Below are positions 1 through 64,000 of a stretch of 64,000 bases of DNA, in pieces; within the stretch, counting starts at the first letter, position 1, and each line of letters starts with the position of its first letter. This DNA comes from Victivallales bacterium (lineage in GTDB: Bacteria; Verrucomicrobiota; Lentisphaeria; Victivallales; UBA1829), in the NCBI GenBank assembly GCA_045612485.1, contig JAZKZE010000115.1, forward strand, positions 3,524-67,523, read 5' to 3'. Both the position numbers and the translations under genes were made by a program. The notes under the pieces are model-generated. The model saw only the letters and a list, made by a program, of their open reading frames with translations, ran no database searches and was not told where the DNA came from.

Positions 1-164
1 CTCTTTTTTCAAATATTTTTTCCGGAAATATGTTTGTAAAAAGCAATAAAAGGTATATAGTAAACCTCATATTTATTTCAGAGATGATTTCAGAAAAATA
101 AAAGCGGTCAGAAAAAGATTTTTCTGCGGAATACTTTTGAGATCACCTCTCCGGAGAGGATAAA

Positions 165-1538
165 ATGAGTACGGATAAAAAATATGAGATGGATATGTGC
201 CATGGACCGCTGTTCAGCAAGGTGCTGCATTTTTCCGTCCCGCTGATCCTTTCCAATCTTGCCGCATTGCTTTTTACTGCCGCTGATCTGGTAATTCTGG
301 GGCAGTTTACCACTTCTGATGATATGGCGGCAGTGGGTGCCTCCTGCGGTTTTATTGTCCTGATGCTCAATCTTTTCTGGGGGATCGCCGCCGGAGTGAA
401 TGTGCTTGCCGCCCGTTATACCGGGGCGAAAGATCCGGAAAAGGTATCGAAAACAGTCCATACGTCCATTGCAGTTGCGGCTGTGGGCGGAATCATTATG
501 GGGATCATAAGTTATCTTCTTACCGATCCCATTCTGCGTATTATGGCAACGCCGGAAAAGATTATGGACAAGGCAAGACTCTATTTGCAGATCTCCTGTA
601 CGGGTGTGCCTTTCATGATCCTTTACAGTTTCGGCAGTTCCATCATCCGGGCGGTGGGGGATACAAAAAGACCGCTCATTTATATGATCATATCCGGGAT
701 AGCCAATGTGCTTCTCAATCTTTTCTTCATCCTTGTGCTGAAAATGGATGTTGCCGGGGTTGCCATAGCCACCCAGGCGGCACATTTTATTTCTGCATTT
801 CTGGTTCTGCGGGCTTTGGTGAAGTCGGAGGAAGATTATAAACTTGTCTGGAAAAAGATCCGTATTGACTGGAAGAGTTTCAAGGAGATGATGCAGATCG
901 GTATTCCTGCCGGATTTCAGGGTTCCATGTTTTCCATATCCAATATGGGAATACAATCCACGATCAATACTTTCGGCCCTGACGCCATTGCCGGGAATAC
1001 CGCTGCCAATAATCTGGAAGGACTGGTTTATGCTGTATGTTATTCCTTCTATTTTGCCGCCATAAGTTTTGCCGGACAGAATCATGGCGGAAAACAGTAT
1101 AAAAGGATCATAAAAAGCATATTTATCTGCATGCTGTATTCTGCAGTGGGGACCGTTCTTCTGGGATGGGCTTTTATTTTTTTCGGAAAAGAACTTCTTG
1201 CCATATACACCCCGGATCCGGAAGCGGTGAAATGGGGATTCATCCGCGTGAAAATGATTTTTGCTCTTTATATCATGTGCGGCATCATGGATGTTATATC
1301 CGGTGCCCTGAGGGGATTGGGACATTCTCTGAAGCCTGCCATCGTGATCGTTTTCTGGGTCTGTATATTCCGTATAATATGGATCTTTACGGTATTTCCC
1401 CTCAAGCCCACTCTGGAAACGCTTTTGCTGGTGTATCCTGTATCCTGGATCATGGTATGTCTGTTCAACGGGGTGATGCTTTATATCGTATGCCGTAAAA
1501 TGCTGGTGAATGCAAGCAAACGGCTGTTTGACAAATAG
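165..1538 (+). CDS. MATE family efflux transporter (paralog 1 of 3)
   Basis: 457-aa highly hydrophobic multi-TM ORF typical of MatE transporters. GGAGAGG lies upstream of the ATG. Its N-terminus ([19 protein letters not shown]) is shared with the next two genes. Confidence 0.9.
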   Translation: MSTDKKYEMDMCHGPLFSKVLHFSVPLILSNLAALLFTAADLVILGQFTTSDDMAAVGASCGFIVLMLNLFWGIAAGVNVLAARYTGAKDPEKVSKTVHTSIAVAAVGGIIMGIISYLLTDPILRIMATPEKIMDKARLYLQISCTGVPFMILYSFGSSIIRAVGDTKRPLIYMIISGIANVLLNLFFILVLKMDVAGVAIATQAAHFISAFLVLRALVKSEEDYKLVWKKIRIDWKSFKEMMQIGIPAGFQGSMFSISNMGIQSTINTFGPDAIAGNTAANNLEGLVYAVCYSFYFAAISFAGQNHGGKQYKRIIKSIFICMLYSAVGTVLLGWAFIFFGKELLAIYTPDPEAVKWGFIRVKMIFALYIMCGIMDVISGALRGLGHSLKPAIVIVFWVCIFRIIWIFTVFPLKPTLETLLLVYPVSWIMVCLFNGVMLYIVCRKMLVNASKRLFDK

Positions 1539-1553
1539 CGGGTGGAAATAAAA

Positions 1554-2927
1554 ATGAGTACAGAAAAAAAATATGCAATGGATATGTGTCATGGACCGCT
1601 TTTCAGCAAGGTATTGCGTTATTCACTTCCGCTGATCCTTTCCAATCTTGCCGCATTGCTGTTTCATGCTACCGACCTTGTTGTACTGGGGCAGTTCACC
1701 ACTTCCGACGATATGGCGGCAGTGGGGGCTACCAGCGGATTTATCCTTCTTATGCTCAATCTTTTCTGGGGCGTTTCCACGGGAGTAAATGTACTGACCG
1801 CCCGTTATACCGGAGCGAATGATCCGGAAAATGTATCAAAAACCGTCCATACTGCTATTGTCGTTGCGGCTCTTGGCGGGATCATTATGGGGGGGATAAG
1901 TTATCTTCTTACCGATCCCATTCTGCATCTCATGGCAACACCGGAAAAGATCATGGACAAGGCAAGACTGTATATGCGTCTTTCCTGTGCCGGGGTGCCC
2001 TTTATTATTTTTTACAGTTTCGGAAGTGCTGTCGTCCGGGCAGTGGGGGATACAAAACGGCCGCTTATCTATATGATCGTTTCCGGTATCATCAATGTTT
2101 TTCTCAATCTCTTTTTCATCCTTGTTCTGAAAATGGATGTTGCCGGAGTTGCCATAGCCACCCAGGTGGCTCATTTGATTTCCGCCTTTCTTATTTTGCG
2201 GGCATTGATAAGATCCAATGAGTCATATAAACTTGTCTGGAGAAAGATCTGTATTGACTGGAAGAGTCTGAAGGAGATGCTGCAAATCGGTATTCCTGCC
2301 GGGGTGCAGGGGTCTATGTTCACCATTGCCAATATGGCGATACAGGCTACCATCAATACATTCGGACCTGCCGCCATTGCCGGAAGTACCGCCGCTGTCA
2401 GTCTGGAAGGAACTGTCCATACGGTTTGCGCCACATTCTACCTTACAAGTATAAGTTTTGCAGGACAGAATCACGGCGGTAAAAAATATAAAAGGATCGT
2501 AAAAAGCATCTTTATATGTGCCGTCTGCTCTGCGGTGGGGATCGCGGTAATGGGATGGACTTTCATCCTTTTCGGTAAACAGCTTCTTGGCGTATATAAT
2601 CCGGATCCGGAGGTCATCCAATGGGGATTCATCCGTGTAAAAATGGTACTTTCCCTTTACTTCCTCTGCGGTGTCATGGATGTTATTTCCGGGGCGTTGA
2701 GAGGTTTGGGACACTCTTTGAAGCCCGCCATAGTCATCGTATTCGGTGTTTGCGTGTTCCGTATGATCTGGATCTTTACTGTATTCCGGCATGATCCTAC
2801 ACTGGAAACGCTTTTTATCGTTTATCCGGTATCATGGATTTTGATTTGCCTTATCAATGGTACAATGCTTTATGTTGTATGCCGTAAAATGCTGAAAAAT
2901 GCAAGCAGACGGTTGTTTGACAAATAA
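1554..2927 (+). CDS. MATE family efflux transporter (paralog 2 of 3)
   Basis: The ORF opens at GTG 1542, but ATG 1554 ([19 protein letters not shown]) aligns with the paralog 1 start. By eye it is very similar to paralog 1 along its whole length. Confidence 0.9.
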   Translation: MSTEKKYAMDMCHGPLFSKVLRYSLPLILSNLAALLFHATDLVVLGQFTTSDDMAAVGATSGFILLMLNLFWGVSTGVNVLTARYTGANDPENVSKTVHTAIVVAALGGIIMGGISYLLTDPILHLMATPEKIMDKARLYMRLSCAGVPFIIFYSFGSAVVRAVGDTKRPLIYMIVSGIINVFLNLFFILVLKMDVAGVAIATQVAHLISAFLILRALIRSNESYKLVWRKICIDWKSLKEMLQIGIPAGVQGSMFTIANMAIQATINTFGPAAIAGSTAAVSLEGTVHTVCATFYLTSISFAGQNHGGKKYKRIVKSIFICAVCSAVGIAVMGWTFILFGKQLLGVYNPDPEVIQWGFIRVKMVLSLYFLCGVMDVISGALRGLGHSLKPAIVIVFGVCVFRMIWIFTVFRHDPTLETLFIVYPVSWILICLINGTMLYVVCRKMLKNASRRLFDK

Positions 2928-2944
2928 ATAGGAAAGGAATGAAA

Positions 2945-4336
2945 ATGAGTAACGGAAAAAGGTACAAGATGGATATGTGTCACGGACCGCTTTTCAGCAA
3001 GATCGTCCGTCTTGCAGTACCTCTGGCAATGGCAAATGCTCTTGCTTTGATGTTTCATGCGGCAGACTTGATGGTGCTGGGGCATTTTGCCTCTTCCGAC
3101 GCTATGGCGGCAGTGGGGGCGGCTCCCTCTTTTACCACTTTGATGCTCAATCTTTTCTGGGGGATCGGTTCCGGGGTGAATGTACTTGTTGCCCGTTATA
3201 CCGGGGCAAAGGATAAACTGCATCTGGAAAAAACCATCCATACGGCGATCACCGTTGCCATTGCCGGCGGGATCATCCTTGCTGTTGGCGGCTGTTTTAT
3301 CACGAAGCCTGTTTTGCGTTTTATGGAAGTTCCTGACGTGATTTTTGATAAAGCCTGTCTTTATCTGTGGATCTGGTGTCTGGGGTCGCCTTTTATGATC
3401 CTTTACAGTTTCGGCAGTGCCATCCTCCGGGCGATCGGGGATACAAAGAGGCCGCTTATCTATATGATCATTGCCGGAGTGACCAATGTATTATTGAATC
3501 TCTTTTTTGTTACTGTATGTAAAATGGATGTTGCCGGAGTTGCCATTGCCACAAAGATCTCCAATGCGGTTTCCGCCATTCTTGTACTTATCGCCCTTAC
3601 CCGCAGTAAGGAAGATTATCAACTCATTTGGAAAAAACTCACATTCTACTGGCCCGTATTCAAAGAGATGTTGCGTATCGGTATTCCGGCAGGGATACAG
3701 GGGGCGTTGTTCTCTCTTTCCAATATGATCATTCAGGGGACCATCAACTCTTTCGGTCCTGCTGCCATTGCCGGAAGTACGGCGGGATTGAGTCTGGAAG
3801 GGATCGTTCATGCCGGAGCGACGGCTTTTGCATTGGCGGCAATGAGTTTTGTGGGACAGAATCACGGGGGCAGACAGTATAAGAGGATTATGAAAAGTAT
3901 TTATATATGTCTGGGGTGTTCCTGCGGGGTGATGATCGCAGGCGGCGGTATCATTCTGGCATTCCATACCCAATTTCTTTCCATTTTCAATCCTGATCCG
4001 GAAGTGATCAGATGGGGGTCGATCCGGCTTTTCTGTCAGTTGTCTTTCTATCCTCTGCTTGCTGTAATGGAGGTGCAGAATTCTTCTCTGCGGGGACTTG
4101 GGTACTCATTCTGGCCTATGGTCATTACTCTTATGGGGGCATGTGTTTTCCGGGTGATTTGGGTATTTACCATCTTCCCCCATTACAAAACTATGGAAAA
4201 TCTGATGATCTCCTATCCGGTTTCCTGGACTCTCATCTGTCTGGTCAACGGAGCATTGCTTATCTGTATCTGCCGCAGGATGCTTATACGGGCAAGCAAA
4301 CGGCAGTTTGATTTACTGACAGTAAAGAAAAGTTGA
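2945..4336 (+). CDS. MATE family efflux transporter (paralog 3 of 3, more diverged)
   Basis: Multi-TM ORF. ATG 2939 or 2945 could be the start; 2945 ([19 protein letters not shown]) matches the paralog N-termini and sits about 6 nt after AGGAAAGGA. Confidence 0.88.
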
Positions 4337-4349
4337 AGAAGTCTGTTTT

Positions 4350-4631
4350 ATGAAAAAAGAAGAAAATATCCCCTGCCGGGAAAATTGCGGAGCGTGTTGT
4401 ATAGCTCCTTCCATATCTTCCCCCATACCCGGAATGCCTCATGGTAAAAAGGCAGGGGAAAAGTGTATCCATCTGGATGAAAATATGCGCTGCCGGATCT
4501 TTCACGATCCTGCCAGACCGAAGGTATGCGGTTCTCTGAAACCTTCTGCGGAAATGTGCGGAAAATCCCGTCAGGAGGCAATGGATTTCCTTGCGGAACT
4601 GGAAAGACTCACAGCTCCGCAGGAAAAGTAA
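4350..4631 (+). CDS. YkgJ-family cysteine-cluster (CxxCxxCC) protein
   Basis: 93 aa with a CRENCGACC motif plus downstream Cys residues (CIHLD, CRIF, CGS), characteristic of the YkgJ/UPF0153 zinc- or iron-chelating family. Confidence 0.75.
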
Positions 4632-4639
4632 GAAGGATA

Positions 4640-5392
4640 TCAGTGGAAATTCATTCCGCCATTGATGTCAAGACATGCTCCAGTCATGTAATTGCCGCCT
4701 TCACCGGAAAGATAGACCGCTGCAAGTCCCACATCTTTGACTTTGCCCAGTCCCAGGGGAACATTGGATGCCAGATGTGCCACACCTTCTTCTCCGTGGG
4801 TCTGGAAAAGCAGTTCTGTTTCCACGATCCCCGGAACGATGGCATTGCAGGTGATATTGTAAGGTGCCCCTGTACGGGCAATGGTACGGGTGAAGGAGAG
4901 TATGCCTCCTTTGGTTGCCGCATAGTGGCAGTGACCGTAAAGTGCGCCGCGGTGGGCTACCATACTGCTTATATTGATAATACGGCCGTATTTCTGATCC
5001 CGCATCATCTCCATTGCTTTTTTGGTACAGAGGAAAAGACTTTTGAGATTGGTCTTGATGATGAAATCCCAGTCATCTTCGCTGGTTTCAAAAATATCCT
5101 GTGCTTTGGTGGTACCGGCATTGTTTACAAGAATATCCAGTCTGCCGTATTTTTCTTTGATGAAGTCAAAAAGTTTTTTCACATCTTCCGTTTCGGAAAC
5201 ATCCGCACCGAAGGCGACAGCTTTGCCGTTATTGCTGATGATCTCATCGACCACACGATCGGCTTCTTGTTTACCGGAACGGTAATTGACAATGACCTCA
5301 GCTCTGGCTTTTGCCAGTTCCAGTGCTATTCCTTTTCCCAGGCCCCGGGAGGCTCCCGTTACGAGAGCGATTTTTCCTGTAAGTGAATCCAT
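4640..5392 (-). CDS. SDR family oxidoreductase, FabG-like 3-oxoacyl reductase
   Basis: TGASRGLGKG Rossmann motif, NNAG, and a catalytic Ser with YAATK (YxxxK); 250 aa. Confidence 0.9.
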   Translation of the reverse strand: MDSLTGKIALVTGASRGLGKGIALELAKARAEVIVNYRSGKQEADRVVDEIISNNGKAVAFGADVSETEDVKKLFDFIKEKYGRLDILVNNAGTTKAQDIFETSEDDWDFIIKTNLKSLFLCTKKAMEMMRDQKYGRIINISSMVAHRGALYGHCHYAATKGGILSFTRTIARTGAPYNITCNAIVPGIVETELLFQTHGEEGVAHLASNVPLGLGKVKDVGLAAVYLSGEGGNYMTGACLDINGGMNFH

Positions 5393-5705
5393 AAATCATA
5401 ACCTCCATATTCTGATTGTTCTTTACTATAGTTCTGAAAGGAAATTTTTTCAAGCCCCGGTATGGAAAAAGCTGTATTGCTGTTCCATAAAACGGAGCAA
5501 TATATTTGTCATTGCCTGTACTGCTTCCGGAACAGGCGGATCCATTGCGGTAATATAAAATTTTCTGTTTTCCAAACAGGGAAAAACTCCTGTGATCATA
5601 GTATTATCCGGAACAATATGGAAATATAATAAAAATGTATTTGCTTTTTTTGAAAAATGTGCTATTTTTCCCTTATCTTACAAGTACAAGAAAGGAGTTC
5701 TGTTT

Positions 5706-5906
5706 ATGAAAAAGATGTTTTTATTTGCTGTTTCTTTGTGTTTGCTGCTGGTTTTTTCTGTTGCCTGCCACCACAGACCGCATCACAGAAAACCCCCGGT
5801 TCCCCCGCGTCACGGAGTACGGCCAGCACCTCCCCTGCATCATAAGGCAGTTCCAGCACCTCCCCGGCATACCGGAAAAGCCAAATATTATGGGGCGAAG
5901 CGGTAA
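5706..5906 (+). CDS. small His/Pro/Arg-rich putative lipoprotein
   Basis: AGGAG lies 9 nt upstream of ATG 5706. The signal peptide MKKMFLFAVSLCLLLVFSVAC has a lipobox-like Cys. The mature part is HHRPHHRKPPVPPRHGVRPAPPLHHKAVPAPPRH. Confidence 0.55.
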   Translation: MKKMFLFAVSLCLLLVFSVACHHRPHHRKPPVPPRHGVRPAPPLHHKAVPAPPRHTGKAKYYGAKR

Positions 5907-5964
5907 GAAAAAACTTTTTTCCTGAAAAAAAAAGAAAAAAAAGTTTGAAAAAAGAAAAAAATGC

Positions 5965-5993
5965 TTGACTATTGGTTATGCAAGATATATATT
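5965..5993 (+). promoter_or_regulatory. sigma70-type promoter (TTGACT-17-TATATT) with an upstream A-tract region
   Basis: TTGACT at 5965-5970, a 17-nt spacer, TATATT at 5988-5993. Preceded by long A-runs (5921-5960) and about 90 nt upstream of ATG 6085. Confidence 0.6.
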
Positions 5994-6084
5994 ACACCAG
6001 ATTAAGGCATTGTAAAATGATTGCAATTGAAAAATAACTGTACAGTTTACTTTGTGTAACGTACGAAAAAGAAAGGAATTTATC

Positions 6085-6333
6085 ATGTGTGACAAAAAAG
6101 AAATCTATGCAGACGGTATCGGTCAGATCCACTTCGCAGGAGGCATGGTTCGCTATGACTTCGTTTCTCTTCAGCCCGAAGAAGACGGCAAAGCTCCCAC
6201 CCCCAAAGCCAATGTCCGTATCGTAATGCCTCCCCAGGGCTTCCTTGCTGCTTACAACAGCATGCAGCAGCTTATCGACAAACTTCTTGAAGCCGGTGTT
6301 CTTCAGAAGAATGACGCTGCCAAGAAAAAATAA
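6085..6333 (+). CDS. small cytoplasmic protein of unknown function (possibly DUF3467-like)
   Basis: 82 aa with GAAAGGA as SD. Codon choice is extreme (6 GAC/0 GAT, 3 TTC/0 TTT, 5 ATC/0 ATT, all Leu = CTT), unlike neighbouring genes. Flanked by a near-consensus promoter and a strong terminator. The family guess rests only on the pattern Y-A-x-G...F..DF...P...V-R-I-V-M-P. Confidence 0.8.
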   Translation: MCDKKEIYADGIGQIHFAGGMVRYDFVSLQPEEDGKAPTPKANVRIVMPPQGFLAAYNSMQQLIDKLLEAGVLQKNDAAKKK

Positions 6334-6358
6334 GCGTAAGTTTTATTTTACGGAAAAA

Positions 6359-6403
6359 GGGGCTGTTGCAAAACCTCAAAAAAGGTGAGCAACAGCCTTT
6401 TTT
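6359..6403 (+). terminator. rho-independent terminator
   Basis: GGCTGTTGC (6361-6369) pairs with GCAACAGCC (6389-6397), followed by T6. Confidence 0.8.
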
Positions 6404-6495
6404 ATTGTTTGAGCTGAATATTGGAGGTATAACAGGTCATAACAGGGGAGAATTATACCTTGTTTTATAAATACACAAGGCTATTTATTCCATTG

Positions 6496-6808
6496 CTCAA
6501 ACATTGTGTTTGAGGGAACTGGATTTTTGATCGTTTATAAAAAAAGTTGGAATTGTTTTTATCGTGACGATAAAAGCAATTCCGTCAAAAGTTTTTGGAA
6601 GATGGGGAGCGGGGAAGAGAACCTTTTTTCAAAAAGGTGTCTTCCCCGCAAAACATTTTTGCAACAGCCCCTTTTTTTTCTGCTTTGCACGGCTTGATAA
6701 AAATGGGTAGCAGAAAATGTGATTTTCTGCCCTTCGGCTCCCTTGGAGCCTTGTTAAGTCCCGCGCTGCGTACCATTCAAAAAGGGCGTATTGCAAAAAA
6801 AAATGCAA
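6496..6808. other. non-coding tract containing seven consecutive distinct hairpins
   Basis: Hairpins read directly from the sequence: 6496-6514 (8 bp), 6549-6582 (16 bp), 6610-6648, 6648-6662, 6710-6730 (9 bp), 6736-6750, 6791-6808. There is no convincing ORF. Confidence 0.6.
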
Positions 6809-6831
6809 CACACCCTTTTCTATCCGTACTT

Positions 6832-7263
6832 TTAATATTCCTTCATGGCGTCAGCCGAAAAAATTGCTTTTCTATCTCCGGGGATCTCTGAGGCAAAAGA
6901 GATGCCACTTCCGGAACATTTGAGCGGGGTATCGGCAAGGATGAATCTACTCTGGGCAAGATCATTGAGGAAGGTGATACATTCTTTGTAGGATTCCCTG
7001 ATCTTTTCCGGAACATTATTACCGGGACCGCGTTTGTATAATTCATATTCTGCAATGCGTAAGGTCCATTCTGTAATGAGGGGATTATCCGTAAGGGGGA
7101 CATTGTAGCGGATGCAGGCATAATTATTTACAAAACTTTCTGCTCTGGCAATGATCTCGTCAAGGAGTTTTATAAGGTTTTCGCCTGTTTTTCCGGAAAG
7201 ATTTTCCAGAACAGGACGTGTAAGACGGTTTTCCAGATCTTGCTTCTGAATATAATTTCCCAT
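6832..7263 (-). CDS. Mu gp36-like protein (DUF1320 family)
   Basis: 143 aa. The pattern Y..QDL......L..L...(30 aa)...ARAESFVNNYACIRYNVPL....L.EWTLRIAEYELYKR is typical of the DUF1320/Mu gp36 family. Confidence 0.8.
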   Translation of the reverse strand: MGNYIQKQDLENRLTRPVLENLSGKTGENLIKLLDEIIARAESFVNNYACIRYNVPLTDNPLITEWTLRIAEYELYKRGPGNNVPEKIRESYKECITFLNDLAQSRFILADTPLKCSGSGISFASEIPGDRKAIFSADAMKEY

Positions 7264-7342
7264 GGTTTCCTTTCTTTAGTATGCAATATAAGAAAAATCT
7301 CTCCGGACCGGGGTGGAATGTCCGGAGAGGAAAGGTGAAGAC

Positions 7343-8260
7343 TTACTCTTTGCTTCCGCCCTGATAGATCAGATGGGGGAAGGCGGTGAAGGAGGCGCCT
7401 CTGGCATTGGTGCCGTAAATGTATTCTTTATTCTTGAATACATTTTCATCCCCTTCTGAATCCAGACGGATGAGAGAAGGCATTTTCCGCTGCTGGATAA
7501 AGACAGGTTTGAGAACTCCGTCTGTTGCGGCAAGATACCAGTTATCCTCGTATTCGCCGGAAAGTTCGGGAAGTACCAGAAGTTCCGCGCTTCCGTTCCA
7601 GGGATTATCCGTTGCGGCAACCCCGGAAACATTTCCCTCATTGACTGTATGAAGAGTAAGACGGTCTTTCAGAATACTGAAAGCTGTTTCTTCATTTTTG
7701 GGACCGACAATAAGAAGATTAGGGATGATCCCCAGGTTTCTGCCGGAATGACCTTTATAATTCATCATGGTCATACGGGCGGAGGCGTAGGCAGAGGCGG
7801 AAAGAGGGGCGGAGGACTGATTGCAGATCACATTTTCCCCGTAAAGACGGCTGGAAGAGAAAAATTTCAGATCGTCCGCCCAGACCTGGTTGCTTACCAG
7901 AGCTTCCACGGCAAGATCGTGCCATAATCTTGCCGCATGGCAGCCCATCTGTGCAATGAGGGTGGAATAGATCCCGTACTGATCGTCTTCAATGTCATTT
8001 CCGGGAACGGCAATGGTTTCTTCAAAATCCCGGTTGAGGACTTCCAGTTTCCTGGTGGCGAGATCTTTGATGACTCTTTCGCCGATCCATTCTCTCATGC
8101 CGCCGAACTGTTCCAGGAAGGGGTAAACGTTGGAGGCACTTCCGGAGGGGATCACAGAACAGAATTTCTGCCAGGAAGCCGGGACTTTTTCCAGCCCCTG
8201 AAGAAAACTTGTGTTGAAGCCCTGAAAAAGTACATCCATGGTTTTACGGTTGATATCCAT
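7343..8260 (-). CDS. Mu-like major head subunit (gpT family)
   Basis: 305 aa. The N-terminus MDINRKTMDVLFQGFNTSFLQG...YPFLEQFGGMREWIGERV is characteristic of gpT-type capsid proteins. Confidence 0.9.
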   Translation of the reverse strand: MDINRKTMDVLFQGFNTSFLQGLEKVPASWQKFCSVIPSGSASNVYPFLEQFGGMREWIGERVIKDLATRKLEVLNRDFEETIAVPGNDIEDDQYGIYSTLIAQMGCHAARLWHDLAVEALVSNQVWADDLKFFSSSRLYGENVICNQSSAPLSASAYASARMTMMNYKGHSGRNLGIIPNLLIVGPKNEETAFSILKDRLTLHTVNEGNVSGVAATDNPWNGSAELLVLPELSGEYEDNWYLAATDGVLKPVFIQQRKMPSLIRLDSEGDENVFKNKEYIYGTNARGASFTAFPHLIYQGGSKE

Positions 8261-8314
8261 ATTTTATCCTTTCTTTTTTATGATTCTGTATGGAGAGTAA
8301 GTGTGTGTCTGATT

Positions 8315-8740
8315 TTATGCTCCGGCAAGGACAAGATTGCCCACTTCCACAATGAGAAGTCCGTCGGAATCGATCTCCCGGAGAACGCCTGCGGGGATTC
8401 TGTTTGTGCCGCCGTTTTTGCCAACGGTGTGGTCATCCACCACATAAACGATGTGATTGATGTCCTGTTCGCCAAGTTTTTCTCCTTCCGTACCGTTATC
8501 GTACTTGAACATTCCGGATTTGATAATGATCCTGCCGTCTGCGGCAAATCCTTCGGCTCTGCCGAGAACGATAAGTCCGGGGGAGTCGGAGGCATTCTGT
8601 GCCATTCCGGTAAGGGGATCTACGGCGGCGATAGCTCCGGTGAAAATTGTGCTGCCTGTTTTGATTTTTCTGATCCTGCGGAACTTCTGGGAGTGACAGA
8701 GAATCTCCGGGGTGTTTCTGTTTGCAGTAAGTGCTGCCAT
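8315..8740 (-). CDS. small phage head-associated protein (position of a decoration/DUF2190-like protein)
   Basis: Start taken at the internal ATG 8740 (MAALTANRN...), preceded by a GGAAAGG-like SD. It lies between the gpI and gpT genes. Function is inferred from position only. Confidence 0.55.
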   Translation of the reverse strand: MAALTANRNTPEILCHSQKFRRIRKIKTGSTIFTGAIAAVDPLTGMAQNASDSPGLIVLGRAEGFAADGRIIIKSGMFKYDNGTEGEKLGEQDINHIVYVVDDHTVGKNGGTNRIPAGVLREIDSDGLLIVEVGNLVLAGA

Positions 8741-8846
8741 GATTTTTTCCTTTCCAGCAGAGTGATGATCTGCTTTTTTCTTGTTGAAAGACAGAATATT
8801 TCTGTCTTTATGTTTTTGGTCAGAGAATTTTTTTGAGAATTGCTTT

Positions 8847-9737
8847 TTAATTTTTATTTTCTGTAAGTCCCAGCATGGAAAAAATCTCTTTTTCCAATGC
8901 GGAGGGAGAAGGCTTTTCTTCCGGTAAACGGGCCTGATCGGTATAGAGATTATCCGGAACGATCCGGGGGGCAGTTTGACACCAGAGATCAAAAAGGGCC
9001 GGATTTTCCTTCAGAAGAGTGTTTGCCCAGCAACGCATATTTTCAGTAAGGATCCCCCGGGAGAATGCTATTTGCAGTTTTTCATTTCTTACGATCTCTT
9101 CCGCCCGGGAAAGCAGTTTATTTGCATCCGCAAAATTTTTTATTCTGTGTGTTCTGAAAAATGTTTCTTTTTCCCTGTCGCCGGAAGTATCGGTACTGCC
9201 GGTCAAATCACTTGCCGCAAGCGGCGGAATATTATGCAGTGCCGGATGATTGGTCAATGCCACAGAATGGATCCCTGTGACATTTCCGGATCCGTTGGAA
9301 AAATACAATACCGGGGAATAATAGCGGTATTTTCCGCTGAGAATGAGTTCTTCCGCTTCTTTGGTCCAGTATTTGACAAGCCCTGCAAGACCTTCTTCAC
9401 TTTTTCGCAGCTCTTTGATCCAGCCCGCCGCCGGTGCCTTTGTTCCGCTGATGCTCTGATGTTCAAAATCAATAACAAGATCTTTGCCCCGGTTATGGAA
9501 TTCGTCTATGATGGTATCGGCATCTTCCGGAGAAAAAAAGAATTCTCCCTCATCGCCATCTTTGGTATAAGAATTTTTTCCATACTTCAAGAGAAGGATT
9601 TCTTCCGGAAGGGTACGGTTATTGGTATCGCTTACCGGGGAAGGAGGGGTGTTTTCTTTCCTTTTCTGTGAGATCGTTTCCGTAAAAGAGACGGGAATGA
9701 CAGTGGCATGGAAATATGCCATGGAATCCATTTGCAT
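8847..9737 (-). CDS. Mu-like prophage protein I (head protease/scaffold)
   Basis: Start at ATG 9737 (MQMDSMAYF...) after AAGGAAAG. Contains VIDFEHQS and AGWIKEL...YYSPV motifs typical of the Mu gpI family. Confidence 0.85.
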   Translation of the reverse strand: MQMDSMAYFHATVIPVSFTETISQKRKENTPPSPVSDTNNRTLPEEILLLKYGKNSYTKDGDEGEFFFSPEDADTIIDEFHNRGKDLVIDFEHQSISGTKAPAAGWIKELRKSEEGLAGLVKYWTKEAEELILSGKYRYYSPVLYFSNGSGNVTGIHSVALTNHPALHNIPPLAASDLTGSTDTSGDREKETFFRTHRIKNFADANKLLSRAEEIVRNEKLQIAFSRGILTENMRCWANTLLKENPALFDLWCQTAPRIVPDNLYTDQARLPEEKPSPSALEKEIFSMLGLTENKN

Positions 9738-9753
9738 TTTACTTTCCTTTTTT

Positions 9754-11094
9754 TTATGGGTTGTTTTTGTCAGTTGCCTGTTTTTCAAGGCGGATATTGA
9801 AGGCTTTTTCGATCCATTCGGGAGAGATGGCAAAATTGCTTTCAGAAAGCAGTTTGATGATCTGTGCTTTTTCCAGAAGATTTTCCGGAGAGGAAAAATC
9901 CAGGATGAAACGGTATTCACCGTCAGTACCGTAACAGTATTTTTCCAGAGGACGGAGCAATTGATTGTTGATTGTTTCCATCAGGGCGCGGCAATCTGCT
10001 TCCAGAATATCATGTCTTACATTTTCCTGGATCTGACCTTTGCTGAAGCCTCCGGAAACGGAACTGGAGGCAGTCTGTCCCAGAATGAGAAGGGTGTAAA
10101 GTTTATCTATGTAGTCCAGAAAAGTCTGGTACTCGCCGGAAGCGCTTATACCGGGAGAGAGAGTCTGGATCTGGGATTCTCCTGTAACGACTCCGGAACC
10201 GTCGGAAGAGATCCTGTTCAAGGCTGCAAGAATATTTTTTCTTGTATCCTCATTTTCAAAGTCCTGCTGATTGATCTTTGCAATGAGGAAGGGAACACCG
10301 AATTTTTCCAGAAATCTTGCCCTGTCTCTTAATGCATAATGTTTGAAAAAGTACAGCCACAGAAGGGGACGGAGCAAGCCGCCGCTGCCGCAGGGACCGG
10401 ACTTGAGCTTGTGGTAATGGAGAATAAACTGATGGGGATGATACTGGTAAAGGGGCCGGATCTGACCGCTATATGTACGCAATGCCGGATTGCCTGCGGC
10501 ATCAAAAAGAAAATTTTCCTGACAGATGCTTTTAAATCCTTTTATGGAAGAACCTCCTTCCTCCCATTCAATGACGGCTCCGGCACAGCCGAAAGCAAGG
10601 CTTTCCATAAGATGACGGAGCAAAAAATTTATGTTGGCTTTTTCCAGAATGGAGGAAAGCATACTGATTTTTTCCGGATCACGTCCGGCGATCTGCCAGT
10701 CACAGGCACATACAGCAAGTATTCTTGTTTGCAGATGAGCCGCAATGACCGGTTCATTTTCCAGTATGGCTCTGTAAAGGAAGGCCTGATCATAAAGAAA
10801 ACCGCTGTCCGCCTCTGTTGTTGCGGATCTGATGCGTGATGCGGAGATCTTTCCTGAAGGAGCAGGAACGGTAGAACAGAGTAATTCCTGAAAGTCTCTG
10901 CTTGAGTTACCGGACGGGATGGAACTGAGTCTGCTTTTGTGATTTTTTTCTGCCGGGGACGGACTGTATCTGATACAGTTTTCCGGCAAAGAAATTTTAC
11001 TGTCAGAAAGAGTTTTGGTTTTACGGAAAGAAAATGGCTGAAAGAAGGACGCTGTCATTTTCCCGGCAAAAAGGTGAAAGTGATTTTTTTTCAT
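9754..11094 (-). CDS. phage portal protein, Mu gp29-like (DUF935)
   Basis: Start at ATG 11094, 7 nt after AGGAG. Conserved blocks: IAAHLQTR, GCAGAVIEWEE, LLRPLLWLYFFKHYALRDRARFLEKFGVPF. Confidence 0.88.
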   Translation of the reverse strand: MKKNHFHLFAGKMTASFFQPFSFRKTKTLSDSKISLPENCIRYSPSPAEKNHKSRLSSIPSGNSSRDFQELLCSTVPAPSGKISASRIRSATTEADSGFLYDQAFLYRAILENEPVIAAHLQTRILAVCACDWQIAGRDPEKISMLSSILEKANINFLLRHLMESLAFGCAGAVIEWEEGGSSIKGFKSICQENFLFDAAGNPALRTYSGQIRPLYQYHPHQFILHYHKLKSGPCGSGGLLRPLLWLYFFKHYALRDRARFLEKFGVPFLIAKINQQDFENEDTRKNILAALNRISSDGSGVVTGESQIQTLSPGISASGEYQTFLDYIDKLYTLLILGQTASSSVSGGFSKGQIQENVRHDILEADCRALMETINNQLLRPLEKYCYGTDGEYRFILDFSSPENLLEKAQIIKLLSESNFAISPEWIEKAFNIRLEKQATDKNNP

Positions 11095-11267
11095 ATTCAG
11101 GGATCTCCTTTGGTTTGATCTCTGGTAAGGAGTATGCGTCAAACAAAAGGAGAAAAAAAGTAAAATTGGAGAATAAAAATTTACTCTCCGGAAAATGGTT
11201 CTGCTGATGGAAAAAACATGACAGGAAGGTTTTTTTATGAAAAAAAAGGGGGTTTTTTGCACTAAAA

Positions 11268-11300
11268 CAGAAATATTTCAGAAATATTTCAGAAATATTC
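11268..11300. repeat. 3 x 11-bp tandem repeat (CAGAAATATTT), each unit with an AAATATTT palindrome
   Basis: Units at 11268-11278, 11279-11289 and 11290-11300 (last base C). The array abuts the -35 box of the promoter below. Confidence 0.9.
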
Positions 11301-11329
11301 TTGCAATTCATCATAGAGGAGGCTATAAT
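11301..11329 (+). promoter_or_regulatory. sigma70-type promoter (TTGCAA-17-TATAAT) for the TolC-like operon
   Basis: TTGCAA at 11301-11306, a 17-nt spacer, consensus TATAAT at 11324-11329; about 60 nt upstream of the ORF start. Confidence 0.65.
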
Positions 11330-11389
11330 AAATTAATGTAATATTTTAACAAAGCCGCTGATTTTTGTCAGTGGTGTGAATAAAGGTTA

Positions 11390-13159
11390 ATGGACAGGAG
11401 TATTTCAATGCGGAGAATTGCAGTTTCAGGTATAGTTGCAACGGCACTTTTGCTTGCTTTTTGTGTGACGGCATGTAAATCTATGGAATCTTATACGGCG
11501 GATCGTGCCGAACGGTCAGTTCTGGATACGAAAAAAGCAAGGAATATGGAGTTGCTTGACGGAAGAGTATATAATCTGGAACAGTGTATAAGTTATGCTT
11601 TGAAACACAATCTGCAAGTCCGTCTGCATGAACTGGATGTGAAAATCGCCAAAGAAAATAAGATGGCAGAGGTCATGGGGATGCTTCCTGAACTCAATTT
11701 CAATGAAAATTTCAGTGCCAGAAGCAATACTCCTGCTTCAGGAAGTGAAAAGATCCATGAGGACGGCGAAACCTACGGGAACAGTACAAGTGAAGAACGT
11801 CAGGTCAATTACTTCAATATCGACCTTGTATTCAGCGTTCTGGATATGGGATTGAGCTACTGGAATACGGAAATAGCACACAATAAAATGCTTCTGCATA
11901 AACAGCGTGCAGCCCGTATGAGTCAGAATATCCAGCTGGATGTTGTGAAGGCATACTTCAAAGTTGCCGCTGCGCAGCGTGCAAAAAATAAAACAGAAAA
12001 ACTTCTTGCTGAAACAAGGAAGAAAGCAGATGATATCCGCAAACTTTCCCTGACCGGTAAAATGGATCCCATCATGGCATTCAATGTCCTGCGGAAATTT
12101 ACCGCTATGGAAAAACAGCTGACCAATTATGTTAGAGTATATGAAAATGCTTGTACGGAACTGCGTACACTTATGGGACTTTATCCCAGCCCCATGATCA
12201 ATGTTGATGAAAGCTGCCTGGATAATCTGAAGGCATTGGAACTTTTTTCCGCTCTTGACCGTATGGAAAAGACTGTGGGGGCGGATGGAACAGAATATCT
12301 CCACAGAGATGGTGCAGTATGGAGAGATGATTCCGCACTTCCGGATGTGAGATTTACTCCTGTTGAACTTATGGAACAGATCGCTCTTCTCCAGCGTCCT
12401 GAAATGTATGAAAGCGACCTTCAGCAGATGATCAATGTGATCGAATGCCGCAAGGTCATTCTGATGATGTTCCCCAATGTGAAACTTTATACGGAATGGG
12501 CAAACAGTTCCAATAAATATCTCTATCACCAGAGCTGGCTTGAGCTTGGTGTGCGTGCCGCATATAATCTTCTCCTGCTCCCCCATCATATTGCCAAATA
12601 TACGGCATACAGCAAGCAGACGGAAGTATCTGCAATGCGCCGTTATGCAAAATCTGTGGCAGTGATGGCACAGGTGCGTCTGGGACATGCCAATTTGCTT
12701 TCCGCGCAGGAGATCTACAAAAAAGATGTTCAGATCAGCAGGGATTATAAACTGCATCTTGCCAATGCCTCCAAAGTTCTCAAATCCGGTGCCGGTAAAT
12801 ATAAAGGCATGGATCTGGAATACATGCGTCTGGAAACACTTAAAGCAGAGATCGATTCCATCCTTTCTCTCGGAAACTGCTATGTGGCGTACTACCGTCT
12901 GCTCAATGCCATGGGGATAAACAGTGCAGATTACCGTACTTTGGATTCTCTCTGGGAAGAACTTTCCGATACAGCAAGAAAAGCGGCTTCTTCCATGAAA
13001 AAGGCCCGTCAGGAGTATAAAGCGGAACGGGTGGAACAGTTCCGTCAGGAATTGGAAAAACAGGCTGCCGCTGAAAGAAAACAGGCCGAAGAAGCAGACA
13101 GAGCTTTGCGTGAGAAGATCAATCGTGAAATCGACGCAAAACTGGGTAAACGTAAATAA
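11390..13159 (+). CDS. TolC-like outer-membrane efflux-family lipoprotein with a C-terminal charged coiled-coil tail
   Basis: Lipobox LLAFCVTAC. An alternative start is ATG 11408, after AGGAG. OEP/TolC-type repeat pattern (LEQCISYALKHNLQV..., LDVVKAYFKVAAAQRA...). The last ~70 aa are K/E/R/A-rich (EKQAAAERKQAEEADRALREK). Confidence 0.85.
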   Translation: MDRSISMRRIAVSGIVATALLLAFCVTACKSMESYTADRAERSVLDTKKARNMELLDGRVYNLEQCISYALKHNLQVRLHELDVKIAKENKMAEVMGMLPELNFNENFSARSNTPASGSEKIHEDGETYGNSTSEERQVNYFNIDLVFSVLDMGLSYWNTEIAHNKMLLHKQRAARMSQNIQLDVVKAYFKVAAAQRAKNKTEKLLAETRKKADDIRKLSLTGKMDPIMAFNVLRKFTAMEKQLTNYVRVYENACTELRTLMGLYPSPMINVDESCLDNLKALELFSALDRMEKTVGADGTEYLHRDGAVWRDDSALPDVRFTPVELMEQIALLQRPEMYESDLQQMINVIECRKVILMMFPNVKLYTEWANSSNKYLYHQSWLELGVRAAYNLLLLPHHIAKYTAYSKQTEVSAMRRYAKSVAVMAQVRLGHANLLSAQEIYKKDVQISRDYKLHLANASKVLKSGAGKYKGMDLEYMRLETLKAEIDSILSLGNCYVAYYRLLNAMGINSADYRTLDSLWEELSDTARKAASSMKKARQEYKAERVEQFRQELEKQAAAERKQAEEADRALREKINREIDAKLGKRK

Positions 13160-13225
13160 GAGCAATGTTTCGGGTTATAACTAAAGATTAAGAAATATAT
13201 TCAGGAATACAGGACGGAGGAAGGA

Positions 13226-15394
13226 ATGCAGAAGTTGAAAGTTTCCATCATATTTACTCTGGCAGCCGCCGGCGGGATCGCCATGAGTGTTGCCGGCTGC
13301 CGCACGGAAGAATCTTACCGTGAGGAAAGAAAAGAGAAGGCTGTTGCCGTTTACAGGGATGTCAAAGCCAAAGAGTATCACAAAGGGATGACTCTTACTC
13401 TTGATGATTGTATCAGTTTTGCGTTGCGGAACAATATGAGTGTCAAGGTGGCAAATATGGAACGGGATGTCGCTGAAAGAATGAGAACGGCAGATATTCT
13501 GGGAATGCTTCCTGATATTACCATATCCGATAATTTTGCAGGAAGAAGCAATTCTCCCGGTTCAGGCAGTAAAGCTGTTGTAGGGGATGGAGCCACTTAC
13601 GGTTACAGCCGCAGCAGTGAAAAACGGGTCAATAACTTTAATATTGATTTTGCATTCAGTCTTCTGGATTGCGGACTTGCCTTCTTCAATGCACAGCAGA
13701 GTCATGACCGTATGCTTTTGCAGGAAAAAGCCGCAGAACGTATCAAACAGAATATTGTACTGGATACAGCAAAAGCCTATTTCCGTGTAGCGGTTGCCCA
13801 GAGAGCTGCCAAGTTGACAGAAGATCTGCTCAAGGAGTGCAAAGACCGTTATGAACTTATCCGGAAATTGCGCAAGGATAACAAGATCGATCCCTATCTT
13901 GCAACAGAAGAGATCAATAAGTTCCTTGCCATGGAATACCGTTTGAGAAATTATATCAGAACCAATGCCACTGCCCAGATCGAACTGAGAACTCTTATGG
14001 GGGTATATCCCGGGGAAGAGCTGAAAGTGGATGATTCTGTTCTGGATAATCTCCCCCAGATGGATATTCCGGATATTTCTCTTCTGGAACAGATCGCTGT
14101 TCTGAAAAGACCTGAACTTTATGAAACAGACATGCAGAAACACATCAACATCATCGAGTGCCGCAAAACCCTCCTTATGATGTTGCCCAATGTACGTCTT
14201 TACGGGGATTTTATTAACAACAGCAACTCCTTCCTGATGCATCAGTCCTGGTGGGAACTTGCGGTGCGTGCCGCATACAATGTACTGAAAACCCCCCAGT
14301 ATATCTACCGTTACAGAGCCTTCAATGAACAGGCATCTCTGGAAGAGTTGCGTTCTTTCGTCCAGGCGATCGCTGTTATGTCCCAGGTGCGTATGGCGGC
14401 TTCCGACATCATTGCCTGCCGTGACCGTTATGACATCAATGTGCGTGATGATGAGATCTATACCAAACACCTGGCAAAGACCGCAAAAGCCAAAGTCGTC
14501 AATATGAAAAAACTGGAATTGGAACATTTGAGAATGGTTGCAGCAGAAACCCGTATTGAGAAACTCATCTCCATGGGGGCCTGTCATATTGCCAATTACC
14601 GTCTGCTCAATGCGCTGGGTATCGACTCTACAGACAGCAAGACCATCGGTTCCATCAAAAGTCAGCTTGATCTTGCCAAAGTGAGAGCTGAAAAACAGCT
14701 TGCTGCCGCAGAAAGAGATTTCCAGGCAAAACTCAATGCCCTTGAAGAGGCGCGTATCGCCCGTATGCTTTTTGATGATGCTTCTGCCTACTACAAGGAT
14801 AAAAAATATGTTGAAGCTGCTGAGTATCTTAAACGTGCGGCAAAGAGAGGAAATGCAGAAGCCTGGTTCTGTCTCGGAAAACTTTACTGGAACGGCAACG
14901 GCGTGAAGAAGGATTATATGAGAGCCGTCCGCTGTTTCGTAAGATCTGCCGATCTGGGGAAAAAGGAAGCACAATTGCTTGCCGGCTGGACCTATTACAA
15001 GGGCGGGCCTGTGAAACAGGATCTTGCCATTGCAAAGAAATATTACCGTATGGCGGCAGACAATGCTGAAGAAAGAGCATTTTACTGGCTGGGTGTAGTC
15101 AGTTACGACATGAAAGATTACAAGGATGCCATGTACTATTTCAAATATGCCGCCAGAGGCGGGGATGTGGGATCTATGGTCTGGGTCGGTACGCTTTACC
15201 GTAACGGACTTGGTGAAAAAGTGGATTACGACAAAGCCGTTTTCTGGTATGAACGTGCAGCGAAAAAGAATAATGTGGATGCGATGAACTGTCTGTATAT
15301 GATGTATGCGGGTGGTTATGGCATCAAAGCTGATGAAAAGAAAGCAGATGAATGGCTGAAGAAATATGAAGCTGCCACTGCTGCCAGATATTGA
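13226..15394 (+). CDS. TolC-like outer-membrane lipoprotein fused to C-terminal Sel1-type repeats
   Basis: Lipobox MSVAGC. The N-terminal ~500 aa are paralogous to the previous gene. The C-terminal ~200 aa carry about 5 Sel1-like repeats (AEAWFCLGKLYWNGNGVKKDYMRAVRCF..., DAMNCLYMMYAGGYGIKADEKKADEWLKK). Confidence 0.85.
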   Translation: MQKLKVSIIFTLAAAGGIAMSVAGCRTEESYREERKEKAVAVYRDVKAKEYHKGMTLTLDDCISFALRNNMSVKVANMERDVAERMRTADILGMLPDITISDNFAGRSNSPGSGSKAVVGDGATYGYSRSSEKRVNNFNIDFAFSLLDCGLAFFNAQQSHDRMLLQEKAAERIKQNIVLDTAKAYFRVAVAQRAAKLTEDLLKECKDRYELIRKLRKDNKIDPYLATEEINKFLAMEYRLRNYIRTNATAQIELRTLMGVYPGEELKVDDSVLDNLPQMDIPDISLLEQIAVLKRPELYETDMQKHINIIECRKTLLMMLPNVRLYGDFINNSNSFLMHQSWWELAVRAAYNVLKTPQYIYRYRAFNEQASLEELRSFVQAIAVMSQVRMAASDIIACRDRYDINVRDDEIYTKHLAKTAKAKVVNMKKLELEHLRMVAAETRIEKLISMGACHIANYRLLNALGIDSTDSKTIGSIKSQLDLAKVRAEKQLAAAERDFQAKLNALEEARIARMLFDDASAYYKDKKYVEAAEYLKRAAKRGNAEAWFCLGKLYWNGNGVKKDYMRAVRCFVRSADLGKKEAQLLAGWTYYKGGPVKQDLAIAKKYYRMAADNAEERAFYWLGVVSYDMKDYKDAMYYFKYAARGGDVGSMVWVGTLYRNGLGEKVDYDKAVFWYERAAKKNNVDAMNCLYMMYAGGYGIKADEKKADEWLKKYEAATAARY

Positions 15395-15444
15395 TTCAAT
15401 AGCTGTATAAGCATGTAAAGAAAAAACTTTATCTTTTCAGTCAT

Positions 15445-15478
15445 GCCGGACAGAGTTGTTCTGTCCGGCTTTTATTTT
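15445..15478 (+). terminator. rho-independent terminator
   Basis: GCCGGACAGA pairs with TCTGTCCGGC (10-bp stem, 5-nt loop), followed by TTTTATTTT. Confidence 0.8.
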
Positions 15479-15492
15479 CAGATGGATTACTT

Positions 15493-17739
15493 ATGAAGAT
15501 TCCAACAGCACAGGTTCTTGTCAATCTTTCACTGGACAGATGTTTTGATTACCGTATTCCGGAACATCTGTCGGAAAAGGTGAAAGTAGGCATGAAAGTA
15601 ATGGTACCTTTCGGCAGGGGGAATTCCCGGCGGGAAGCGTATGTGGTTGCTTTGCGTGTGCTGGATATCCCGGATGAAAAAAGAAGTGTGTATAAGGATA
15701 TTTCCGGGATCTGTGTAAATTTTCCCGCATTGTCCGATCAGATGGTGAAACTTTCCGAATGGATGGCAGATTATTATTGCTGTGCAAGGGAAGTGGCGGT
15801 GCGTTCTCTTCTTCCGGGAGCTGTCCGTAATGGAAAGATCAAAGAAAAGACAAAGAAGGTCTATTTTCTTTCGGATACGGCAAAAGCTCTTGCCTTTATA
15901 GAGGAAAATCCCCGGGCAAAAGGAAAGATCGCCGTGATCCGGTCTTTGCTGAGAAGAAGCGGAACGGATAAGGATTTTATTCTTTATGATGCGAAAGTTA
16001 CTGCTGCTGTTTTAGAGGAGCTTGTAAAACTTTCGCTGGTAAGTTACGACGAAGTAGCTGTTGAACGGCAGTTTGCCAATGATAAAGTCATCCGTTCCAA
16101 ACCCCATGCACCCACAGAGGAGCAGGCGAAGGCATTGCAGATCATTACGGAAAAGATGGATTGTATCAAGGCGGAGGAACCTCATACAGTCCTGCTCCAC
16201 GGGGTGACGGCTTCCGGGAAAACGGAAGTCTATCTTCAGGCGATCTCTCATGCTGTGGAAGCGGGGAAGGAAGCTATTGTACTTGTGCCGGAAATTTCTC
16301 TTACGCCACAAACGGTGGAACGGTTCCGTTCCCGTTTCGGGGATATGGTCAGTGTCCTTCACAGCGGGCTTACGGATGTGGAAAGGTACGAGGAGTGGAT
16401 GAAGGTCCATGCCAGGAAAGTAAAGATCGCAGTAGGGGCAAGATCGGCATTGTTTGCTCCTTTCCGTCAACTGGGGTTGATCATTGTGGATGAAGAGCAT
16501 GATTCCTCTTATAAACAATCGGAAGCTCCCCGGTATAATGCAAGGGATGTGGCTGTTGTCCGGGGAAAATTTGAAAAGTGTGTGGTGATCCTGGGATCGG
16601 CTACGCCTTCACTGGAATCGTATAAAAATGCCCTTGACGGGAAATATACGCTTTGTGAGATGAAGAAAAGGACGGACGCCAATATCGTTCTCCCTGAGGT
16701 CAAGATCATTGATATGCGTCTGGAGGCGGATGATGAAGGGAAAAAGCCGGTTTTTTCCAAATTTCTTATTGATGCAGTTCATAAAAGGATCGCCATGGGG
16801 GAGCAGAGTATCCTCTTTTTCAATTTGCGGGGGTATGCAAGAAAGCTGGTCTGTACTGCCTGCGGGGCATATCAGGCGGAGTGTCCGGAGTGTTCGGTAG
16901 CTTATACCTATCACAAACGGGCGGGGGTATTGCGTTGTCCCCGGTGTGCGGCAACTTTACTTGCACCGGAAAAATGTCCGGAATGCGGTTCATCTGAATT
17001 GAAATATATTGGAGTGGGGACGGAAAAAATCGAAAACATTTCTTTTGATGTGTTCAAAGGGGCAAGGATCTCCCGTATGGATTCGGATGTGATGACTACC
17101 GCCCGTAAATATGAGGAAACATTAAGCAAATTCCGCCGCGGCGAAACGGATATTCTTGTAGGCACGCAGATGATCGCCAAGGGGCTTCACTTCCCCAATG
17201 TGACCCTTGTGGGGCTTATCAATGCGGATATCGGATTGAATATGCCGGACTTCCGTGCCTTTGAGCGTGGTTTTCAGTTGATCACCCAGGTGGCTGGGCG
17301 TGCCGGACGGGGGGAGGTGCCGGGGGAGGTGCTTGTACAGACAACTTTGCCCTTCAATCCGGCAGTATGCTGTGCAGCCAATCATGATTTTAAAAGTTTT
17401 TATGATGAGGAGATCCTGATAAGAGAAGAGTTGCAGTATCCCCCCTTTGGTCATTTGATGGCGGTACATTTCAACGGGGAAGATCCGTCAAAAGTGATGG
17501 AGGAAGCGTTGCTTCTTATGGAAAAAGTTCTTCCTTATAAAGAGGAGGCTACTTTATATGAGGAACCCCGCTGCGCCCATTTTGAAAGGATGAAAGGAAA
17601 GTACCGGTTTATTGCGGTATTCCGTTCCGGAAATCTGGCACCTTTACGCAGGGCGTTGCGTAAAGAGATTTTTCAGGCAAATTACCACAGGAAAAAGATG
17701 GAAGTATATGTGGATGTGGATGCCATATCTCTTTTGTGA
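15493..17739 (+). CDS. priA: primosomal protein N' (replication restart helicase PriA)
   Basis: 748 aa. Walker A GVTASGKTEVY, DEEH box IIVDEEHD, and a Cys-rich zinc-binding insert (CTACGAYQAECPEC...CPRC...CPEC). Confidence 0.95.
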   Translation: MKIPTAQVLVNLSLDRCFDYRIPEHLSEKVKVGMKVMVPFGRGNSRREAYVVALRVLDIPDEKRSVYKDISGICVNFPALSDQMVKLSEWMADYYCCAREVAVRSLLPGAVRNGKIKEKTKKVYFLSDTAKALAFIEENPRAKGKIAVIRSLLRRSGTDKDFILYDAKVTAAVLEELVKLSLVSYDEVAVERQFANDKVIRSKPHAPTEEQAKALQIITEKMDCIKAEEPHTVLLHGVTASGKTEVYLQAISHAVEAGKEAIVLVPEISLTPQTVERFRSRFGDMVSVLHSGLTDVERYEEWMKVHARKVKIAVGARSALFAPFRQLGLIIVDEEHDSSYKQSEAPRYNARDVAVVRGKFEKCVVILGSATPSLESYKNALDGKYTLCEMKKRTDANIVLPEVKIIDMRLEADDEGKKPVFSKFLIDAVHKRIAMGEQSILFFNLRGYARKLVCTACGAYQAECPECSVAYTYHKRAGVLRCPRCAATLLAPEKCPECGSSELKYIGVGTEKIENISFDVFKGARISRMDSDVMTTARKYEETLSKFRRGETDILVGTQMIAKGLHFPNVTLVGLINADIGLNMPDFRAFERGFQLITQVAGRAGRGEVPGEVLVQTTLPFNPAVCCAANHDFKSFYDEEILIREELQYPPFGHLMAVHFNGEDPSKVMEEALLLMEKVLPYKEEATLYEEPRCAHFERMKGKYRFIAVFRSGNLAPLRRALRKEIFQANYHRKKMEVYVDVDAISLL

Positions 17740-18046
17740 TATGTGATTGAGTATCTGTTTATCTGTCAATTTGTCTATCTCTTTTCACAGTTATCTCATG
17801 ATTTATGAGTTTACCGGGAAGAAAGATTTGTTTGTGTTTTTCTCACCCTCATTTCCCTGACTTTTTCATTGTTCCGGGCCGTCTGGAAAGGTAAGGAGTT
17901 TTTTTACATTATAAGACGATTTTCTGCGGTACAGTTTTTCTCCACTGTGCGTTGGTTGGCAACCGCTCCGCCCGGCAGATGTGATTTTTTTGCCCAGAAG
18001 TTTTTTATAATCTTGCATAAAATAATACACATACAATAAAAGATGC

Positions 18047-18075
18047 TTGACAAATGAAGCATGATAGTGTATACT
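18047..18075 (+). promoter_or_regulatory. consensus-like sigma70 promoter (TTGACA-17-TATACT)
   Basis: TTGACA at 18047-18052, a 17-nt spacer, TATACT at 18070-18075. It shares the context AAAGATGCTTGAC with the 5965 promoter and lies about 290 nt upstream of the next start codon. Confidence 0.55.
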
Positions 18076-18371
18076 ATAAAGGATCATATTTTTCAGGTAT
18101 AAGGAAAGTTTGTAAAGGTGTGCCATATAACCTGTAATTATTTTTCACTGGATTTATTCTTTTTTTTGTTCAATCAGAGAATATATCCGGAAAATCAGAC
18201 AATACAAAAATCTTGAATAATGTTTTTTTTATTGTACTTTATAAAAAGGAACAATCGGTTGTATTCTTTATTTTCCGTTCAGAAAAAGAAAGACAGAAAA
18301 ATAAGAATTACGGACAATAAAAATAAAAATGCTTTTTTGAATATTAACAGATAAAAGAGATGTAAAAAATT

Positions 18372-19550
18372 ATGAAAACATGGAAACATCCCCTTGTACT
18401 TACTGCACTTTTTTGTGCCATGCTGCTTTCAGCTGCCCCGAAAATGCAGGAAAAGCTGATTTTTCCGGAAAAGATCTATGCCGTACCGGGTATTGAAAGC
18501 AATATTTATTATGAAAATATTTTCCATACCCACAATCCTGCCAATTACTCTTTTGAATTTCTGTGTAAAAAAGGGAATAATGGAGAGAAAAGATGGTACT
18601 ATACGCCCAGGAAAGGGGATGAAGGTACTTATGACGTTACTTTGCGTGTCTGGGATGATGATGGCGTGGTAGCGGAAGCAAAAAGCCAATTGATCGTCAC
18701 ACCTGCTGATGCGGGTAAGGATAAAGAATTTTCCCTTATGATCGTAGGGTGCAGCGGCATTGCCATGTATAATGCCTACCCCACCCATGTGTATAATCTT
18801 TTCCGGCAACCCGGAAATCCCAAATTAACGATGGTCGGGGAAACCGGACCGGGGTGGCCCGATAAGATCGGCGAAATCCGGCACGAGGGGTACGGCGGAT
18901 GGAGTTTTCTTACTTTTACCACCAGCGGCCGTATCCGTGGGAAATCACCTAATATGCGGGAAAATCCCTTCTGGAATTTCCAGACGAAAAGTCTGGATTT
19001 TGCGGCATATTTCAAAAAGAATAATGGAGGAAAAGCTCCGGATATCATTACAGTCACTCTTGGCGGAAATGATACATTCAGCGGAAAGGATGATACCATT
19101 GAAAAAATTATTTCCGGTGTGAAACAGAGAGCCGTTACTTTTTTCTCAGCTCTGCGGAAAGCTGCCCCCAATGCAAGGATCGCCATTGTCATGCCCTATT
19201 ATATTGCCGCCTCCCAGGATGCTTTCGGGTACAATTACGGTACTGCCGGGAACAGATGGCAGTTTAAGAAGAATTACAGGGCTTATATGCTGATGATGCT
19301 TGCTCTTGCAAAGGAAAGAAAGGATCTGAAACTGGATGTTGTTCTTACCAGCGGTGCAACGGATAATGAAAATAACGTTACGATCCATAAAATTGCCCCC
19401 AATGCCCGTAATAAGGCAGTGAAGATCAAACGTATCGGCAATGCTCTCCACCCCCTTCCTGCCGGGTATCAGCAGAGTGCGGATGTTTTCTATTGCTGGG
19501 TGAAATATATATATCATCAGCAGAAGGCAGAAAAACTCCCCGGAAAATAA
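18372..19550 (+). CDS. secreted SGNH/GDSL-like hydrolase-fold protein (paralog 1)
   Basis: Signal peptide. Block III LGGNDTF and block V-like GNALHPLPAGY are present, but block I reads IVGCSG instead of GDS. Confidence 0.8.
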   Translation: MKTWKHPLVLTALFCAMLLSAAPKMQEKLIFPEKIYAVPGIESNIYYENIFHTHNPANYSFEFLCKKGNNGEKRWYYTPRKGDEGTYDVTLRVWDDDGVVAEAKSQLIVTPADAGKDKEFSLMIVGCSGIAMYNAYPTHVYNLFRQPGNPKLTMVGETGPGWPDKIGEIRHEGYGGWSFLTFTTSGRIRGKSPNMRENPFWNFQTKSLDFAAYFKKNNGGKAPDIITVTLGGNDTFSGKDDTIEKIISGVKQRAVTFFSALRKAAPNARIAIVMPYYIAASQDAFGYNYGTAGNRWQFKKNYRAYMLMMLALAKERKDLKLDVVLTSGATDNENNVTIHKIAPNARNKAVKIKRIGNALHPLPAGYQQSADVFYCWVKYIYHQQKAEKLPGK

Positions 19551-19606
19551 GGGTTCGGAATAAAAACAATTTATATAAACAATAAACAACTGAAGGAGAA
19601 AAATTC

Positions 19607-20788
19607 ATGAAAACATTGAAACTCACCATGACACTTGCTGCACTTTTCTGTGCGGTGCTGCTTTTTGCAGCACCGAAAATGCAGGATAAACTGATTTTGC
19701 CGGAAAAGATCTACGCAGTACCGGGCATTGAAACCAATATTTACTATGCCAACATTTTCCGTACCATCAATCCTGCCAACTATTCCTTTGAATTCCTGTG
19801 CAAAAAGGGCAATAACGATGCCAAGAGATGGCACTTTACTCCGAAAAAAGGTGAAGAAGGTACTTATGATGTTACCTTGCGTGTCTGGGATGATGATGGT
19901 GTGGTTGCAGAAGCCAAAAGCCAGTTGATCGTTACCCCTGCGGATGCAGGAAAAGATAAAAATCTTTCCATTATGATCGTGGGGTCTTCCTGTATTTCCA
20001 TGTTCCACGCATACCCCACTCATATTTACAATCTCTTTAAAACCCCCGGTAATCCCAAACTTACCATGATCGGTGAAAACGGCCCCGGCTGGCCCGATAA
20101 AATCGGTGAGATCCGTCATGAAGGTTACGGAGGATGGAGTTATCAGACCTTTATCACCAAGGGACGTGTCCGTGGTAAAAGTGCCAATATGAGAGAAAGT
20201 CCCTTCTGGAATTTCAAGACAAAAAGTCTGGATTTTGCTGAATATTTCAAGAAAAATACCAATGGCAAAGCTCCTGATCTTGTGACGGTTTCCCTTGGCG
20301 GAAATGATATGTTCCGCGCTCAGGATGCCACCATGAAAGAACACGTTGCCGGTGTGAGAAAGAATATGATCACATTCTTTACCGCCCTGCGTAAAGCAGC
20401 TCCCGATGCGAAAGTTGCCATCGTTCTTATTGATTATGCTGCCACCTCCCAGGATGCCTTCGGTTACAACTACGGCAGCACCCAGACCAGATGGCAGTTC
20501 AAGAAAAATTATGCCGCCTTTATCAAAATGGTACAGGCTCTGGTGAAAGAAAAACCTGAACTCAAACTGGAACTGGTGCTTCTTAATGGTGCCGTGGATA
20601 ATGAAAACAATGGTCACATCTACAGAATGAATGCCAATGCCAGAAATAAAGCAACGAAAGTTCTTTTCCAGGCAAATGCCCTGCATCCCAAGCCCCATGG
20701 TTATCAGCAGGGTGCAGATGCCTTCTACTGCTGGATGAAGTATATGCTTCACAGAGATGAACAGGCAGCAAAAGCTGTAAAGAAATGA
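19607..20788 (+). CDS. secreted SGNH/GDSL-like hydrolase-fold protein (paralog 2)
   Basis: Very similar to the previous gene, with long identical stretches such as TYDVTLRVWDDDGVVAEAKSQLIVTPADAGKDK. Contains LGGNDMF, ANALHPKPHGY, and IVGSSC at block I. Confidence 0.8.
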   Translation: MKTLKLTMTLAALFCAVLLFAAPKMQDKLILPEKIYAVPGIETNIYYANIFRTINPANYSFEFLCKKGNNDAKRWHFTPKKGEEGTYDVTLRVWDDDGVVAEAKSQLIVTPADAGKDKNLSIMIVGSSCISMFHAYPTHIYNLFKTPGNPKLTMIGENGPGWPDKIGEIRHEGYGGWSYQTFITKGRVRGKSANMRESPFWNFKTKSLDFAEYFKKNTNGKAPDLVTVSLGGNDMFRAQDATMKEHVAGVRKNMITFFTALRKAAPDAKVAIVLIDYAATSQDAFGYNYGSTQTRWQFKKNYAAFIKMVQALVKEKPELKLELVLLNGAVDNENNGHIYRMNANARNKATKVLFQANALHPKPHGYQQGADAFYCWMKYMLHRDEQAAKAVKK

Positions 20789-20827
20789 GAAATACACAGT
20801 TTCCGGAAATCTTCATGGTTTCCGGAA

Positions 20828-20963
20828 ACGTCGCATAATATACATTATGTGACAGAGAAAGGCTTTTTTTCCGTTGCAAAATAAAAAAAAAGCAGATATG
20901 TGAAGTATAAAACAGATTTAATAGAAATTCAAAGGAGGTAACATAATGTATATTATGCGACGT
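20828..20963. promoter_or_regulatory. perfect 23-bp inverted repeat flanking a 90-bp spacer that holds the SD; the right arm covers the start codons
   Basis: The left arm 20828-20850 (ACGTCGCATAATATACATTATGT) is the exact reverse complement of 20941-20963. GGAGG sits at 20934-20938, and the candidate ATGs at 20946 and 20955 lie inside the right arm. Confidence 0.9.
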
Positions 20964-21728
20964 CAAAAATTTACACTTATTGAATTGTTGGTTGTCATAG
21001 CTATTATTGCCATCCTTGCCGGGATGCTTCTTCCGGCATTGACCAAAGCAAGATCCAAAGCATTTTCCACCGCCTGTAAAAATCAGTTGAAGCAGTGCGG
21101 GCTTTATATGCATATGTATGCGAATGATTTTAAAGGCTGGGTTCCGGCTAATGCCCGTGGCTACGACTACGAAACCGGATATCTGGACACTCTTGCCCCC
21201 TATATCGGGTGGACTCCGGATACTATTAAGAAATCTTCTATGACAGGGAATAATGAAAGGGCAATCAGTATTCTCTCCAAATTCAAAACTTTTTCCTGTC
21301 CCACCATGCCGCTGCCCAAATATCTCATTTCCTATGCTGAGCTGCAGCATTATACTTACGGGGTGTTTTCCTGTCCCCGTACAGCAAGTTATTCTTACTA
21401 CGAACTGAAATGGCCTGAGGTAAACAGTAAAGCACATTGGAAGATCGAACTTATGAAGATCAATAATACACCTCCCCATATGGCAGATACTATTTCCCAT
21501 GTTAAATCTTATGAAAGAGAGGGCGCGACGGTGGCAGGCATATTCCAGGCGCCTTCTTTTCAGGTCAATAGCCAGGGCGATGTCGGGTATATCGGGATGC
21601 GCCATGACGGGGAAGCCAATACCCTGCGTATCGATATGGCTGTAAAAAGTTACAAAGGAAGACAGATTTTTACGGCTCCGCGTGTTTTGCGTTACAGATC
21701 CGGTAACGGTACGATTATTGATAAATGA
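20946..21728 (+). CDS. prepilin-type N-terminal cleavage/methylation domain protein (DUF1559-like pseudopilin-like protein)
   Basis: N-terminus [35 protein letters not shown], with a C-terminal degenerate H-x9-DG-like block ([17 protein letters not shown]). Confidence 0.85.
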
Positions 21729-21775
21729 TCGATTTTCTTACTCATAAATACAAGATTTTTAATTAAGGAAAAAAG

Positions 21776-24700
21776 ATGAAAAAAAGTTTGTATAGTTACT
21801 TTGCTCTTGCAGCAGCCTTTTTTGCGGGCTTTTCTGCTGTCGCGGCAGAAAAGGGCAATCTTGTGGCAGATCCCGCTTCTGCTGTCAAAAATACATGGAA
21901 AAAATATCCTGTTGCAGGTAAAGATTTCTGGATGCTCCTTGACCCCAGATGGCTGGAACTCAAGGGCGTTTCCCATGAAGAATTTGTACAGAAGTCCGGA
22001 ACAGGATTCGTCCAACAGACTGTCTCCGGAGAAAATGTGACAAATCTGCGTGTTCTTACCATCGGGGAAATCACCTCCTATGATGCAAGAAACAGAAGAA
22101 GAAAAGCAACCATAGAGGTCATTCCCGAAGAAAAGGATATGCTGGTGACCGATCCCCAGTACCTCAATGACGGAAGTGTCAGAAATTACTGTGTTTTTTC
22201 CGGTAATGTTCTGGATATGACAAGACGCTATGCCATTCATAAAAACACACTGAAATTCAAAAGTGATTTCGCCATTGCACGCCTTGCCATCAATCATGGT
22301 GTCGGCAAAGACAACCGTATCAGCAAACTTTTGTGCAACGGTAAAGAAGTACAGATCCCTGCTGATAAAAATACTTTTGATGTGAAGATCACTCCGGCAG
22401 CAAAGGAATTTGAACTTACTGTCTATTCCTCCCCCCTGAAATATCAGGCAAAGGAATTGAATGTGCCTTATGAAGAAAGATTGAAAAAGGCTCCCTTCTG
22501 GCTGACCAATATGTTCCGTGCCAATTACGGTAACATTTTCGGAACCGATGTCTGCAATTTCGATCAGGAAAGTTTTGCTTCTGTCAGAAAAAAATACGGG
22601 GAAAACTTTATCGGCTACTGGCTGCCGGAATGGGATCACAACTATATCCTTGCTGTATCCCGCCCCAATCTTCCCTATTACAAAACCATTCAGAACTTTA
22701 TCAAAGTACCCTGCAATAAAGAGGATTTTGTTAAAGGCGTCCTGAAATTCTGCTGGGATTCCCATAAACCGCTTTTCGGCAAAGATCTTCTGGGTATGAG
22801 CGGTCAGGTGCTTTTCATGCATCACGCCTGTGACTGGGGAAGCACCGTTTCCGGTCTGGAAATCACCCAGGAAAAAACCGAACTTGCCGGAAGGATCTCT
22901 TTTATGTTTACCAGAGGTGCTTCCAGACAGTTTGATAAACCCATGTATATTTATCAGGCATACTATGGCGGTTCCCAGTCTCCCAGCAGTACTTTGCGCG
23001 GTTACAACAGAAGAATAGACTGGGGAGTGGCTCCCTCCCTCACCATGCGTAACTTCATGGCAAGTTACTATATGGGTAACAACTATCTTGACTTTGAAGC
23101 ACAGCCCTACGGGATGGTTCTTCAGGAAAAAAATGGAAATCATACTCTTACCGGCAACGGTAAAGTCATGAAAGAATTTTATGAGTGGACTGCCTCCGAC
23201 AAAGGAAAACGCGGGGAAAGTTATACCCCCATCCTTCTCCTTGCCGACAGAAAACACGGCTATGATATGTGGTACAGAATTGCTCCCAGAGGCTGGGACA
23301 ATTTCTATAACATCTATCCTCTGACTGATGCCAATTTCTTTATGGAATATGTGATGCAGGTCATCAGCCCCCGCTATGATTACAACAAGTTTGACAACCC
23401 CAAATACAGCCCAAATCTGCACAACTCCACAGTAGGGGATATTTTTGACCTCTATCTTGCCAACCCCCTTGTAAACGGGGAAGTGCGTCTGGATCAGTTG
23501 AAAAAATATCCGGTGGTAGCCCTTGTTGATAACATCACCTATACAGAAAAACTTGCCAATACCCTGAAACAGTATGTTGCAGAGGGGGGAACTCTTCTTC
23601 TTACCACCGGGCAGACCGCTCCCTTTGAAGAAGATAAAGATTTCCTCGGCGTGACTATCGGAAAAGATACAAAGAAGGAAGACGGACTTTTTGTCAATCC
23701 TCTCACCCTTCTTCCCGGTACGGAAACTGTTATGGCAACAAGCAGAAAGACTCCCCTTGCCACAAAGAAAAAATACGGCAATGGTCATGTGATCCTGCTT
23801 GCCTCCCCCTACATGAAGAAAACTGGTGACTTGACAAAAGTGCCCCAGCAGCTTGTAAAACTTTTTGAAAAGATCCAGAGCGAACTTCTGCCGGTAAAAG
23901 TGGAAGGCGATTGCCAGTACCTTTTCAATATCATGCCTGACGGTACATGGAAAGTTATCCTTATCAATAACAGGGGTATTGTGAAACTTCCCACAGAATC
24001 CTTTGAAAAGCATTTCAAGGAATATACCGCCAAAGTCACCCTTACCGTTCCTGCCGGAGTCACCATAAAGGAATTGCGTAAAAATACCGTTCCTGTTGTG
24101 AAAAAGGGTAAAGAATTCGATCAATATACTTTCAATATCGCTCCTGCTGATATTTATGTAGTGGATATGAAAGGGATCAAATTCGGTAAGACCGTCAAAA
24201 AAGGTCCTGCAAAATTCAACAGAGTGAAGAATTATAAATTCCAGCCCTATACCCCCAAAAAGGTCAATGACGGTTATAAACCCCGTCCTGCCGCAACTCT
24301 CGCCGCCATGGGAAAAAATATGGTTGCCGCTCCTGCTGTTGTTGCCTCATGGAAAGGGGAAGGGATGAAAGAGGTCACCGGTAAAGGGTATGAATTGAAA
24401 TTCCACAATGTGGAAGTAAAAGACGGCATTGCCAGATACAATACCAAACGTTCCTGGGCTACTTTGAACGTTCAGCTCAAACATTCTCTGCCGGCAGTAA
24501 GCTATGAGCTTGTTGTCAAACCTGCTCCCATTGAACAATGGAAGAACGTTTACGGCAGACATGTGAGAGGCGGAGTTCTTTATCCCCACCGCAACCTTAT
24601 GCTGGAATATTATCACGGCAGATGGACACTTCTTCTCTTTGAAAGGCTCATCTATGACCGTGTGATGGGCCCGAAAGCCGCTGCGGAGTGGACACACCTC

Positions 24701-24958
24701 TGTGTAACATTGGAAAAAAACATTGCCAGACTGTTTGTCAATGGCAAAGAGGTGAAACGTGCCGCCGGCCCGATCAAGTCCATAAATGAATTCAGGCCAA
24801 AAACTCCTGTAAGCAAGCTCGGACTCAATCTTGGTTCTCTTGCCCATACCTGGCCCATTCCCTATTCTTTCCAGGGGGAAATCAAAGAGTTTACCATTCA
24901 TGGTAAAGCACTTTCTCCGGAAGAGGTCGCACAGAGAGCTGCGACGGTAAAGAAATAA
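21776..24958 (+). CDS. large secreted protein with a C-terminal LamG/concanavalin-like domain
   Basis: 1060 aa with a signal peptide (AAAFFAGFSAVAAE). The C-terminal ~200 aa end in the LamG-type signature FQGEIKEFTIHGKALSPEEV. The N-terminal ~800 aa are unassigned. Confidence 0.8.
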   Translation: MKKSLYSYFALAAAFFAGFSAVAAEKGNLVADPASAVKNTWKKYPVAGKDFWMLLDPRWLELKGVSHEEFVQKSGTGFVQQTVSGENVTNLRVLTIGEITSYDARNRRRKATIEVIPEEKDMLVTDPQYLNDGSVRNYCVFSGNVLDMTRRYAIHKNTLKFKSDFAIARLAINHGVGKDNRISKLLCNGKEVQIPADKNTFDVKITPAAKEFELTVYSSPLKYQAKELNVPYEERLKKAPFWLTNMFRANYGNIFGTDVCNFDQESFASVRKKYGENFIGYWLPEWDHNYILAVSRPNLPYYKTIQNFIKVPCNKEDFVKGVLKFCWDSHKPLFGKDLLGMSGQVLFMHHACDWGSTVSGLEITQEKTELAGRISFMFTRGASRQFDKPMYIYQAYYGGSQSPSSTLRGYNRRIDWGVAPSLTMRNFMASYYMGNNYLDFEAQPYGMVLQEKNGNHTLTGNGKVMKEFYEWTASDKGKRGESYTPILLLADRKHGYDMWYRIAPRGWDNFYNIYPLTDANFFMEYVMQVISPRYDYNKFDNPKYSPNLHNSTVGDIFDLYLANPLVNGEVRLDQLKKYPVVALVDNITYTEKLANTLKQYVAEGGTLLLTTGQTAPFEEDKDFLGVTIGKDTKKEDGLFVNPLTLLPGTETVMATSRKTPLATKKKYGNGHVILLASPYMKKTGDLTKVPQQLVKLFEKIQSELLPVKVEGDCQYLFNIMPDGTWKVILINNRGIVKLPTESFEKHFKEYTAKVTLTVPAGVTIKELRKNTVPVVKKGKEFDQYTFNIAPADIYVVDMKGIKFGKTVKKGPAKFNRVKNYKFQPYTPKKVNDGYKPRPAATLAAMGKNMVAAPAVVASWKGEGMKEVTGKGYELKFHNVEVKDGIARYNTKRSWATLNVQLKHSLPAVSYELVVKPAPIEQWKNVYGRHVRGGVLYPHRNLMLEYYHGRWTLLLFERLIYDRVMGPKAAAEWTHLCVTLEKNIARLFVNGKEVKRAAGPIKSINEFRPKTPVSKLGLNLGSLAHTWPIPYSFQGEIKEFTIHGKALSPEEVAQRAATVKK

Positions 24959-24981
24959 TATCCGTTTGAAATAAACTTCCG

Positions 24982-25021
24982 GGGCTGCTGCAATATTTCT
25001 TACGGCAGCCCTGTTTCTTTT
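24982..25021 (+). terminator. probable rho-independent terminator
   Basis: GGGCTGC pairs with GCAGCCC (16-nt loop), followed by TGTTTCTTTTT. Confidence 0.5.
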
Positions 25022-25103
25022 TAAATGGGAAACATCAGTAATACTTTATAAAGTCCTGATACTGTTTATGATACCACCACCGTATTTTCTTTAATCCCAT
25101 GAT

Positions 25104-25145
25104 AAAAAAGAACCATTGCCGCCCTGTTGGGAACGGCAATGGTTC
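25104..25145 (-). terminator. rho-independent terminator (minus strand)
   Basis: GAACCATTGCCG pairs with CGGCAATGGTTC (12-bp stem), followed on the minus strand by T6. Confidence 0.75.
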
Positions 25146-25166
25146 TGTATTTATATGGAAAGAAGA

Positions 25167-26396
25167 TTATTCGATCTCAAAGGTGAATTCGTTGCGTGCA
25201 TCTGTCTTCCATGCAAGATGTCTTGTGGAAGGGGAGCTGTAAAAGAGGGGGGAGAATGTGGTAGCCTTGACCGTTTTTCTGTCCGGCATGAATTCCAGCA
25301 GCCGCAACCAGCCGTCGCCGCCGTTGCCGCTGAATCCGCCGCCGATGGCCTGGGTATTGAAAACCAGCTGGGCGACCGTTTTACCGGAATCATTTTTATC
25401 TGTGGAAAAGCCCACACTTGCTTCCCAGTTATTGGTTTTGCAGACATGACCGCAAACCACAAGGCGGATGTTTTTTGCAGGTTTCACAAGTTTCTGGAAG
25501 ATGGCTTCTCCGGCATTGCCGCCTTTCTTTGATGCCGGATCTTTTTTGGAAATGGCATAATTTTCTTTCAGGATGCGTTTGCCGTTGGCATACATATAAG
25601 AGTGGGTGAGAACGATCCCGATATGATTTTCAAAACAGGGGAGATCTGCTATTTTCTTTGCCCATGCCAGATCGCTGTCTGTGGGGGCAAACTGCAAAGT
25701 GATGACCAGAAATTTCCGGTTGTCAGGATGGGGGGCGGTAAATTCATAAGCGGAATTTTCCAATGTTTTCATCCCGAAAGCATTGGAGTTGCATTCAAAA
25801 AGCTGACGCCTTGTCAGAGGATTGCGGGAGGTGGGGAAATAGGTGGAAAAATGAGTCCTCCTGTTTTCTGAACTGTGTATGCCGTAATCGTGATTGCCGG
25901 TACAGAGAATATAGGGTACTTCCCCGTCCAGGCGTTTCAGAATACGGGAAACTGCCTGCCATTGTTCATCTGCCACAAGGTCGGTTTTTCTGCCGCTTTT
26001 CAGGTAGAAATCGCGCTTGGCAACTCTTCCGGTATCATTGAAATATACAAGGTCTCCGGTAAAAAGCACCTGTTGTATTTTCATTTCATCCCTGCGGCGG
26101 ACGATCCAGGCAAGCATCATATCCAGAATACCCTGATTTTCGATCTGTTTGATATAGGTCTGGATATCCGGAACAACGACCATCGACCAGGACTGTGGAT
26201 CAGTCAGTGCCGGAGCCCCTCTCTGGGCAGCAGGAACACTTTTTGCGGCAGGTGCTGCGGGTGTTTTTGTTTCTGTTTTGGTTTGTTGTACATTTATTTC
26301 TGTTTTTCCTGCGGGAGCTTTTGTTTCTGTTTTTGCCTGGGCATAAATTGTTACTGCCGCAAGGAGAAGGACTGCGGGAAGAATGAGCTTTTTCAT
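25167..26396 (-). CDS. secreted calcineurin-like metallophosphoesterase
   Basis: Signal peptide, a KTETK-rich linker, then MPE motifs VVVPDIQ, FTGDLV, CTGNHD, VLTHS and VVCGHV. Confidence 0.85.
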   Translation of the reverse strand: MKKLILPAVLLLAAVTIYAQAKTETKAPAGKTEINVQQTKTETKTPAAPAAKSVPAAQRGAPALTDPQSWSMVVVPDIQTYIKQIENQGILDMMLAWIVRRRDEMKIQQVLFTGDLVYFNDTGRVAKRDFYLKSGRKTDLVADEQWQAVSRILKRLDGEVPYILCTGNHDYGIHSSENRRTHFSTYFPTSRNPLTRRQLFECNSNAFGMKTLENSAYEFTAPHPDNRKFLVITLQFAPTDSDLAWAKKIADLPCFENHIGIVLTHSYMYANGKRILKENYAISKKDPASKKGGNAGEAIFQKLVKPAKNIRLVVCGHVCKTNNWEASVGFSTDKNDSGKTVAQLVFNTQAIGGGFSGNGGDGWLRLLEFMPDRKTVKATTFSPLFYSSPSTRHLAWKTDARNEFTFEIE

Positions 26397-26509
26397 AAAG
26401 CAACTCCGTTTTTCTGTTTATTTTGTAATGGGACGATAAAACAATATACGGAAAAATGTACTATGGATATAAAGATTTGTCAAGCGGTAAAAGGCTTCTA
26501 TACCGGTTT

Positions 26510-28426
26510 TTACCTCTCTTTTTCCTTTAAGGCTTCTTCCGCCATCATAAGAGAAAGCAATAGATAGGAATGATCTTTTCTGGTACTGTAATGTTCCTGA
26601 AGGAGTATTTTTATTCCATTTTCATCAAAAAATCCCCTTTTGACCAGATTGCCCTGTAAAAGAGTTTTTTCTGCCGTTTCTTTCCATTCTTTCCGCAGAA
26701 ATGCTGCAACAGGTACACCGAATCCCCGTTTTTTTCTCCGGGCAAGCCCCCGGGGCATAAGGTCGGAAAAAGCATCACACAATATTCTTTTCCGTACGCC
26801 GCCTTTCTCTTTAAATGAATAGGGCAGCTTCATGGCAAAATCCACAACATCATTTTGCAGGAAAGGCGATCTCACATCCAGAAAGGCATTGGTACTTGCC
26901 TGTTCCATTTTTACCAGACAGTCATTGGCAAGATAGTTGGCAAAATCGAATTCCGAACACCATTCATTTCTTTCCCGGCTTGTTCCCTGTGTGAGAAGTC
27001 CGAAACGGTCAAAGTTTTCCAGTGTGGGAAGAAGTTGTGCTTCCTTGAGAAGCCTGCCTTCGATTCTCTTTTTGTCTTCTTCTTTTACATGGGTTATCAT
27101 GGAAAAATATCTCTCTTTTCCGCTCATACGCATGGCATGTAAAAAACGTTTTGCTCTTGCCGGAAGTCCTCTTTCGGAACTTTCCGGAAGAAGGGAAAGG
27201 AGGAGGAGGGCAAATTTATCCCGCAGGAGGGATGGGAGAAGATCGCAGCAATAAAGATAACGCATGGCAAGATAACGTTCATATCCGCCGAAAAGTTCAT
27301 CGGCACCGTCACCGCAGAAGGCAATGGAAATATTCTTTTCCTTTGCAAAGGAGCATAACAGACTGGTAGGCAGAAGAGAGGCATCGGCGTAGGGGGAGCC
27401 GTGATCTTCAGCAAGTTGGAGCAGTAGGGGCAGTGTATCTGCTCCTACCGGGGAAACAAAATGTTCCATTTTGCCGGAAGCAAGATTTTTTATATGATCG
27501 AAATTGATTGCCGCCTGTTCTCTTTCATCGTAAATGGCTTCATCAAAGCCCATGGAAAATGCTTTCAGATTCCCTTTACAAAGTTTTGCACAGATCCCGC
27601 CTATGATACAGGAATCCACTCCGCCGGAAAGGAAAATACCTTTTTCCGCTTCCTTTGGTACACAGGAAAGATGTTTTTCCACAGATTTGAACAATAATTC
27701 CCGTAAACGATGACACGCTTCAGAATAGGAAAAATTTTCTTTAACGGAAAAGTCTGCCTTCCAGTATTTTTTTGTAACGGAAAAACACCGGTCGGCAAAG
27801 GAAATCTCTGCAAAACTTCCCGAAGATAGTTTCCGTACATTCCGGTATATGGTGCCTTCCGGGACATATTGCAGGGAAAGAAAATCCCACAAAGATTGTT
27901 CTTCAAGGTTGCCGGGAAAGGAACCATGTTTTTTCAATGCTCCCATACTTCCTGCAAAAACGGTCACTTCCGGCGTACAGAAATAGAAAAGTGCCTTGCT
28001 GCCCAGTCGGTCACGGACAAGATAGAGTTTCTTCTTTTTCCTGTCAAAAAGGGCTATGGCAAAACTTCCGGAAAGTTTCTCCCACATTTTTATGCCGTAT
28101 TCATGGAAAAGACGGGCAAGAAGTTCTTCATCACTGCTGCCGGATAATGTGATACCTCTGGTTGTGAGTAATTCTGCAAGTTCTTTTTTATTCAGTAGGT
28201 AGCCGTCAAGAAGAATGGTATAGGGCAATTCTTCCGGCAGCATATTTTTTCTTCCCGGGGGAAAGAGAAAGGAGGCATGGTCGTTTTCATTTGCAGCAAT
28301 GTATGGCGGAAAGGAAGGAAATGAAGCCTTTTGCAGTAAAGAAGCCATTTCCTGCAAACAGAATTTATCTTTTTCCATTTGCCCGGCTGTAATACAACTA
28401 TGAACGATCCCGGCAAGAAAACTCAT
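26510..28426 (-). CDS. asparagine synthetase B-like PP-loop ATPase with a degenerate glutaminase domain
   Basis: 638 aa with the PP-loop FLSGGVDSC. The N-terminus is MSFLAGIV where AsnB has MCGIAG (Cys2 to Ser). The NGEIYN region reads DGYLLN. Its ATG overlaps the upstream stop (ATGA). Confidence 0.85.
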   Translation of the reverse strand: MSFLAGIVHSCITAGQMEKDKFCLQEMASLLQKASFPSFPPYIAANENDHASFLFPPGRKNMLPEELPYTILLDGYLLNKKELAELLTTRGITLSGSSDEELLARLFHEYGIKMWEKLSGSFAIALFDRKKKKLYLVRDRLGSKALFYFCTPEVTVFAGSMGALKKHGSFPGNLEEQSLWDFLSLQYVPEGTIYRNVRKLSSGSFAEISFADRCFSVTKKYWKADFSVKENFSYSEACHRLRELLFKSVEKHLSCVPKEAEKGIFLSGGVDSCIIGGICAKLCKGNLKAFSMGFDEAIYDEREQAAINFDHIKNLASGKMEHFVSPVGADTLPLLLQLAEDHGSPYADASLLPTSLLCSFAKEKNISIAFCGDGADELFGGYERYLAMRYLYCCDLLPSLLRDKFALLLLSLLPESSERGLPARAKRFLHAMRMSGKERYFSMITHVKEEDKKRIEGRLLKEAQLLPTLENFDRFGLLTQGTSRERNEWCSEFDFANYLANDCLVKMEQASTNAFLDVRSPFLQNDVVDFAMKLPYSFKEKGGVRKRILCDAFSDLMPRGLARRKKRGFGVPVAAFLRKEWKETAEKTLLQGNLVKRGFFDENGIKILLQEHYSTRKDHSYLLLSLMMAEEALKEKER

Positions 28427-29337
28427 GGTCTTTTTTCCTCCTGTGCCTTATGGGGGATATGCTTTTCCCCTGCACATTTTTTCCTCCATAAACGTACCTT
28501 TTCCTCTACAGAAAATACAAAACAATTTTTCAGAAATGTATCCAGAACGATTTTTACGGCAAGGGGGGAGGGGTGAACAAGATCTTCTTTGTAAAAACGG
28601 TAATCCCGCAAAGAATCATTGACGATCTCATAGGCGGGAAAGTAGGAAATATTTTCTTTTTCAGGCAGAAGTTCTTCAATGGCACTGCGCAATTTTGCCT
28701 TGCCTGCACTGTTTAAAAGTGGTTCGCCCGGGTAATGCCGTACCGGGGAAAGGGTAAAAACGATCTTGCCTTCCTTATTGCATTTACGGATATTTGTCAC
28801 GATCCTTTCACAGCTTTCTTTACATTCCGTAAAAGAGAGCAGTCTTCTTTCAAAGGTATCCGGCGGCATTTTGTGACAGTTTGCCGCGATTTTCCCTGTT
28901 TCCCTGATTTCATAGACTACCGCAGAGGATAAGGTGATAAAGATCCCGTCCGCTTTTTCCAGTGCCGAATGAAAATCTTCCATGATGCTGTTGGCGTTTT
29001 GCACTGCGGTTTTTCTGTCGGTACAGGAAAACTTTCCATGATGAAAGTAGGAGTGGTATTTATTTTCATGGAAGAAAAATTCTTCTTCCGTATAAAAATG
29101 ATTTTCTACGATCCTTTCCAGAGAATCCGCAATGGAAACTGGGTTATACAATATCCCGTTGGGGTTTTCCCGGATCTGCAATCCGGTACCGGCAAGAAGC
29201 AGTGTCATTTCTTCTGCAAAACAGGAACCCACGGAAACAAAGGAACATTTTTCATCCCACTTTTTATATTTCCATCTGAAGGGGACTTCCTGAAAACAGC
29301 AATGCAGCTCATCTGTAAAACAATACTCTTTTTTCAT
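28423..29337 (-). CDS. GSCFA family protein
   Basis: 304 aa with the eponymous N-terminal motif VSVGSCFAEEM. There is a 4-nt overlap with both neighbouring genes. Confidence 0.85.
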   Translation of the reverse strand: MKKEYCFTDELHCCFQEVPFRWKYKKWDEKCSFVSVGSCFAEEMTLLLAGTGLQIRENPNGILYNPVSIADSLERIVENHFYTEEEFFFHENKYHSYFHHGKFSCTDRKTAVQNANSIMEDFHSALEKADGIFITLSSAVVYEIRETGKIAANCHKMPPDTFERRLLSFTECKESCERIVTNIRKCNKEGKIVFTLSPVRHYPGEPLLNSAGKAKLRSAIEELLPEKENISYFPAYEIVNDSLRDYRFYKEDLVHPSPLAVKIVLDTFLKNCFVFSVEEKVRLWRKKCAGEKHIPHKAQEEKRP

Positions 29338-31589
29338 ACGTAAAAACCTCCTGTTTCCCGGCAGAGCCGTTCTTTCAGAAGTGTGAATCTGGGTTCTTTT
29401 ACGGTATTTCTGACCGCCATGGAAAGAGCCTTTTTGGAACCAACAAGGATCATAAGTTTCTTTGCCCTTGTCATACCTGTATAAAGAAGATTTCTCTGAA
29501 GCATCACAAAATGACTTGTGAGAACCGGCATAACGACCGCCGGAAATTCGCTCCCCTGGGATTTGTGTACGGTAATGGCATAAGCGTGGGTAAGTTCCTC
29601 TGCCTCCGGGAAAGCATAGTTGATGTTCTGGGAATCAAAGGCAACGGTAAAAGTTTTTTCATCATGCCGTATGGAAGTGATCCTGCCCATATCGCCATTG
29701 AAGACTCCCTTATCATAATTATTGGTGATCTGCATAACTTTATCCCCCAGCTTGAAAAGCCGTTCCCCGTGCCGGAAGGCAAGAGTGCTTTTATTGAGTT
29801 TTTCCTGTAAGGCGGTATTCATGGAAAGAGTTCCGCAGACCCCTTTATTCATGGGGGTGAGGATCTGTATATCGTTGACCGGATCAAAACCGAATCTTTC
29901 CGGGATCCGTTCTGTAACAAGCCGCAGTATGACATCACAGGCCTCCTCCGGTTCCTCTTTGGGGATCCAGTAAAAATCGGAAAGAACGTTTTGACCGGAA
30001 GGGGGGGATTGTGTGATACATTCCGGAATAAGTCCGGCATTGACTTCATGGGCGGCAACAATGATCCTGCTGCCTTCCCCCTGACGGAAGATCTTTGTAA
30101 GTCTTGTCACAGGGATCGAATTGGAAGAGATAAGATCATTAAGGATATTGCCCGGTCCCACACTGGGGAGCTGGTCGCAGTCCCCCACAAGAACCACAGA
30201 AGCCCCTTGGGGAATGGCACGGAAAAAAGCGGTGGCAAGAGGGAGATCCAGCATGGAAGTTTCGTCCAGAATGAAGAGATCGAAGGGAAGGGGATTTTTT
30301 CTTCCGTGTACAAATTTTCTTTCGGCGGCATTCCATTTGAGAAGGCGGTGCAGAGTATAACTTGTCATATTGGTCGTCTCACTCATTCTTTTTGCCGCCC
30401 TGCCGGTAGGGGCTGCAAGAGCAATACGCAATTTGGCAAGGGTGGCTTTGCGGACGATTTCTGCCACTACGGTAGTTTTCCCCACACCGGGGCCCCCGGT
30501 AATGATACATAACGGGGAATTTTCCACCATTTTTACGGCGGAAAGCTGTTCATCGCTGAATTTGGAACCCTGAAGAAAGGGGATACTTTTCAGACGGGTG
30601 CCCCAGTAACGGGGAAAGGAGAGCAGGGAGGAGATCAGACGGGGGAGTTCCTGTTCACAGCGGAGCATGGCGGGATCGTAGATCATTTCCCCCTGTTCTC
30701 TGCTTGGATCCCGTAGTGCTTTCCCTTCTTCCACAGCAAGACGCAGAGCTTTTGAAGCATCCTCTTCCTCTATTCCCAGAAGTTCCGCAACGGTTTTGAG
30801 AAATTCGGAAGAAGGCATACAAACGTGTCCCGCAAGGCGGATCTGCTCCAGCGTATATTTTACTCCGGCAACAAGTCTTTTCTCATCTTTTTTGCCGATC
30901 CCGGCTTTTTCTGCGATCCTGTCTGCAAGGATAAAACCTATCCCCTCCACCTGAGAAGCAAGAAGATAGGGATCTGTTTGAAGGATCTCTGCGGAACGGT
31001 CGCCGTACAGAGAATAGATTTTGGTAAAATAGGCAGGACTTATTCCCAGAGACTGCATATAAATCTGCAAGGTTCTGCGGTCTTTATTTTCATCCCAGGC
31101 TTTTTTTATGGCAGTGATCCGTTTTTTCCCCAGTCCCGGGATTTCTTTGAGGCGGCAGGAGGCATTGTCCAGAATGTGCAGAGTTTCTCTGCCGAAATGA
31201 TCCACGATAAGTTTTGCATATTTTTCCCCCACACCTTTGATGACGCCGGAGGAGAGATATTTTATGATTCCTTCCGGTGTGGAGGGCAATGTACTTTCAA
31301 AATGGGTGACTTTCAATCGTCTCCCATACTCTTTATGGACTTCCCATTTGCCTTTTACAGAAAGACTCTGTCCACTGTGGATGGAATTCAGCGGGCCGCA
31401 GATACAGTGTCTTTCCCCCTGAAGATCCCGCAAATAGAGAATGGCAAATGTGCCGTCGGCAGATTCATAAATGACTTTTTCCACATCACCCTGCAAAATG
31501 TGTTCCGTAAGAGTGCCGGATCCCTGATCCTGCTGCACTTCTCCGGAATGGAAAAGATCATCGTTTTTCTGGGGAAAAGCCTGTGTCAT
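29334..31589 (-). CDS. recD2: ATP-dependent RecD2-like SF1 DNA helicase
   Basis: 751 aa. Walker A GGPGVGKTT, ILDETSMLD, VLVGDCDQLPSVGPG, AITVHKSQGSEF, and an N-terminal OB/HhH-type region. Confidence 0.92.
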   Translation of the reverse strand: MTQAFPQKNDDLFHSGEVQQDQGSGTLTEHILQGDVEKVIYESADGTFAILYLRDLQGERHCICGPLNSIHSGQSLSVKGKWEVHKEYGRRLKVTHFESTLPSTPEGIIKYLSSGVIKGVGEKYAKLIVDHFGRETLHILDNASCRLKEIPGLGKKRITAIKKAWDENKDRRTLQIYMQSLGISPAYFTKIYSLYGDRSAEILQTDPYLLASQVEGIGFILADRIAEKAGIGKKDEKRLVAGVKYTLEQIRLAGHVCMPSSEFLKTVAELLGIEEEDASKALRLAVEEGKALRDPSREQGEMIYDPAMLRCEQELPRLISSLLSFPRYWGTRLKSIPFLQGSKFSDEQLSAVKMVENSPLCIITGGPGVGKTTVVAEIVRKATLAKLRIALAAPTGRAAKRMSETTNMTSYTLHRLLKWNAAERKFVHGRKNPLPFDLFILDETSMLDLPLATAFFRAIPQGASVVLVGDCDQLPSVGPGNILNDLISSNSIPVTRLTKIFRQGEGSRIIVAAHEVNAGLIPECITQSPPSGQNVLSDFYWIPKEEPEEACDVILRLVTERIPERFGFDPVNDIQILTPMNKGVCGTLSMNTALQEKLNKSTLAFRHGERLFKLGDKVMQITNNYDKGVFNGDMGRITSIRHDEKTFTVAFDSQNINYAFPEAEELTHAYAITVHKSQGSEFPAVVMPVLTSHFVMLQRNLLYTGMTRAKKLMILVGSKKALSMAVRNTVKEPRFTLLKERLCRETGGFYV

Positions 31590-31645
31590 AAGATAAAAAA
31601 AGAAGAACAGACCTTCTGTAAAAAGAAGATCTGTCCTGTAATGGA

Positions 31646-32767
31646 TCAGTGATGGGAGAATACCCGTTCAGGAGCGTGACGCAGTGCCACACCAAGTTCA
31701 TTGGCACGTTTTACCACATCGGCGTCTTTCAGAGAACCGGAGGGTGCCACGATGGCTTTGATCCCGGCTTTTGCGGCAGTTTCCACGGCATCGTAGAAGG
31801 GGAAGAATCCGTCACTGGACATTACTGCCCCTTCCAGAGAGTTTTCCCCGGTATATTTCTGACGGAATTTTTCAATAGCCTGTTCCACAGCACCCACGCG
31901 GTCCTGTTCACCGGTACCCACAGCAAGGGTCTGACCGTTTTTCACGATGACTACGCCATTGGAACGCACGCTGATATTGATATACCATGCGGCAAGAAGG
32001 TCTGCCATTTCCGCTTCTGTGGGAACGACGGTGGAAGTATGGGCACCGCAAGCCTTGTTTTCACCGGAGGCGGGAGGAAGATCTTCAGCGGAACGCACAT
32101 TGGTGAGAAGGGGGGCGGCAATGACGAGAGAACCGTCGCAGAGGATCTTCATGGTATTGGCGTCTCCTTCGGGATCGTCACCCACATAACGGGGGATGGA
32201 GGCAATGTCGCCGCACTGGAGGATACGGATCTGCTTGTTGAGCTTGTAGGTTTCCTGATCGTTGAAGATTGCAAGAGCTTCTTCTTCAAAATCGGGGGCT
32301 ACCACACATTCGCAGAAGGTACTCATGATCTCTTTTGCGGTTTCAGCATCCACTTTCACGTTGAAAGCGATCACGCTTCCGAAAGCGGCACGGGCATCGC
32401 AGTCTCTGGCTTTTTTGTAAACATCCACAAGACTCTCCCCTTTACGCATGACGGAAGCTCCGCTGGGGTTGACGTGTTTCATTACGGCGCAGGCGGGTTC
32501 GTCAAAATATTTCACGATATTGAGGGCTCCGGAAATATCTTCCAGATTGGTCTGGGAGAGACCGTTTTTCCCGCTTTTGAGAGTTTTCATATTGGCGATA
32601 GCCCCTTTGGAACCTTCGGGGATATAGAAAGCCGCAGGCTGGTGGGGGTTGGTACCGTAACGCAGGTCATCTGCCTTGATGAATTTTTTCCCGCCGATGA
32701 TGATCTCGGAGGCAAAATCTCCGGTATTTTTGGTAAGATACGCATTTCTGCCCAATTTTTCAGCCAT
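31646..32767 (-). CDS. purH: AICAR transformylase-domain protein (PurH lacking the IMP cyclohydrolase/MGS-like domain)
   Basis: 373 aa. LRYGTNPHQPAAFY appears only ~35 aa from the N-terminus. MKHVNPSGASV is present, and the C-terminal end ...ERVFSHH matches the PurH C-terminus. Confidence 0.85.
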   Translation of the reverse strand: MAEKLGRNAYLTKNTGDFASEIIIGGKKFIKADDLRYGTNPHQPAAFYIPEGSKGAIANMKTLKSGKNGLSQTNLEDISGALNIVKYFDEPACAVMKHVNPSGASVMRKGESLVDVYKKARDCDARAAFGSVIAFNVKVDAETAKEIMSTFCECVVAPDFEEEALAIFNDQETYKLNKQIRILQCGDIASIPRYVGDDPEGDANTMKILCDGSLVIAAPLLTNVRSAEDLPPASGENKACGAHTSTVVPTEAEMADLLAAWYINISVRSNGVVIVKNGQTLAVGTGEQDRVGAVEQAIEKFRQKYTGENSLEGAVMSSDGFFPFYDAVETAAKAGIKAIVAPSGSLKDADVVKRANELGVALRHAPERVFSHH

Positions 32768-32960
32768 TTTTACGACTCCTTTTTTGATTTTATGCTTTTT
32801 TATGTTAAATTATGTTTTCTGAAGAAACAGAACTTCACCATACAATTTACATTCCCTGTGGCATATTGGCAAATTGTTTGAGTGAAAAAGATGAAAAAAA
32901 CTGTGAAAAATGCCCTGCTTCATAATAAAACAAGGGCTTTTGAGAAAGGTGAGGCATATT

Positions 32961-33608
32961 TTGAAAGGATATTTTATCACATTTGAAGGCGCGGAAGGCT
33001 GTGGAAAAAGTACCCAGATCCGTTTGCTGGGGGAGGCTTTGGAAAAAGCCGGAAGAGAGGTGACAGTATCCCGTTCCCCGGGAGGAACTGTTGTGGCGGA
33101 AAAGATCCGCAGTATCCTTAAAGAGGTGACGCCCGGGGAAGATCTGGAACCGGAAACCGAATTATTACTTTTCGGAGCCTGTCACAGTCAGATGACCGCA
33201 AATCTCATCAAACCTGTTCTGGATAAAGGAGGCATCCTTTTAAGCGACCGGTTCTATGATTCCACCATTGCTTATCAGGGATATGCCAGAAATCTGGGCG
33301 TGGAGAGTGTGAAATGGATCAATCATTATGCCTGCCGGAACCTGAAGCCGGATCTTACCATCCTTCTGGATATGGATCCGGAAGAGGGAATAAAACGTGC
33401 GGCAGAACGGGCTGGGACAAAAGAAAATCTTGCCAATGACCGGTTCGATTCGGAAAAACTTTCCTTCCATCATGCCGTACGCAATGCCTTTCTCCGCCTT
33501 GCGGAAGAAGAACCGGAACGGTTTGCTGTTATACCGGCAAATGCCTCAATCGAAGAAGTTCATAACCGTATCCTGGAGGCGGTCCATGTACACCTGGGCA
33601 TACTTTGA
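32961..33608 (+). CDS. tmk: thymidylate kinase
   Basis: P-loop ITFEGAEGCGKSTQ and the DRFYDSTIAYQG motif. The likely start is TTG 32961, 6 nt after AAGGTGAGG; the ORF also opens at ATG 32910, which has no SD. Confidence 0.9.
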   Translation: MKGYFITFEGAEGCGKSTQIRLLGEALEKAGREVTVSRSPGGTVVAEKIRSILKEVTPGEDLEPETELLLFGACHSQMTANLIKPVLDKGGILLSDRFYDSTIAYQGYARNLGVESVKWINHYACRNLKPDLTILLDMDPEEGIKRAAERAGTKENLANDRFDSEKLSFHHAVRNAFLRLAEEEPERFAVIPANASIEEVHNRILEAVHVHLGIL

Positions 33609-34659
33609 AGAACGTTTTCCCATGGTGATCCACGCTCTGAAAAGGGCGGCGGAAGCGGGGACTCTCGCTCATGCGTATCTGATTGTCAGTACCAATCCTG
33701 ATTACAGAACGCAATTTCCTCTTCTCCTCTCCTGTCTTGCGGTCTGCGGGAACCGTAATGAGGATGGTTCCCCCTGCTGTAAATGTGAAAACTGTACAAA
33801 GATCCTTAATGGATTATATCCGGATTTCCATACCCTTGCCCCTACCTCCAAAGCAAGGGAGATCGTGATCGGCAAGGATACGGATGATATTGATACTTTA
33901 CGGTGGTTTGAAGCCCAGTTCCATTTAAGTGCCTCCACTTCCTGCGGCTGGAAATTAGGGGTGATACAGGAAGCCGATACTATGAATGAATCCGCCCAGA
34001 ATGCTTTCCTTAAAACATTGGAAGAGCCCCCGGGAAAATGTTTCTTCCTGCTGACGACAGCAAGGGCTTCCCGGCTTCTGCCTACCATCCGTTCCCGCTG
34101 TCAGATCCTGTATCTTACAGATAACTGCTGTGAATATGATTTTCCCCGCTGCGGGGATGTGCCGGGACTTCTTGCCAAACTTGTGGAACCTGTGGAAAAA
34201 GAAAAAAGTCTGATGGCAGCCTCTGATACTGCCAATGCCCTTATTGCCATAGCTTCTGCCTTGTATCAGGCGGCGGAAAAAGAGGCGGAAGAGGAGTGGA
34301 ACCCCCGTCTGGAACAGGCAAAAGAACTGGAAAATGCCGGATTGAAACTTCTGGAAAAACGTCTGGAAGGGGCGACCGGAAGCAAATACAGGAAAAACCG
34401 GGAGCAGTTTATGAGTCTTATCCATTCCTGGTGTGCAGTCCTTGCTCTGAAGGCAACCGGGATCCCGCCGGAGATCCTGCCGGATAAAACTCTTGCGGAA
34501 AGTATGGGGGATCTCCCGGAAAAGATCGGTGAAAAACGTTCTTTTAAAATACTGGATCATGCCGGTGAACTGCTTGCCGGATTGCGGACAAATGTAAATG
34601 ATGAACTTGCATTGCGGGTATTCTGCCTGAATGCGGCAGTAAAGACGAGGGATTTGTGA
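33586..34659 (+). CDS. holB: DNA polymerase III delta' subunit
   Basis: ATG 33586 lies 7 nt after GGAGG and overlaps the tmk 3' end by 23 nt. Motifs: LAHAYLI, the Cys cluster CCKCENC, and EADTMNESAQNAFLKTLEEPP. Confidence 0.85.
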   Translation: MYTWAYFEERFPMVIHALKRAAEAGTLAHAYLIVSTNPDYRTQFPLLLSCLAVCGNRNEDGSPCCKCENCTKILNGLYPDFHTLAPTSKAREIVIGKDTDDIDTLRWFEAQFHLSASTSCGWKLGVIQEADTMNESAQNAFLKTLEEPPGKCFFLLTTARASRLLPTIRSRCQILYLTDNCCEYDFPRCGDVPGLLAKLVEPVEKEKSLMAASDTANALIAIASALYQAAEKEAEEEWNPRLEQAKELENAGLKLLEKRLEGATGSKYRKNREQFMSLIHSWCAVLALKATGIPPEILPDKTLAESMGDLPEKIGEKRSFKILDHAGELLAGLRTNVNDELALRVFCLNAAVKTRDL

Positions 34660-34660
34660 G

Positions 34661-35839
34661 ATGAAAGAGATCCGAAAAGTAAGTATTATCGGCGGTTGCG
34701 GTCATGTGGGGATCCCTCTGGGACTTGCCCTTGCCGACCGCGGGTTTACTGTCACCCTTCTGGATGTGAATGAGAAGGCTGTGAGTCTTCTGAAAGAAGG
34801 GAAACTGCCCTTTATCGAGGAAGGGGCGGAAGTCCTGCTGCGTAAATATATAAACAAAACTCTTTTTGTTACCATGGATCCCTCCTGCCTCAAAGAACAG
34901 CACTGCGTTATTTTTGTTACTGGAACTCCTGTGGATGAACATCTCAATGCAAAAGTCCATGCGGTTCTGGATGTGGTGAAAGAGTATCTTCCTTTTCTTT
35001 CGGAAGAACAGCTCATCGTTTTACGCAGCACCCTTTACCCCGGAACGGTGCGGATCGTGGAAAATATGCTTTTACGCAATAATTTCAAGTGCAAACTTGC
35101 CTTCTGCCCGGAACGGATATTGCAGGGAAAGGGGATCAAAGAAATTTTTGAACTGCCCCAGCTGGTTTCCGGCTGTTCGGAAGAGGCGGAAAAAGAGGCT
35201 TCGATCCTTTTCGGGAAAGTTGCGAAAAAGATCATTCTTCTTTCTCCGGAAGAGGCGGAACTTGCCAAGATCATGACCAACTCCTGGCGGTATCTGGAAT
35301 TTGCCATTGCCAATCAGTTCTATATGATCGCGGAGGAACACGGGGTGGATTTTTACAAGGTCTATAATGCCATGACGGATGATTACCCCAGAGCCAGACA
35401 CTTTCCCCGGCCGGGACTTGCCGCAGGACCCTGTCTTTTCAAGGATACCATGCAGCTTGCCTCCTACCATGACAACGGCTTTTTCCTGGGACACAGTGCC
35501 ATGCTGGTCAATGAGGGATTGCCCAATCTTCTTGTTGCCCAGCTTGCCAAAAAAATGGGCGGGAGTCTGAAAAATAAAAAGATCGCGATCCTGGGGATGA
35601 CTTTCAAGGCAAATAATGATGATACAAGGGAATCTCTTTCCTTCAAGATCAAAAAACTTCTGGAACAGAAAATGGCGTTTGTTCTGCCTTCTGATCCCTA
35701 TCTCAAAGATACCCTGCCACTGGAAAAGGCGTTGGAAGAGGCGGAAGGGATCATTATCGGAACTCCCCACAATGCGTATAAAGATCTTTCTCTGAAAGTT
35801 CCCTTTGCCGATTGCTGGGGGATCATCTGTAAAGAGTGA
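34661..35839 (+). CDS. UDP-glucose/GDP-mannose dehydrogenase family nucleotide-sugar dehydrogenase
   Basis: N-terminal Rossmann motif IIGGCGHVGIPLG, FCPERILQGKG, and the catalytic-region CLFKD. Confidence 0.9.
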   Translation: MKEIRKVSIIGGCGHVGIPLGLALADRGFTVTLLDVNEKAVSLLKEGKLPFIEEGAEVLLRKYINKTLFVTMDPSCLKEQHCVIFVTGTPVDEHLNAKVHAVLDVVKEYLPFLSEEQLIVLRSTLYPGTVRIVENMLLRNNFKCKLAFCPERILQGKGIKEIFELPQLVSGCSEEAEKEASILFGKVAKKIILLSPEEAELAKIMTNSWRYLEFAIANQFYMIAEEHGVDFYKVYNAMTDDYPRARHFPRPGLAAGPCLFKDTMQLASYHDNGFFLGHSAMLVNEGLPNLLVAQLAKKMGGSLKNKKIAILGMTFKANNDDTRESLSFKIKKLLEQKMAFVLPSDPYLKDTLPLEKALEEAEGIIIGTPHNAYKDLSLKVPFADCWGIICKE

Positions 35840-36030
35840 CAGCCCTTACAGAAAATAAAAAACGCCGGAAAAATACCACTGTATGAAAAACGGGGCTTGT
35901 ATTTTTATTAAACTATGGTAATTTAAAGAATATTGTTTCCGGGGGTTTCTGCTGAGAAGGGCATCTCGCAAGAACCGGGCGTATTGATTATAAATCTATT
36001 ACTGCTCCAGGGTGAGCGGAACGGGGTGCC

Positions 36031-37170
36031 ATGAGCGATCATATTCTGCAATTTCAAAACATTACCAAGCGTTTCGGCAGTCAGACTGTCCTTGACGATG
36101 TGTCACTTAATGTGGGAACCGGGGAGATCTTTTCCCTTTTAGGACCCAGCGGCTGCGGTAAAACCACCTTATTGCGTATCTGCGGCGGGTTTGATTATCC
36201 CGATGCAGGCAGAGTCATCCTTGACGGAAAGGATATTACGGAACTGCCTCCCAACAAACGGGAGATCCGTACGGTATTTCAGAACTATGCACTTTTTCCC
36301 CATATGACGGTCTGGGATAATGTGGCTTTCGGTCTGAAAATCGCCGGAGTGGATAAGCATACCATGATGCGGGAAGTGGGCAAATACATTGAAATGGTAC
36401 AGTTGAGCGGCCATGAAGGGAAAAAGCCCGGTCAGTTGAGCGGCGGTCAGCGTCAGCGTGTCGCCATTGCCCGCGCCCTTGTGAACAAACCCAAGATCCT
36501 TCTTCTGGATGAACCTCTTGCCGCACTTGACCTGAAACTGCGTCAGCGGATGCTTATTGAACTGGATACCATCCATGATGAAGTGGGGATCACCTTCCTT
36601 TTTGTTACCCATGACCAGCAGGAGGCGATGAGTATCAGCGATCACATTGCGGTCATGCATAACGGCAATGTGGAACAGATCGGTACTCCCGTGGAACTTT
36701 ATGAAGCACCGAAAAACAGTTTTATTGCCGCCTTTATCGGGGATACCAACTTCTTCGACGGGATCGTGGAAAAGGTGGATGGAGATTACTGTACGCTTAT
36801 GATCAAGGATTTCCCTGCTCTGAGTGTGTATAATGACAAAAAACTCAAACGGGGGGATAAGGTCAATTTGAGTATCCGTCCGGAAAAATTTATGATCTCT
36901 GCCACAAAACCGGAGATCACAGATGCCCACACCAACATCCTTCAGGGGAAAGTGGAGGAGGTCATCTATCTGGGAGCGCATACCCGTTACTGGGTAAGGG
37001 TACAGGATTGGCGTATTTCCGTGGTCAAACAGCACTTCAGTTATGCCCTGGATGAGAAAAAGATCCGCTGGGATGATGAAGTATGGCTGAAATTTGAAGG
37101 AGATAATGCCTATATGCTTGAACGGTACACGGAAGAAGATGAGAATCTTCTTGCTCTTCCGGACGTATGA
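36031..37170 (+). CDS. potA: spermidine/putrescine ABC transporter ATP-binding protein
   Basis: Walker A GPSGCGKTT, signature LSGGQRQRVAIARAL, Walker B ILLLDEPL, and a PotA-type C-terminal regulatory domain. Confidence 0.9.
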   Translation: MSDHILQFQNITKRFGSQTVLDDVSLNVGTGEIFSLLGPSGCGKTTLLRICGGFDYPDAGRVILDGKDITELPPNKREIRTVFQNYALFPHMTVWDNVAFGLKIAGVDKHTMMREVGKYIEMVQLSGHEGKKPGQLSGGQRQRVAIARALVNKPKILLLDEPLAALDLKLRQRMLIELDTIHDEVGITFLFVTHDQQEAMSISDHIAVMHNGNVEQIGTPVELYEAPKNSFIAAFIGDTNFFDGIVEKVDGDYCTLMIKDFPALSVYNDKKLKRGDKVNLSIRPEKFMISATKPEITDAHTNILQGKVEEVIYLGAHTRYWVRVQDWRISVVKQHFSYALDEKKIRWDDEVWLKFEGDNAYMLERYTEEDENLLALPDV

Positions 37171-37194
37171 TCTTCCGTAAAGAGGGAGTGTTCC

Positions 37195-38079
37195 ATGAAA
37201 AGGTTCAGAAATCATGTATTGATAACCATGCCGTCTTTTCTCTGGCTGGTCATCTTCTATGCTTTACCGGTCTTCATCGTTTTTCTTCTTGCCTTCAAAC
37301 CTGTTGACCCTTACGGGGGGATCGGGGACGGCTGGACGCTGACTACATTGCGGAATCTTTCCAACCCCAGTTATCCTGCTATTATCTGGAGGACTGTCTG
37401 GCTGGGAGTCGTTTCCACAGCGGTAAGTATCATTATTGCCATTCCCATAGCCTATCATCTGGCGAAAATGAGTTCAAAACTGCGTAATATCGTCCTTATG
37501 CTTATTATTGTACCTTTCTGGACAAACTTTCTCATCCGTATTTTTGCGTGGAAGGTTTTTCTCAATCCGGAGGGCTTTTTCCGCAGAAGTCTGGTGTATA
37601 TCGGGCTTATTCCGGAAGAAACCATGCTTCTTTACAACCAGTGGGCGGTTCTTGCAGTAATGATCTATACCTATCTGCCCTATGCCATCCTGCCCATCTA
37701 TGCTGCGGCGGAAAAGTTTGATTTTGCTTTGCTGGATGCGGCAAAAGATCTGGGGGCAGGTTCTTTCCAGGCTTTCCGGAAAGTGTTTCTCCCGTCTATT
37801 TCCAAGAGTATCGGGGTGGCGGTGATGGTGGTATTGATCCCTGCACTGGGGGCATATCTTATTCCGGATCTGGTGGGGGGACCCACAAGTGAAATGATTG
37901 GCGACAAGATCGCTCAGAGTGTATTTACAGAACGGAATCTGCCTCATGCAAGTGCATTGTCTGCCATTCTGATGATTGCAGTATTCCTGCCGCTTCTTCT
38001 GATGATGTTTTTCAGAAGAGTATGTAATAACATCAATCCGGAAGCGGAGAAAACAGCTCGTATCGGGGTGAAAAAATGA
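37195..38079 (+). CDS. potB: polyamine ABC transporter permease
   Basis: Six-TM permease with the EAA-type loop LDAAKDLGAGSFQAFRKVFLP. Confidence 0.88.
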   Translation: MKRFRNHVLITMPSFLWLVIFYALPVFIVFLLAFKPVDPYGGIGDGWTLTTLRNLSNPSYPAIIWRTVWLGVVSTAVSIIIAIPIAYHLAKMSSKLRNIVLMLIIVPFWTNFLIRIFAWKVFLNPEGFFRRSLVYIGLIPEETMLLYNQWAVLAVMIYTYLPYAILPIYAAAEKFDFALLDAAKDLGAGSFQAFRKVFLPSISKSIGVAVMVVLIPALGAYLIPDLVGGPTSEMIGDKIAQSVFTERNLPHASALSAILMIAVFLPLLLMMFFRRVCNNINPEAEKTARIGVKK

Positions 38080-38885
38080 GAAAATGCAACCGTTCCAGCC
38101 GTTTTCCCATGATCGTGACCATTATCACGCTCATTTTCCTGTATGCACCTCTTGTGGTGGTATCCATTGCTTCTTTCAATAACAGTAAATACGGCGGGGC
38201 GTGGAGAGGTTTTTCCTTCCGCTGGTATGAAAAACTTTTTACCGATACCGCTATCTGGGAAGCATTGGTCAATACACTTGTTGTGGCTCTTATTGCCACA
38301 TTTTTCTCCACCCTTCTGGGGACACTTGCCGCCCTTGCCCTGTATAAGGGGAAAGGAAAATTACAGGTCTTTCATTATGCTCTTGTCTATTCGCCGCTTG
38401 TGGTGCCGGATATTCTCATGGGGATCAGTCTGCTGCTTCTCTTTGTTACTACCATCGGTATCGGTGCAAAGATCGGTCTTTCCCTTGAACTGGGGATGAC
38501 TACCATCATTATTGCCCATGTAACATTCTGTTTAAGTTATGTGACTATGGTGGTGCTGGGGCGTCTTCAGGATTTTGACCATTCCCTTATTGAGGCCGCC
38601 CAGGATCTGGGAGCCAATGCCCTTCAGATCTTTTTCAAGGTTACGCTTCCCATTATTGCCCCTGCCATTATTGCCGGTGCTTTGTTTGCTTTCACCCTTT
38701 CCATTGATGACTTTGTTATCACTTTCTTTGTGAAGGGGGCGGGAGATACCACTCTACCCATTTATATCCAAAGTGCTATGCGGCGGGGTACACCCGCTGT
38801 TATCAACGCCTTGTCTGTGGTCTTTCTGATCCTGACATTTATTTTAGTATTCACAAGTCAAAAACTGCTGGAGAAAAAGAAATGA
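38076..38885 (+). CDS. potC: polyamine ABC transporter permease
   Basis: Overlaps the potB stop by 4 nt. EAA-type loop IEAAQDLGANALQIFFKVTLP. Confidence 0.88.
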   Translation: MRKCNRSSRFPMIVTIITLIFLYAPLVVVSIASFNNSKYGGAWRGFSFRWYEKLFTDTAIWEALVNTLVVALIATFFSTLLGTLAALALYKGKGKLQVFHYALVYSPLVVPDILMGISLLLLFVTTIGIGAKIGLSLELGMTTIIIAHVTFCLSYVTMVVLGRLQDFDHSLIEAAQDLGANALQIFFKVTLPIIAPAIIAGALFAFTLSIDDFVITFFVKGAGDTTLPIYIQSAMRRGTPAVINALSVVFLILTFILVFTSQKLLEKKK

Positions 38886-39916
38886 AAAAACTCTTTTCCG
38901 CCGTCGTTCTCGCCCTTGCCGCTGTGTTGCTTTCTTCCTGCGGCAAACCCAAAGAAGTGCTTACCATTTACAACTGGGGGGATTATATTTCTCCGGAAGT
39001 GGTGAAAAAGTTTGAAAAAGAATTCAACTGCAAAGTGAAACTGGATGTATTTGACTCCAATGAAGCCATGTATGCCAAGCTGAAAGCCGGGGCAAAGGGA
39101 TATGATATCGTTGTACCTTCCTCCTACATGGCGGAACTGATGCAGAAACAGAATATGCTTGCAGCACTGGATCACAAACTTCTCCCCAATGTGACAAAGT
39201 ATGTGGATAAGAGTTATACCAAACTTTCTCTGGATAAGGAACTCAAATATACAGTCCCTTATTTTGCCAGTTTTACCGGTATCGGGTACAATACAAAGAA
39301 GGTAAAAGATTTTAAACCTACCTGGCACATGTTTGAAAGAGCAGACCTCAAAGGCCGCTGCTCCCTGCTCAACGATCTGCGTGAAGTCATCGGTATCGGA
39401 CTTCTTATGACTGGACACGACATGAATTCCACCAATCAGAAAGATCTGGATGACGCTGTCAAACAGGTTCTTGTCTGGAAGAAAAATATTGCCAAATTTG
39501 AAGTGGATGATGCCAAACGCGCCCTTGCCGCCGGTGAATTTGTGATGATCCAGACTTACAGCGGGGATATGCTTCAGGTTTCTTCTGAAAATAAAGACAT
39601 TGCCTTTGTTATCCCCAAAGAAGGTTCCTCTTTCACCTTTGATACCTTTGCCATCCTCAAAGATGCCCCCAATGCGGCTCTTGCCCACAAATTCATCAAC
39701 TTTATCTACCGGCCCGACATCTGTGCGGCAAACATGAATGAGATCATGTATGTAACTCCCCACACGGAAGCGGTAAAACTGGTGAATGAAGATCTCCGCA
39801 AGAATCCTGCGTTCCTTATTCCTGAAGATGTAAGAGCCAAATGCCAGCCCCAGAAAGATCTTGGTGCTGAAAACAGTAAATATGTGAAAGCATGGGAACT
39901 TATCCGTCAGAAATAA
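38882..39916 (+). CDS. potD: polyamine ABC transporter substrate-binding lipoprotein
   Basis: Lipobox LLSSCGK. PotD/PotF-like sequence (YNWGDYISPEVVKKFEKEF...) with a 4-nt overlap with potC. Confidence 0.88.
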   Translation: MKKLFSAVVLALAAVLLSSCGKPKEVLTIYNWGDYISPEVVKKFEKEFNCKVKLDVFDSNEAMYAKLKAGAKGYDIVVPSSYMAELMQKQNMLAALDHKLLPNVTKYVDKSYTKLSLDKELKYTVPYFASFTGIGYNTKKVKDFKPTWHMFERADLKGRCSLLNDLREVIGIGLLMTGHDMNSTNQKDLDDAVKQVLVWKKNIAKFEVDDAKRALAAGEFVMIQTYSGDMLQVSSENKDIAFVIPKEGSSFTFDTFAILKDAPNAALAHKFINFIYRPDICAANMNEIMYVTPHTEAVKLVNEDLRKNPAFLIPEDVRAKCQPQKDLGAENSKYVKAWELIRQK

Positions 39917-39940
39917 GATTTTCCATTCTGTAATACCATA

Positions 39941-39984
39941 AAAAATCCCGGTCGGTTTTTCAATGTGCCGACCGGGATTTTTTT
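39941..39984. terminator. bidirectional rho-independent terminator between convergent genes
   Basis: A5, then TCCCGGTCGG pairing with CCGACCGGGA, then T7. Confidence 0.8.
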
Positions 39985-40010
39985 ATCTTTTTCTGTTGCT
40001 GAAAGGAAAC

Positions 40011-41975
40011 TTATTCCTCAAAAACCAAAAGGGAGTAACCGTCAAATCTGGGAACAGTCACCTGGCAGTAGCCTTCTTTGATCTCAAAGGGAAGTTCCTT
40101 TTGTGCGGGGGCAAGATAGACTTTGCTGATCTTTTTCCCGTCTGTTTTCAGAGAGATTTTTGCATCAAGAACGGTGATGCGGTCTTCGGCAATGATGGCA
40201 TTGCAGCGTTTTTCCGGGCAGTAGGCAAGAAGATGTACCATACGGTAAGAATCTTTCTGCTGAACGAATGCTCTGGAGAAACTGGGCATATTTTCTGTTT
40301 TCAGAAGAGGTGCCGGATGCAGTTCTTCCATGATATTGCGTATGATATTGCGCAGTTCTCTGGGGGCTTTTGCTCCGTACCCGGCAAAAATATTTCCGGA
40401 AATGTAAACGACTTTCCCTTTCTGTACGATGAAAGGATCTTCTGTAGGTCCTTCAGGCGGCAGATAGAAATTTCCTCTCAAACCGTCCCATTCGCCGTTG
40501 ACATAGGTTTTTACGCAATACATTTGAATATTTGCTCCTTCAGAAACTTCCACCTGTGCGCCGGAAGCGTAAAGAGAGAGGAACATATCGGGCAGATCCT
40601 TTGCAAATTTTCCGGCAGGAGCAAAATAGAGGGGATCATAGGGGATGTTGCCCACATATTTTACGGGCCAGTCTTTCACGGGGAAATCTTTTCCGTCTTT
40701 CAGCATAGTGGAGGAGCCGGAAGCAATGACGGAACCGCCTTTGGCAATATGTTTTTCCAGTTTTTCCACCATGGAGGGAGTGAATACTGCATTATCAGGG
40801 ATGACGAGAAGTGCGTATTTATCCCAGGAAACAAAGTCGGTTACAAGATCAAACTGTACTTTCAGCTCATCCAGCATTCTTACGGCTGCGGCAACGGAAC
40901 CAAGAGGTGTTGCCGGGTAATAGTGGCGGTCATAACGGGGATAGACGATCGCCACATCGGTTTCATTTTCTGCGTGCAGACTCCATTTGTCATACTGCCG
41001 GACATTGTCATATACTTCCCGGATACGGTCGAATACAGGAAGATCCAGATCTCCTCTGGGGTGATAGTGTCCTCCGATATCCGGTCTCTGACCGTTTGCC
41101 ACACCGTAGAACATATCATATTCCAGAGCTTCTGCTGTCCGCAGACCTCCGAAATCGCCCCAGGCATTGAATCTGCCTGTCATATTGAGAACGCTTTTAT
41201 CTTTTCCTGCAATGGTACGCATATAGTGGGAGCAGGTGGGAAGGCAGTCATAACCCCAGCCGCCGGTGGGCAGACATTCACATTCCAGATGACTTTCCAG
41301 ATCGGTAACTTCTTCAAAGGGACGTCCGTTGAAGAAGAAAAGGGAATCGGGTTTAACTTTCCGGATCTCTTCTGTAAGCATACGGCACATCCTGTCGCAG
41401 GAAAAATGGCTGAAAGCCCTGACCTGATCCCGGTCGTTCCAGTCATAACCTTTTTCCTTCATCTCTGCAACGCACTGGGGACATACACAGTCGGAAGCTC
41501 CCAGACAGTCAAAGAAAAAACCGTCAAAATCATAGTTTTGAGCCAATTCCACCGCCATATCCCGCAAATGACCGCCGAAACGGTTGTAGCATACCTGATG
41601 ATAGAAGGGATTTCTCTTGTTTTTTTCCCGGATGGCGGGATCCATGGGAACATCGCTCCACTGGGGATTGGCAAGAGTTTCCTCTTCGCTCAAGTGTCCG
41701 TTGAAATAAAGGCTCAAACGGATCCCTTTGCGTTTGCAGGAGTCGCAGAGTTTTCCGATAAGGTCATAAGTAAGAGAGGGGTGGCGTTTACCGATTTTTG
41801 TATTATAATAGGCATTGCCCTGATTACAGCGGGCATGGAATGTAAGGAAATCCACACCGCAGGATTTCACCTGATCGGTAAAGGCTTCCACATCGAAATT
41901 TTTGCCCACATCCGGATTGGTTGCCAGGGTGTGGAAATCGTAAAAAAGCGCATAATCAAATTTTGCCATAATCAT
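40011..41975 (-). CDS. putative glycoside hydrolase-like TIM-barrel protein (GHL6/GH42-like)
   Basis: 654 aa with no signal peptide. The N-terminal FLTFHARCNQGNAYYNTKIGKRHP block and a GH42-trimerisation-like middle region were recognised from memory only. Confidence 0.65.
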   Translation of the reverse strand: MIMAKFDYALFYDFHTLATNPDVGKNFDVEAFTDQVKSCGVDFLTFHARCNQGNAYYNTKIGKRHPSLTYDLIGKLCDSCKRKGIRLSLYFNGHLSEEETLANPQWSDVPMDPAIREKNKRNPFYHQVCYNRFGGHLRDMAVELAQNYDFDGFFFDCLGASDCVCPQCVAEMKEKGYDWNDRDQVRAFSHFSCDRMCRMLTEEIRKVKPDSLFFFNGRPFEEVTDLESHLECECLPTGGWGYDCLPTCSHYMRTIAGKDKSVLNMTGRFNAWGDFGGLRTAEALEYDMFYGVANGQRPDIGGHYHPRGDLDLPVFDRIREVYDNVRQYDKWSLHAENETDVAIVYPRYDRHYYPATPLGSVAAAVRMLDELKVQFDLVTDFVSWDKYALLVIPDNAVFTPSMVEKLEKHIAKGGSVIASGSSTMLKDGKDFPVKDWPVKYVGNIPYDPLYFAPAGKFAKDLPDMFLSLYASGAQVEVSEGANIQMYCVKTYVNGEWDGLRGNFYLPPEGPTEDPFIVQKGKVVYISGNIFAGYGAKAPRELRNIIRNIMEELHPAPLLKTENMPSFSRAFVQQKDSYRMVHLLAYCPEKRCNAIIAEDRITVLDAKISLKTDGKKISKVYLAPAQKELPFEIKEGYCQVTVPRFDGYSLLVFEE

Positions 41976-42132
41976 TTCCTTTTTTGCTGGTTGATTTTTT
42001 ATGGTTCAGCTAATATAATGCACGAAATTTTCTTTACAAGCAACTTATGCTTTTTTATAAAGAAAAACTTGAAATTTTCAATAGGGAAAATATATTAAAA
42101 TGATGATATATCCAGAGAAGAGGTGCTTTTAT

Positions 42133-43263
42133 ATGCGGATCATGTTTGTTATAACTCAATTATCTCCGGCGGGAGCGGAAAAGATCGTTTCTGTTCTTGC
42201 CTGTTCTTATCAGGCACAGGCAGAAGAGTGTCTTGTTCTTTCTCTTATGCCGCCGCCGGAAAAAGGCTTTACTTCTGTTGTGGAAAAACTGGAAAAGTCC
42301 GGTGTCAAGGTACGTTTCCTTTATGGAAAAAGTTCTCCTGCAAGTTTTCTTCCGCTTATTTTTAAGATCCGTAAGGCTGTAAAAGAGTTTGTTCCTGATG
42401 TGATCCATGCCCATTTGATCCACCCTTCCTTATTGTGCCGTTTTGCCTGTCTGTTTAATAAAATACCTCTTGTGAATACTGTACATATTGCCGAAAGACG
42501 GAAAGGGAAAAAGTTATTCTTTCTTATGGATCAACTTACTGCATTCCGGTGTGATGTCTATACTGCCGTATCGGAGGCGGCAGGACGTTTTCAGGAGGAA
42601 AAATGCCACTTCAGGAATGGAAGACTTCTTGTTCTTCCCAATGGTTCTGATGCGGTCATTCCGGCAGATGCTTCTATTGTGGAAAAGATGAAACAGGAAT
42701 GGAATTTAGCCTCCTGTGATTTTATTGCCGGAGCTGCTGGCAGACTGGATTATCAGAAAGGGTATGATCTATTTCTGGAAAGTATTCCTTTGATTGCTGA
42801 AAAACTTCCGCAGGATAAAAAGTATGGTTTTCTTTTTATGGGGGAAGGTCCATACGGGGAACTTTTACGGAAAAAGGCGGAGGAACTGAATAAAAAATAT
42901 AAAAATATCCGTATCGTTTTTCCCGGATTCCGGAAAGATGCTTCTTCCCTTCTTGTGATGCTGGATCTTTTTCTTATGCCGTCCCGGTATGAGGGATATG
43001 GATTGGCGTTGGCGGAGGCGTTTTCATTGGGAATACCTGCTTTAAGTTCAAAGGCGGATTCCCTGCCGGAGGTATGTGAACATTTTTCCGGACATTTTCT
43101 TTATTGCGATCCGGAGAATGCTGAAGAAACTTCTGAAAAGTTTTTACAGGCAATGAGGCTTACCGGATTTGAAGGTAAAATCATCTGTTCCTGTGAGGAA
43201 ATGTGCAATAATTACATGAAATTATATAAGAGTTTAACAGAAAAAGGAGGCAGAAATGTATAA
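42133..43263 (+). CDS. glycosyltransferase family 4 (GT-B)
   Basis: Start at MRIMFVITQLSPAGAEK. C-terminal E-x7-E region SRYEGYGLALAEAFSLGIPALSS. Confidence 0.88.
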   Translation: MRIMFVITQLSPAGAEKIVSVLACSYQAQAEECLVLSLMPPPEKGFTSVVEKLEKSGVKVRFLYGKSSPASFLPLIFKIRKAVKEFVPDVIHAHLIHPSLLCRFACLFNKIPLVNTVHIAERRKGKKLFFLMDQLTAFRCDVYTAVSEAAGRFQEEKCHFRNGRLLVLPNGSDAVIPADASIVEKMKQEWNLASCDFIAGAAGRLDYQKGYDLFLESIPLIAEKLPQDKKYGFLFMGEGPYGELLRKKAEELNKKYKNIRIVFPGFRKDASSLLVMLDLFLMPSRYEGYGLALAEAFSLGIPALSSKADSLPEVCEHFSGHFLYCDPENAEETSEKFLQAMRLTGFEGKIICSCEEMCNNYMKLYKSLTEKGGRNV

Positions 43264-44353
43264 AAGTGAACTGGATACCCCTTCTCTTATTCTTGATTGG
43301 GAACTTTTTGAAAGAAATCTTATTCTCATGCGGGATTTTGCCGCCTCCCGCAATAAAAAACTGCGGCCCCACGCTAAAACACATAAATGCCCGCAGATCG
43401 CCAAGATCCAGCTGGAAACCGGCAACTGTGCCGGGATCTGTGCTGCCAAACTATCTGAAGCGGAAGCTCTTGCCAATGCCGGGATCAATGATATTCTTAT
43501 TACTTCCCCTGTGTCCGCTCCCTGGAAGATAAAGAAACTGGGCTTGCTGAATAAAAAAATCTCTTCCTTGAAAGTTGTTGCCGACAGCCGGGAACAGCTT
43601 GAACTTCTGGCAAAGGAGGGTTCCGCAGAAAATCCCCTGCACATCCTTATTGATGTGGATCCGGAAATGGGAAGAACGGGGGTTTCTTATGAAGAAGCAC
43701 CGGCATTGGGACGTTTTGCCGCCTCTTTCCCCACACTTGTCCTTGACGGTGTGCAGTGTTATGCAGGCCACCTTCAGCATATCGTTTCTTATGAAGAGCG
43801 GTCAAAAGAATGTACCCGCCTTATGAAAAAAGGTGCGGAAGTATTCCATATCCTGAAAAAAGAGTTTCCTTCCTGCGTGATCTATACAGGCGGCGGAACC
43901 GGTACTTCCCCTGCGGATGTATTGATTGACGAGCTTACCGATATCCAGGTGGGATCGTACTGTATGATGGATTCAGAATATCTTGCTGTGGAACATGGGG
44001 GGCCTTTCTATTTTCCGGCATTAAAGATTTTGACAAGTGTGATTTCCGCCCATAAAAGCGGGGAAGCCACCCTTGATGCGGGAACCAAGTCCATTTATGT
44101 GACACCGGGCGCACCGCCGCAAGTGATCCGGGAGGGAAAAATCTGTAATAAATTTACCTATTCCTGGGATTACGGAGATGAACACGGTCACTTGTTTTTT
44201 CCGGAAAACATCAAATTATCTGCCGGGGATGTTCTGGAAATGACCGTTTCCCATTGTGACCCCACTATCAACCTTTTTGATAAACTTTATATTGTAAAAG
44301 GTAATGAAGTTGTGGATTGCTTTGATATTGCTTTAAGAGGCTGCAACCGGTAA
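43256..44353 (+). CDS. DSD1-family PLP enzyme (D-threonine aldolase/D-serine dehydratase-like, alanine racemase N-fold)
   Basis: PLP-lysine block LRPHAKTHKCPQIA and a C-terminal VSHCDPTINL. Overlaps the GT4 stop by 8 nt. Confidence 0.85.
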   Translation: MYKSELDTPSLILDWELFERNLILMRDFAASRNKKLRPHAKTHKCPQIAKIQLETGNCAGICAAKLSEAEALANAGINDILITSPVSAPWKIKKLGLLNKKISSLKVVADSREQLELLAKEGSAENPLHILIDVDPEMGRTGVSYEEAPALGRFAASFPTLVLDGVQCYAGHLQHIVSYEERSKECTRLMKKGAEVFHILKKEFPSCVIYTGGGTGTSPADVLIDELTDIQVGSYCMMDSEYLAVEHGGPFYFPALKILTSVISAHKSGEATLDAGTKSIYVTPGAPPQVIREGKICNKFTYSWDYGDEHGHLFFPENIKLSAGDVLEMTVSHCDPTINLFDKLYIVKGNEVVDCFDIALRGCNR

Positions 44354-44369
44354 AAAAAAACGGGGAAAA

Positions 44370-44408
44370 GTGGCTGTAAAACCTATAGATTTTTTCAGCC
44401 ACCTTTTA
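44370..44408 (+). terminator. possible terminator hairpin
   Basis: GTGGCTG pairs with CAGCCAC (19-nt loop), followed by CTTTTA. Confidence 0.45.
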
Positions 44409-44450
44409 CTCCGCATTTTCTGTAAAACTTTGATATATTTTTCTGTATTA

Positions 44451-44597
44451 TCATTCTCTGAACAGCATGATTGCCAGTAAAATAAAAATTACTCCGACAA
44501 TAGCTCCATAGCCGGTAAAAAGCAATATAACGCCCATTACAAGAAATAATAAGGCTTTGGCTTTTGATGGTAAGCCCATAAGAGGATTATTGTCCAT
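44451..44597 (-). CDS. 48-aa small membrane protein (below the ORF-track cutoff)
   Basis: Hand-translated: MDNNPLMGLPSKAKALLFLVMGVILLFTGYGAIVGVIFILLAIMLFRE. Its ATG lies 1 nt after the upstream stop (TGAaATG). Confidence 0.45.
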   Translation of the reverse strand: MDNNPLMGLPSKAKALLFLVMGVILLFTGYGAIVGVIFILLAIMLFRE

Positions 44598-44598
44598 T

Positions 44599-44796
44599 TC
44601 AGTATCCCCGTTGCAGCATTTCTCTTATTGCTTCATCGTCTTTTACTTTGAGTTTCAACATTTTCAGAGCATTGACGTCATGATTGCGTGCCAGACGGAT
44701 CAATTCAGAATTACTTTTCTTGGAATAGATTTTATAAGTACCTTCCGGAATACCCAGACGCATAAAAGAATTGCCTAAATCTTCCCAGAACCCCAT
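44599..44796 (-). CDS. 65-aa hypothetical protein
   Basis: GGAGG lies 6 nt upstream of the ATG. MGFWEDLGNSFMRLGIPEGTYKIY... has no recognisable family. Confidence 0.55.
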   Translation of the reverse strand: MGFWEDLGNSFMRLGIPEGTYKIYSKKSNSELIRLARNHDVNALKMLKLKVKDDEAIREMLQRGY

Positions 44797-44811
44797 GACA
44801 GACCTCCATTT

Positions 44812-44997
44812 TTAAAGATTGGGAATATTTTTCTTTGCTTTGTTCATCGCATTGCTTAATTTCTGGCAATCTTTGCAAATGGAATTGTGATTGTCACTCT
44901 TTGTGACATTGTGGTAAAACTCAGACAGGGCTTTTTCTCTTCCGCAGGAAGAGCATCTTTTCTTGGTGGGGGCTGGCATTTTTTTGTTCCTTTTCAT
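44812..44997 (-). CDS. small zinc-ribbon-like protein (CxxC...CxxC)
   Basis: Contains CSSCGREKALSEFYHNVTKSDNHNSICKDCQ. The start is ATG 44997, or more likely ATG 44979 after AAGGA. Confidence 0.5.
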   Translation of the reverse strand: MKRNKKMPAPTKKRCSSCGREKALSEFYHNVTKSDNHNSICKDCQKLSNAMNKAKKNIPNL

Positions 44998-45531
44998 GAA
45001 TGGTTGATATTTTTCCGCTGTAAATCAGCAAGAAAAGGAACAAAAACCGGAACGTCCCTTATATCATGTTCCGGGCTCCGCCAAGAGCCTGCCTTCTGAA
45101 TACGAAAGAACGTCCGGAAAGATGTGAAGACACAATCCTACCGGATACATTTCTGCATTTCAGAAGGCAAATATAGTTTTTCATTTGGCGGATTCGGAAC
45201 ATATTTGCTGAAATATAACGGTTTTCAATTAGCCACTGCCATTTCTGACAGCACTGAAAATATATCACGGATTCTATAAAATACAAATTAAAAATATGTT
45301 ATTAAATAAAAAAATACGGCTGTTTCTTAAAATAATAATGAACCTGTGCATCAAATTTCCTGTATAAAAATATATCAATAGCAGTCCCGCAGGGATGCCG
45401 GAACCCCGGGCTTGGCACTCACGCTCCGCCGGGGCTTTTGATATATCCGGTACAAATGAATAAAAGCTGCTTTACAGATTATTTTTACCGGAACCCGATT
45501 CTCTTATGAGATATTTGAGAGCTCCGGACAG

Positions 45532-45567
45532 AAAAAAACGGGGCCGCTGCACTTTTGCAACAGCCCC
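45532..45567 (-). terminator. rho-independent terminator (minus strand)
   Basis: On the minus strand, GGGGCTGTTGC-AAAA-GTGCAGCGGCCCC is followed by T7. Confidence 0.8.
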
Positions 45568-45591
45568 ATTATCTTCTATATATAAAACTCT

Positions 45592-47481
45592 TTACTTCTG
45601 TCTGGTAAAGACTGTAAGATCCTGCTGAACTTTGATCAGGTCTTTACCGTATTCTTTATAGAAGGGCTTTACGTCAGGTAGTTCCCTGTCATCGGTGTCT
45701 GTAATTACCTGTGCCGCAACGGAATGGGCATCCAGCGGGATCAGGGATTTATATTTTGTCCCTGCAAAAAATACTCTGTCCCAGTCTGCAATAAGGGAAT
45801 ATCTGCGTACGGGTTTTTCCGGGGAAAGAAGATCAAAACCGCAGGAATAATCGCTGGAAGGATTGCTTACCCCGAAGAATTTTGCAAGAATGGGAACAAT
45901 ATCCATGTGACTGCTCATTTTGTCATAGGTTCCGGGGGTGATACCGGGATAATACAGAATGAAAGTAGTCTTTGTCTGCTCATTATTGAAGGCGGAAGAG
46001 TGACCCAGACGGCCCTTTTCATAATATTCCTCCCCGTGGTCGCCGGCAACAACTACAATGGTGTTTTTCAGAAGATCCTTCTTCTCCAGAAGATCAAAAA
46101 CCTGTCCCAGACACATATCCAGATGCCGTGCGGAATTGGCGGCCCTGCGGAAAATGGCAGGGGCATCTTTGGCAGTTGTCTGTACGATATTGAAGGATTC
46201 CAGATAATCTTTATAGAGTGTTGCCTCTTCCGGGAACGCATAGGGGTGGTGGGTGGATTCAAAGAACATGAAACGCATAAAGGGTTTTCCTGTGGAGGCA
46301 GCTTCTTCAATCGACTGGAGAAGAAGTTTCAGATTTCTCTGATCCCGTTCAAAGGTGGCGCCTTTGGAATCACTGTGGAGCTTGTCGGAAGGAACGGCAA
46401 AAAAGATGGTCTGATCAAATTCCGGATAGGAAAATTTACTGGAGGTGATACAATGGAAACTGTAATCATCTTCCTTCAGCCAATCAATGAAAAGAGGTCC
46501 TTTTCTTGCGGCAAGGAAGGAGTGCCAGTAGGAGCCGGGGATACTGTAGAACATGGAGAACATCCCCTGTCTTGTTACATTGCCACCGGAAAAATGGTTT
46601 TTGAATGTGATCCCTTTTGCGGCAAATTTTGCCGTTTGGGGCATGATCTCTTCTGAATAAAGTCTTGCTGCCCAGGATTCACAGGCAAGCCATACGATAT
46701 TGTATTTTTTATTTTTGCTCTGATCCCTTTTGATAGGGTTCTGCGGATAGTTTCCGATATGGTTTTTGGAGGCAAGTTTCAATATAACAGCTTCTCTTGA
46801 AGGCTTCTTTACTCCCAGGGATTTAAAGAAACTTCCCGCTGTGGCAGGGATGAAAAAGGGAATACTTTTGGATGCCATAAGGGGGGCGGGATTCATGGTG
46901 TAATGAGAGTAGGCATAGGAAAGAATACTTGTTGCAAGGAGAAGGCCGCATACAACAGGGGGGATGATATAATAGAAGGGGGATTTGATTTTCAGGAAGG
47001 AAAGTTTTTCAAAGCGGAAGAAACTGAAAATAAGTCCCGCATGGAAAAGAACAAGAAGGAGTAATCCTGCTGCAAGGGAGAAAATCTCATAGGGACTCAA
47101 ACCCATTCCTTCAAAGCCGCCGGGAGTGGTGAAAATATTCAGCACATGGAAATTGAAGTGGTAGCCGTACCGGAAATACAATCCAGCATCGGAAAGCAGG
47201 AAAAGGTGCATGGGAAATACTGTAATAAACATAATGATTCCGGTGATCCAGGCTCTTTTTGTCCATGAAATCATTTTCCGTGTGAAAAATATGCTTCCTG
47301 CGGAAAGCAGTATGGAAGGCAGAAGTTCCAGAAAGGGATAGACAAAAATGGAAGGGATCAGAACAAGAAGCGTGGGAAGGGAGAAGTCGGATTGTTTCAG
47401 AAGAAAAAGCAGGGAGCTTGCAATATAAAGAACGAACACAGTGAGAAAGTAGGAAGGAAGAAAAGCAAAATCTTTTTTCAT
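45592..47481 (-). CDS. YejM/LapC-like inner-membrane protein with a periplasmic sulfatase-family domain
   Basis: 629 aa. Five or six N-terminal TM helices, then a sulfatase-type domain (YNIVWLACESW..., GGNVTRQGMFSMFYSIPGSY, VVVAGDHGEEY). Confidence 0.85.
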   Translation of the reverse strand: MKKDFAFLPSYFLTVFVLYIASSLLFLLKQSDFSLPTLLVLIPSIFVYPFLELLPSILLSAGSIFFTRKMISWTKRAWITGIIMFITVFPMHLFLLSDAGLYFRYGYHFNFHVLNIFTTPGGFEGMGLSPYEIFSLAAGLLLLVLFHAGLIFSFFRFEKLSFLKIKSPFYYIIPPVVCGLLLATSILSYAYSHYTMNPAPLMASKSIPFFIPATAGSFFKSLGVKKPSREAVILKLASKNHIGNYPQNPIKRDQSKNKKYNIVWLACESWAARLYSEEIMPQTAKFAAKGITFKNHFSGGNVTRQGMFSMFYSIPGSYWHSFLAARKGPLFIDWLKEDDYSFHCITSSKFSYPEFDQTIFFAVPSDKLHSDSKGATFERDQRNLKLLLQSIEEAASTGKPFMRFMFFESTHHPYAFPEEATLYKDYLESFNIVQTTAKDAPAIFRRAANSARHLDMCLGQVFDLLEKKDLLKNTIVVVAGDHGEEYYEKGRLGHSSAFNNEQTKTTFILYYPGITPGTYDKMSSHMDIVPILAKFFGVSNPSSDYSCGFDLLSPEKPVRRYSLIADWDRVFFAGTKYKSLIPLDAHSVAAQVITDTDDRELPDVKPFYKEYGKDLIKVQQDLTVFTRQK

Positions 47482-47736
47482 AATTTACCTTTTTTTGATG
47501 AAAGTTCATGTTTAAAATATCCGCACATTAATCTACTTGTATTTATGCGTTAATTCAAGTTCGGAAAAACATTTTTTTTATGGATTTGTGCTTATTGATG
47601 ATTTTTTGTTTATCAATCAACTCTTTATTTTTCAATCGCATATCCGGCGGGAAAAGTACTTGCATTTTTCTTTTTCCCTGCTATATTTAGAGAAACCGGA
47701 CGTTTGCAATATATAAATAAAAAGGGGGATTTATTT

Positions 47737-49065
47737 ATGACTGTCACACTTCTTGTTACTGTTATTGCCGCAATCATTATCATTACTGCTGTATGGAAGA
47801 TACATCCTCTTCCTGTTCTGCTTCTTGGTGGATTCCTTTTCGGGGTCTGCAATGATTACGGATTCCTGGAAACTCTCAACCTTATTTCCGCCGGATTCGG
47901 CAATACCATAAAAAGCATTGGTCTTGTGATCATCGCCGGGACGGTCATCGGGGTATTTATGGAACAGCGGGGGGCTTTGAAAGTTATTGCACAAAAGATC
48001 ATAAAACTTACCGGGGAAAAACATACTCCTCTTGCCATGAGTATTATCGGGTATGTGGTTTCCATCTGTATTTTCTGTGATTCCGCCTTTATCATTCTTA
48101 TCGGATTATGGAAAAAGATCGGAAAAATGGCATTTCTTCCCCTTGCTGTGGGGGCGACAGCATTGAGTATGGGATTATTTGCCTCTCATTGTTTTATTCC
48201 CCCCACACCGGGACCTCTTGCTGCAATGTCCATACTTGGAGCTGATTTCGGTCAGGTGCTTCTTTTTGGTTCCATTGCCGCTCTTGCAGCAACTGCTGCC
48301 GGATACTTTTACTCCCTTTATGCCGGAAAGGATGAAGTATTGGAAGAGGGGGAATTATCTGCAGAAAAAACGGAAAAGGAGATCTCTTTCCAATACCATT
48401 GGAGTATAGCATTTCTTCCCATTGTGATCCCGCTTGTCCTTATCGGAGCAAACTCTTTTACAGGGATATTCAAAGAAAGTTTGCCGCCTGTTTTCGTTAA
48501 ATTCATGGCTTGTGCCGGACACCCGGTCACAGCCCTGACTGTCGGGGCATTTTTTGCTGTTTTTCTTATCGGAAAATGTAAAAAGAAAGAATTTTCTGTG
48601 GAAGGACTTATGGGAAAAGCCGTACTGGATGCTGCCAATATTCTTGTCATTACGGCTGCCGGAGGAGCCTTCGGCGAGGTCTTGAAAAAGGTGGATTTTG
48701 CCTCCTTTCTTCCGGAAAAGATCGGAAATATGGGGGTACTTGCCCTGCTTTTCCCCCTTGTTTTTGCTTCTGTACTGAAAATAGCACAAGGCTCCTCCAC
48801 ACTTGCCATTCTTACAGCGGCAAGTGTAACTGCCCCCATGCTGGAAACTCTGGGATTGAGTTCCCCTGTTATGCGGGCATTGGCATGTTGTGCAGTATGC
48901 TGCGGCGGGATGATCGTTTCCCATACCAATGACAGTTTCTTCTGGGTGGTGACACGATTTTCCGGTATGAGTGTGCGGCAGGGGTTGAAATTACAGACAT
49001 TGGGAACGCTTGTTTCCGGTACAGCAGCGGCAGCAGTGATCCTGCTTCTGGCATTTGTCCTGTAA
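47737..49065 (+). CDS. GntP-family permease
   Basis: ATG 47737 lies 8 nt after AAAGGGGGA; the ORF-track start at 47704 is a TTG. Multi-TM protein with GntP-like blocks (GLVIIAGTVIGVFMEQRGA, SHTNDSFFWVV). Confidence 0.88.
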   Translation: MTVTLLVTVIAAIIIITAVWKIHPLPVLLLGGFLFGVCNDYGFLETLNLISAGFGNTIKSIGLVIIAGTVIGVFMEQRGALKVIAQKIIKLTGEKHTPLAMSIIGYVVSICIFCDSAFIILIGLWKKIGKMAFLPLAVGATALSMGLFASHCFIPPTPGPLAAMSILGADFGQVLLFGSIAALAATAAGYFYSLYAGKDEVLEEGELSAEKTEKEISFQYHWSIAFLPIVIPLVLIGANSFTGIFKESLPPVFVKFMACAGHPVTALTVGAFFAVFLIGKCKKKEFSVEGLMGKAVLDAANILVITAAGGAFGEVLKKVDFASFLPEKIGNMGVLALLFPLVFASVLKIAQGSSTLAILTAASVTAPMLETLGLSSPVMRALACCAVCCGGMIVSHTNDSFFWVVTRFSGMSVRQGLKLQTLGTLVSGTAAAAVILLLAFVL

Positions 49066-49081
49066 AAAATCGGAGTGAAAT

Positions 49082-49891
49082 ATGGCGACCGAAGAAAAAA
49101 ATATCCTTTATATTTTTAATGGCGATTGTGCTTTTGAGGCATGGAAAAAGAGCGTGGACGCGGAAGGCGGAAATTTTCTTGTCTGGCGGGAAAATTATCT
49201 GGAAGGACCGCTCCCGGCAAATGTTTCTCTGGAAGAATTTGAAAAGAACCGGGCGGCATTGATCCATACCTGGGTTCCGGAATATTCCTGTGAAAGATTG
49301 TATAATTACCTTCTTTCCATGGATAAAAAACTTCTTTCTCTTACGGAAAAAGATGTCGTGGTACTGTATTTTGACTGCTGTATGTATGATATCGTGATGC
49401 TTTGCCGGATATTTTCCCTTTTACGGGGGACAAAAGCAGAGGTGCGTTTATTCTGTGAAGATGCGGTTTTGGGCATGGAAAAAGAACTTTATCAAAGGGA
49501 TATTGCTTCATTAAGGAAACTTTCTCTGGAAGATATTTCTTTATATGCTTCTGCGTGGGATGCCATTTTACATGGGACGGAAGCGGTGGAAAAATTCAAT
49601 CTTTCGGCAAAGGCGGAAAAAGAACCTTTGCTCAGAGAAGCATTGCTCCGTTACGGGGAAGATCATCCTTCTGACGGGAGTATGGGAAAAAGTGAAAGAC
49701 GGCTCTGTTCCATTATCAAAAGCGGTATTCAGGAATTTTCCGCTGTTTTTAACAGTTTCAATGCACAGGAGAAACATCCTTTTATGGGGGACAGTATGTG
49801 TATGCGTATTCTGGATGCTCTTGCAGAGGCGGGAAAACTTGAAAAAACGGTAAAAGGGAGCAGTATCTTTTATCGGCTTGCTGATGCCTGA
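49082..49891 (+). CDS. DUF1835/DUF3658-like protein
   Basis: 269 aa. The N-terminal LYIFNGDCAFEAWKKS pattern and a C-terminal winged-helix-like MGDSMCMRILDALAEAGKL suggest the family, recalled from memory. Confidence 0.55.
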   Translation: MATEEKNILYIFNGDCAFEAWKKSVDAEGGNFLVWRENYLEGPLPANVSLEEFEKNRAALIHTWVPEYSCERLYNYLLSMDKKLLSLTEKDVVVLYFDCCMYDIVMLCRIFSLLRGTKAEVRLFCEDAVLGMEKELYQRDIASLRKLSLEDISLYASAWDAILHGTEAVEKFNLSAKAEKEPLLREALLRYGEDHPSDGSMGKSERRLCSIIKSGIQEFSAVFNSFNAQEKHPFMGDSMCMRILDALAEAGKLEKTVKGSSIFYRLADA

Positions 49892-49915
49892 ATAAAAAAA
49901 ATGCAGGAATAATAT

Positions 49916-50533
49916 ATGAATCATAAAACCATGTGTATTATACTCAGGAAGATCCCTTTCCGGGAAAAAAGCCTTATTGTGAATACCTTCACAAAAGATT
50001 GCGGCAGGATCGACCTTATGTTGAAAGGTTCCAGAAGTATTTCTGCAAAATCTTTTCCCTCTGCGGAATTATTCCGTGTGTTTTCCCTGGAATTTATACA
50101 GAAAGAGAATACAGGAAATTCTTCAGATATTTTTAATGCAAAAGTTATGGAATATGCGGCAAATTTTGATGAAATAGCTTTCCGTACACAAAATTATCTT
50201 TCCATGTGTGAGTATGCTTCCTTTCTCCTGAAACATACGGCTCCTTTTCTTGTCCTTCCGGAAACTTTTGATTCTCTTCTTGTGCTGCTGGAACGGATGA
50301 CCCGGAAAGAGGATTGCTCTTTTGATATGACCGCTTCCAAACTTGTTTTTCTTGAAGAGTCCGGGCTTCTTCCGGAAGATGCGGGAAAAAGTGTGGAAAA
50401 CAATGCTTTGCTTCAGGAGATCCTTGCTTATGCTCTGGACAGCAGCAGGGAGAAACCCCTTATGACTCCCCAATATGAAAAAAGACTTACGGAATGGGTG
50501 AAGGCTCTCTGCCGGTATCACGGACTGGTATAA
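49916..50533 (+). CDS. recO: probable DNA repair protein RecO
   Basis: 205 aa. The N-terminal OB-like pattern CIILRKIPFREKSLIVNTFTKDCGRIDLMLKGSR is typical of RecO. No zinc-finger Cys pair is present. Confidence 0.6.
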   Translation: MNHKTMCIILRKIPFREKSLIVNTFTKDCGRIDLMLKGSRSISAKSFPSAELFRVFSLEFIQKENTGNSSDIFNAKVMEYAANFDEIAFRTQNYLSMCEYASFLLKHTAPFLVLPETFDSLLVLLERMTRKEDCSFDMTASKLVFLEESGLLPEDAGKSVENNALLQEILAYALDSSREKPLMTPQYEKRLTEWVKALCRYHGLV

Positions 50534-50537
50534 GATT

Positions 50538-51608
50538 TTAATAAAAGACCCATTCCAGATATTCCTGGGTTTCTTCCTTTGCTCCGGAGATCTCCAATGC
50601 TCCGAAAGAAGCGGTCAGACGTTTGGAAGGACGGCGGCTTCCCGGGGCAGGTTCAATAACTACCGTATAATAATCACTCCCCCGCCAGGACATTTTCTGC
50701 TGCAATTTTGCCGGAAGTCCCACATCCAGTTCATCGGACATTTTGATGCGTTTTTTCCGTAATTTTTCCCTTGCCTCCAGTACAGAAGAAAGCTCATCAT
50801 CCTCCAGATCCGCCAGAAGCCGTATCATTTCAGGGGAGGCGGAAAAGAAACTTGGCGTACCATTGAGAACAACTGTCCCCTCCGGCGGGATCAATCTTAC
50901 ACTGGTAAGTCTTCCTGATTTATCCGGCGGGATAAGGGAGGTGAAATCTTTGATGTAATAGAGTTCCTCCCTGTACTGCATAGCTCCGTTACGGGGCAGG
51001 GGATTCATATTTTCCGATTCATAATCCTCTTTTTCCATTCCTTCCGCAGAATCTGTCCCTACTGCCGCCGAGGTTGTGGGGGTATCGTTGCTGTCGGTAT
51101 AATCGGCAATTCTGGCAATAATATCATTGACCATATCCACAATATCCTGTTCCGTATCCGGATCAGACGCAAAATTCCGCAGGGAATTCCTGTACTGGGA
51201 TGAGGAAAGGTCCCAACCGGAAATTGCATCATAGACCATTACATTTACCTTGTCCCCGTAATAATCCACTTCGTGGATCACTCCATCCTGAAGGAATCTT
51301 TCATAATCCATTTCCTCATAATCCACTTCCCCCAGAACTTCCTGCGTCCGGTTCTGATCCCTGTCCGCGGCGATAAGGAAACTTACCCGGTTCATGACCC
51401 CTTCATTGATATAAAAAGACTTCTGGATACTTACATGTGCCGCCATATCCATTGTACTTACAAGCGTCATTCCGGCAACAGCCGCCGCTAGCATCCCCCC
51501 GAGAAAAACAAGACAAAGCACCGCAACAAGGGCAGAACCTTTTTCCGCGGAGTATTTTCTCCTGTTCCGTAGAAGTTTCCGGATATTTTTTCTGTAAAAA
51601 AGCATCAT
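50538..51608 (-). CDS. gspK: T2SS minor pseudopilin GspK-like
   Basis: EKGSALVAVLCLVFLGGMLAAAV N-terminal segment, 356 aa, last gene of the pseudopilin block. Confidence 0.65.
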   Translation of the reverse strand: MMLFYRKNIRKLLRNRRKYSAEKGSALVAVLCLVFLGGMLAAAVAGMTLVSTMDMAAHVSIQKSFYINEGVMNRVSFLIAADRDQNRTQEVLGEVDYEEMDYERFLQDGVIHEVDYYGDKVNVMVYDAISGWDLSSSQYRNSLRNFASDPDTEQDIVDMVNDIIARIADYTDSNDTPTTSAAVGTDSAEGMEKEDYESENMNPLPRNGAMQYREELYYIKDFTSLIPPDKSGRLTSVRLIPPEGTVVLNGTPSFFSASPEMIRLLADLEDDELSSVLEAREKLRKKRIKMSDELDVGLPAKLQQKMSWRGSDYYTVVIEPAPGSRRPSKRLTASFGALEISGAKEETQEYLEWVFY

Positions 51609-51626
51609 GCAAAAACTTTTCCTGTG

Positions 51627-52301
51627 TTATAATGATGGCATCCTGCGATACCCCAGTGTACTGTATTTGCTTGTTCCCGCCGCACGGCGCAACCACTGTT
51701 CTTTTCTGCCGTTTTTCCATGTGACTGTCATCTGTACTGCCAGCGGGATCGCCTCATGTTCTTCTTCATCCCACTCTTCCAGGAATTCCATACCTTCATC
51801 CTGTTCCTCATTTTTTTCTGCATAAAGGAAACTTACGCTTTCCACATTGTTGCATAGGACTTCTTTTGTCGTCTGGAAAGTGCCTTCCTCCTCCCAGGGG
51901 AGAAAGGGGTAGGGCGTATATTCTGCAATGAGTTCCTCATTTTCCACATATAATTTAATAAAGATGATCCCTCCCTTATCTCCTGCATGACTTCTCCGCA
52001 GAGCGGTAAAGAGCATGGAATCACTTTTCCCCTCAAAAACAAATTTCTGTTTGTTATTGTCTTCTTCGTCCTTCCATTTGAAAGGGATCATATTGCGGAA
52101 ATAGTTATCCGCAATACGGTCGATCGCCTGTGCAGACTTCAGGAACGCTGTTACTCTTCCTGTTCTTGCCCAGGTATTGTAAAAACTCATGGAGGCAGTC
52201 CCTATGATGAGGGCAACAAAGATCATTACCGCCATGGCGGCGATCATTTCCACAAGCGTGAAAAATCTTTTTTCTGCAAACGTTTTTTTATCAGTTTTCA
52301 T
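51627..52301 (-). CDS. gspJ: T2SS minor pseudopilin (GspJ-like)
   Basis: Prepilin motif RFFTLVEMIAAMAVMIFVALI. Assigned by size and position. Confidence 0.6.
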   Translation of the reverse strand: MKTDKKTFAEKRFFTLVEMIAAMAVMIFVALIIGTASMSFYNTWARTGRVTAFLKSAQAIDRIADNYFRNMIPFKWKDEEDNNKQKFVFEGKSDSMLFTALRRSHAGDKGGIIFIKLYVENEELIAEYTPYPFLPWEEEGTFQTTKEVLCNNVESVSFLYAEKNEEQDEGMEFLEEWDEEEHEAIPLAVQMTVTWKNGRKEQWLRRAAGTSKYSTLGYRRMPSL

Positions 52302-52710
52302 CGAAAGAACTTTCTGAATCGTAACTCAAACGGTCGATCCTCAAGGTATCCACAACTTCATTTTCCGGCAGTTTGCGTAATTGCAGAGTCAGACATTTCA
52401 ACGGGACCTGCCCCATAAGGTCACTCAACTCTTCCGGAAGATCCTCCACATCCTCTATGCTTACATCCACCTGATGGTCCCTGTAGGGAAAAATAAATTC
52501 CGGAATATCCGGCGGATCATCCCCCTGCATGAGATAATATTCCGCCGCCTGGGAAAGAATGTGCATCCTCTCCCATTTTTCATAACTTTTACTCAATCTT
52601 TTCTGGGACTGGGTCATCAGTTCCAGGATCCCTGTAAGACTGATGGCAAGGATGGCAAGGGCGATCACTACCTCTATCAGAGTAAAAATATTTTTTTTGA
52701 AAATTTTCAT
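52291..52710 (-). CDS. gspI: T2SS minor pseudopilin (GspI-like)
   Basis: Prepilin motif NIFTLIEVVIALAILAISL, 139 aa. Confidence 0.6.
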   Translation of the reverse strand: MKIFKKNIFTLIEVVIALAILAISLTGILELMTQSQKRLSKSYEKWERMHILSQAAEYYLMQGDDPPDIPEFIFPYRDHQVDVSIEDVEDLPEELSDLMGQVPLKCLTLQLRKLPENEVVDTLRIDRLSYDSESSFDEN

Positions 52711-53327
52711 TCCTCCTCCTTTACCGTGATCAGCAGTCCTGTAAGGGGGGATATATCGTAAGTAAGAGAAAGGGCTTTACATTCCAGTTTGAATCTGCGG
52801 ATGCCGGATGCCCCTCCGTCGGGAAAGAACCGGAAAACTTCATACATATTATCTTCCGGAGCGTCCTCCGCTGCAAAATTTTCTTCATTGATCTGTGTAT
52901 TTTCCGGCAGCTTCCATTTTATGACAGAAGGCGGATCCGGCATAGGTTCATCTTCATCGGTAAGCTCCTGCCTTTTTCTTTCCTCTGCGGCAAGCTCTTC
53001 CTCCGTAAGACTTCTTTTTGTGATGAATTCTTTTGTTACAGGGGAAAAACATACAATGATATCCTCACCGTGTTCCTGTGCCTGGAATCTTGCCCTTGCA
53101 CAGAATGTTTCAAAGCCCGTGGACGCTCTTTCCAGCTGTCTTGCCGCAGAATCCCCTCTGAAGGCGGCAACAGCGAACCCCAGGGATATCACGATAATGG
53201 CAAGAACGACCACCAGTTCAATAAGTGTAAACTTTTTCCGTACAGAACATGCGGCAGCTCTTTTCCCGGGAAAGGAAAACATACTGCGGGAAGGAGAAAA
53301 TTTTTTTCCCTTATCCATAGTATCCAT
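52707..53327 (-). CDS. gspH: T2SS minor pseudopilin (GspH-like)
   Basis: Prepilin motif KKFTLIELVVVLAIIVISL. Lies immediately downstream of gspG. Confidence 0.6.
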   Translation of the reverse strand: MDTMDKGKKFSPSRSMFSFPGKRAAACSVRKKFTLIELVVVLAIIVISLGFAVAAFRGDSAARQLERASTGFETFCARARFQAQEHGEDIIVCFSPVTKEFITKRSLTEEELAAEERKRQELTDEDEPMPDPPSVIKWKLPENTQINEENFAAEDAPEDNMYEVFRFFPDGGASGIRRFKLECKALSLTYDISPLTGLLITVKEEE

Positions 53328-53376
53328 CCTTTCCCCTGTTTTTCCTGTTCAGAAAAAACAGAAATACCGTATTGCA

Positions 53377-53832
53377 TTACTCTTTTTCAGCGGAATTGTC
53401 CCAGCTGGTGATGTCCGCATTTTCCCCGGTACCGCCTGCCTGACCGTCTGCACCATAGCTCATAAGGTCATAGTCACCGTTTTCCCCGGGACAGGTATAG
53501 ACAAAATCATTTCCCCAGGGATCTTTGGGAATACGCTGGATGTAGGGACCATCCCATTTTTCATTCTGTTCGTCTTTATTGACCAGATTTTCCAGAGATT
53601 CCGGGAAACTTCCGATATCCAGTTTATAACCGGTAATGGCATCCTGTAAAAGTTTCAGCTGGGTACGGGCTGCCCCCACATTGGCTTTTTTCACATAACT
53701 TAAATACATGGGGGTGGCAATAGATGCAAGGGTCACCAGAATGATGATGACCACCACAACTTCGATCAGGGTGAAATTCTTTCTCCTGATTGCTTTTTTC
53801 ATTCTTTTCATTTCCTTGACGTTCATTTTCAT
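53377..53832 (-). CDS. gspG: T2SS major pseudopilin GspG
   Basis: KNFTLIEVVVVIIIL plus the G-type signature PKDPWGNDFVYTCPGENGDYDLMSYGADGQAGG. Confidence 0.9.
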   Translation of the reverse strand: MKMNVKEMKRMKKAIRRKNFTLIEVVVVIIILVTLASIATPMYLSYVKKANVGAARTQLKLLQDAITGYKLDIGSFPESLENLVNKDEQNEKWDGPYIQRIPKDPWGNDFVYTCPGENGDYDLMSYGADGQAGGTGENADITSWDNSAEKE

Positions 53833-55046
53833 AAGTTGGGCCCTCCTTGACCTATTGAATTTATTTCCATCATAGCGATAAATATCGATACAACAACGAT
53901 CAGCACGATCACAGCAAGAAAAATGATGACGAAAGGTTCAAAAAGACTCAATAATCTTTTGATCTTCTGTCTGGTATCATTTTCCAGTCTTGCGGCAATA
54001 CCATCCATCATCTCCCCTACAGTACCGGATTCCTCCCCTACACGCAGCATGGGGATCGTTCCCGGAGGAAGATAGGTATTTCCGGAAAGAGCCGCAGAAA
54101 GTTTTTCTCCGCTTTTGAGTTTTTTGTCCACATGGGAAAAGGATGCGGAAATGATGGGGTTGCGGATGATCTTCCCTGCAATACGGACGGTTTTTATGAT
54201 CTCCACATGATTGCCGATAAGAATGGCAAGTGTCCGCAGATAACGGCACATTTCCAGATCGGAGATCAATCTGCCGAATACAGGTATTTTCAGCACAAAG
54301 GAACTTGTTTTATGCTGGAGATTTTCTTTTCCGTAACTTTTTTCCAGAATTTTCCATGTGCCGAAGATAAGAAGCGGTACAAGCCACCACGCATAGGAGG
54401 CAAAGGAACTTACCCCCATGAGAAATTCCATGGAAGGAGGCATACTTCTTCCCATATCATGAAAGATTTTTGCAAACCGGGGGACAAATACGGTAAAAAG
54501 CAGAACGGAAACGATAAGTGTCACCCCCAGAATGGCAAGAGGATAAATGGAACTGGAGACGATAAAATCCTTCAGCTCTTTGGATTCCCCCATGAATTTA
54601 TACAACTGCCGCACAGATTCCGGCAGACAGCCGGATTCCTCTCCGCTTTCAATAAGATTGGCATAGTAGGAGGGGAAAAGATTTCCGTGGGAACGTACCA
54701 GAAAAGAAAAGGTCTTTCCTTCATGCAGACCTCTGCGGAGAGAGTTGACAAAATCCTTCTGTTCCGGTTCCGCCGCACCTTCCGCAATGATCCCCAACGC
54801 CCGTTCCAGAGGAATATAGGCATCCAGAAGGGGGGCAAGCTGGCGGGTGAAATCATACGTATCCACTTTGCTGCGTTTGAGGGAAAAGGAACTGCTTTTT
54901 ATTGAACTTACCTCCCCGTAGGATTCAATAGGGGTCAGATGCCGGGAACGGAGTTTATCCGTTGCTTCCCGCTGGGAATCCGCCTCAATAAGCACTTCTC
55001 TGGGCTTTTCCCCTTTTCCCGCAGCATAAAATTTATATAATCCCAT
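53829..55046 (-). CDS. gspF: T2SS platform protein GspF
   Basis: 405 aa with two GspF/PilC-type repeats and three TM segments. Confidence 0.9.
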   Translation of the reverse strand: MGLYKFYAAGKGEKPREVLIEADSQREATDKLRSRHLTPIESYGEVSSIKSSSFSLKRSKVDTYDFTRQLAPLLDAYIPLERALGIIAEGAAEPEQKDFVNSLRRGLHEGKTFSFLVRSHGNLFPSYYANLIESGEESGCLPESVRQLYKFMGESKELKDFIVSSSIYPLAILGVTLIVSVLLFTVFVPRFAKIFHDMGRSMPPSMEFLMGVSSFASYAWWLVPLLIFGTWKILEKSYGKENLQHKTSSFVLKIPVFGRLISDLEMCRYLRTLAILIGNHVEIIKTVRIAGKIIRNPIISASFSHVDKKLKSGEKLSAALSGNTYLPPGTIPMLRVGEESGTVGEMMDGIAARLENDTRQKIKRLLSLFEPFVIIFLAVIVLIVVVSIFIAMMEINSIGQGGPNL

Positions 55047-55090
55047 CTTATTTCCTTTCCCGGACAGAATCTGTGCAATTCATTTTCCCG

Positions 55091-56701
55091 TTAGAGGTTT
55101 GCTGTAGATCTGTTCAGTTCTTCCTCAGTGGTGATCCCGGCTTTGACTTTAGCGTTTCCGTCCTGTTTCAGCGTGACCATTCCGTATTTTTCCGCAATAC
55201 TCTGCAATTCGGAACTGGAGGCATTTCTGTTGACAGCCTGCCGCAGTTCATCATTCATAAAGAGCAATTCAAAAATACCGCATCTTCCCTTGTAGCCTGT
55301 CCCGTTGCAGCGGCGGCACTTCTGTCCTTCCCCATCCTTGCCTGTCCCGTTGCAGCTTGTACAGATCTTCCGCACAAGCCGCTGGGAAAGCACGCCGAAG
55401 AGAGCAGAGGAAACAAGGAAGTTTTCCACTCCCATATCCACCAGACGGGTGACAGCACCCACAGCATCATTGGTATGCAGCGTACTTAAAACAAGATGTC
55501 CTGTCAGTGCGGCATTAATGGCGATATCAGCGGTTTCCCGGTCACGGATCTCTCCTACAAGGATAATATCCGGGTCCTGGCGGACGATATTGCGCAACCC
55601 CTCGGCAAAGGTCACTCCGATCTTGGGGTTGACCTGACACTGGCACAGCCCTTCTGTTTTATATTCCACAGGGTCTTCAATGGTGATGATCTTTTTTCTT
55701 CTGTCATTAAGGGAGTTGATCACACTGTAGAGAGTGGTGGTTTTTCCGCTTCCTGTGGGCCCTACCACAAGGATCATGCCGTGGGGAATATTGATAAGTT
55801 TATTGAACTGGGAGAGATGTTCGGGAAACATCCCCAGTTCTTTCAGGTCAAAAGAAACCGCCTCATGGTTCAGAAGTCGTAAAACAATACTTTCCCCTGT
55901 GAGAATGGGCAGGGAACTTATACGCATATCCAGTATTTTCCCGTTCAACTGAACATCCGCCCGTCCGTCCTGGGGCAGTCTGCTTTCCGCAATATTGAGC
56001 TTACCGATCAGTTTGATACGGGAAGCTATAGCAGGGAACTGGGCAAGAGGACAGGTCATGATCTCGGTAAGAACCCCATCCACACGGCAGCGGACGGAAA
56101 CGTACTCTTCGCCGGGTTCAATGTGAATATCACTTGCCCCCAGTTCAATGGCACGGGTGAAAATATCATTGACAAGTCTTACGATCCTTGCCTCACCTGC
56201 CATGGTACGCAAAGTATTTTCATCCTCTGCATCCAGGATCGTTGTATCCTCTTCCTCATCTTTGTTCATGATGTTGCTTAACAGCCGTTCCAGAAAGGTA
56301 CGGCGGACAAAGATGAACTCCGCTTTTTTCTGCCATGCTTTTTCCGTCTGGAGAACGATTTCCCCCAGTCTGTAGGGGGAGCATACCAGAAATGTGATGG
56401 TATCTTCATCCCAGAAACAGGGAAGGGCGGGGAAGGCGTTGAAATATTCCATGGGCGCTTCCGGATAAAGTTCCGGAGTGGAAAGGGCGTCCTCCTCTTT
56501 TACTTCCGTACCGAAGGCTTCCGAATAGAATCCGGTAAGTTCCGCTTCAGAGAGAAGTCCGGAACGGATCAGATCTCTATCCCATTCCTCCGCATCCCCC
56601 TCCGGCCTTTTTTTACCGCATTTTGCTTCATAGGGGAGGAGAAATTCTTTCAGAACACTCAATGCCCTGTTATGATCGGTATATTCTGTATTCATACTCA
56701 C
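55091..56701 (-). CDS. gspE: T2SS ATPase GspE
   Basis: Walker A GPTGSGKTT, Walker B ILVGEIRD, His box TGHLVLSTLHTND, and a tetracysteine motif CTSCNGTG...CRRCNGTG. Confidence 0.93.
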   Translation of the reverse strand: MSMNTEYTDHNRALSVLKEFLLPYEAKCGKKRPEGDAEEWDRDLIRSGLLSEAELTGFYSEAFGTEVKEEDALSTPELYPEAPMEYFNAFPALPCFWDEDTITFLVCSPYRLGEIVLQTEKAWQKKAEFIFVRRTFLERLLSNIMNKDEEEDTTILDAEDENTLRTMAGEARIVRLVNDIFTRAIELGASDIHIEPGEEYVSVRCRVDGVLTEIMTCPLAQFPAIASRIKLIGKLNIAESRLPQDGRADVQLNGKILDMRISSLPILTGESIVLRLLNHEAVSFDLKELGMFPEHLSQFNKLINIPHGMILVVGPTGSGKTTTLYSVINSLNDRRKKIITIEDPVEYKTEGLCQCQVNPKIGVTFAEGLRNIVRQDPDIILVGEIRDRETADIAINAALTGHLVLSTLHTNDAVGAVTRLVDMGVENFLVSSALFGVLSQRLVRKICTSCNGTGKDGEGQKCRRCNGTGYKGRCGIFELLFMNDELRQAVNRNASSSELQSIAEKYGMVTLKQDGNAKVKAGITTEEELNRSTANL

Positions 56702-59085
56702 AGCCAGAAATCCTTATCTAAGAAGAGGGAGGGTTTGTTGGGCAGGAATTTTTTGCTTCCGCCATCTTCCGTTCCCAGATTGTCACTGTAATCGTTCAGG
56801 AGATCAATGGCGGAATTATACCGTTTGATCATATCCTGTACGGGGCTCTTTTCATTGATGATATGTCCTGTGATCATTACCAGAACTTCCGAACGTTCCA
56901 CAGAAGCATCCGTATTCCCCACAAGACGGTTGAGGACAGGGATCTGATTGATGATCGGCAGGGAGTCCAGGGAGTCCTTTGTCTTTTCCTGGATAAGTCC
57001 GCCGATGACCATGGTCTGTCCGTTGGCAATGGTCATGGCTGTTTCCACGACACGCTTGTTGAAGGTGGGGGACTGGATATTCATATCAGTACTGTCCACT
57101 TTTTCAGAAAGTTCCTGTTTGACTTCCAGGGAGATGAGTTCTGTACTTGTGATCTGGGGGGTGACGGTAAGGATCACACCCACATCTTCATATTCATAGT
57201 TCTGGAGGATCTGGGTGGAAGAGGTACTGCTTGTTCCCTGGGCTACATAGGGGACTCTCTGCCCCACCTGGATCTTGGCTTCCGTATTGCTGGAAACAAG
57301 AAGCTGGGGACTGGATACCACTTTCAGGGCACTGTTGCCGGCAAGAGCTTTGATGTAACCGAATTTCTGGGAGGGATTCTTGGGATTGGAGATAAGGAAA
57401 CTGAACCCTCTGTCCCCGGAACCGCCTACTGCATTCATATCCGGATTCAGGCTGCTGTAATTTGTTCCGAAAATGGAGTTGGCATCTCCGTGAGTGGTGG
57501 TCATGGACCATTCGATACCGAATTTATTGGAATCCGTAAGGGTAACTTCCACCACCAGTACCTGCAACAGCACCTGGGCGGGAACTACATCCAGTCTGTC
57601 CAGAAGGGACTTGATGGAGGCATAGGTGCGGGGAGTCGTTCTTACGATCATTCTGTTCAGGACTCCGTCTGCAAAAATACGGATGGAGGTGTTGAAAAGA
57701 GAGGAATGCTGGTCTGTTTGCACACTCTGGGATTTGACTACAGAACCTCTTGCTCCGGTTGCCGTGGTATTGGCTGTCAGCCGGGAGGGATTGTAGCGGT
57801 TGTTGGTATTCAGCCGGGGCGCGCTTAAATTTGTTGTACGCTGTCTGCCGGAATTTGTGTCGATGGTAAGGGTGGATCCGGAGGAGTCATAAATCACCGC
57901 CAGTGCCTGGGCAAGCTGTTCCACTTTCCCGTGACGCACCTTATATACAAACACCATTTCCTGATCCAGTGAATCGGAGGAATCCAGCAATTCCACCCAT
58001 TTTTTGATCTCGTTCATGGCCTCTTCCGTTGCCGCAGTCACAGCAAGTACCTGGATACGGTCGATACCGGATACCTGGATGGCTCCCGGTGCTTCTGTAC
58101 GGTCAAGGGTCTGATACACGGTAAAGCCCAGTGTGGGCAGGATCACACGCAGTTCATCTGCAATCTTGCTGGGGAGGATATTCCGGCAGGGAAGCAATGC
58201 CCTTACCCAGGAACTCTTGCTGCGGCTGTCCACCAGTTCAAGGATCTGACGGATCTTGGGAATGTTTTCTGCAATATCGCATACCATAATGGCGTTGGGA
58301 CGTGCCATTTCCACACAGATGGCATCCCGCCGCAGGAAGGGTTTGAGCTGCTGCATGGCTTCCCTGCCTGTGGCAAATTGCAACTGACGGTAATAGATCT
58401 CACCGCCGGCGGGACTGGCAAGAGTGCTGTCCGGCTGCTGGTTGACTTTGCTTTGCAGCATCACCCGCAGAAGAGAACCCTGGGCTTTGGCTGTGGCATT
58501 GGAAAGAAGAAGCAGACTTTCAAAGGTCGCCCACAATTCTTTTCTTGTCATCTTGGAGTTGAGGTTGAGTGTGACCACGCCCCGCAGGTCACTGTCTGCC
58601 ACAAAATTGAAGCCCAGTACATCGGCAAAGGCAGGGATCACATCAAGGATAGGGGCACTGTTGAATACAAGGGAAACATCCAGTACTTCATCGGCATTGA
58701 GCAGAATGAAATCATCGTAAAAACGGGGACCGGAAAGCGAGGGACTTCTCCAGGAGGATTTTTTCCCTGCCGCAACAGCTTTTCTTGTATCTTTTGCAGT
58801 CATGGCTTCCAGCTGTTTGAGTTTTGCCTCATTGAAAGATCTTGTATTGATGGAAACTTTTTCCTGTTCAATCGTTTCTTTGGGGGAAGATACGTGTTTC
58901 TTCTGTTCCTTTTCCAGGAAACGGAAACGGTCTTTTTTTGCTTTCTTTTTTTCCTCTTCCTTTCCGTCCTCACCGGAGGTCTGACAGGAGGAAAGAAGGA
59001 ATGCGGAACCCATAAAGATGCCTGCAACAAGCATCAGAAGCATCTTTTTGCCGGAAATTTTCTTGCTGGAAAAATGTGTTTTCAT
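56698..59085 (-). CDS. gspD: T2SS secretin GspD (lipobox-bearing)
   Basis: 795 aa. LLSSCQ lipobox, N-domains, and a secretin C-domain (GGLIQEKTKDSLDSLPIINQIPVLNRLVG). Confidence 0.92.
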   Translation of the reverse strand: MKTHFSSKKISGKKMLLMLVAGIFMGSAFLLSSCQTSGEDGKEEEKKKAKKDRFRFLEKEQKKHVSSPKETIEQEKVSINTRSFNEAKLKQLEAMTAKDTRKAVAAGKKSSWRSPSLSGPRFYDDFILLNADEVLDVSLVFNSAPILDVIPAFADVLGFNFVADSDLRGVVTLNLNSKMTRKELWATFESLLLLSNATAKAQGSLLRVMLQSKVNQQPDSTLASPAGGEIYYRQLQFATGREAMQQLKPFLRRDAICVEMARPNAIMVCDIAENIPKIRQILELVDSRSKSSWVRALLPCRNILPSKIADELRVILPTLGFTVYQTLDRTEAPGAIQVSGIDRIQVLAVTAATEEAMNEIKKWVELLDSSDSLDQEMVFVYKVRHGKVEQLAQALAVIYDSSGSTLTIDTNSGRQRTTNLSAPRLNTNNRYNPSRLTANTTATGARGSVVKSQSVQTDQHSSLFNTSIRIFADGVLNRMIVRTTPRTYASIKSLLDRLDVVPAQVLLQVLVVEVTLTDSNKFGIEWSMTTTHGDANSIFGTNYSSLNPDMNAVGGSGDRGFSFLISNPKNPSQKFGYIKALAGNSALKVVSSPQLLVSSNTEAKIQVGQRVPYVAQGTSSTSSTQILQNYEYEDVGVILTVTPQITSTELISLEVKQELSEKVDSTDMNIQSPTFNKRVVETAMTIANGQTMVIGGLIQEKTKDSLDSLPIINQIPVLNRLVGNTDASVERSEVLVMITGHIINEKSPVQDMIKRYNSAIDLLNDYSDNLGTEDGGSKKFLPNKPSLFLDKDFWL

Positions 59086-59126
59086 GTTTCGTCCTTCGTA
59101 TATTATTATTTTCTGTTTTTATTCTG

Positions 59127-60092
59127 TTACCTTCTTCTTGCAGGAGTACCGCGTCTGCTGCCGGAATTGTTATTGTTCTGATTCATCATCTGGCGCATCA
59201 TGAAGTTCTGCTGCATCCCCTGCTGCCGGAGTATATTCTGCATCTGCTGCATTCCCTGCTGAAGGATCTGCTGGGGAGTCTGGTTCCTGTTGGTATTTCT
59301 TCTTCCGGATGTAAGACCTTTGGAGGATTCCTGGATCTCCAGTTCCATTTTATCACTGCCTCTTGTAAGGGTGGCAGTGGTACGGGTGACTTCCACAAGA
59401 GTATAGCCGTTGGATAACGTTTCCCCAATACGCACATACTGCCTGTGGTTCTGCGCCGCTGTACTCTGGGATTGATTCATGCCTGTAAACATTCCCGGCA
59501 TCGCGCCCGGAGGAAGCTGGGCTGTATTTCTTCCTGCAAATCTGTTTCTGGAGGAACCGCCTCCGCTTCCGGAAAGGGCAGATCTGCCCTGACTGCCTGC
59601 GGTATTTCCGGAACGGTTCCTTCCGGCATTCACATTTCTCTGCGGCATGTTACCCATGGGCATATTCATATTATTCATGTTGTTCATATTCATCATGCCG
59701 CCCCTTCCCATGCGCCACATTCCGAAAGCATTGGTGCGGTTGTTCTGCTGGACATTATGTTTGATGATCGCACCGGAAACTTTGCCTATGGTGAAAGTTC
59801 CCACAAGAGTCAGAGTAACTCTCTGATTGCCCCGCATGTGGGCATTGGGACTGCGCCCGGAGTAGAAAAGATTGTTTTCTGTGATCTTTTTGATCATTTC
59901 CTCCGTGTTGGGCTGAACCTGTCCTTCCTGTTTATCGGCACGGGCAGTATCCTTTTTTGTCTGTGAGCTTTTTTTCTTTACTTTCAGGTCATCCGAAGCA
60001 TTTTTTGCCATTGTCCTGCGGATATTTTCCACTGTCCCGAAAACAGCCGCCCCGGCAAGGATTACATTGAGTATGATAAGAAACAGTTTCAT
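59127..60092 (-). CDS. GspC/PilP-like T2SS component with a Gly/Met/Asn-rich low-complexity linker
   Basis: N-terminal TM helix, two short beta-rich HR/PilP-like segments (VTLTLVGTFTIGKVSGAII; YVRIGETLSNGYTLVEVTRTTATLTRG), and the linker GRGGMMNMNNMNNMNMPMGNMPQ. Confidence 0.6.
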   Translation of the reverse strand: MKLFLIILNVILAGAAVFGTVENIRRTMAKNASDDLKVKKKSSQTKKDTARADKQEGQVQPNTEEMIKKITENNLFYSGRSPNAHMRGNQRVTLTLVGTFTIGKVSGAIIKHNVQQNNRTNAFGMWRMGRGGMMNMNNMNNMNMPMGNMPQRNVNAGRNRSGNTAGSQGRSALSGSGGGSSRNRFAGRNTAQLPPGAMPGMFTGMNQSQSTAAQNHRQYVRIGETLSNGYTLVEVTRTTATLTRGSDKMELEIQESSKGLTSGRRNTNRNQTPQQILQQGMQQMQNILRQQGMQQNFMMRQMMNQNNNNSGSRRGTPARRR

Positions 60093-60895
60093 TTTGCACC
60101 CCCTGCGGCTTGTTTTGTGTCAAGAGGAGTATTGATTTCTGCCTGTTTTTCAACAGGTTTTCCGGCAACGGATGTCTGCCCTGCCGGAACAGAATTTTTT
60201 TCTGTTTTTACGGGGACTTTCTGAATGAGCTTTTCTTTATTTTTCTGCTGTTTTTCCTGCGGTAAAGTCAGTTTCCCATCGTAGCCGATCACTCTTACTG
60301 CCCCATTGAGCCGCATACGGATCGTTGCGGGGGTATTCTGCAAAAGATTGCCGGACGTGTTGCGGTTGAAACGAAACACTTCCGGACGCAGATCCAGTCT
60401 TCTCCAGTGAAGAGCCGGACGGCTGTTGGAAAGTTTTGCAAGAAATTTGATCAGTACATCATAGGGGGCGGATGCGGAAAGATTATCCACTTCTGCATAG
60501 TACAGCTCGCTGTTGATCCTTGTGATCCTTACAGACCCCAGTGCGCTCAAGGTAAGTTCCAGATCTTTTGCCGCATTCTGAATAGTGTTGCGTAAAACTG
60601 TATCTGCCAGACCGTCCCGTTTTTCGTTCCAGAATGTGACAAGTTTTTTTCTGTATTCTTTTTTCTGTGCATCATATTTATCTGCTTTTAACCGGTTTTC
60701 CCCGACCTGGGCTTTGAGTTTGCGGATGTCCTGTTTCAGTGCTTTGATCTTTTCCTCACCGGGGAACAATGCGGAAAAGCCGCCTGTGAACTGTATAAAC
60801 ATAAACGTCCAGCAGATAATGAGGATACCGCAGCATCCGAGAATCAGTCTGCCCTGTTTTGTCCCTGCAAAGGCTTTGAATTTTTCCATACTCAT
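60089..60895 (-). CDS. GspM/PilO-like bitopic T2SS assembly protein
   Basis: A single TM (LILGCCGILIICWTFMFIQF), then a coiled coil and a ferredoxin-like region. Overlaps both neighbours by 4 nt. Confidence 0.55.
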   Translation of the reverse strand: MSMEKFKAFAGTKQGRLILGCCGILIICWTFMFIQFTGGFSALFPGEEKIKALKQDIRKLKAQVGENRLKADKYDAQKKEYRKKLVTFWNEKRDGLADTVLRNTIQNAAKDLELTLSALGSVRITRINSELYYAEVDNLSASAPYDVLIKFLAKLSNSRPALHWRRLDLRPEVFRFNRNTSGNLLQNTPATIRMRLNGAVRVIGYDGKLTLPQEKQQKNKEKLIQKVPVKTEKNSVPAGQTSVAGKPVEKQAEINTPLDTKQAAGGAK

Positions 60896-62187
60896 TTTCT
60901 GCCCTCTTTATTTTCGTTTTCCCCGGTATTGGTGAGCTTTACCGTGATCATCGTTGCCGCCCCGCCGAAATTTCTCTGCTGGATATTGGCAAGTTTCCAA
61001 TAGGGGAATTTTGTGCGGAATATCTCGGAGATACCGGAATTGGCTTCACTGAACATGGTAAGATCCAATCCGGAATCATTCCAGCGCATACTGGAGATCA
61101 TTACATTGGATGGGAGATGTTCCGTGAGATCATTGAGTTTTGCTACGATATCGTGTTCCCCTGCTTTCAGAAGTCCGGAACGGTATTTTTCCTTTCCTTC
61201 CTTTTCCATACGGCGGATCTTTACTTTCAACTTCCTGTTTTCTTCCTGCAATGCCGCTTTCTCCGCAGCAAGATTCCTGTATTCCACCGCATTGGAGATC
61301 CATTTGCCGGAATAGTTCCAGATCAGGTTTGCCAGAATGATGAAAACCAGAAATATACAAAGTTTCAGCTGGGATTTCAACCGGCTTGGCCGTAATTTGG
61401 CAGGAAGGATATTCAAGCCTGTTTCACTGTTATGAAACTGAGGCGTGATGGCAAATCTTGCACAGAGCAGAAGAGAAGCAAATTCTCCTGTATTGAATTC
61501 ATCCGGAAGACGGAAGGTGGAACGGAAAATCTTTTCCCACTCTTTTGCTGTGCCTGCCGGATCATTGTTTTCTGACGGTGTTGCCACATGCCAGGAACCT
61601 GCTGCAAAATAGTATTTTTCTTCCGTGTCACCGAGATAAAGCGGGGGATCATCCTTCTGTAAGGCAAGGAAAGGATAGAGAAACGCATCCGCTTTTCTGC
61701 CGCATTTCATAAGAAGATCTGTAAAAGGTTCCAGTGCGGGTGCCGGGAAAGTACAGGCATTTACCGTCATCATCCCGTCATCTGTTTTTTCCTGTGCCTC
61801 TCCGGAATCGTCGGTTGAGGTCGTTTGCAAAGAGGCCGCAGGCAGGGTAAATTCCACAAGCATATTTTCTGTATCGGAAAGGATCATTCTTCTGGGCAGT
61901 TCCAGATAAAGCGCATTTCTTACCGCTTTAGCGGGCAGTTGTGCCATTTCTGTACGGAAAAAGAACCCCTGATCCGGAACTGCGGCGAGAATAAGGGGTT
62001 CATCTCTGGAAACGGAAAGATCCCGGAAGAGGTTTTTCCATGCTTCAGGATCATTTTTTTCCTTTACGGAAATACTGCAACTTTTTACAAGTTCATAATC
62101 TGTCTTCCTTTTGCGGAAAACAGCACCCTGTAATTTTTTCCCTCCGGAAAAGATCACTGCAAAGCCTTTGAATTTACCTATATTCAT
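60892..62187 (-). CDS. GspL-like (PilM/PilN-type fusion) T2SS assembly protein
   Basis: A ~270-aa cytoplasmic domain, a TM (LKLCIFLVFIILANLIW), then a coiled-coil plus periplasmic domain. Confidence 0.55.
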   Translation of the reverse strand: MNIGKFKGFAVIFSGGKKLQGAVFRKRKTDYELVKSCSISVKEKNDPEAWKNLFRDLSVSRDEPLILAAVPDQGFFFRTEMAQLPAKAVRNALYLELPRRMILSDTENMLVEFTLPAASLQTTSTDDSGEAQEKTDDGMMTVNACTFPAPALEPFTDLLMKCGRKADAFLYPFLALQKDDPPLYLGDTEEKYYFAAGSWHVATPSENNDPAGTAKEWEKIFRSTFRLPDEFNTGEFASLLLCARFAITPQFHNSETGLNILPAKLRPSRLKSQLKLCIFLVFIILANLIWNYSGKWISNAVEYRNLAAEKAALQEENRKLKVKIRRMEKEGKEKYRSGLLKAGEHDIVAKLNDLTEHLPSNVMISSMRWNDSGLDLTMFSEANSGISEIFRTKFPYWKLANIQQRNFGGAATMITVKLTNTGENENKEGRK

Positions 62188-62268
62188 CTTTCCTGTTTCT
62201 TTCCTTGCTTGTGAGAATATTCCGGAATGACCGGAATATTCCCGTAAATCCCTGCCGTATAAGAGTCT

Positions 62269-63138
62269 TTATTTAACTTTTTTCAGAAGTGTTTCCAGTT
62301 TTTCAGCTGCCGCTTTTTTATCTTTCCGGGTGAGTTCCACATATTCCTGCCACTCTTCAGGGTACTGCTGTTTGGCTTTTCTTGCCAGATCGTTTCTGGA
62401 GAAATCCCGTTTTGCGGGAGGGGCGGGCTTGGCAGCTGCCGTACCGCCGCGGAATCCGCCGAAAGGACTGAAGGAAAACTCATAGCCCTCTTTTTCCAGA
62501 CATTCCCGTATTTTTGCAAAACGTTCCTGACGGGAAAGTCCTTCCAGTTCTTTTTCATATTTTTGGGCTACATACGCCATTTCTTCCGCATTGGCAGGCA
62601 GTTTGATCCCGCTTTTTACAGCAAGATCTCTGAGTTTTGCACGGTTTTCTTCCTCAGATTTTTTGACCGCGGCATATTCCTGCGGGAATTTTTGTGCGAT
62701 CCCGGCTTCCGCTTCGGCACGTTTCTGACCGGGATTGGGCATATTCATCATCCCGCCTCTGTTTCCTCCGAAGGGGCTTCCGCCGAATCCTTCCCGTCCT
62801 CTCATACCTTCTCTGCGGGGCATATTGTTGCGGGAGAACCTGGGACGGGGGGCTTTCAGACCAGCCTTCTGTATGAGAAGCTGCATCTTATTATAAGCTG
62901 CGGGAAGATTTGTTTCCGCAAGTTTTTTTACTTCTTTAAATCCTTCCGGATCTTTTTTTGCCAGTTCCGTCTGAAGTTCCGCCCACTCTTTTTTCATGGA
63001 ATCGTTCATTTCCACCGTACGGGGGGAGCGATTCATTCTTCCCCGGTTTTCACCGGAGGATCTTCTCTGGGCTTCTGCTGTAAAGAATGAAACTGTACTC
63101 AACGAAACTGCCAGTATTGCTGTAATGATTTTTTTCAT
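62269..63138 (-). CDS. secreted basic protein with three internal helical repeats and FGG/RGG spacers; first gene of the T2SS operon
   Basis: Signal peptide (SFFTAEAQ). Repeats lie around KKEWAELQTELAKKDPEGF, QKFPQEYAAVKKSEEE and QQYPEEWQEYVELTRKD. Spacers read FGGSPFGGNRGGMMNMPNPG and SPFGGFRGG. Confidence 0.7.
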   Translation of the reverse strand: MKKIITAILAVSLSTVSFFTAEAQRRSSGENRGRMNRSPRTVEMNDSMKKEWAELQTELAKKDPEGFKEVKKLAETNLPAAYNKMQLLIQKAGLKAPRPRFSRNNMPRREGMRGREGFGGSPFGGNRGGMMNMPNPGQKRAEAEAGIAQKFPQEYAAVKKSEEENRAKLRDLAVKSGIKLPANAEEMAYVAQKYEKELEGLSRQERFAKIRECLEKEGYEFSFSPFGGFRGGTAAAKPAPPAKRDFSRNDLARKAKQQYPEEWQEYVELTRKDKKAAAEKLETLLKKVK

Positions 63139-63276
63139 ATCTGCTCCTTGTTTTTTTCAGGTTACAGTCTTTTATCTGTCTGTATTGTCATGCATGATAC
63201 CCTTATAACGGGGAGACAGACCATTTTATTGTACAGTACTTTGAAAAAAACAGTTTTCCTTTGATAAGATAAAGGA

Positions 63277-63573
63277 TCAGTTTACAGATTTTTCCACATT
63301 CTTTTTGTTTTTCCATATATAGTAATGGGAGAGGGCAGTATCTGTGGCGACCATAAGTACGTCGATAAAGTAAATATACAGTACCCAGCTTATTTTTCCT
63401 CCCGGAACAAATTTGCTGGCGATACCGCAGCAGTAGCCGAACATGATAAGATAAAGGAAAATAAAACTTTTTCCTGCGGGATTTTTCACCCGGATGGTTT
63501 TGATGATCTGGGCAGGCCAGCTTGCTCCGAATACGATAAGCATGATACCTTCAAGAATTTGTGCTGCTTCCAT
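63277..63573 (-). CDS. three-TM PQ-loop/SemiSWEET-like small membrane protein
   Basis: ATG 63573 lies 7 nt after AAAGGAG. The motif SWPAQIIKTIRVKNPAGKS resembles a PQ-loop. 98 aa. Confidence 0.55.
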   Translation of the reverse strand: MEAAQILEGIMLIVFGASWPAQIIKTIRVKNPAGKSFIFLYLIMFGYCCGIASKFVPGGKISWVLYIYFIDVLMVATDTALSHYYIWKNKKNVEKSVN

Positions 63574-63866
63574 TTTTTGACTCCTTTTTGTTTTATGGTT
63601 TTTACCGATACTTAACATAGCACTTTTTCACGAAAATGCAATCTGTAATCCGTACAGGGTAAAGAAAATATGTTTTTCATTTCACAGATATCCCATAATT
63701 TTCAAAAAAACAGGTATTTTTGCAATGTTTGAGCAGGAAAAAATTGATTTTTGAAAAAATTCTTTTGTGAGATTTTTATAATGTTGCCTGTTGTAAGCAA
63801 AATGTTGAATGGGAAATAGATCAAGTTCCGGGAGATATTCTTTCTTTACGGAAAAATTTTTCATCA

Positions 63867-64000
63867 GGGGAATGTTATACAGCCCCAAGGGGGCAAAGGC
63901 ACTGTAAGTGCCGCAGGAACTCAGCCCGGAGGATAGGGGGCTGAAAGTCCCCGTATCCCCGGGTGTAAGTACAAAATAAAAATAAGCTCTGAAAGAGCGT
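63867..64000 (+). ncRNA. unclassified structured-RNA candidate, truncated by the window edge
   Basis: An abrupt GC-rich island after AT-rich DNA. Hairpins at 63898-63912 (loop UGUAA), 63924-63964 (16 bp, loop UGAAA) and 63986-63998 (loop UGAAA). There is no T-run on either strand, so these are not terminators. Strand is uncertain. Confidence 0.35.

Follow-up and report, generated by a model that had tools for sequence, protein, structure and literature searches.

An AsnB-type amidotransferase ortholog that has probably lost glutamine hydrolysis, encoded behind RecD2 and GSCFA in a gene order conserved in Lentisphaeria

Mutants of E. coli AsnB in which the N-terminal nucleophile Cys1 is replaced by alanine or serine (C1A, C1S) retain ammonia-dependent synthesis, and the C1S mutant has no glutaminase activity. 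Other AsnB homologs, namely beta-lactam synthetase (BLS), carbapenam synthetase (CarA) and the lasso cyclases, carry no nucleophilic Cys and pair an inert N-terminal domain with an active adenylating domain. The enzymes that amidate mDAP are annotated as asparagine synthases yet act on a different carboxylate (PMC8554201), and one of them, C. glutamicum LtsA, is reported to be a glutamine-dependent amidotransferase (PMC7920481). The NAD synthetases, another amidating PP-loop family, include both glutamine-using and ammonia-only forms (PMC3376133).

The window (the whole stretch of 64,000 nucleotides analysed here) encodes on its minus strand a RecD2 SF1B DNA helicase (29334..31589; 751 aa; TIGR01448, 802 bits against a cutoff of 500; Pfam domains OB_YrrC, HHH_RecD2, AAA_19/30, SH3_13 and UvrD_C_2), a GSCFA-family protein of the SGNH-hydrolase clan (28423..29337; 304 aa; PF08885, 252 bits) and an AsnB-like two-domain protein (26510..28426; 638 aa; PF00733, 202 bits; GATase_7, 80 bits). 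These genes form a compact operon. The AsnB-like protein pairs a degenerate class-II glutaminase domain with a PP-loop synthetase domain. The open reading frames are exactly as an earlier, sequence-only reading had given them, and both of the 4-nt ATGA overlaps that it described were read directly: the RecD2 stop with the GSCFA start at 29334..29337 (cgtATGAaaa), and the GSCFA stop with the AsnB-like start at 28423..28426 (gaccATGAgtt), where the last A of the GSCFA TGA codon is the first base of the AsnB-like Ser2 codon, AGT. Same-strand bacterial genes overlap by a 4-nt ATGA more often than in any other way; thus, the overlap alone is nothing unusual. A Shine-Dalgarno-like AGGAGG (28437..28442, minus strand), also read directly, lies 10 nt 5' of the AsnB-like ATG. 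Upstream of the block is a purH-like, AICAR-transformylase-only gene (31646..32767, minus strand; 373 aa; PF01808, 202 bits), whose synteny was kept in every Lentisphaeria locus examined, and a terminator-like hairpin with a 14-bp stem between it and RecD2 (31604..31637, minus strand; from a consensus scan only) could delimit the operon on its 5' side. The downstream gene, a calcineurin-like phosphoesterase with a hydrophobic, signal-peptide-like N-terminus (25167..26396, minus strand; PF00149), is not conserved with the block; relatives have MFS_1, TilS, M20 peptidase or AraC genes in that place.

The sequence-only reading held that the AsnB-like protein had lost its glutaminase site, and each of its observations on this point was borne out. 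The N-terminus reads MSFLAGIV (28403..28426, minus strand), with Ser2 replacing the Ntn nucleophile Cys, and Ser occupies this position in 10/10 clade members; its codon there, AGT or AGC, is a single substitution away from TGY. The NGEI(F/Y)N block is degenerate, reading DGYLLN at residues 74-79 (28190..28207, minus strand), and the HRRL-type Arg block is absent: residues 34-60 (28247..28327, minus strand), where the RGPD...HRRLSIID...GxQP glutamine-binding elements belong, are unconstrained and disordered, and are the only stretch with pLDDT <50. Alignment to E. coli AsnB showed that the equivalents of all four glutaminase residues are replaced (Cys1 by Ser, Arg49 by Asp, Asn74 by Asp and Glu76 by Tyr); Asp98 is retained. 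No upstream start restores an MCG N-terminus, as an in-frame TAA lies 8 codons 5' (28450-28448) with no start codon between, and no hidden glutaminase motifs were found in the other two frames of the gene. The protein is probably without glutamine hydrolysis.

This loss of constraint is confined to residues 8-66, judging from sequence comparison. Pairwise identity over this segment is 29% in the window clade, as compared to 55% in the canonical sister clade. The remaining segments are about as conserved as those of canonical relatives, with identities for window clade and canonical relatives of 61/65, 63/67, 59/57 and 68/68%. Of the 47 near-invariant N-domain columns, 55% are retained. At matched RecD2 divergence (80-83%), AsnB identity is 68% for the Cys-less pair L001-L002 and 67% for the canonical pair L092-L094.

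The synthetase domain was also as described earlier, full-length and with an intact PP-loop. Its FLSGGVDSC (residues 265-273) contains SGGVDS (residues 267-272; 27611..27628, minus strand), which is invariant in 38/38 A2 sequences and 85 canonical homologs, and 86% of the 85 near-invariant C-domain columns are retained. Among the retained positions are SGGxDS, D300/E301, D348/S350, K506, R519, K539, K546, GDGADE (residues 372-377; 27296..27313, minus strand), which aligns with the E. coli AsnB GEGSDE containing Glu348, and Lys566 (26729..26731, minus strand), which aligns with E. coli AsnB Lys449. The window clade departs from several canonical-invariant positions: the DVP preceding the PP-loop, M512, D508 (now E), E517 (now D) and D524 (now Q/H). 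When compared with E. coli AsnB, the protein has an insertion of about 75-110 residues in the substrate-binding region (about residues 386-497; 26936..27271, minus strand), which is common to the canonical Lentisphaeria orthologs and in which R424, R427 and Y440 are invariant and E418 and R419 near-invariant. The AlphaFold2 model (pLDDT 89.2, pTM 0.90) is confident except for residues 34-60, and the PDB folds closest to it are those of TsnB9, E. coli AsnB, BLS, human ASNS and CarA. TIGR01536 gives 238 bits, below its cutoff of 267, and across the family the EPS-amidotransferase model TIGR03108 scores higher than TIGR01536. In view of the latter comparison and of the large insertion, asparagine synthesis is an assumption.

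The order purH-like, RecD2, GSCFA, AsnB was found in four other Lentisphaeria lineages, and three further such loci were found in metagenomes. In all of these, AsnB is canonical, and the positional orthologs in the four lineages have the motifs MCGIAG, H(R/T)RLSIID and NGE(I/F)(F/Y)N. The window protein is therefore, on the evidence of position and phylogeny, an ortholog and direct descendant of an AsnB-type amidotransferase of the canonical kind, which hydrolyses glutamine. A neighbor-joining tree built from the synthetase domain showed the window clade as monophyletic in 100% of bootstraps and as grouping with the canonical Lentisphaeria clade in 71.5%. Among the 118 nearest homologs, there have been at least 6-9 changes of state at the catalytic Cys. 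Separate lineages share Ser at position 2 and Asp at position 74, a recurrence that could reflect a residual or altered activity of the N-terminal domain.

Taken together, these results favor a reading to which we give somewhat better than even chances: the gene order was inherited, decay has been limited to the nucleophile and the elements that bind glutamine, and the ancestral amidation now runs with free ammonia. The most likely function of the AsnB-like protein is thus the ancestral ATP-dependent amidation. Its intact PP-loop domain would adenylate the same carboxylate as the canonical orthologs, and the acyl-AMP would be attacked by free rather than glutamine-derived ammonia, while the rest of the N-terminal domain would be retained to support the synthetase site structurally. 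The substrate would most likely be aspartate, yielding asparagine; alternatively, the protein could act, like the mDAP-amidating AsnB/LtsA enzymes, on a carboxylate of peptidoglycan or of another envelope component. Shared chemistry with GSCFA and RecD2 would be unnecessary. A few record names suggest an ammonia-rich habitat, gut or rumen.

The sequence-only reading had instead proposed that the protein may be an ATP-dependent amide-forming enzyme, with a substrate that it did not name, by analogy with BLS, CarA and the lasso cyclases. On such a view the enzyme would be neofunctionalized, its adenylating domain coupling a carboxylate with some non-ammonia amine on a new substrate. The missing Cys beside an intact PP-loop fits this proposal, as does the closest solved fold, TsnB9, which is AsnB-like and not an asparagine maker. 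The window lineage also evolves faster: AsnB is 53-54% identical between the window and its positional orthologs L001 and L002, where RecD2 is 80-82% identical. This divergence and the altered C-domain residues are compatible with some functional change. However, position and phylogeny make the protein an ortholog of canonical amidotransferases, and the insertion with its Arg cluster is common to canonical forms. The orthology and the extent to which synthetase positions are kept favor the same reaction with another nitrogen source over a new substrate. Nor is the analogy itself supported: the protein scores 117 with the lasso-cyclase model NF033535 (cutoff 525) and 38 with the macrolactam model (cutoff 300), and its neighborhood showed no genes for precursor peptides, proteases or secondary metabolites. 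Furthermore, 6-9 independent losses in a housekeeping-type family are easier to understand if a dispensable half-reaction was lost. We consider such neofunctionalization unlikely. The absence of the glutaminase residues, the intact adenylating domain and the operon packing stand from the earlier reading; the lactam-type analogy is not supported.

A functional pairing with GSCFA is less probable still. Here the GSCFA protein, whose family has no known function (PMC9487903), would be an SGNH hydrolase that shares its target molecule, perhaps a precursor of peptidoglycan, with the AsnB-like protein, or would release the nitrogen donor in trans and so stand in for the lost glutaminase. Across 18 homologs (alignment A1), G37-S38-C39-F40, N153-C154-H155 and D252/H255 are invariant. 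The GSCF motif (residues 37-40; 29218..29229, minus strand) contains the putative nucleophile Ser38, its catalytic role suggested by SGNH block I, and D252-x-x-H255 (28573..28584, minus strand) is a putative block V acid/base pair. By eye, the N-terminus is not signal-peptide-like; the AlphaFold2 model (pLDDT 87) matches only remote SGNH esterases in the PDB. The genes overlap or are tightly packed in at least 7 Lentisphaeria lineages, GSCFA lies directly 5' of a Mur-ligase/alanine-racemase fusion in 16/76 Bacteroidales loci, and mDAP of peptidoglycan is amidated by long AsnB homologs (PMC8554201, PMC5485061). The Bacteroidales loci come from one order, though, and so are not independent events. 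The same adjacency is seen with canonical, glutaminase-competent AsnB, which argues that GSCFA is not a glutaminase replacement.

The link between the two genes is weak. Outside Lentisphaeria, AsnB was within 10 kb of GSCFA in 0/80 loci, mostly from Bacteroidota. In metagenomes, it lay downstream in 3/29 informative loci with a Lentisphaeria-type GSCFA motif. In other Lentisphaeria AsnB is absent from the block, as at L097, where GSCFA has no adjoining AsnB, and it is located elsewhere in Victivallis vadensis and in two Cys-less lineages. The other context of AsnB, canonical and Cys-less alike, has a TsaE/Rce1-like gene on one side and a TrxB-like gene on the other, so Cys-less forms occur in both contexts. 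The earlier reading made its case depend on the RecD2/GSCFA/AsnB adjacency recurring elsewhere; as the order is conserved in other Lentisphaeria, the case does not fall on this ground. Its suggestion that the coupling calls for a special pathway was not upheld, since canonical AsnB occurs in the same order and AsnB also occurs in other contexts. GSCFA and RecD2 are neighbors by descent, in a lineage-specific gene order conserved in Lentisphaeria, with no dedicated pathway.

That the protein is a dead pseudoenzyme or a decaying gene, with a structural or regulatory role or en route to loss, appears quite improbable. Between the window and L001/L002, AsnB-like has evolved faster than any other gene of the block, its TIGR01536 score is below the cutoff, and the clade members P0006 and P0033 are named 'hypothetical protein' in NCBI records. 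Against this, every clade member, even at 52% identity, has a full-length open reading frame, the synthetase domain is as conserved within the clade as among canonical relatives, every nucleotide-binding and catalytic motif is kept, and the two-domain AlphaFold model is confident. Least credible of all is a working nucleophile at Ser1, as in Ser-Ntn hydrolases, with the N-terminal domain hydrolyzing glutamine or another amide: Ser recurs in several independent Cys-less lineages and its motif MSxxAG(I/V) is 72% conserved, but the Arg49, Asn74 and Glu76 equivalents are gone, residues 34-60 are disordered, the position is Asp, Asn or Gly in other Cys-less lineages, a single mutation turns Cys into Ser, with which the initiator Met can still be removed, and the C1S enzyme of E. 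coli lacks glutaminase activity.

The loss of glutamine hydrolysis with retention of amidation would be a modest result for enzyme evolution and involves no new pathway. The closest known system is AsnB/TIGR01536 (E. coli AsnB, 1ct9; the Lentisphaeria orthologs P0027, P0030 and P0032), with which the window protein shares an Ntn-type N-terminal domain, the PP-loop Asn_synthase domain, SGGxDS, GDGADE and the conserved lysines; canonical Lentisphaeria orthologs are 40-45% identical to it and occupy the same place behind RecD2-GSCFA. It differs from them at the nucleophile and in the glutamine-binding elements. The mDAP-amidating enzymes (B. subtilis and L. monocytogenes AsnB, C. glutamicum LtsA) are similar in length (~630 aa) and in having an extra segment in the substrate region. 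They are reported to depend on glutamine, presumably retain Cys1 and reportedly have no Asp-binding D and R, whereas the window protein still has the D...K pair (D502/K506). The Cys-less BLS, CarA and lasso cyclases match its fold (Foldseek probability 1.0), but BLS is remote in sequence (phmmer E = 1e-7); unlike these enzymes, the window protein has no biosynthetic cluster context and derives recently, within one phylum, from a canonical amidotransferase. The hydroxyamidotransferase TsnB9 (PDB 7ylz), a long AsnB-like enzyme acting on a non-aspartate carboxylate, is the best solved match in sequence and fold (E = 7e-20, TM 0.68-0.74), although identity in the Foldseek alignment is only 16%, it is described as a working amidotransferase, and its genomic context is unrelated. 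The NAD synthetases, a different family, offer a precedent for an ammonia-only form. In NadE the glutaminase domain is wholly present or absent, whereas in the window AsnB-like protein the domain appears to have been kept but inactivated.

The three minus-strand genes matched exactly the open reading frames that the sequence-only reading had proposed. The first (29334-31589) encodes a 751-aa protein that scored 802 bits against the RecD2 equivalog model TIGR01448 (cutoff 500) and carries the full domain set (OB, HHH, AAA_19/30, SH3_13 and UvrD_C_2). It is followed by a 304-aa GSCFA protein (28423-29337; PF08885, 252 bits) and a 638-aa AsnB-like protein (26510-28426) with a synthetase domain (PF00733, 202 bits, cutoff 21) and a GATase_7 domain (80 bits, cutoff 25). 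As had been claimed, ATGA overlaps are present at both the RecD2/GSCFA and the GSCFA/AsnB-like junctions; because ATGA is the commonest same-strand gene overlap in bacteria, they are unremarkable by themselves. An AGGAGG lies 10 nt before the AsnB-like ATG. No longer AsnB-like ORF is possible, as an in-frame TAA occurs 8 codons upstream with no start codon between, and the other two reading frames of the region contain no glutaminase motifs (MCG, HRRL). A hidden MCG or HRRL block, reached through an alternative upstream start or a frameshift, is thereby ruled out, and with it the upstream start restoring MCG that had been named among the observations that would refute the initial interpretation. 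At 28421-28426, the ATGA shared by the AsnB-like start and the GSCFA stop is made possible by the change of the Cys codon TGY to the Ser codon AGT; orthologs of the canonical type begin with ATGTGC, are unable to form this overlap, and have 1-nt overlaps, a 32-nt overlap or short gaps at the junction.

A terminator-like hairpin was found at 31604-31637, between the purH-like gene and RecD2. No site of this kind separates the AsnB-like gene from the phosphoesterase gene downstream of it, and the phosphoesterase gene is itself followed by a strong hairpin. A search of 24000-34000 for riboswitch or leader RNAs found nothing in Rfam at E <= 0.1. An ORF of 1060 aa at 21776-24958 (+), immediately downstream of the operon region, has a hydrophobic, signal-peptide-like N-terminus.

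The AsnB-like protein begins with MSFLAGIV, in which residue 2 is Ser (codon AGT), and reads DGYLLN at residues 74-79. Alignment with E. coli AsnB, whose numbering is used for the active-site equivalents, showed that Cys1 is replaced by Ser, Arg49 by Asp, Asn74 by Asp and Glu76 by Tyr, leaving Asp98 as the sole retained glutamine-binding/oxyanion residue. These four replacements bear out the proposed loss of the glutaminase active site. The protein has the fold profile of class II (Ntn, PurF-type) glutamine amidotransferases, with the GATase_7 match spanning residues 58-165, and lacks the nucleophile Cys1 and the glutamine-binding residues that define them. In the AlphaFold2 model (pLDDT 89.2, pTM 0.90), confidence is high over residues 67-200, and the whole protein is confidently predicted save for residues 34-60, exactly the stretch that replaces RGPD...HRRLSIID...GxQP.

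The other half of the protein matches the earlier description of an intact PP-loop and synthetase domain, with SGGVDS at residues 267-272 within FLSGGVDSC (265-273). By alignment, D373 (in GDGADE) corresponds to E. coli Glu348 and K566 to Lys449, both family-invariant. We compared the Cys-less clade, that is, the window protein and its closest relatives with Ser for Cys1, with 85 canonical homologs (MCGIAG type). Of the 47 near-invariant columns in the N-domain, 55% are retained in the clade, against 86% of the 85 in the C-domain; the retained C-domain positions include the PP-loop, D300/E301, D348/S350, GDGADE, K506, R519, K539, K546 and K566. As a measure of constraint, we used segment-wise mean pairwise identity in the Cys-less clade versus its canonical sister clade. 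The values were 29% versus 55% for residues 8-66, 61% versus 65% for 67-200, 63% versus 67% for 201-400, 59% versus 57% for 401-500, and 68% in both clades for 501-638. At equal RecD2 divergence, AsnB identity was 68% for the Cys-less loci L001 and L002 and 67% for the canonical loci L092 and L094; the window lineage is more diverged, with 53-54% identity to L001 and L002. Segment conservation, the retained C-domain columns and the confident model therefore indicate that purifying selection maintains both domains of the protein, with the adenylating site intact and relaxation confined to the glutamine site.

The nearest homologs were found in Lentisphaeria and Victivallales metagenome-assembled genomes. 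Nine clusters (P0001-P0009, 52-100% identity) all start with MS(F/R/Y)(L/I/F)(A/G)G and are without the HRRL and NGEIYN blocks, and the next tier, at ~40-45% identity, is canonical (MCGIAG, HRRLSIID, NGEI(F/Y)N). A scan of JGI metagenomes with the AsnB-like protein found no close relatives, the Cys-less clade being confined to data from ENA, Logan and NCBI. Among the 120 nearest homologs, 33 have no Cys at the Cys1-aligned position, although 4 of these are N-terminally truncated and so unscorable. In NJ trees built on the synthetase domain (200 bootstrap replicates), the window clade was monophyletic in 100% of replicates, Cys-less P0084 was its sister in 99%, and the window clade joined the canonical clade associated with RecD2-GSCFA in 71.5%. 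At minimum, the bootstrapped trees require 6-9 changes between Cys and non-Cys (median 8). The combination of Ser1 and Asp74 recurs in separate lineages, and clade members encode the Ser with AGT or AGC, a single step away from TGY. That one phylum has lost the glutaminase site repeatedly, and in so localised a way, is the most interesting aspect.

Some homologs (among P0053, P0065, P0070, P0089, P0094 and P0058) have Ser (or Gly) for Cys1 together with Asp for Asn74 and keep Arg49, Glu76 and Asp98, and P0083 keeps Cys1 with Asp74 already present; judged from their sequences, these proteins may represent intermediate states of glutaminase loss. P0005, from a 3-kb contig, held an odd tree position for a clade member and was excluded. 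Over residues 201-400 it shares 94% identity with the window protein and 43% with P0079, whereas its last 240 residues show 56-66% identity to P0079 versus 21-37% to the window protein. An assembly chimera is the probable explanation, and recombination a possible one.

The AsnB-like protein is orthologous to canonical amidotransferases, with a retained synthetase site and decay confined to the glutamine site. The C1A and C1S variants of E. coli AsnB keep the ammonia-dependent reaction. Enzymes of the AsnB type can use ammonia in addition to glutamine (PMC3854871). The window protein would still adenylate the ancestral carboxylate, and the acyl-adenylate would be amidated by free ammonia in place of that derived from glutamine. 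On balance, we favor this account, in which the protein would catalyze the same reaction with ammonia as donor. A few related contigs have gut-associated record names, which hint weakly at an ammonia-rich habitat.

A move to a new substrate or amine would also be compatible with an intact adenylating domain, and it has to be set against the retained C-domain columns and the orthology to canonical enzymes; we consider it rather unlikely. The recurrent Ser1/Asp74 combination and the changed synthetase residues could mark a new activity of the Cys-less clade, beyond simple dependence on ammonia. The former glutamine pocket might capture ammonium or an amine, or an envelope- or nucleotide-linked carboxylate might be amidated or ligated together with the co-translated, cytoplasmic SGNH protein GSCFA. 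This proposal is unlikely; if true, it would provide the first functional handle on the GSCFA family.

The order purH-like, RecD2, GSCFA and AsnB-like, divergent from tmk and holB, is found at the Cys-less loci L001, L002/L003 and L005. The same purH-like/RecD2/GSCFA/AsnB order occurs in four other Lentisphaeria lineages (L091, L092/93, L094 and L098) in which AsnB is fully canonical. The adjacency on which the sequence-only reading depended thus recurs in other Lentisphaeria, Cys-less and canonical alike. At L097 (a 5.9-Mb genome), a SOUL-domain gene comes after the purH-like, RecD2 and GSCFA genes, and AsnB is absent there. A second conserved context (L006 8001-9866, L009 8001-9860 and L095 8001-9902) has AIRS/TsaE/Rce1-like genes on one side and TrxB-like/YgjP genes on the other; it holds the canonical P0032 of Victivallis vadensis and also the Cys-less P0075 (MDTF...) and P0115 (MSML...). 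Outside Lentisphaeria, none of 80 loci, mostly from Bacteroidota, had an AsnB-like gene within 10 kb of GSCFA, and GSCFA-AsnB was rejected as a general gene pair on this count; a weak helicase match was present in one locus only.

We also scanned JGI metagenome DNA for the Lentisphaeria-type GSCFA motif TLSPVRHYPG, which yielded 38 GSCFA loci, 29 of them informative. RecD2 was upstream in 15 of the 29 (L101, L105, L110, L112, L113, L115, L118-L120, L123, L126, L129, L130, L134 and L137), and AsnB was downstream in only 3, all with MCGIAG. These counts, with the other gene orders seen, show that RecD2 and GSCFA make up the far more broadly conserved pair, with AsnB as a third member of the block particular to certain lineages. 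The Cys status of AsnB is independent of context, and the arrangement is an inherited gene order. That the AsnB-like protein and GSCFA form a functional pair, as their coupled genes might suggest, is quite unlikely in light of the 3 of 29 loci and the absence of the pair from the 80 mostly Bacteroidota loci.

The GSCFA protein itself is a PF08885 member in which G37-S38-C39-F40, N-C-H, D252 and H255 (D-x-x-H) are invariant, and its model gave only remote SGNH esterase matches. The family belongs to the SGNH clan, and its function and structure are not known (PMC9487903). Its neighbors vary by phylum, being RecD2 in Lentisphaeria, a Mur-ligase/alanine-racemase fusion in part of the Bacteroidales loci and HMGL-like, MiaE or TrmH-like proteins elsewhere, with no consistent partner. 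In 16 of 76 Bacteroidales loci (L016, L019, L023, L030, L041, L050, L051, L069-L071, L074, L075, L078, L080, L088 and L090), a same-strand gene for an 839-aa Mur-ligase/alanine-racemase fusion directly follows GSCFA, at about 10.8 kb in the locus, a weak hint of a link to peptidoglycan-precursor metabolism from loci that all belong to one order and are not independent events. A defence-system reading was rejected: PADLOC gave no match for AsnB-like or GSCFA and only generic helicase models (<=212 bits) for RecD2, which has a full TIGR01448 score and lies in a conserved housekeeping gene order.

The purH-like gene (31646-32767, minus strand; L001 5671-6792, L002 88-1209) encodes a 373-aa protein with the AICAR transformylase domain only and no IMP-cyclohydrolase domain. 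Between the window and L001/L002 this protein is 96-100% identical where RecD2 is 80-82%, and third-codon-position identity between the window and L002 is 87% for the purH-like gene and 59% for RecD2. This suggests either very strong constraint on both codons and sequence, or recent recombination of that one gene.

Two further explanations concern the AsnB-like protein alone. A pseudoenzyme could have lost its glutaminase site in the same way, and it is a very unlikely description of a gene under purifying selection with SGGVDS in place. Least probable is that Ser1 still acts as a nucleophile; Ser takes the place of Cys1, and the Arg49, Asn74 and Glu76 equivalents are gone.

The protein is an amidotransferase of the AsnB type whose glutaminase domain is probably inactive and which secondary metabolism has not recruited. 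If ammonia-dependent amidation is right, the family would be a clean case in nature of a bifunctional amidotransferase giving up the glutaminase half of its reaction, at least 6-9 times in one phylum, with the dead domain kept as a scaffold; models of nitrogen metabolism in Lentisphaeria of the gut and rumen would also have to treat the enzyme as dependent on free ammonia. The clade would reveal what portions of the N-domain remain necessary after catalysis has been lost. In annotation, canonical relatives carry the name 'asparagine synthase (glutamine-hydrolyzing)', and the Cys-less clade members P0006 and P0033 are called 'hypothetical protein' in NCBI records. A shared pathway cannot be read from tight translational coupling alone. 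The stakes are moderate, and no new pathway or system is implied.

Among known families, the window protein scored 238.3 against TIGR01536 (asparagine synthase, glutamine-hydrolysing; cutoff 267.1), where canonical orthologs scored 430-478. The AsnB-like family scores higher on the XrtA/PEP-CTERM amidotransferase model TIGR03108, for which the window protein reached 321 (cutoff 817), and no EPS genes lie near its gene, the neighbors being purH-like, RecD2, GSCFA and phosphoesterase genes. The sequence-only reading had likened it, as an ATP-dependent amide-forming enzyme, to lactam synthetases and lasso-peptide cyclases. The lost glutaminase site, intact adenylating domain, operon and conserved order on which that interpretation drew all held, but the likeness itself was not supported: the scores were 117 against the lasso-peptide isopeptide cyclase model NF033535 (cutoff 525) and 38 against the macrolactam cyclase model NF033561 (cutoff 300), and no precursor peptide or leader protease genes were found among the neighbors. 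Beta-lactam and carbapenam synthetases are remote (phmmer E = 1e-7 to 1jgt, TM ~0.5), and in contrast to clavam/carbapenem clusters, the context of the AsnB-like gene consists of housekeeping genes. The best solved-structure matches were TsnB9, E. coli AsnB, beta-lactam synthetase, human ASNS and carbapenam synthetase. In Firmicutes and Actinobacteria, the carboxylate amidated by long AsnB homologs is that of peptidoglycan mDAP, not of aspartate (PMC8554201, PMC5485061). These AsnB/LtsA enzymes are said to lack the Asp-binding D and R of true asparagine synthetases; in the window protein, D502 and K506 are invariant near E. coli D384/R387, in a register that leaves an ambiguity of one residue. 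Relative to E. coli AsnB, the window protein has a large insertion between GGYxxY and D...K, which may or may not be the loop of B. subtilis and Listeria AsnB; the insertion, with its invariant Arg cluster, is shared by the whole AsnB-like family.
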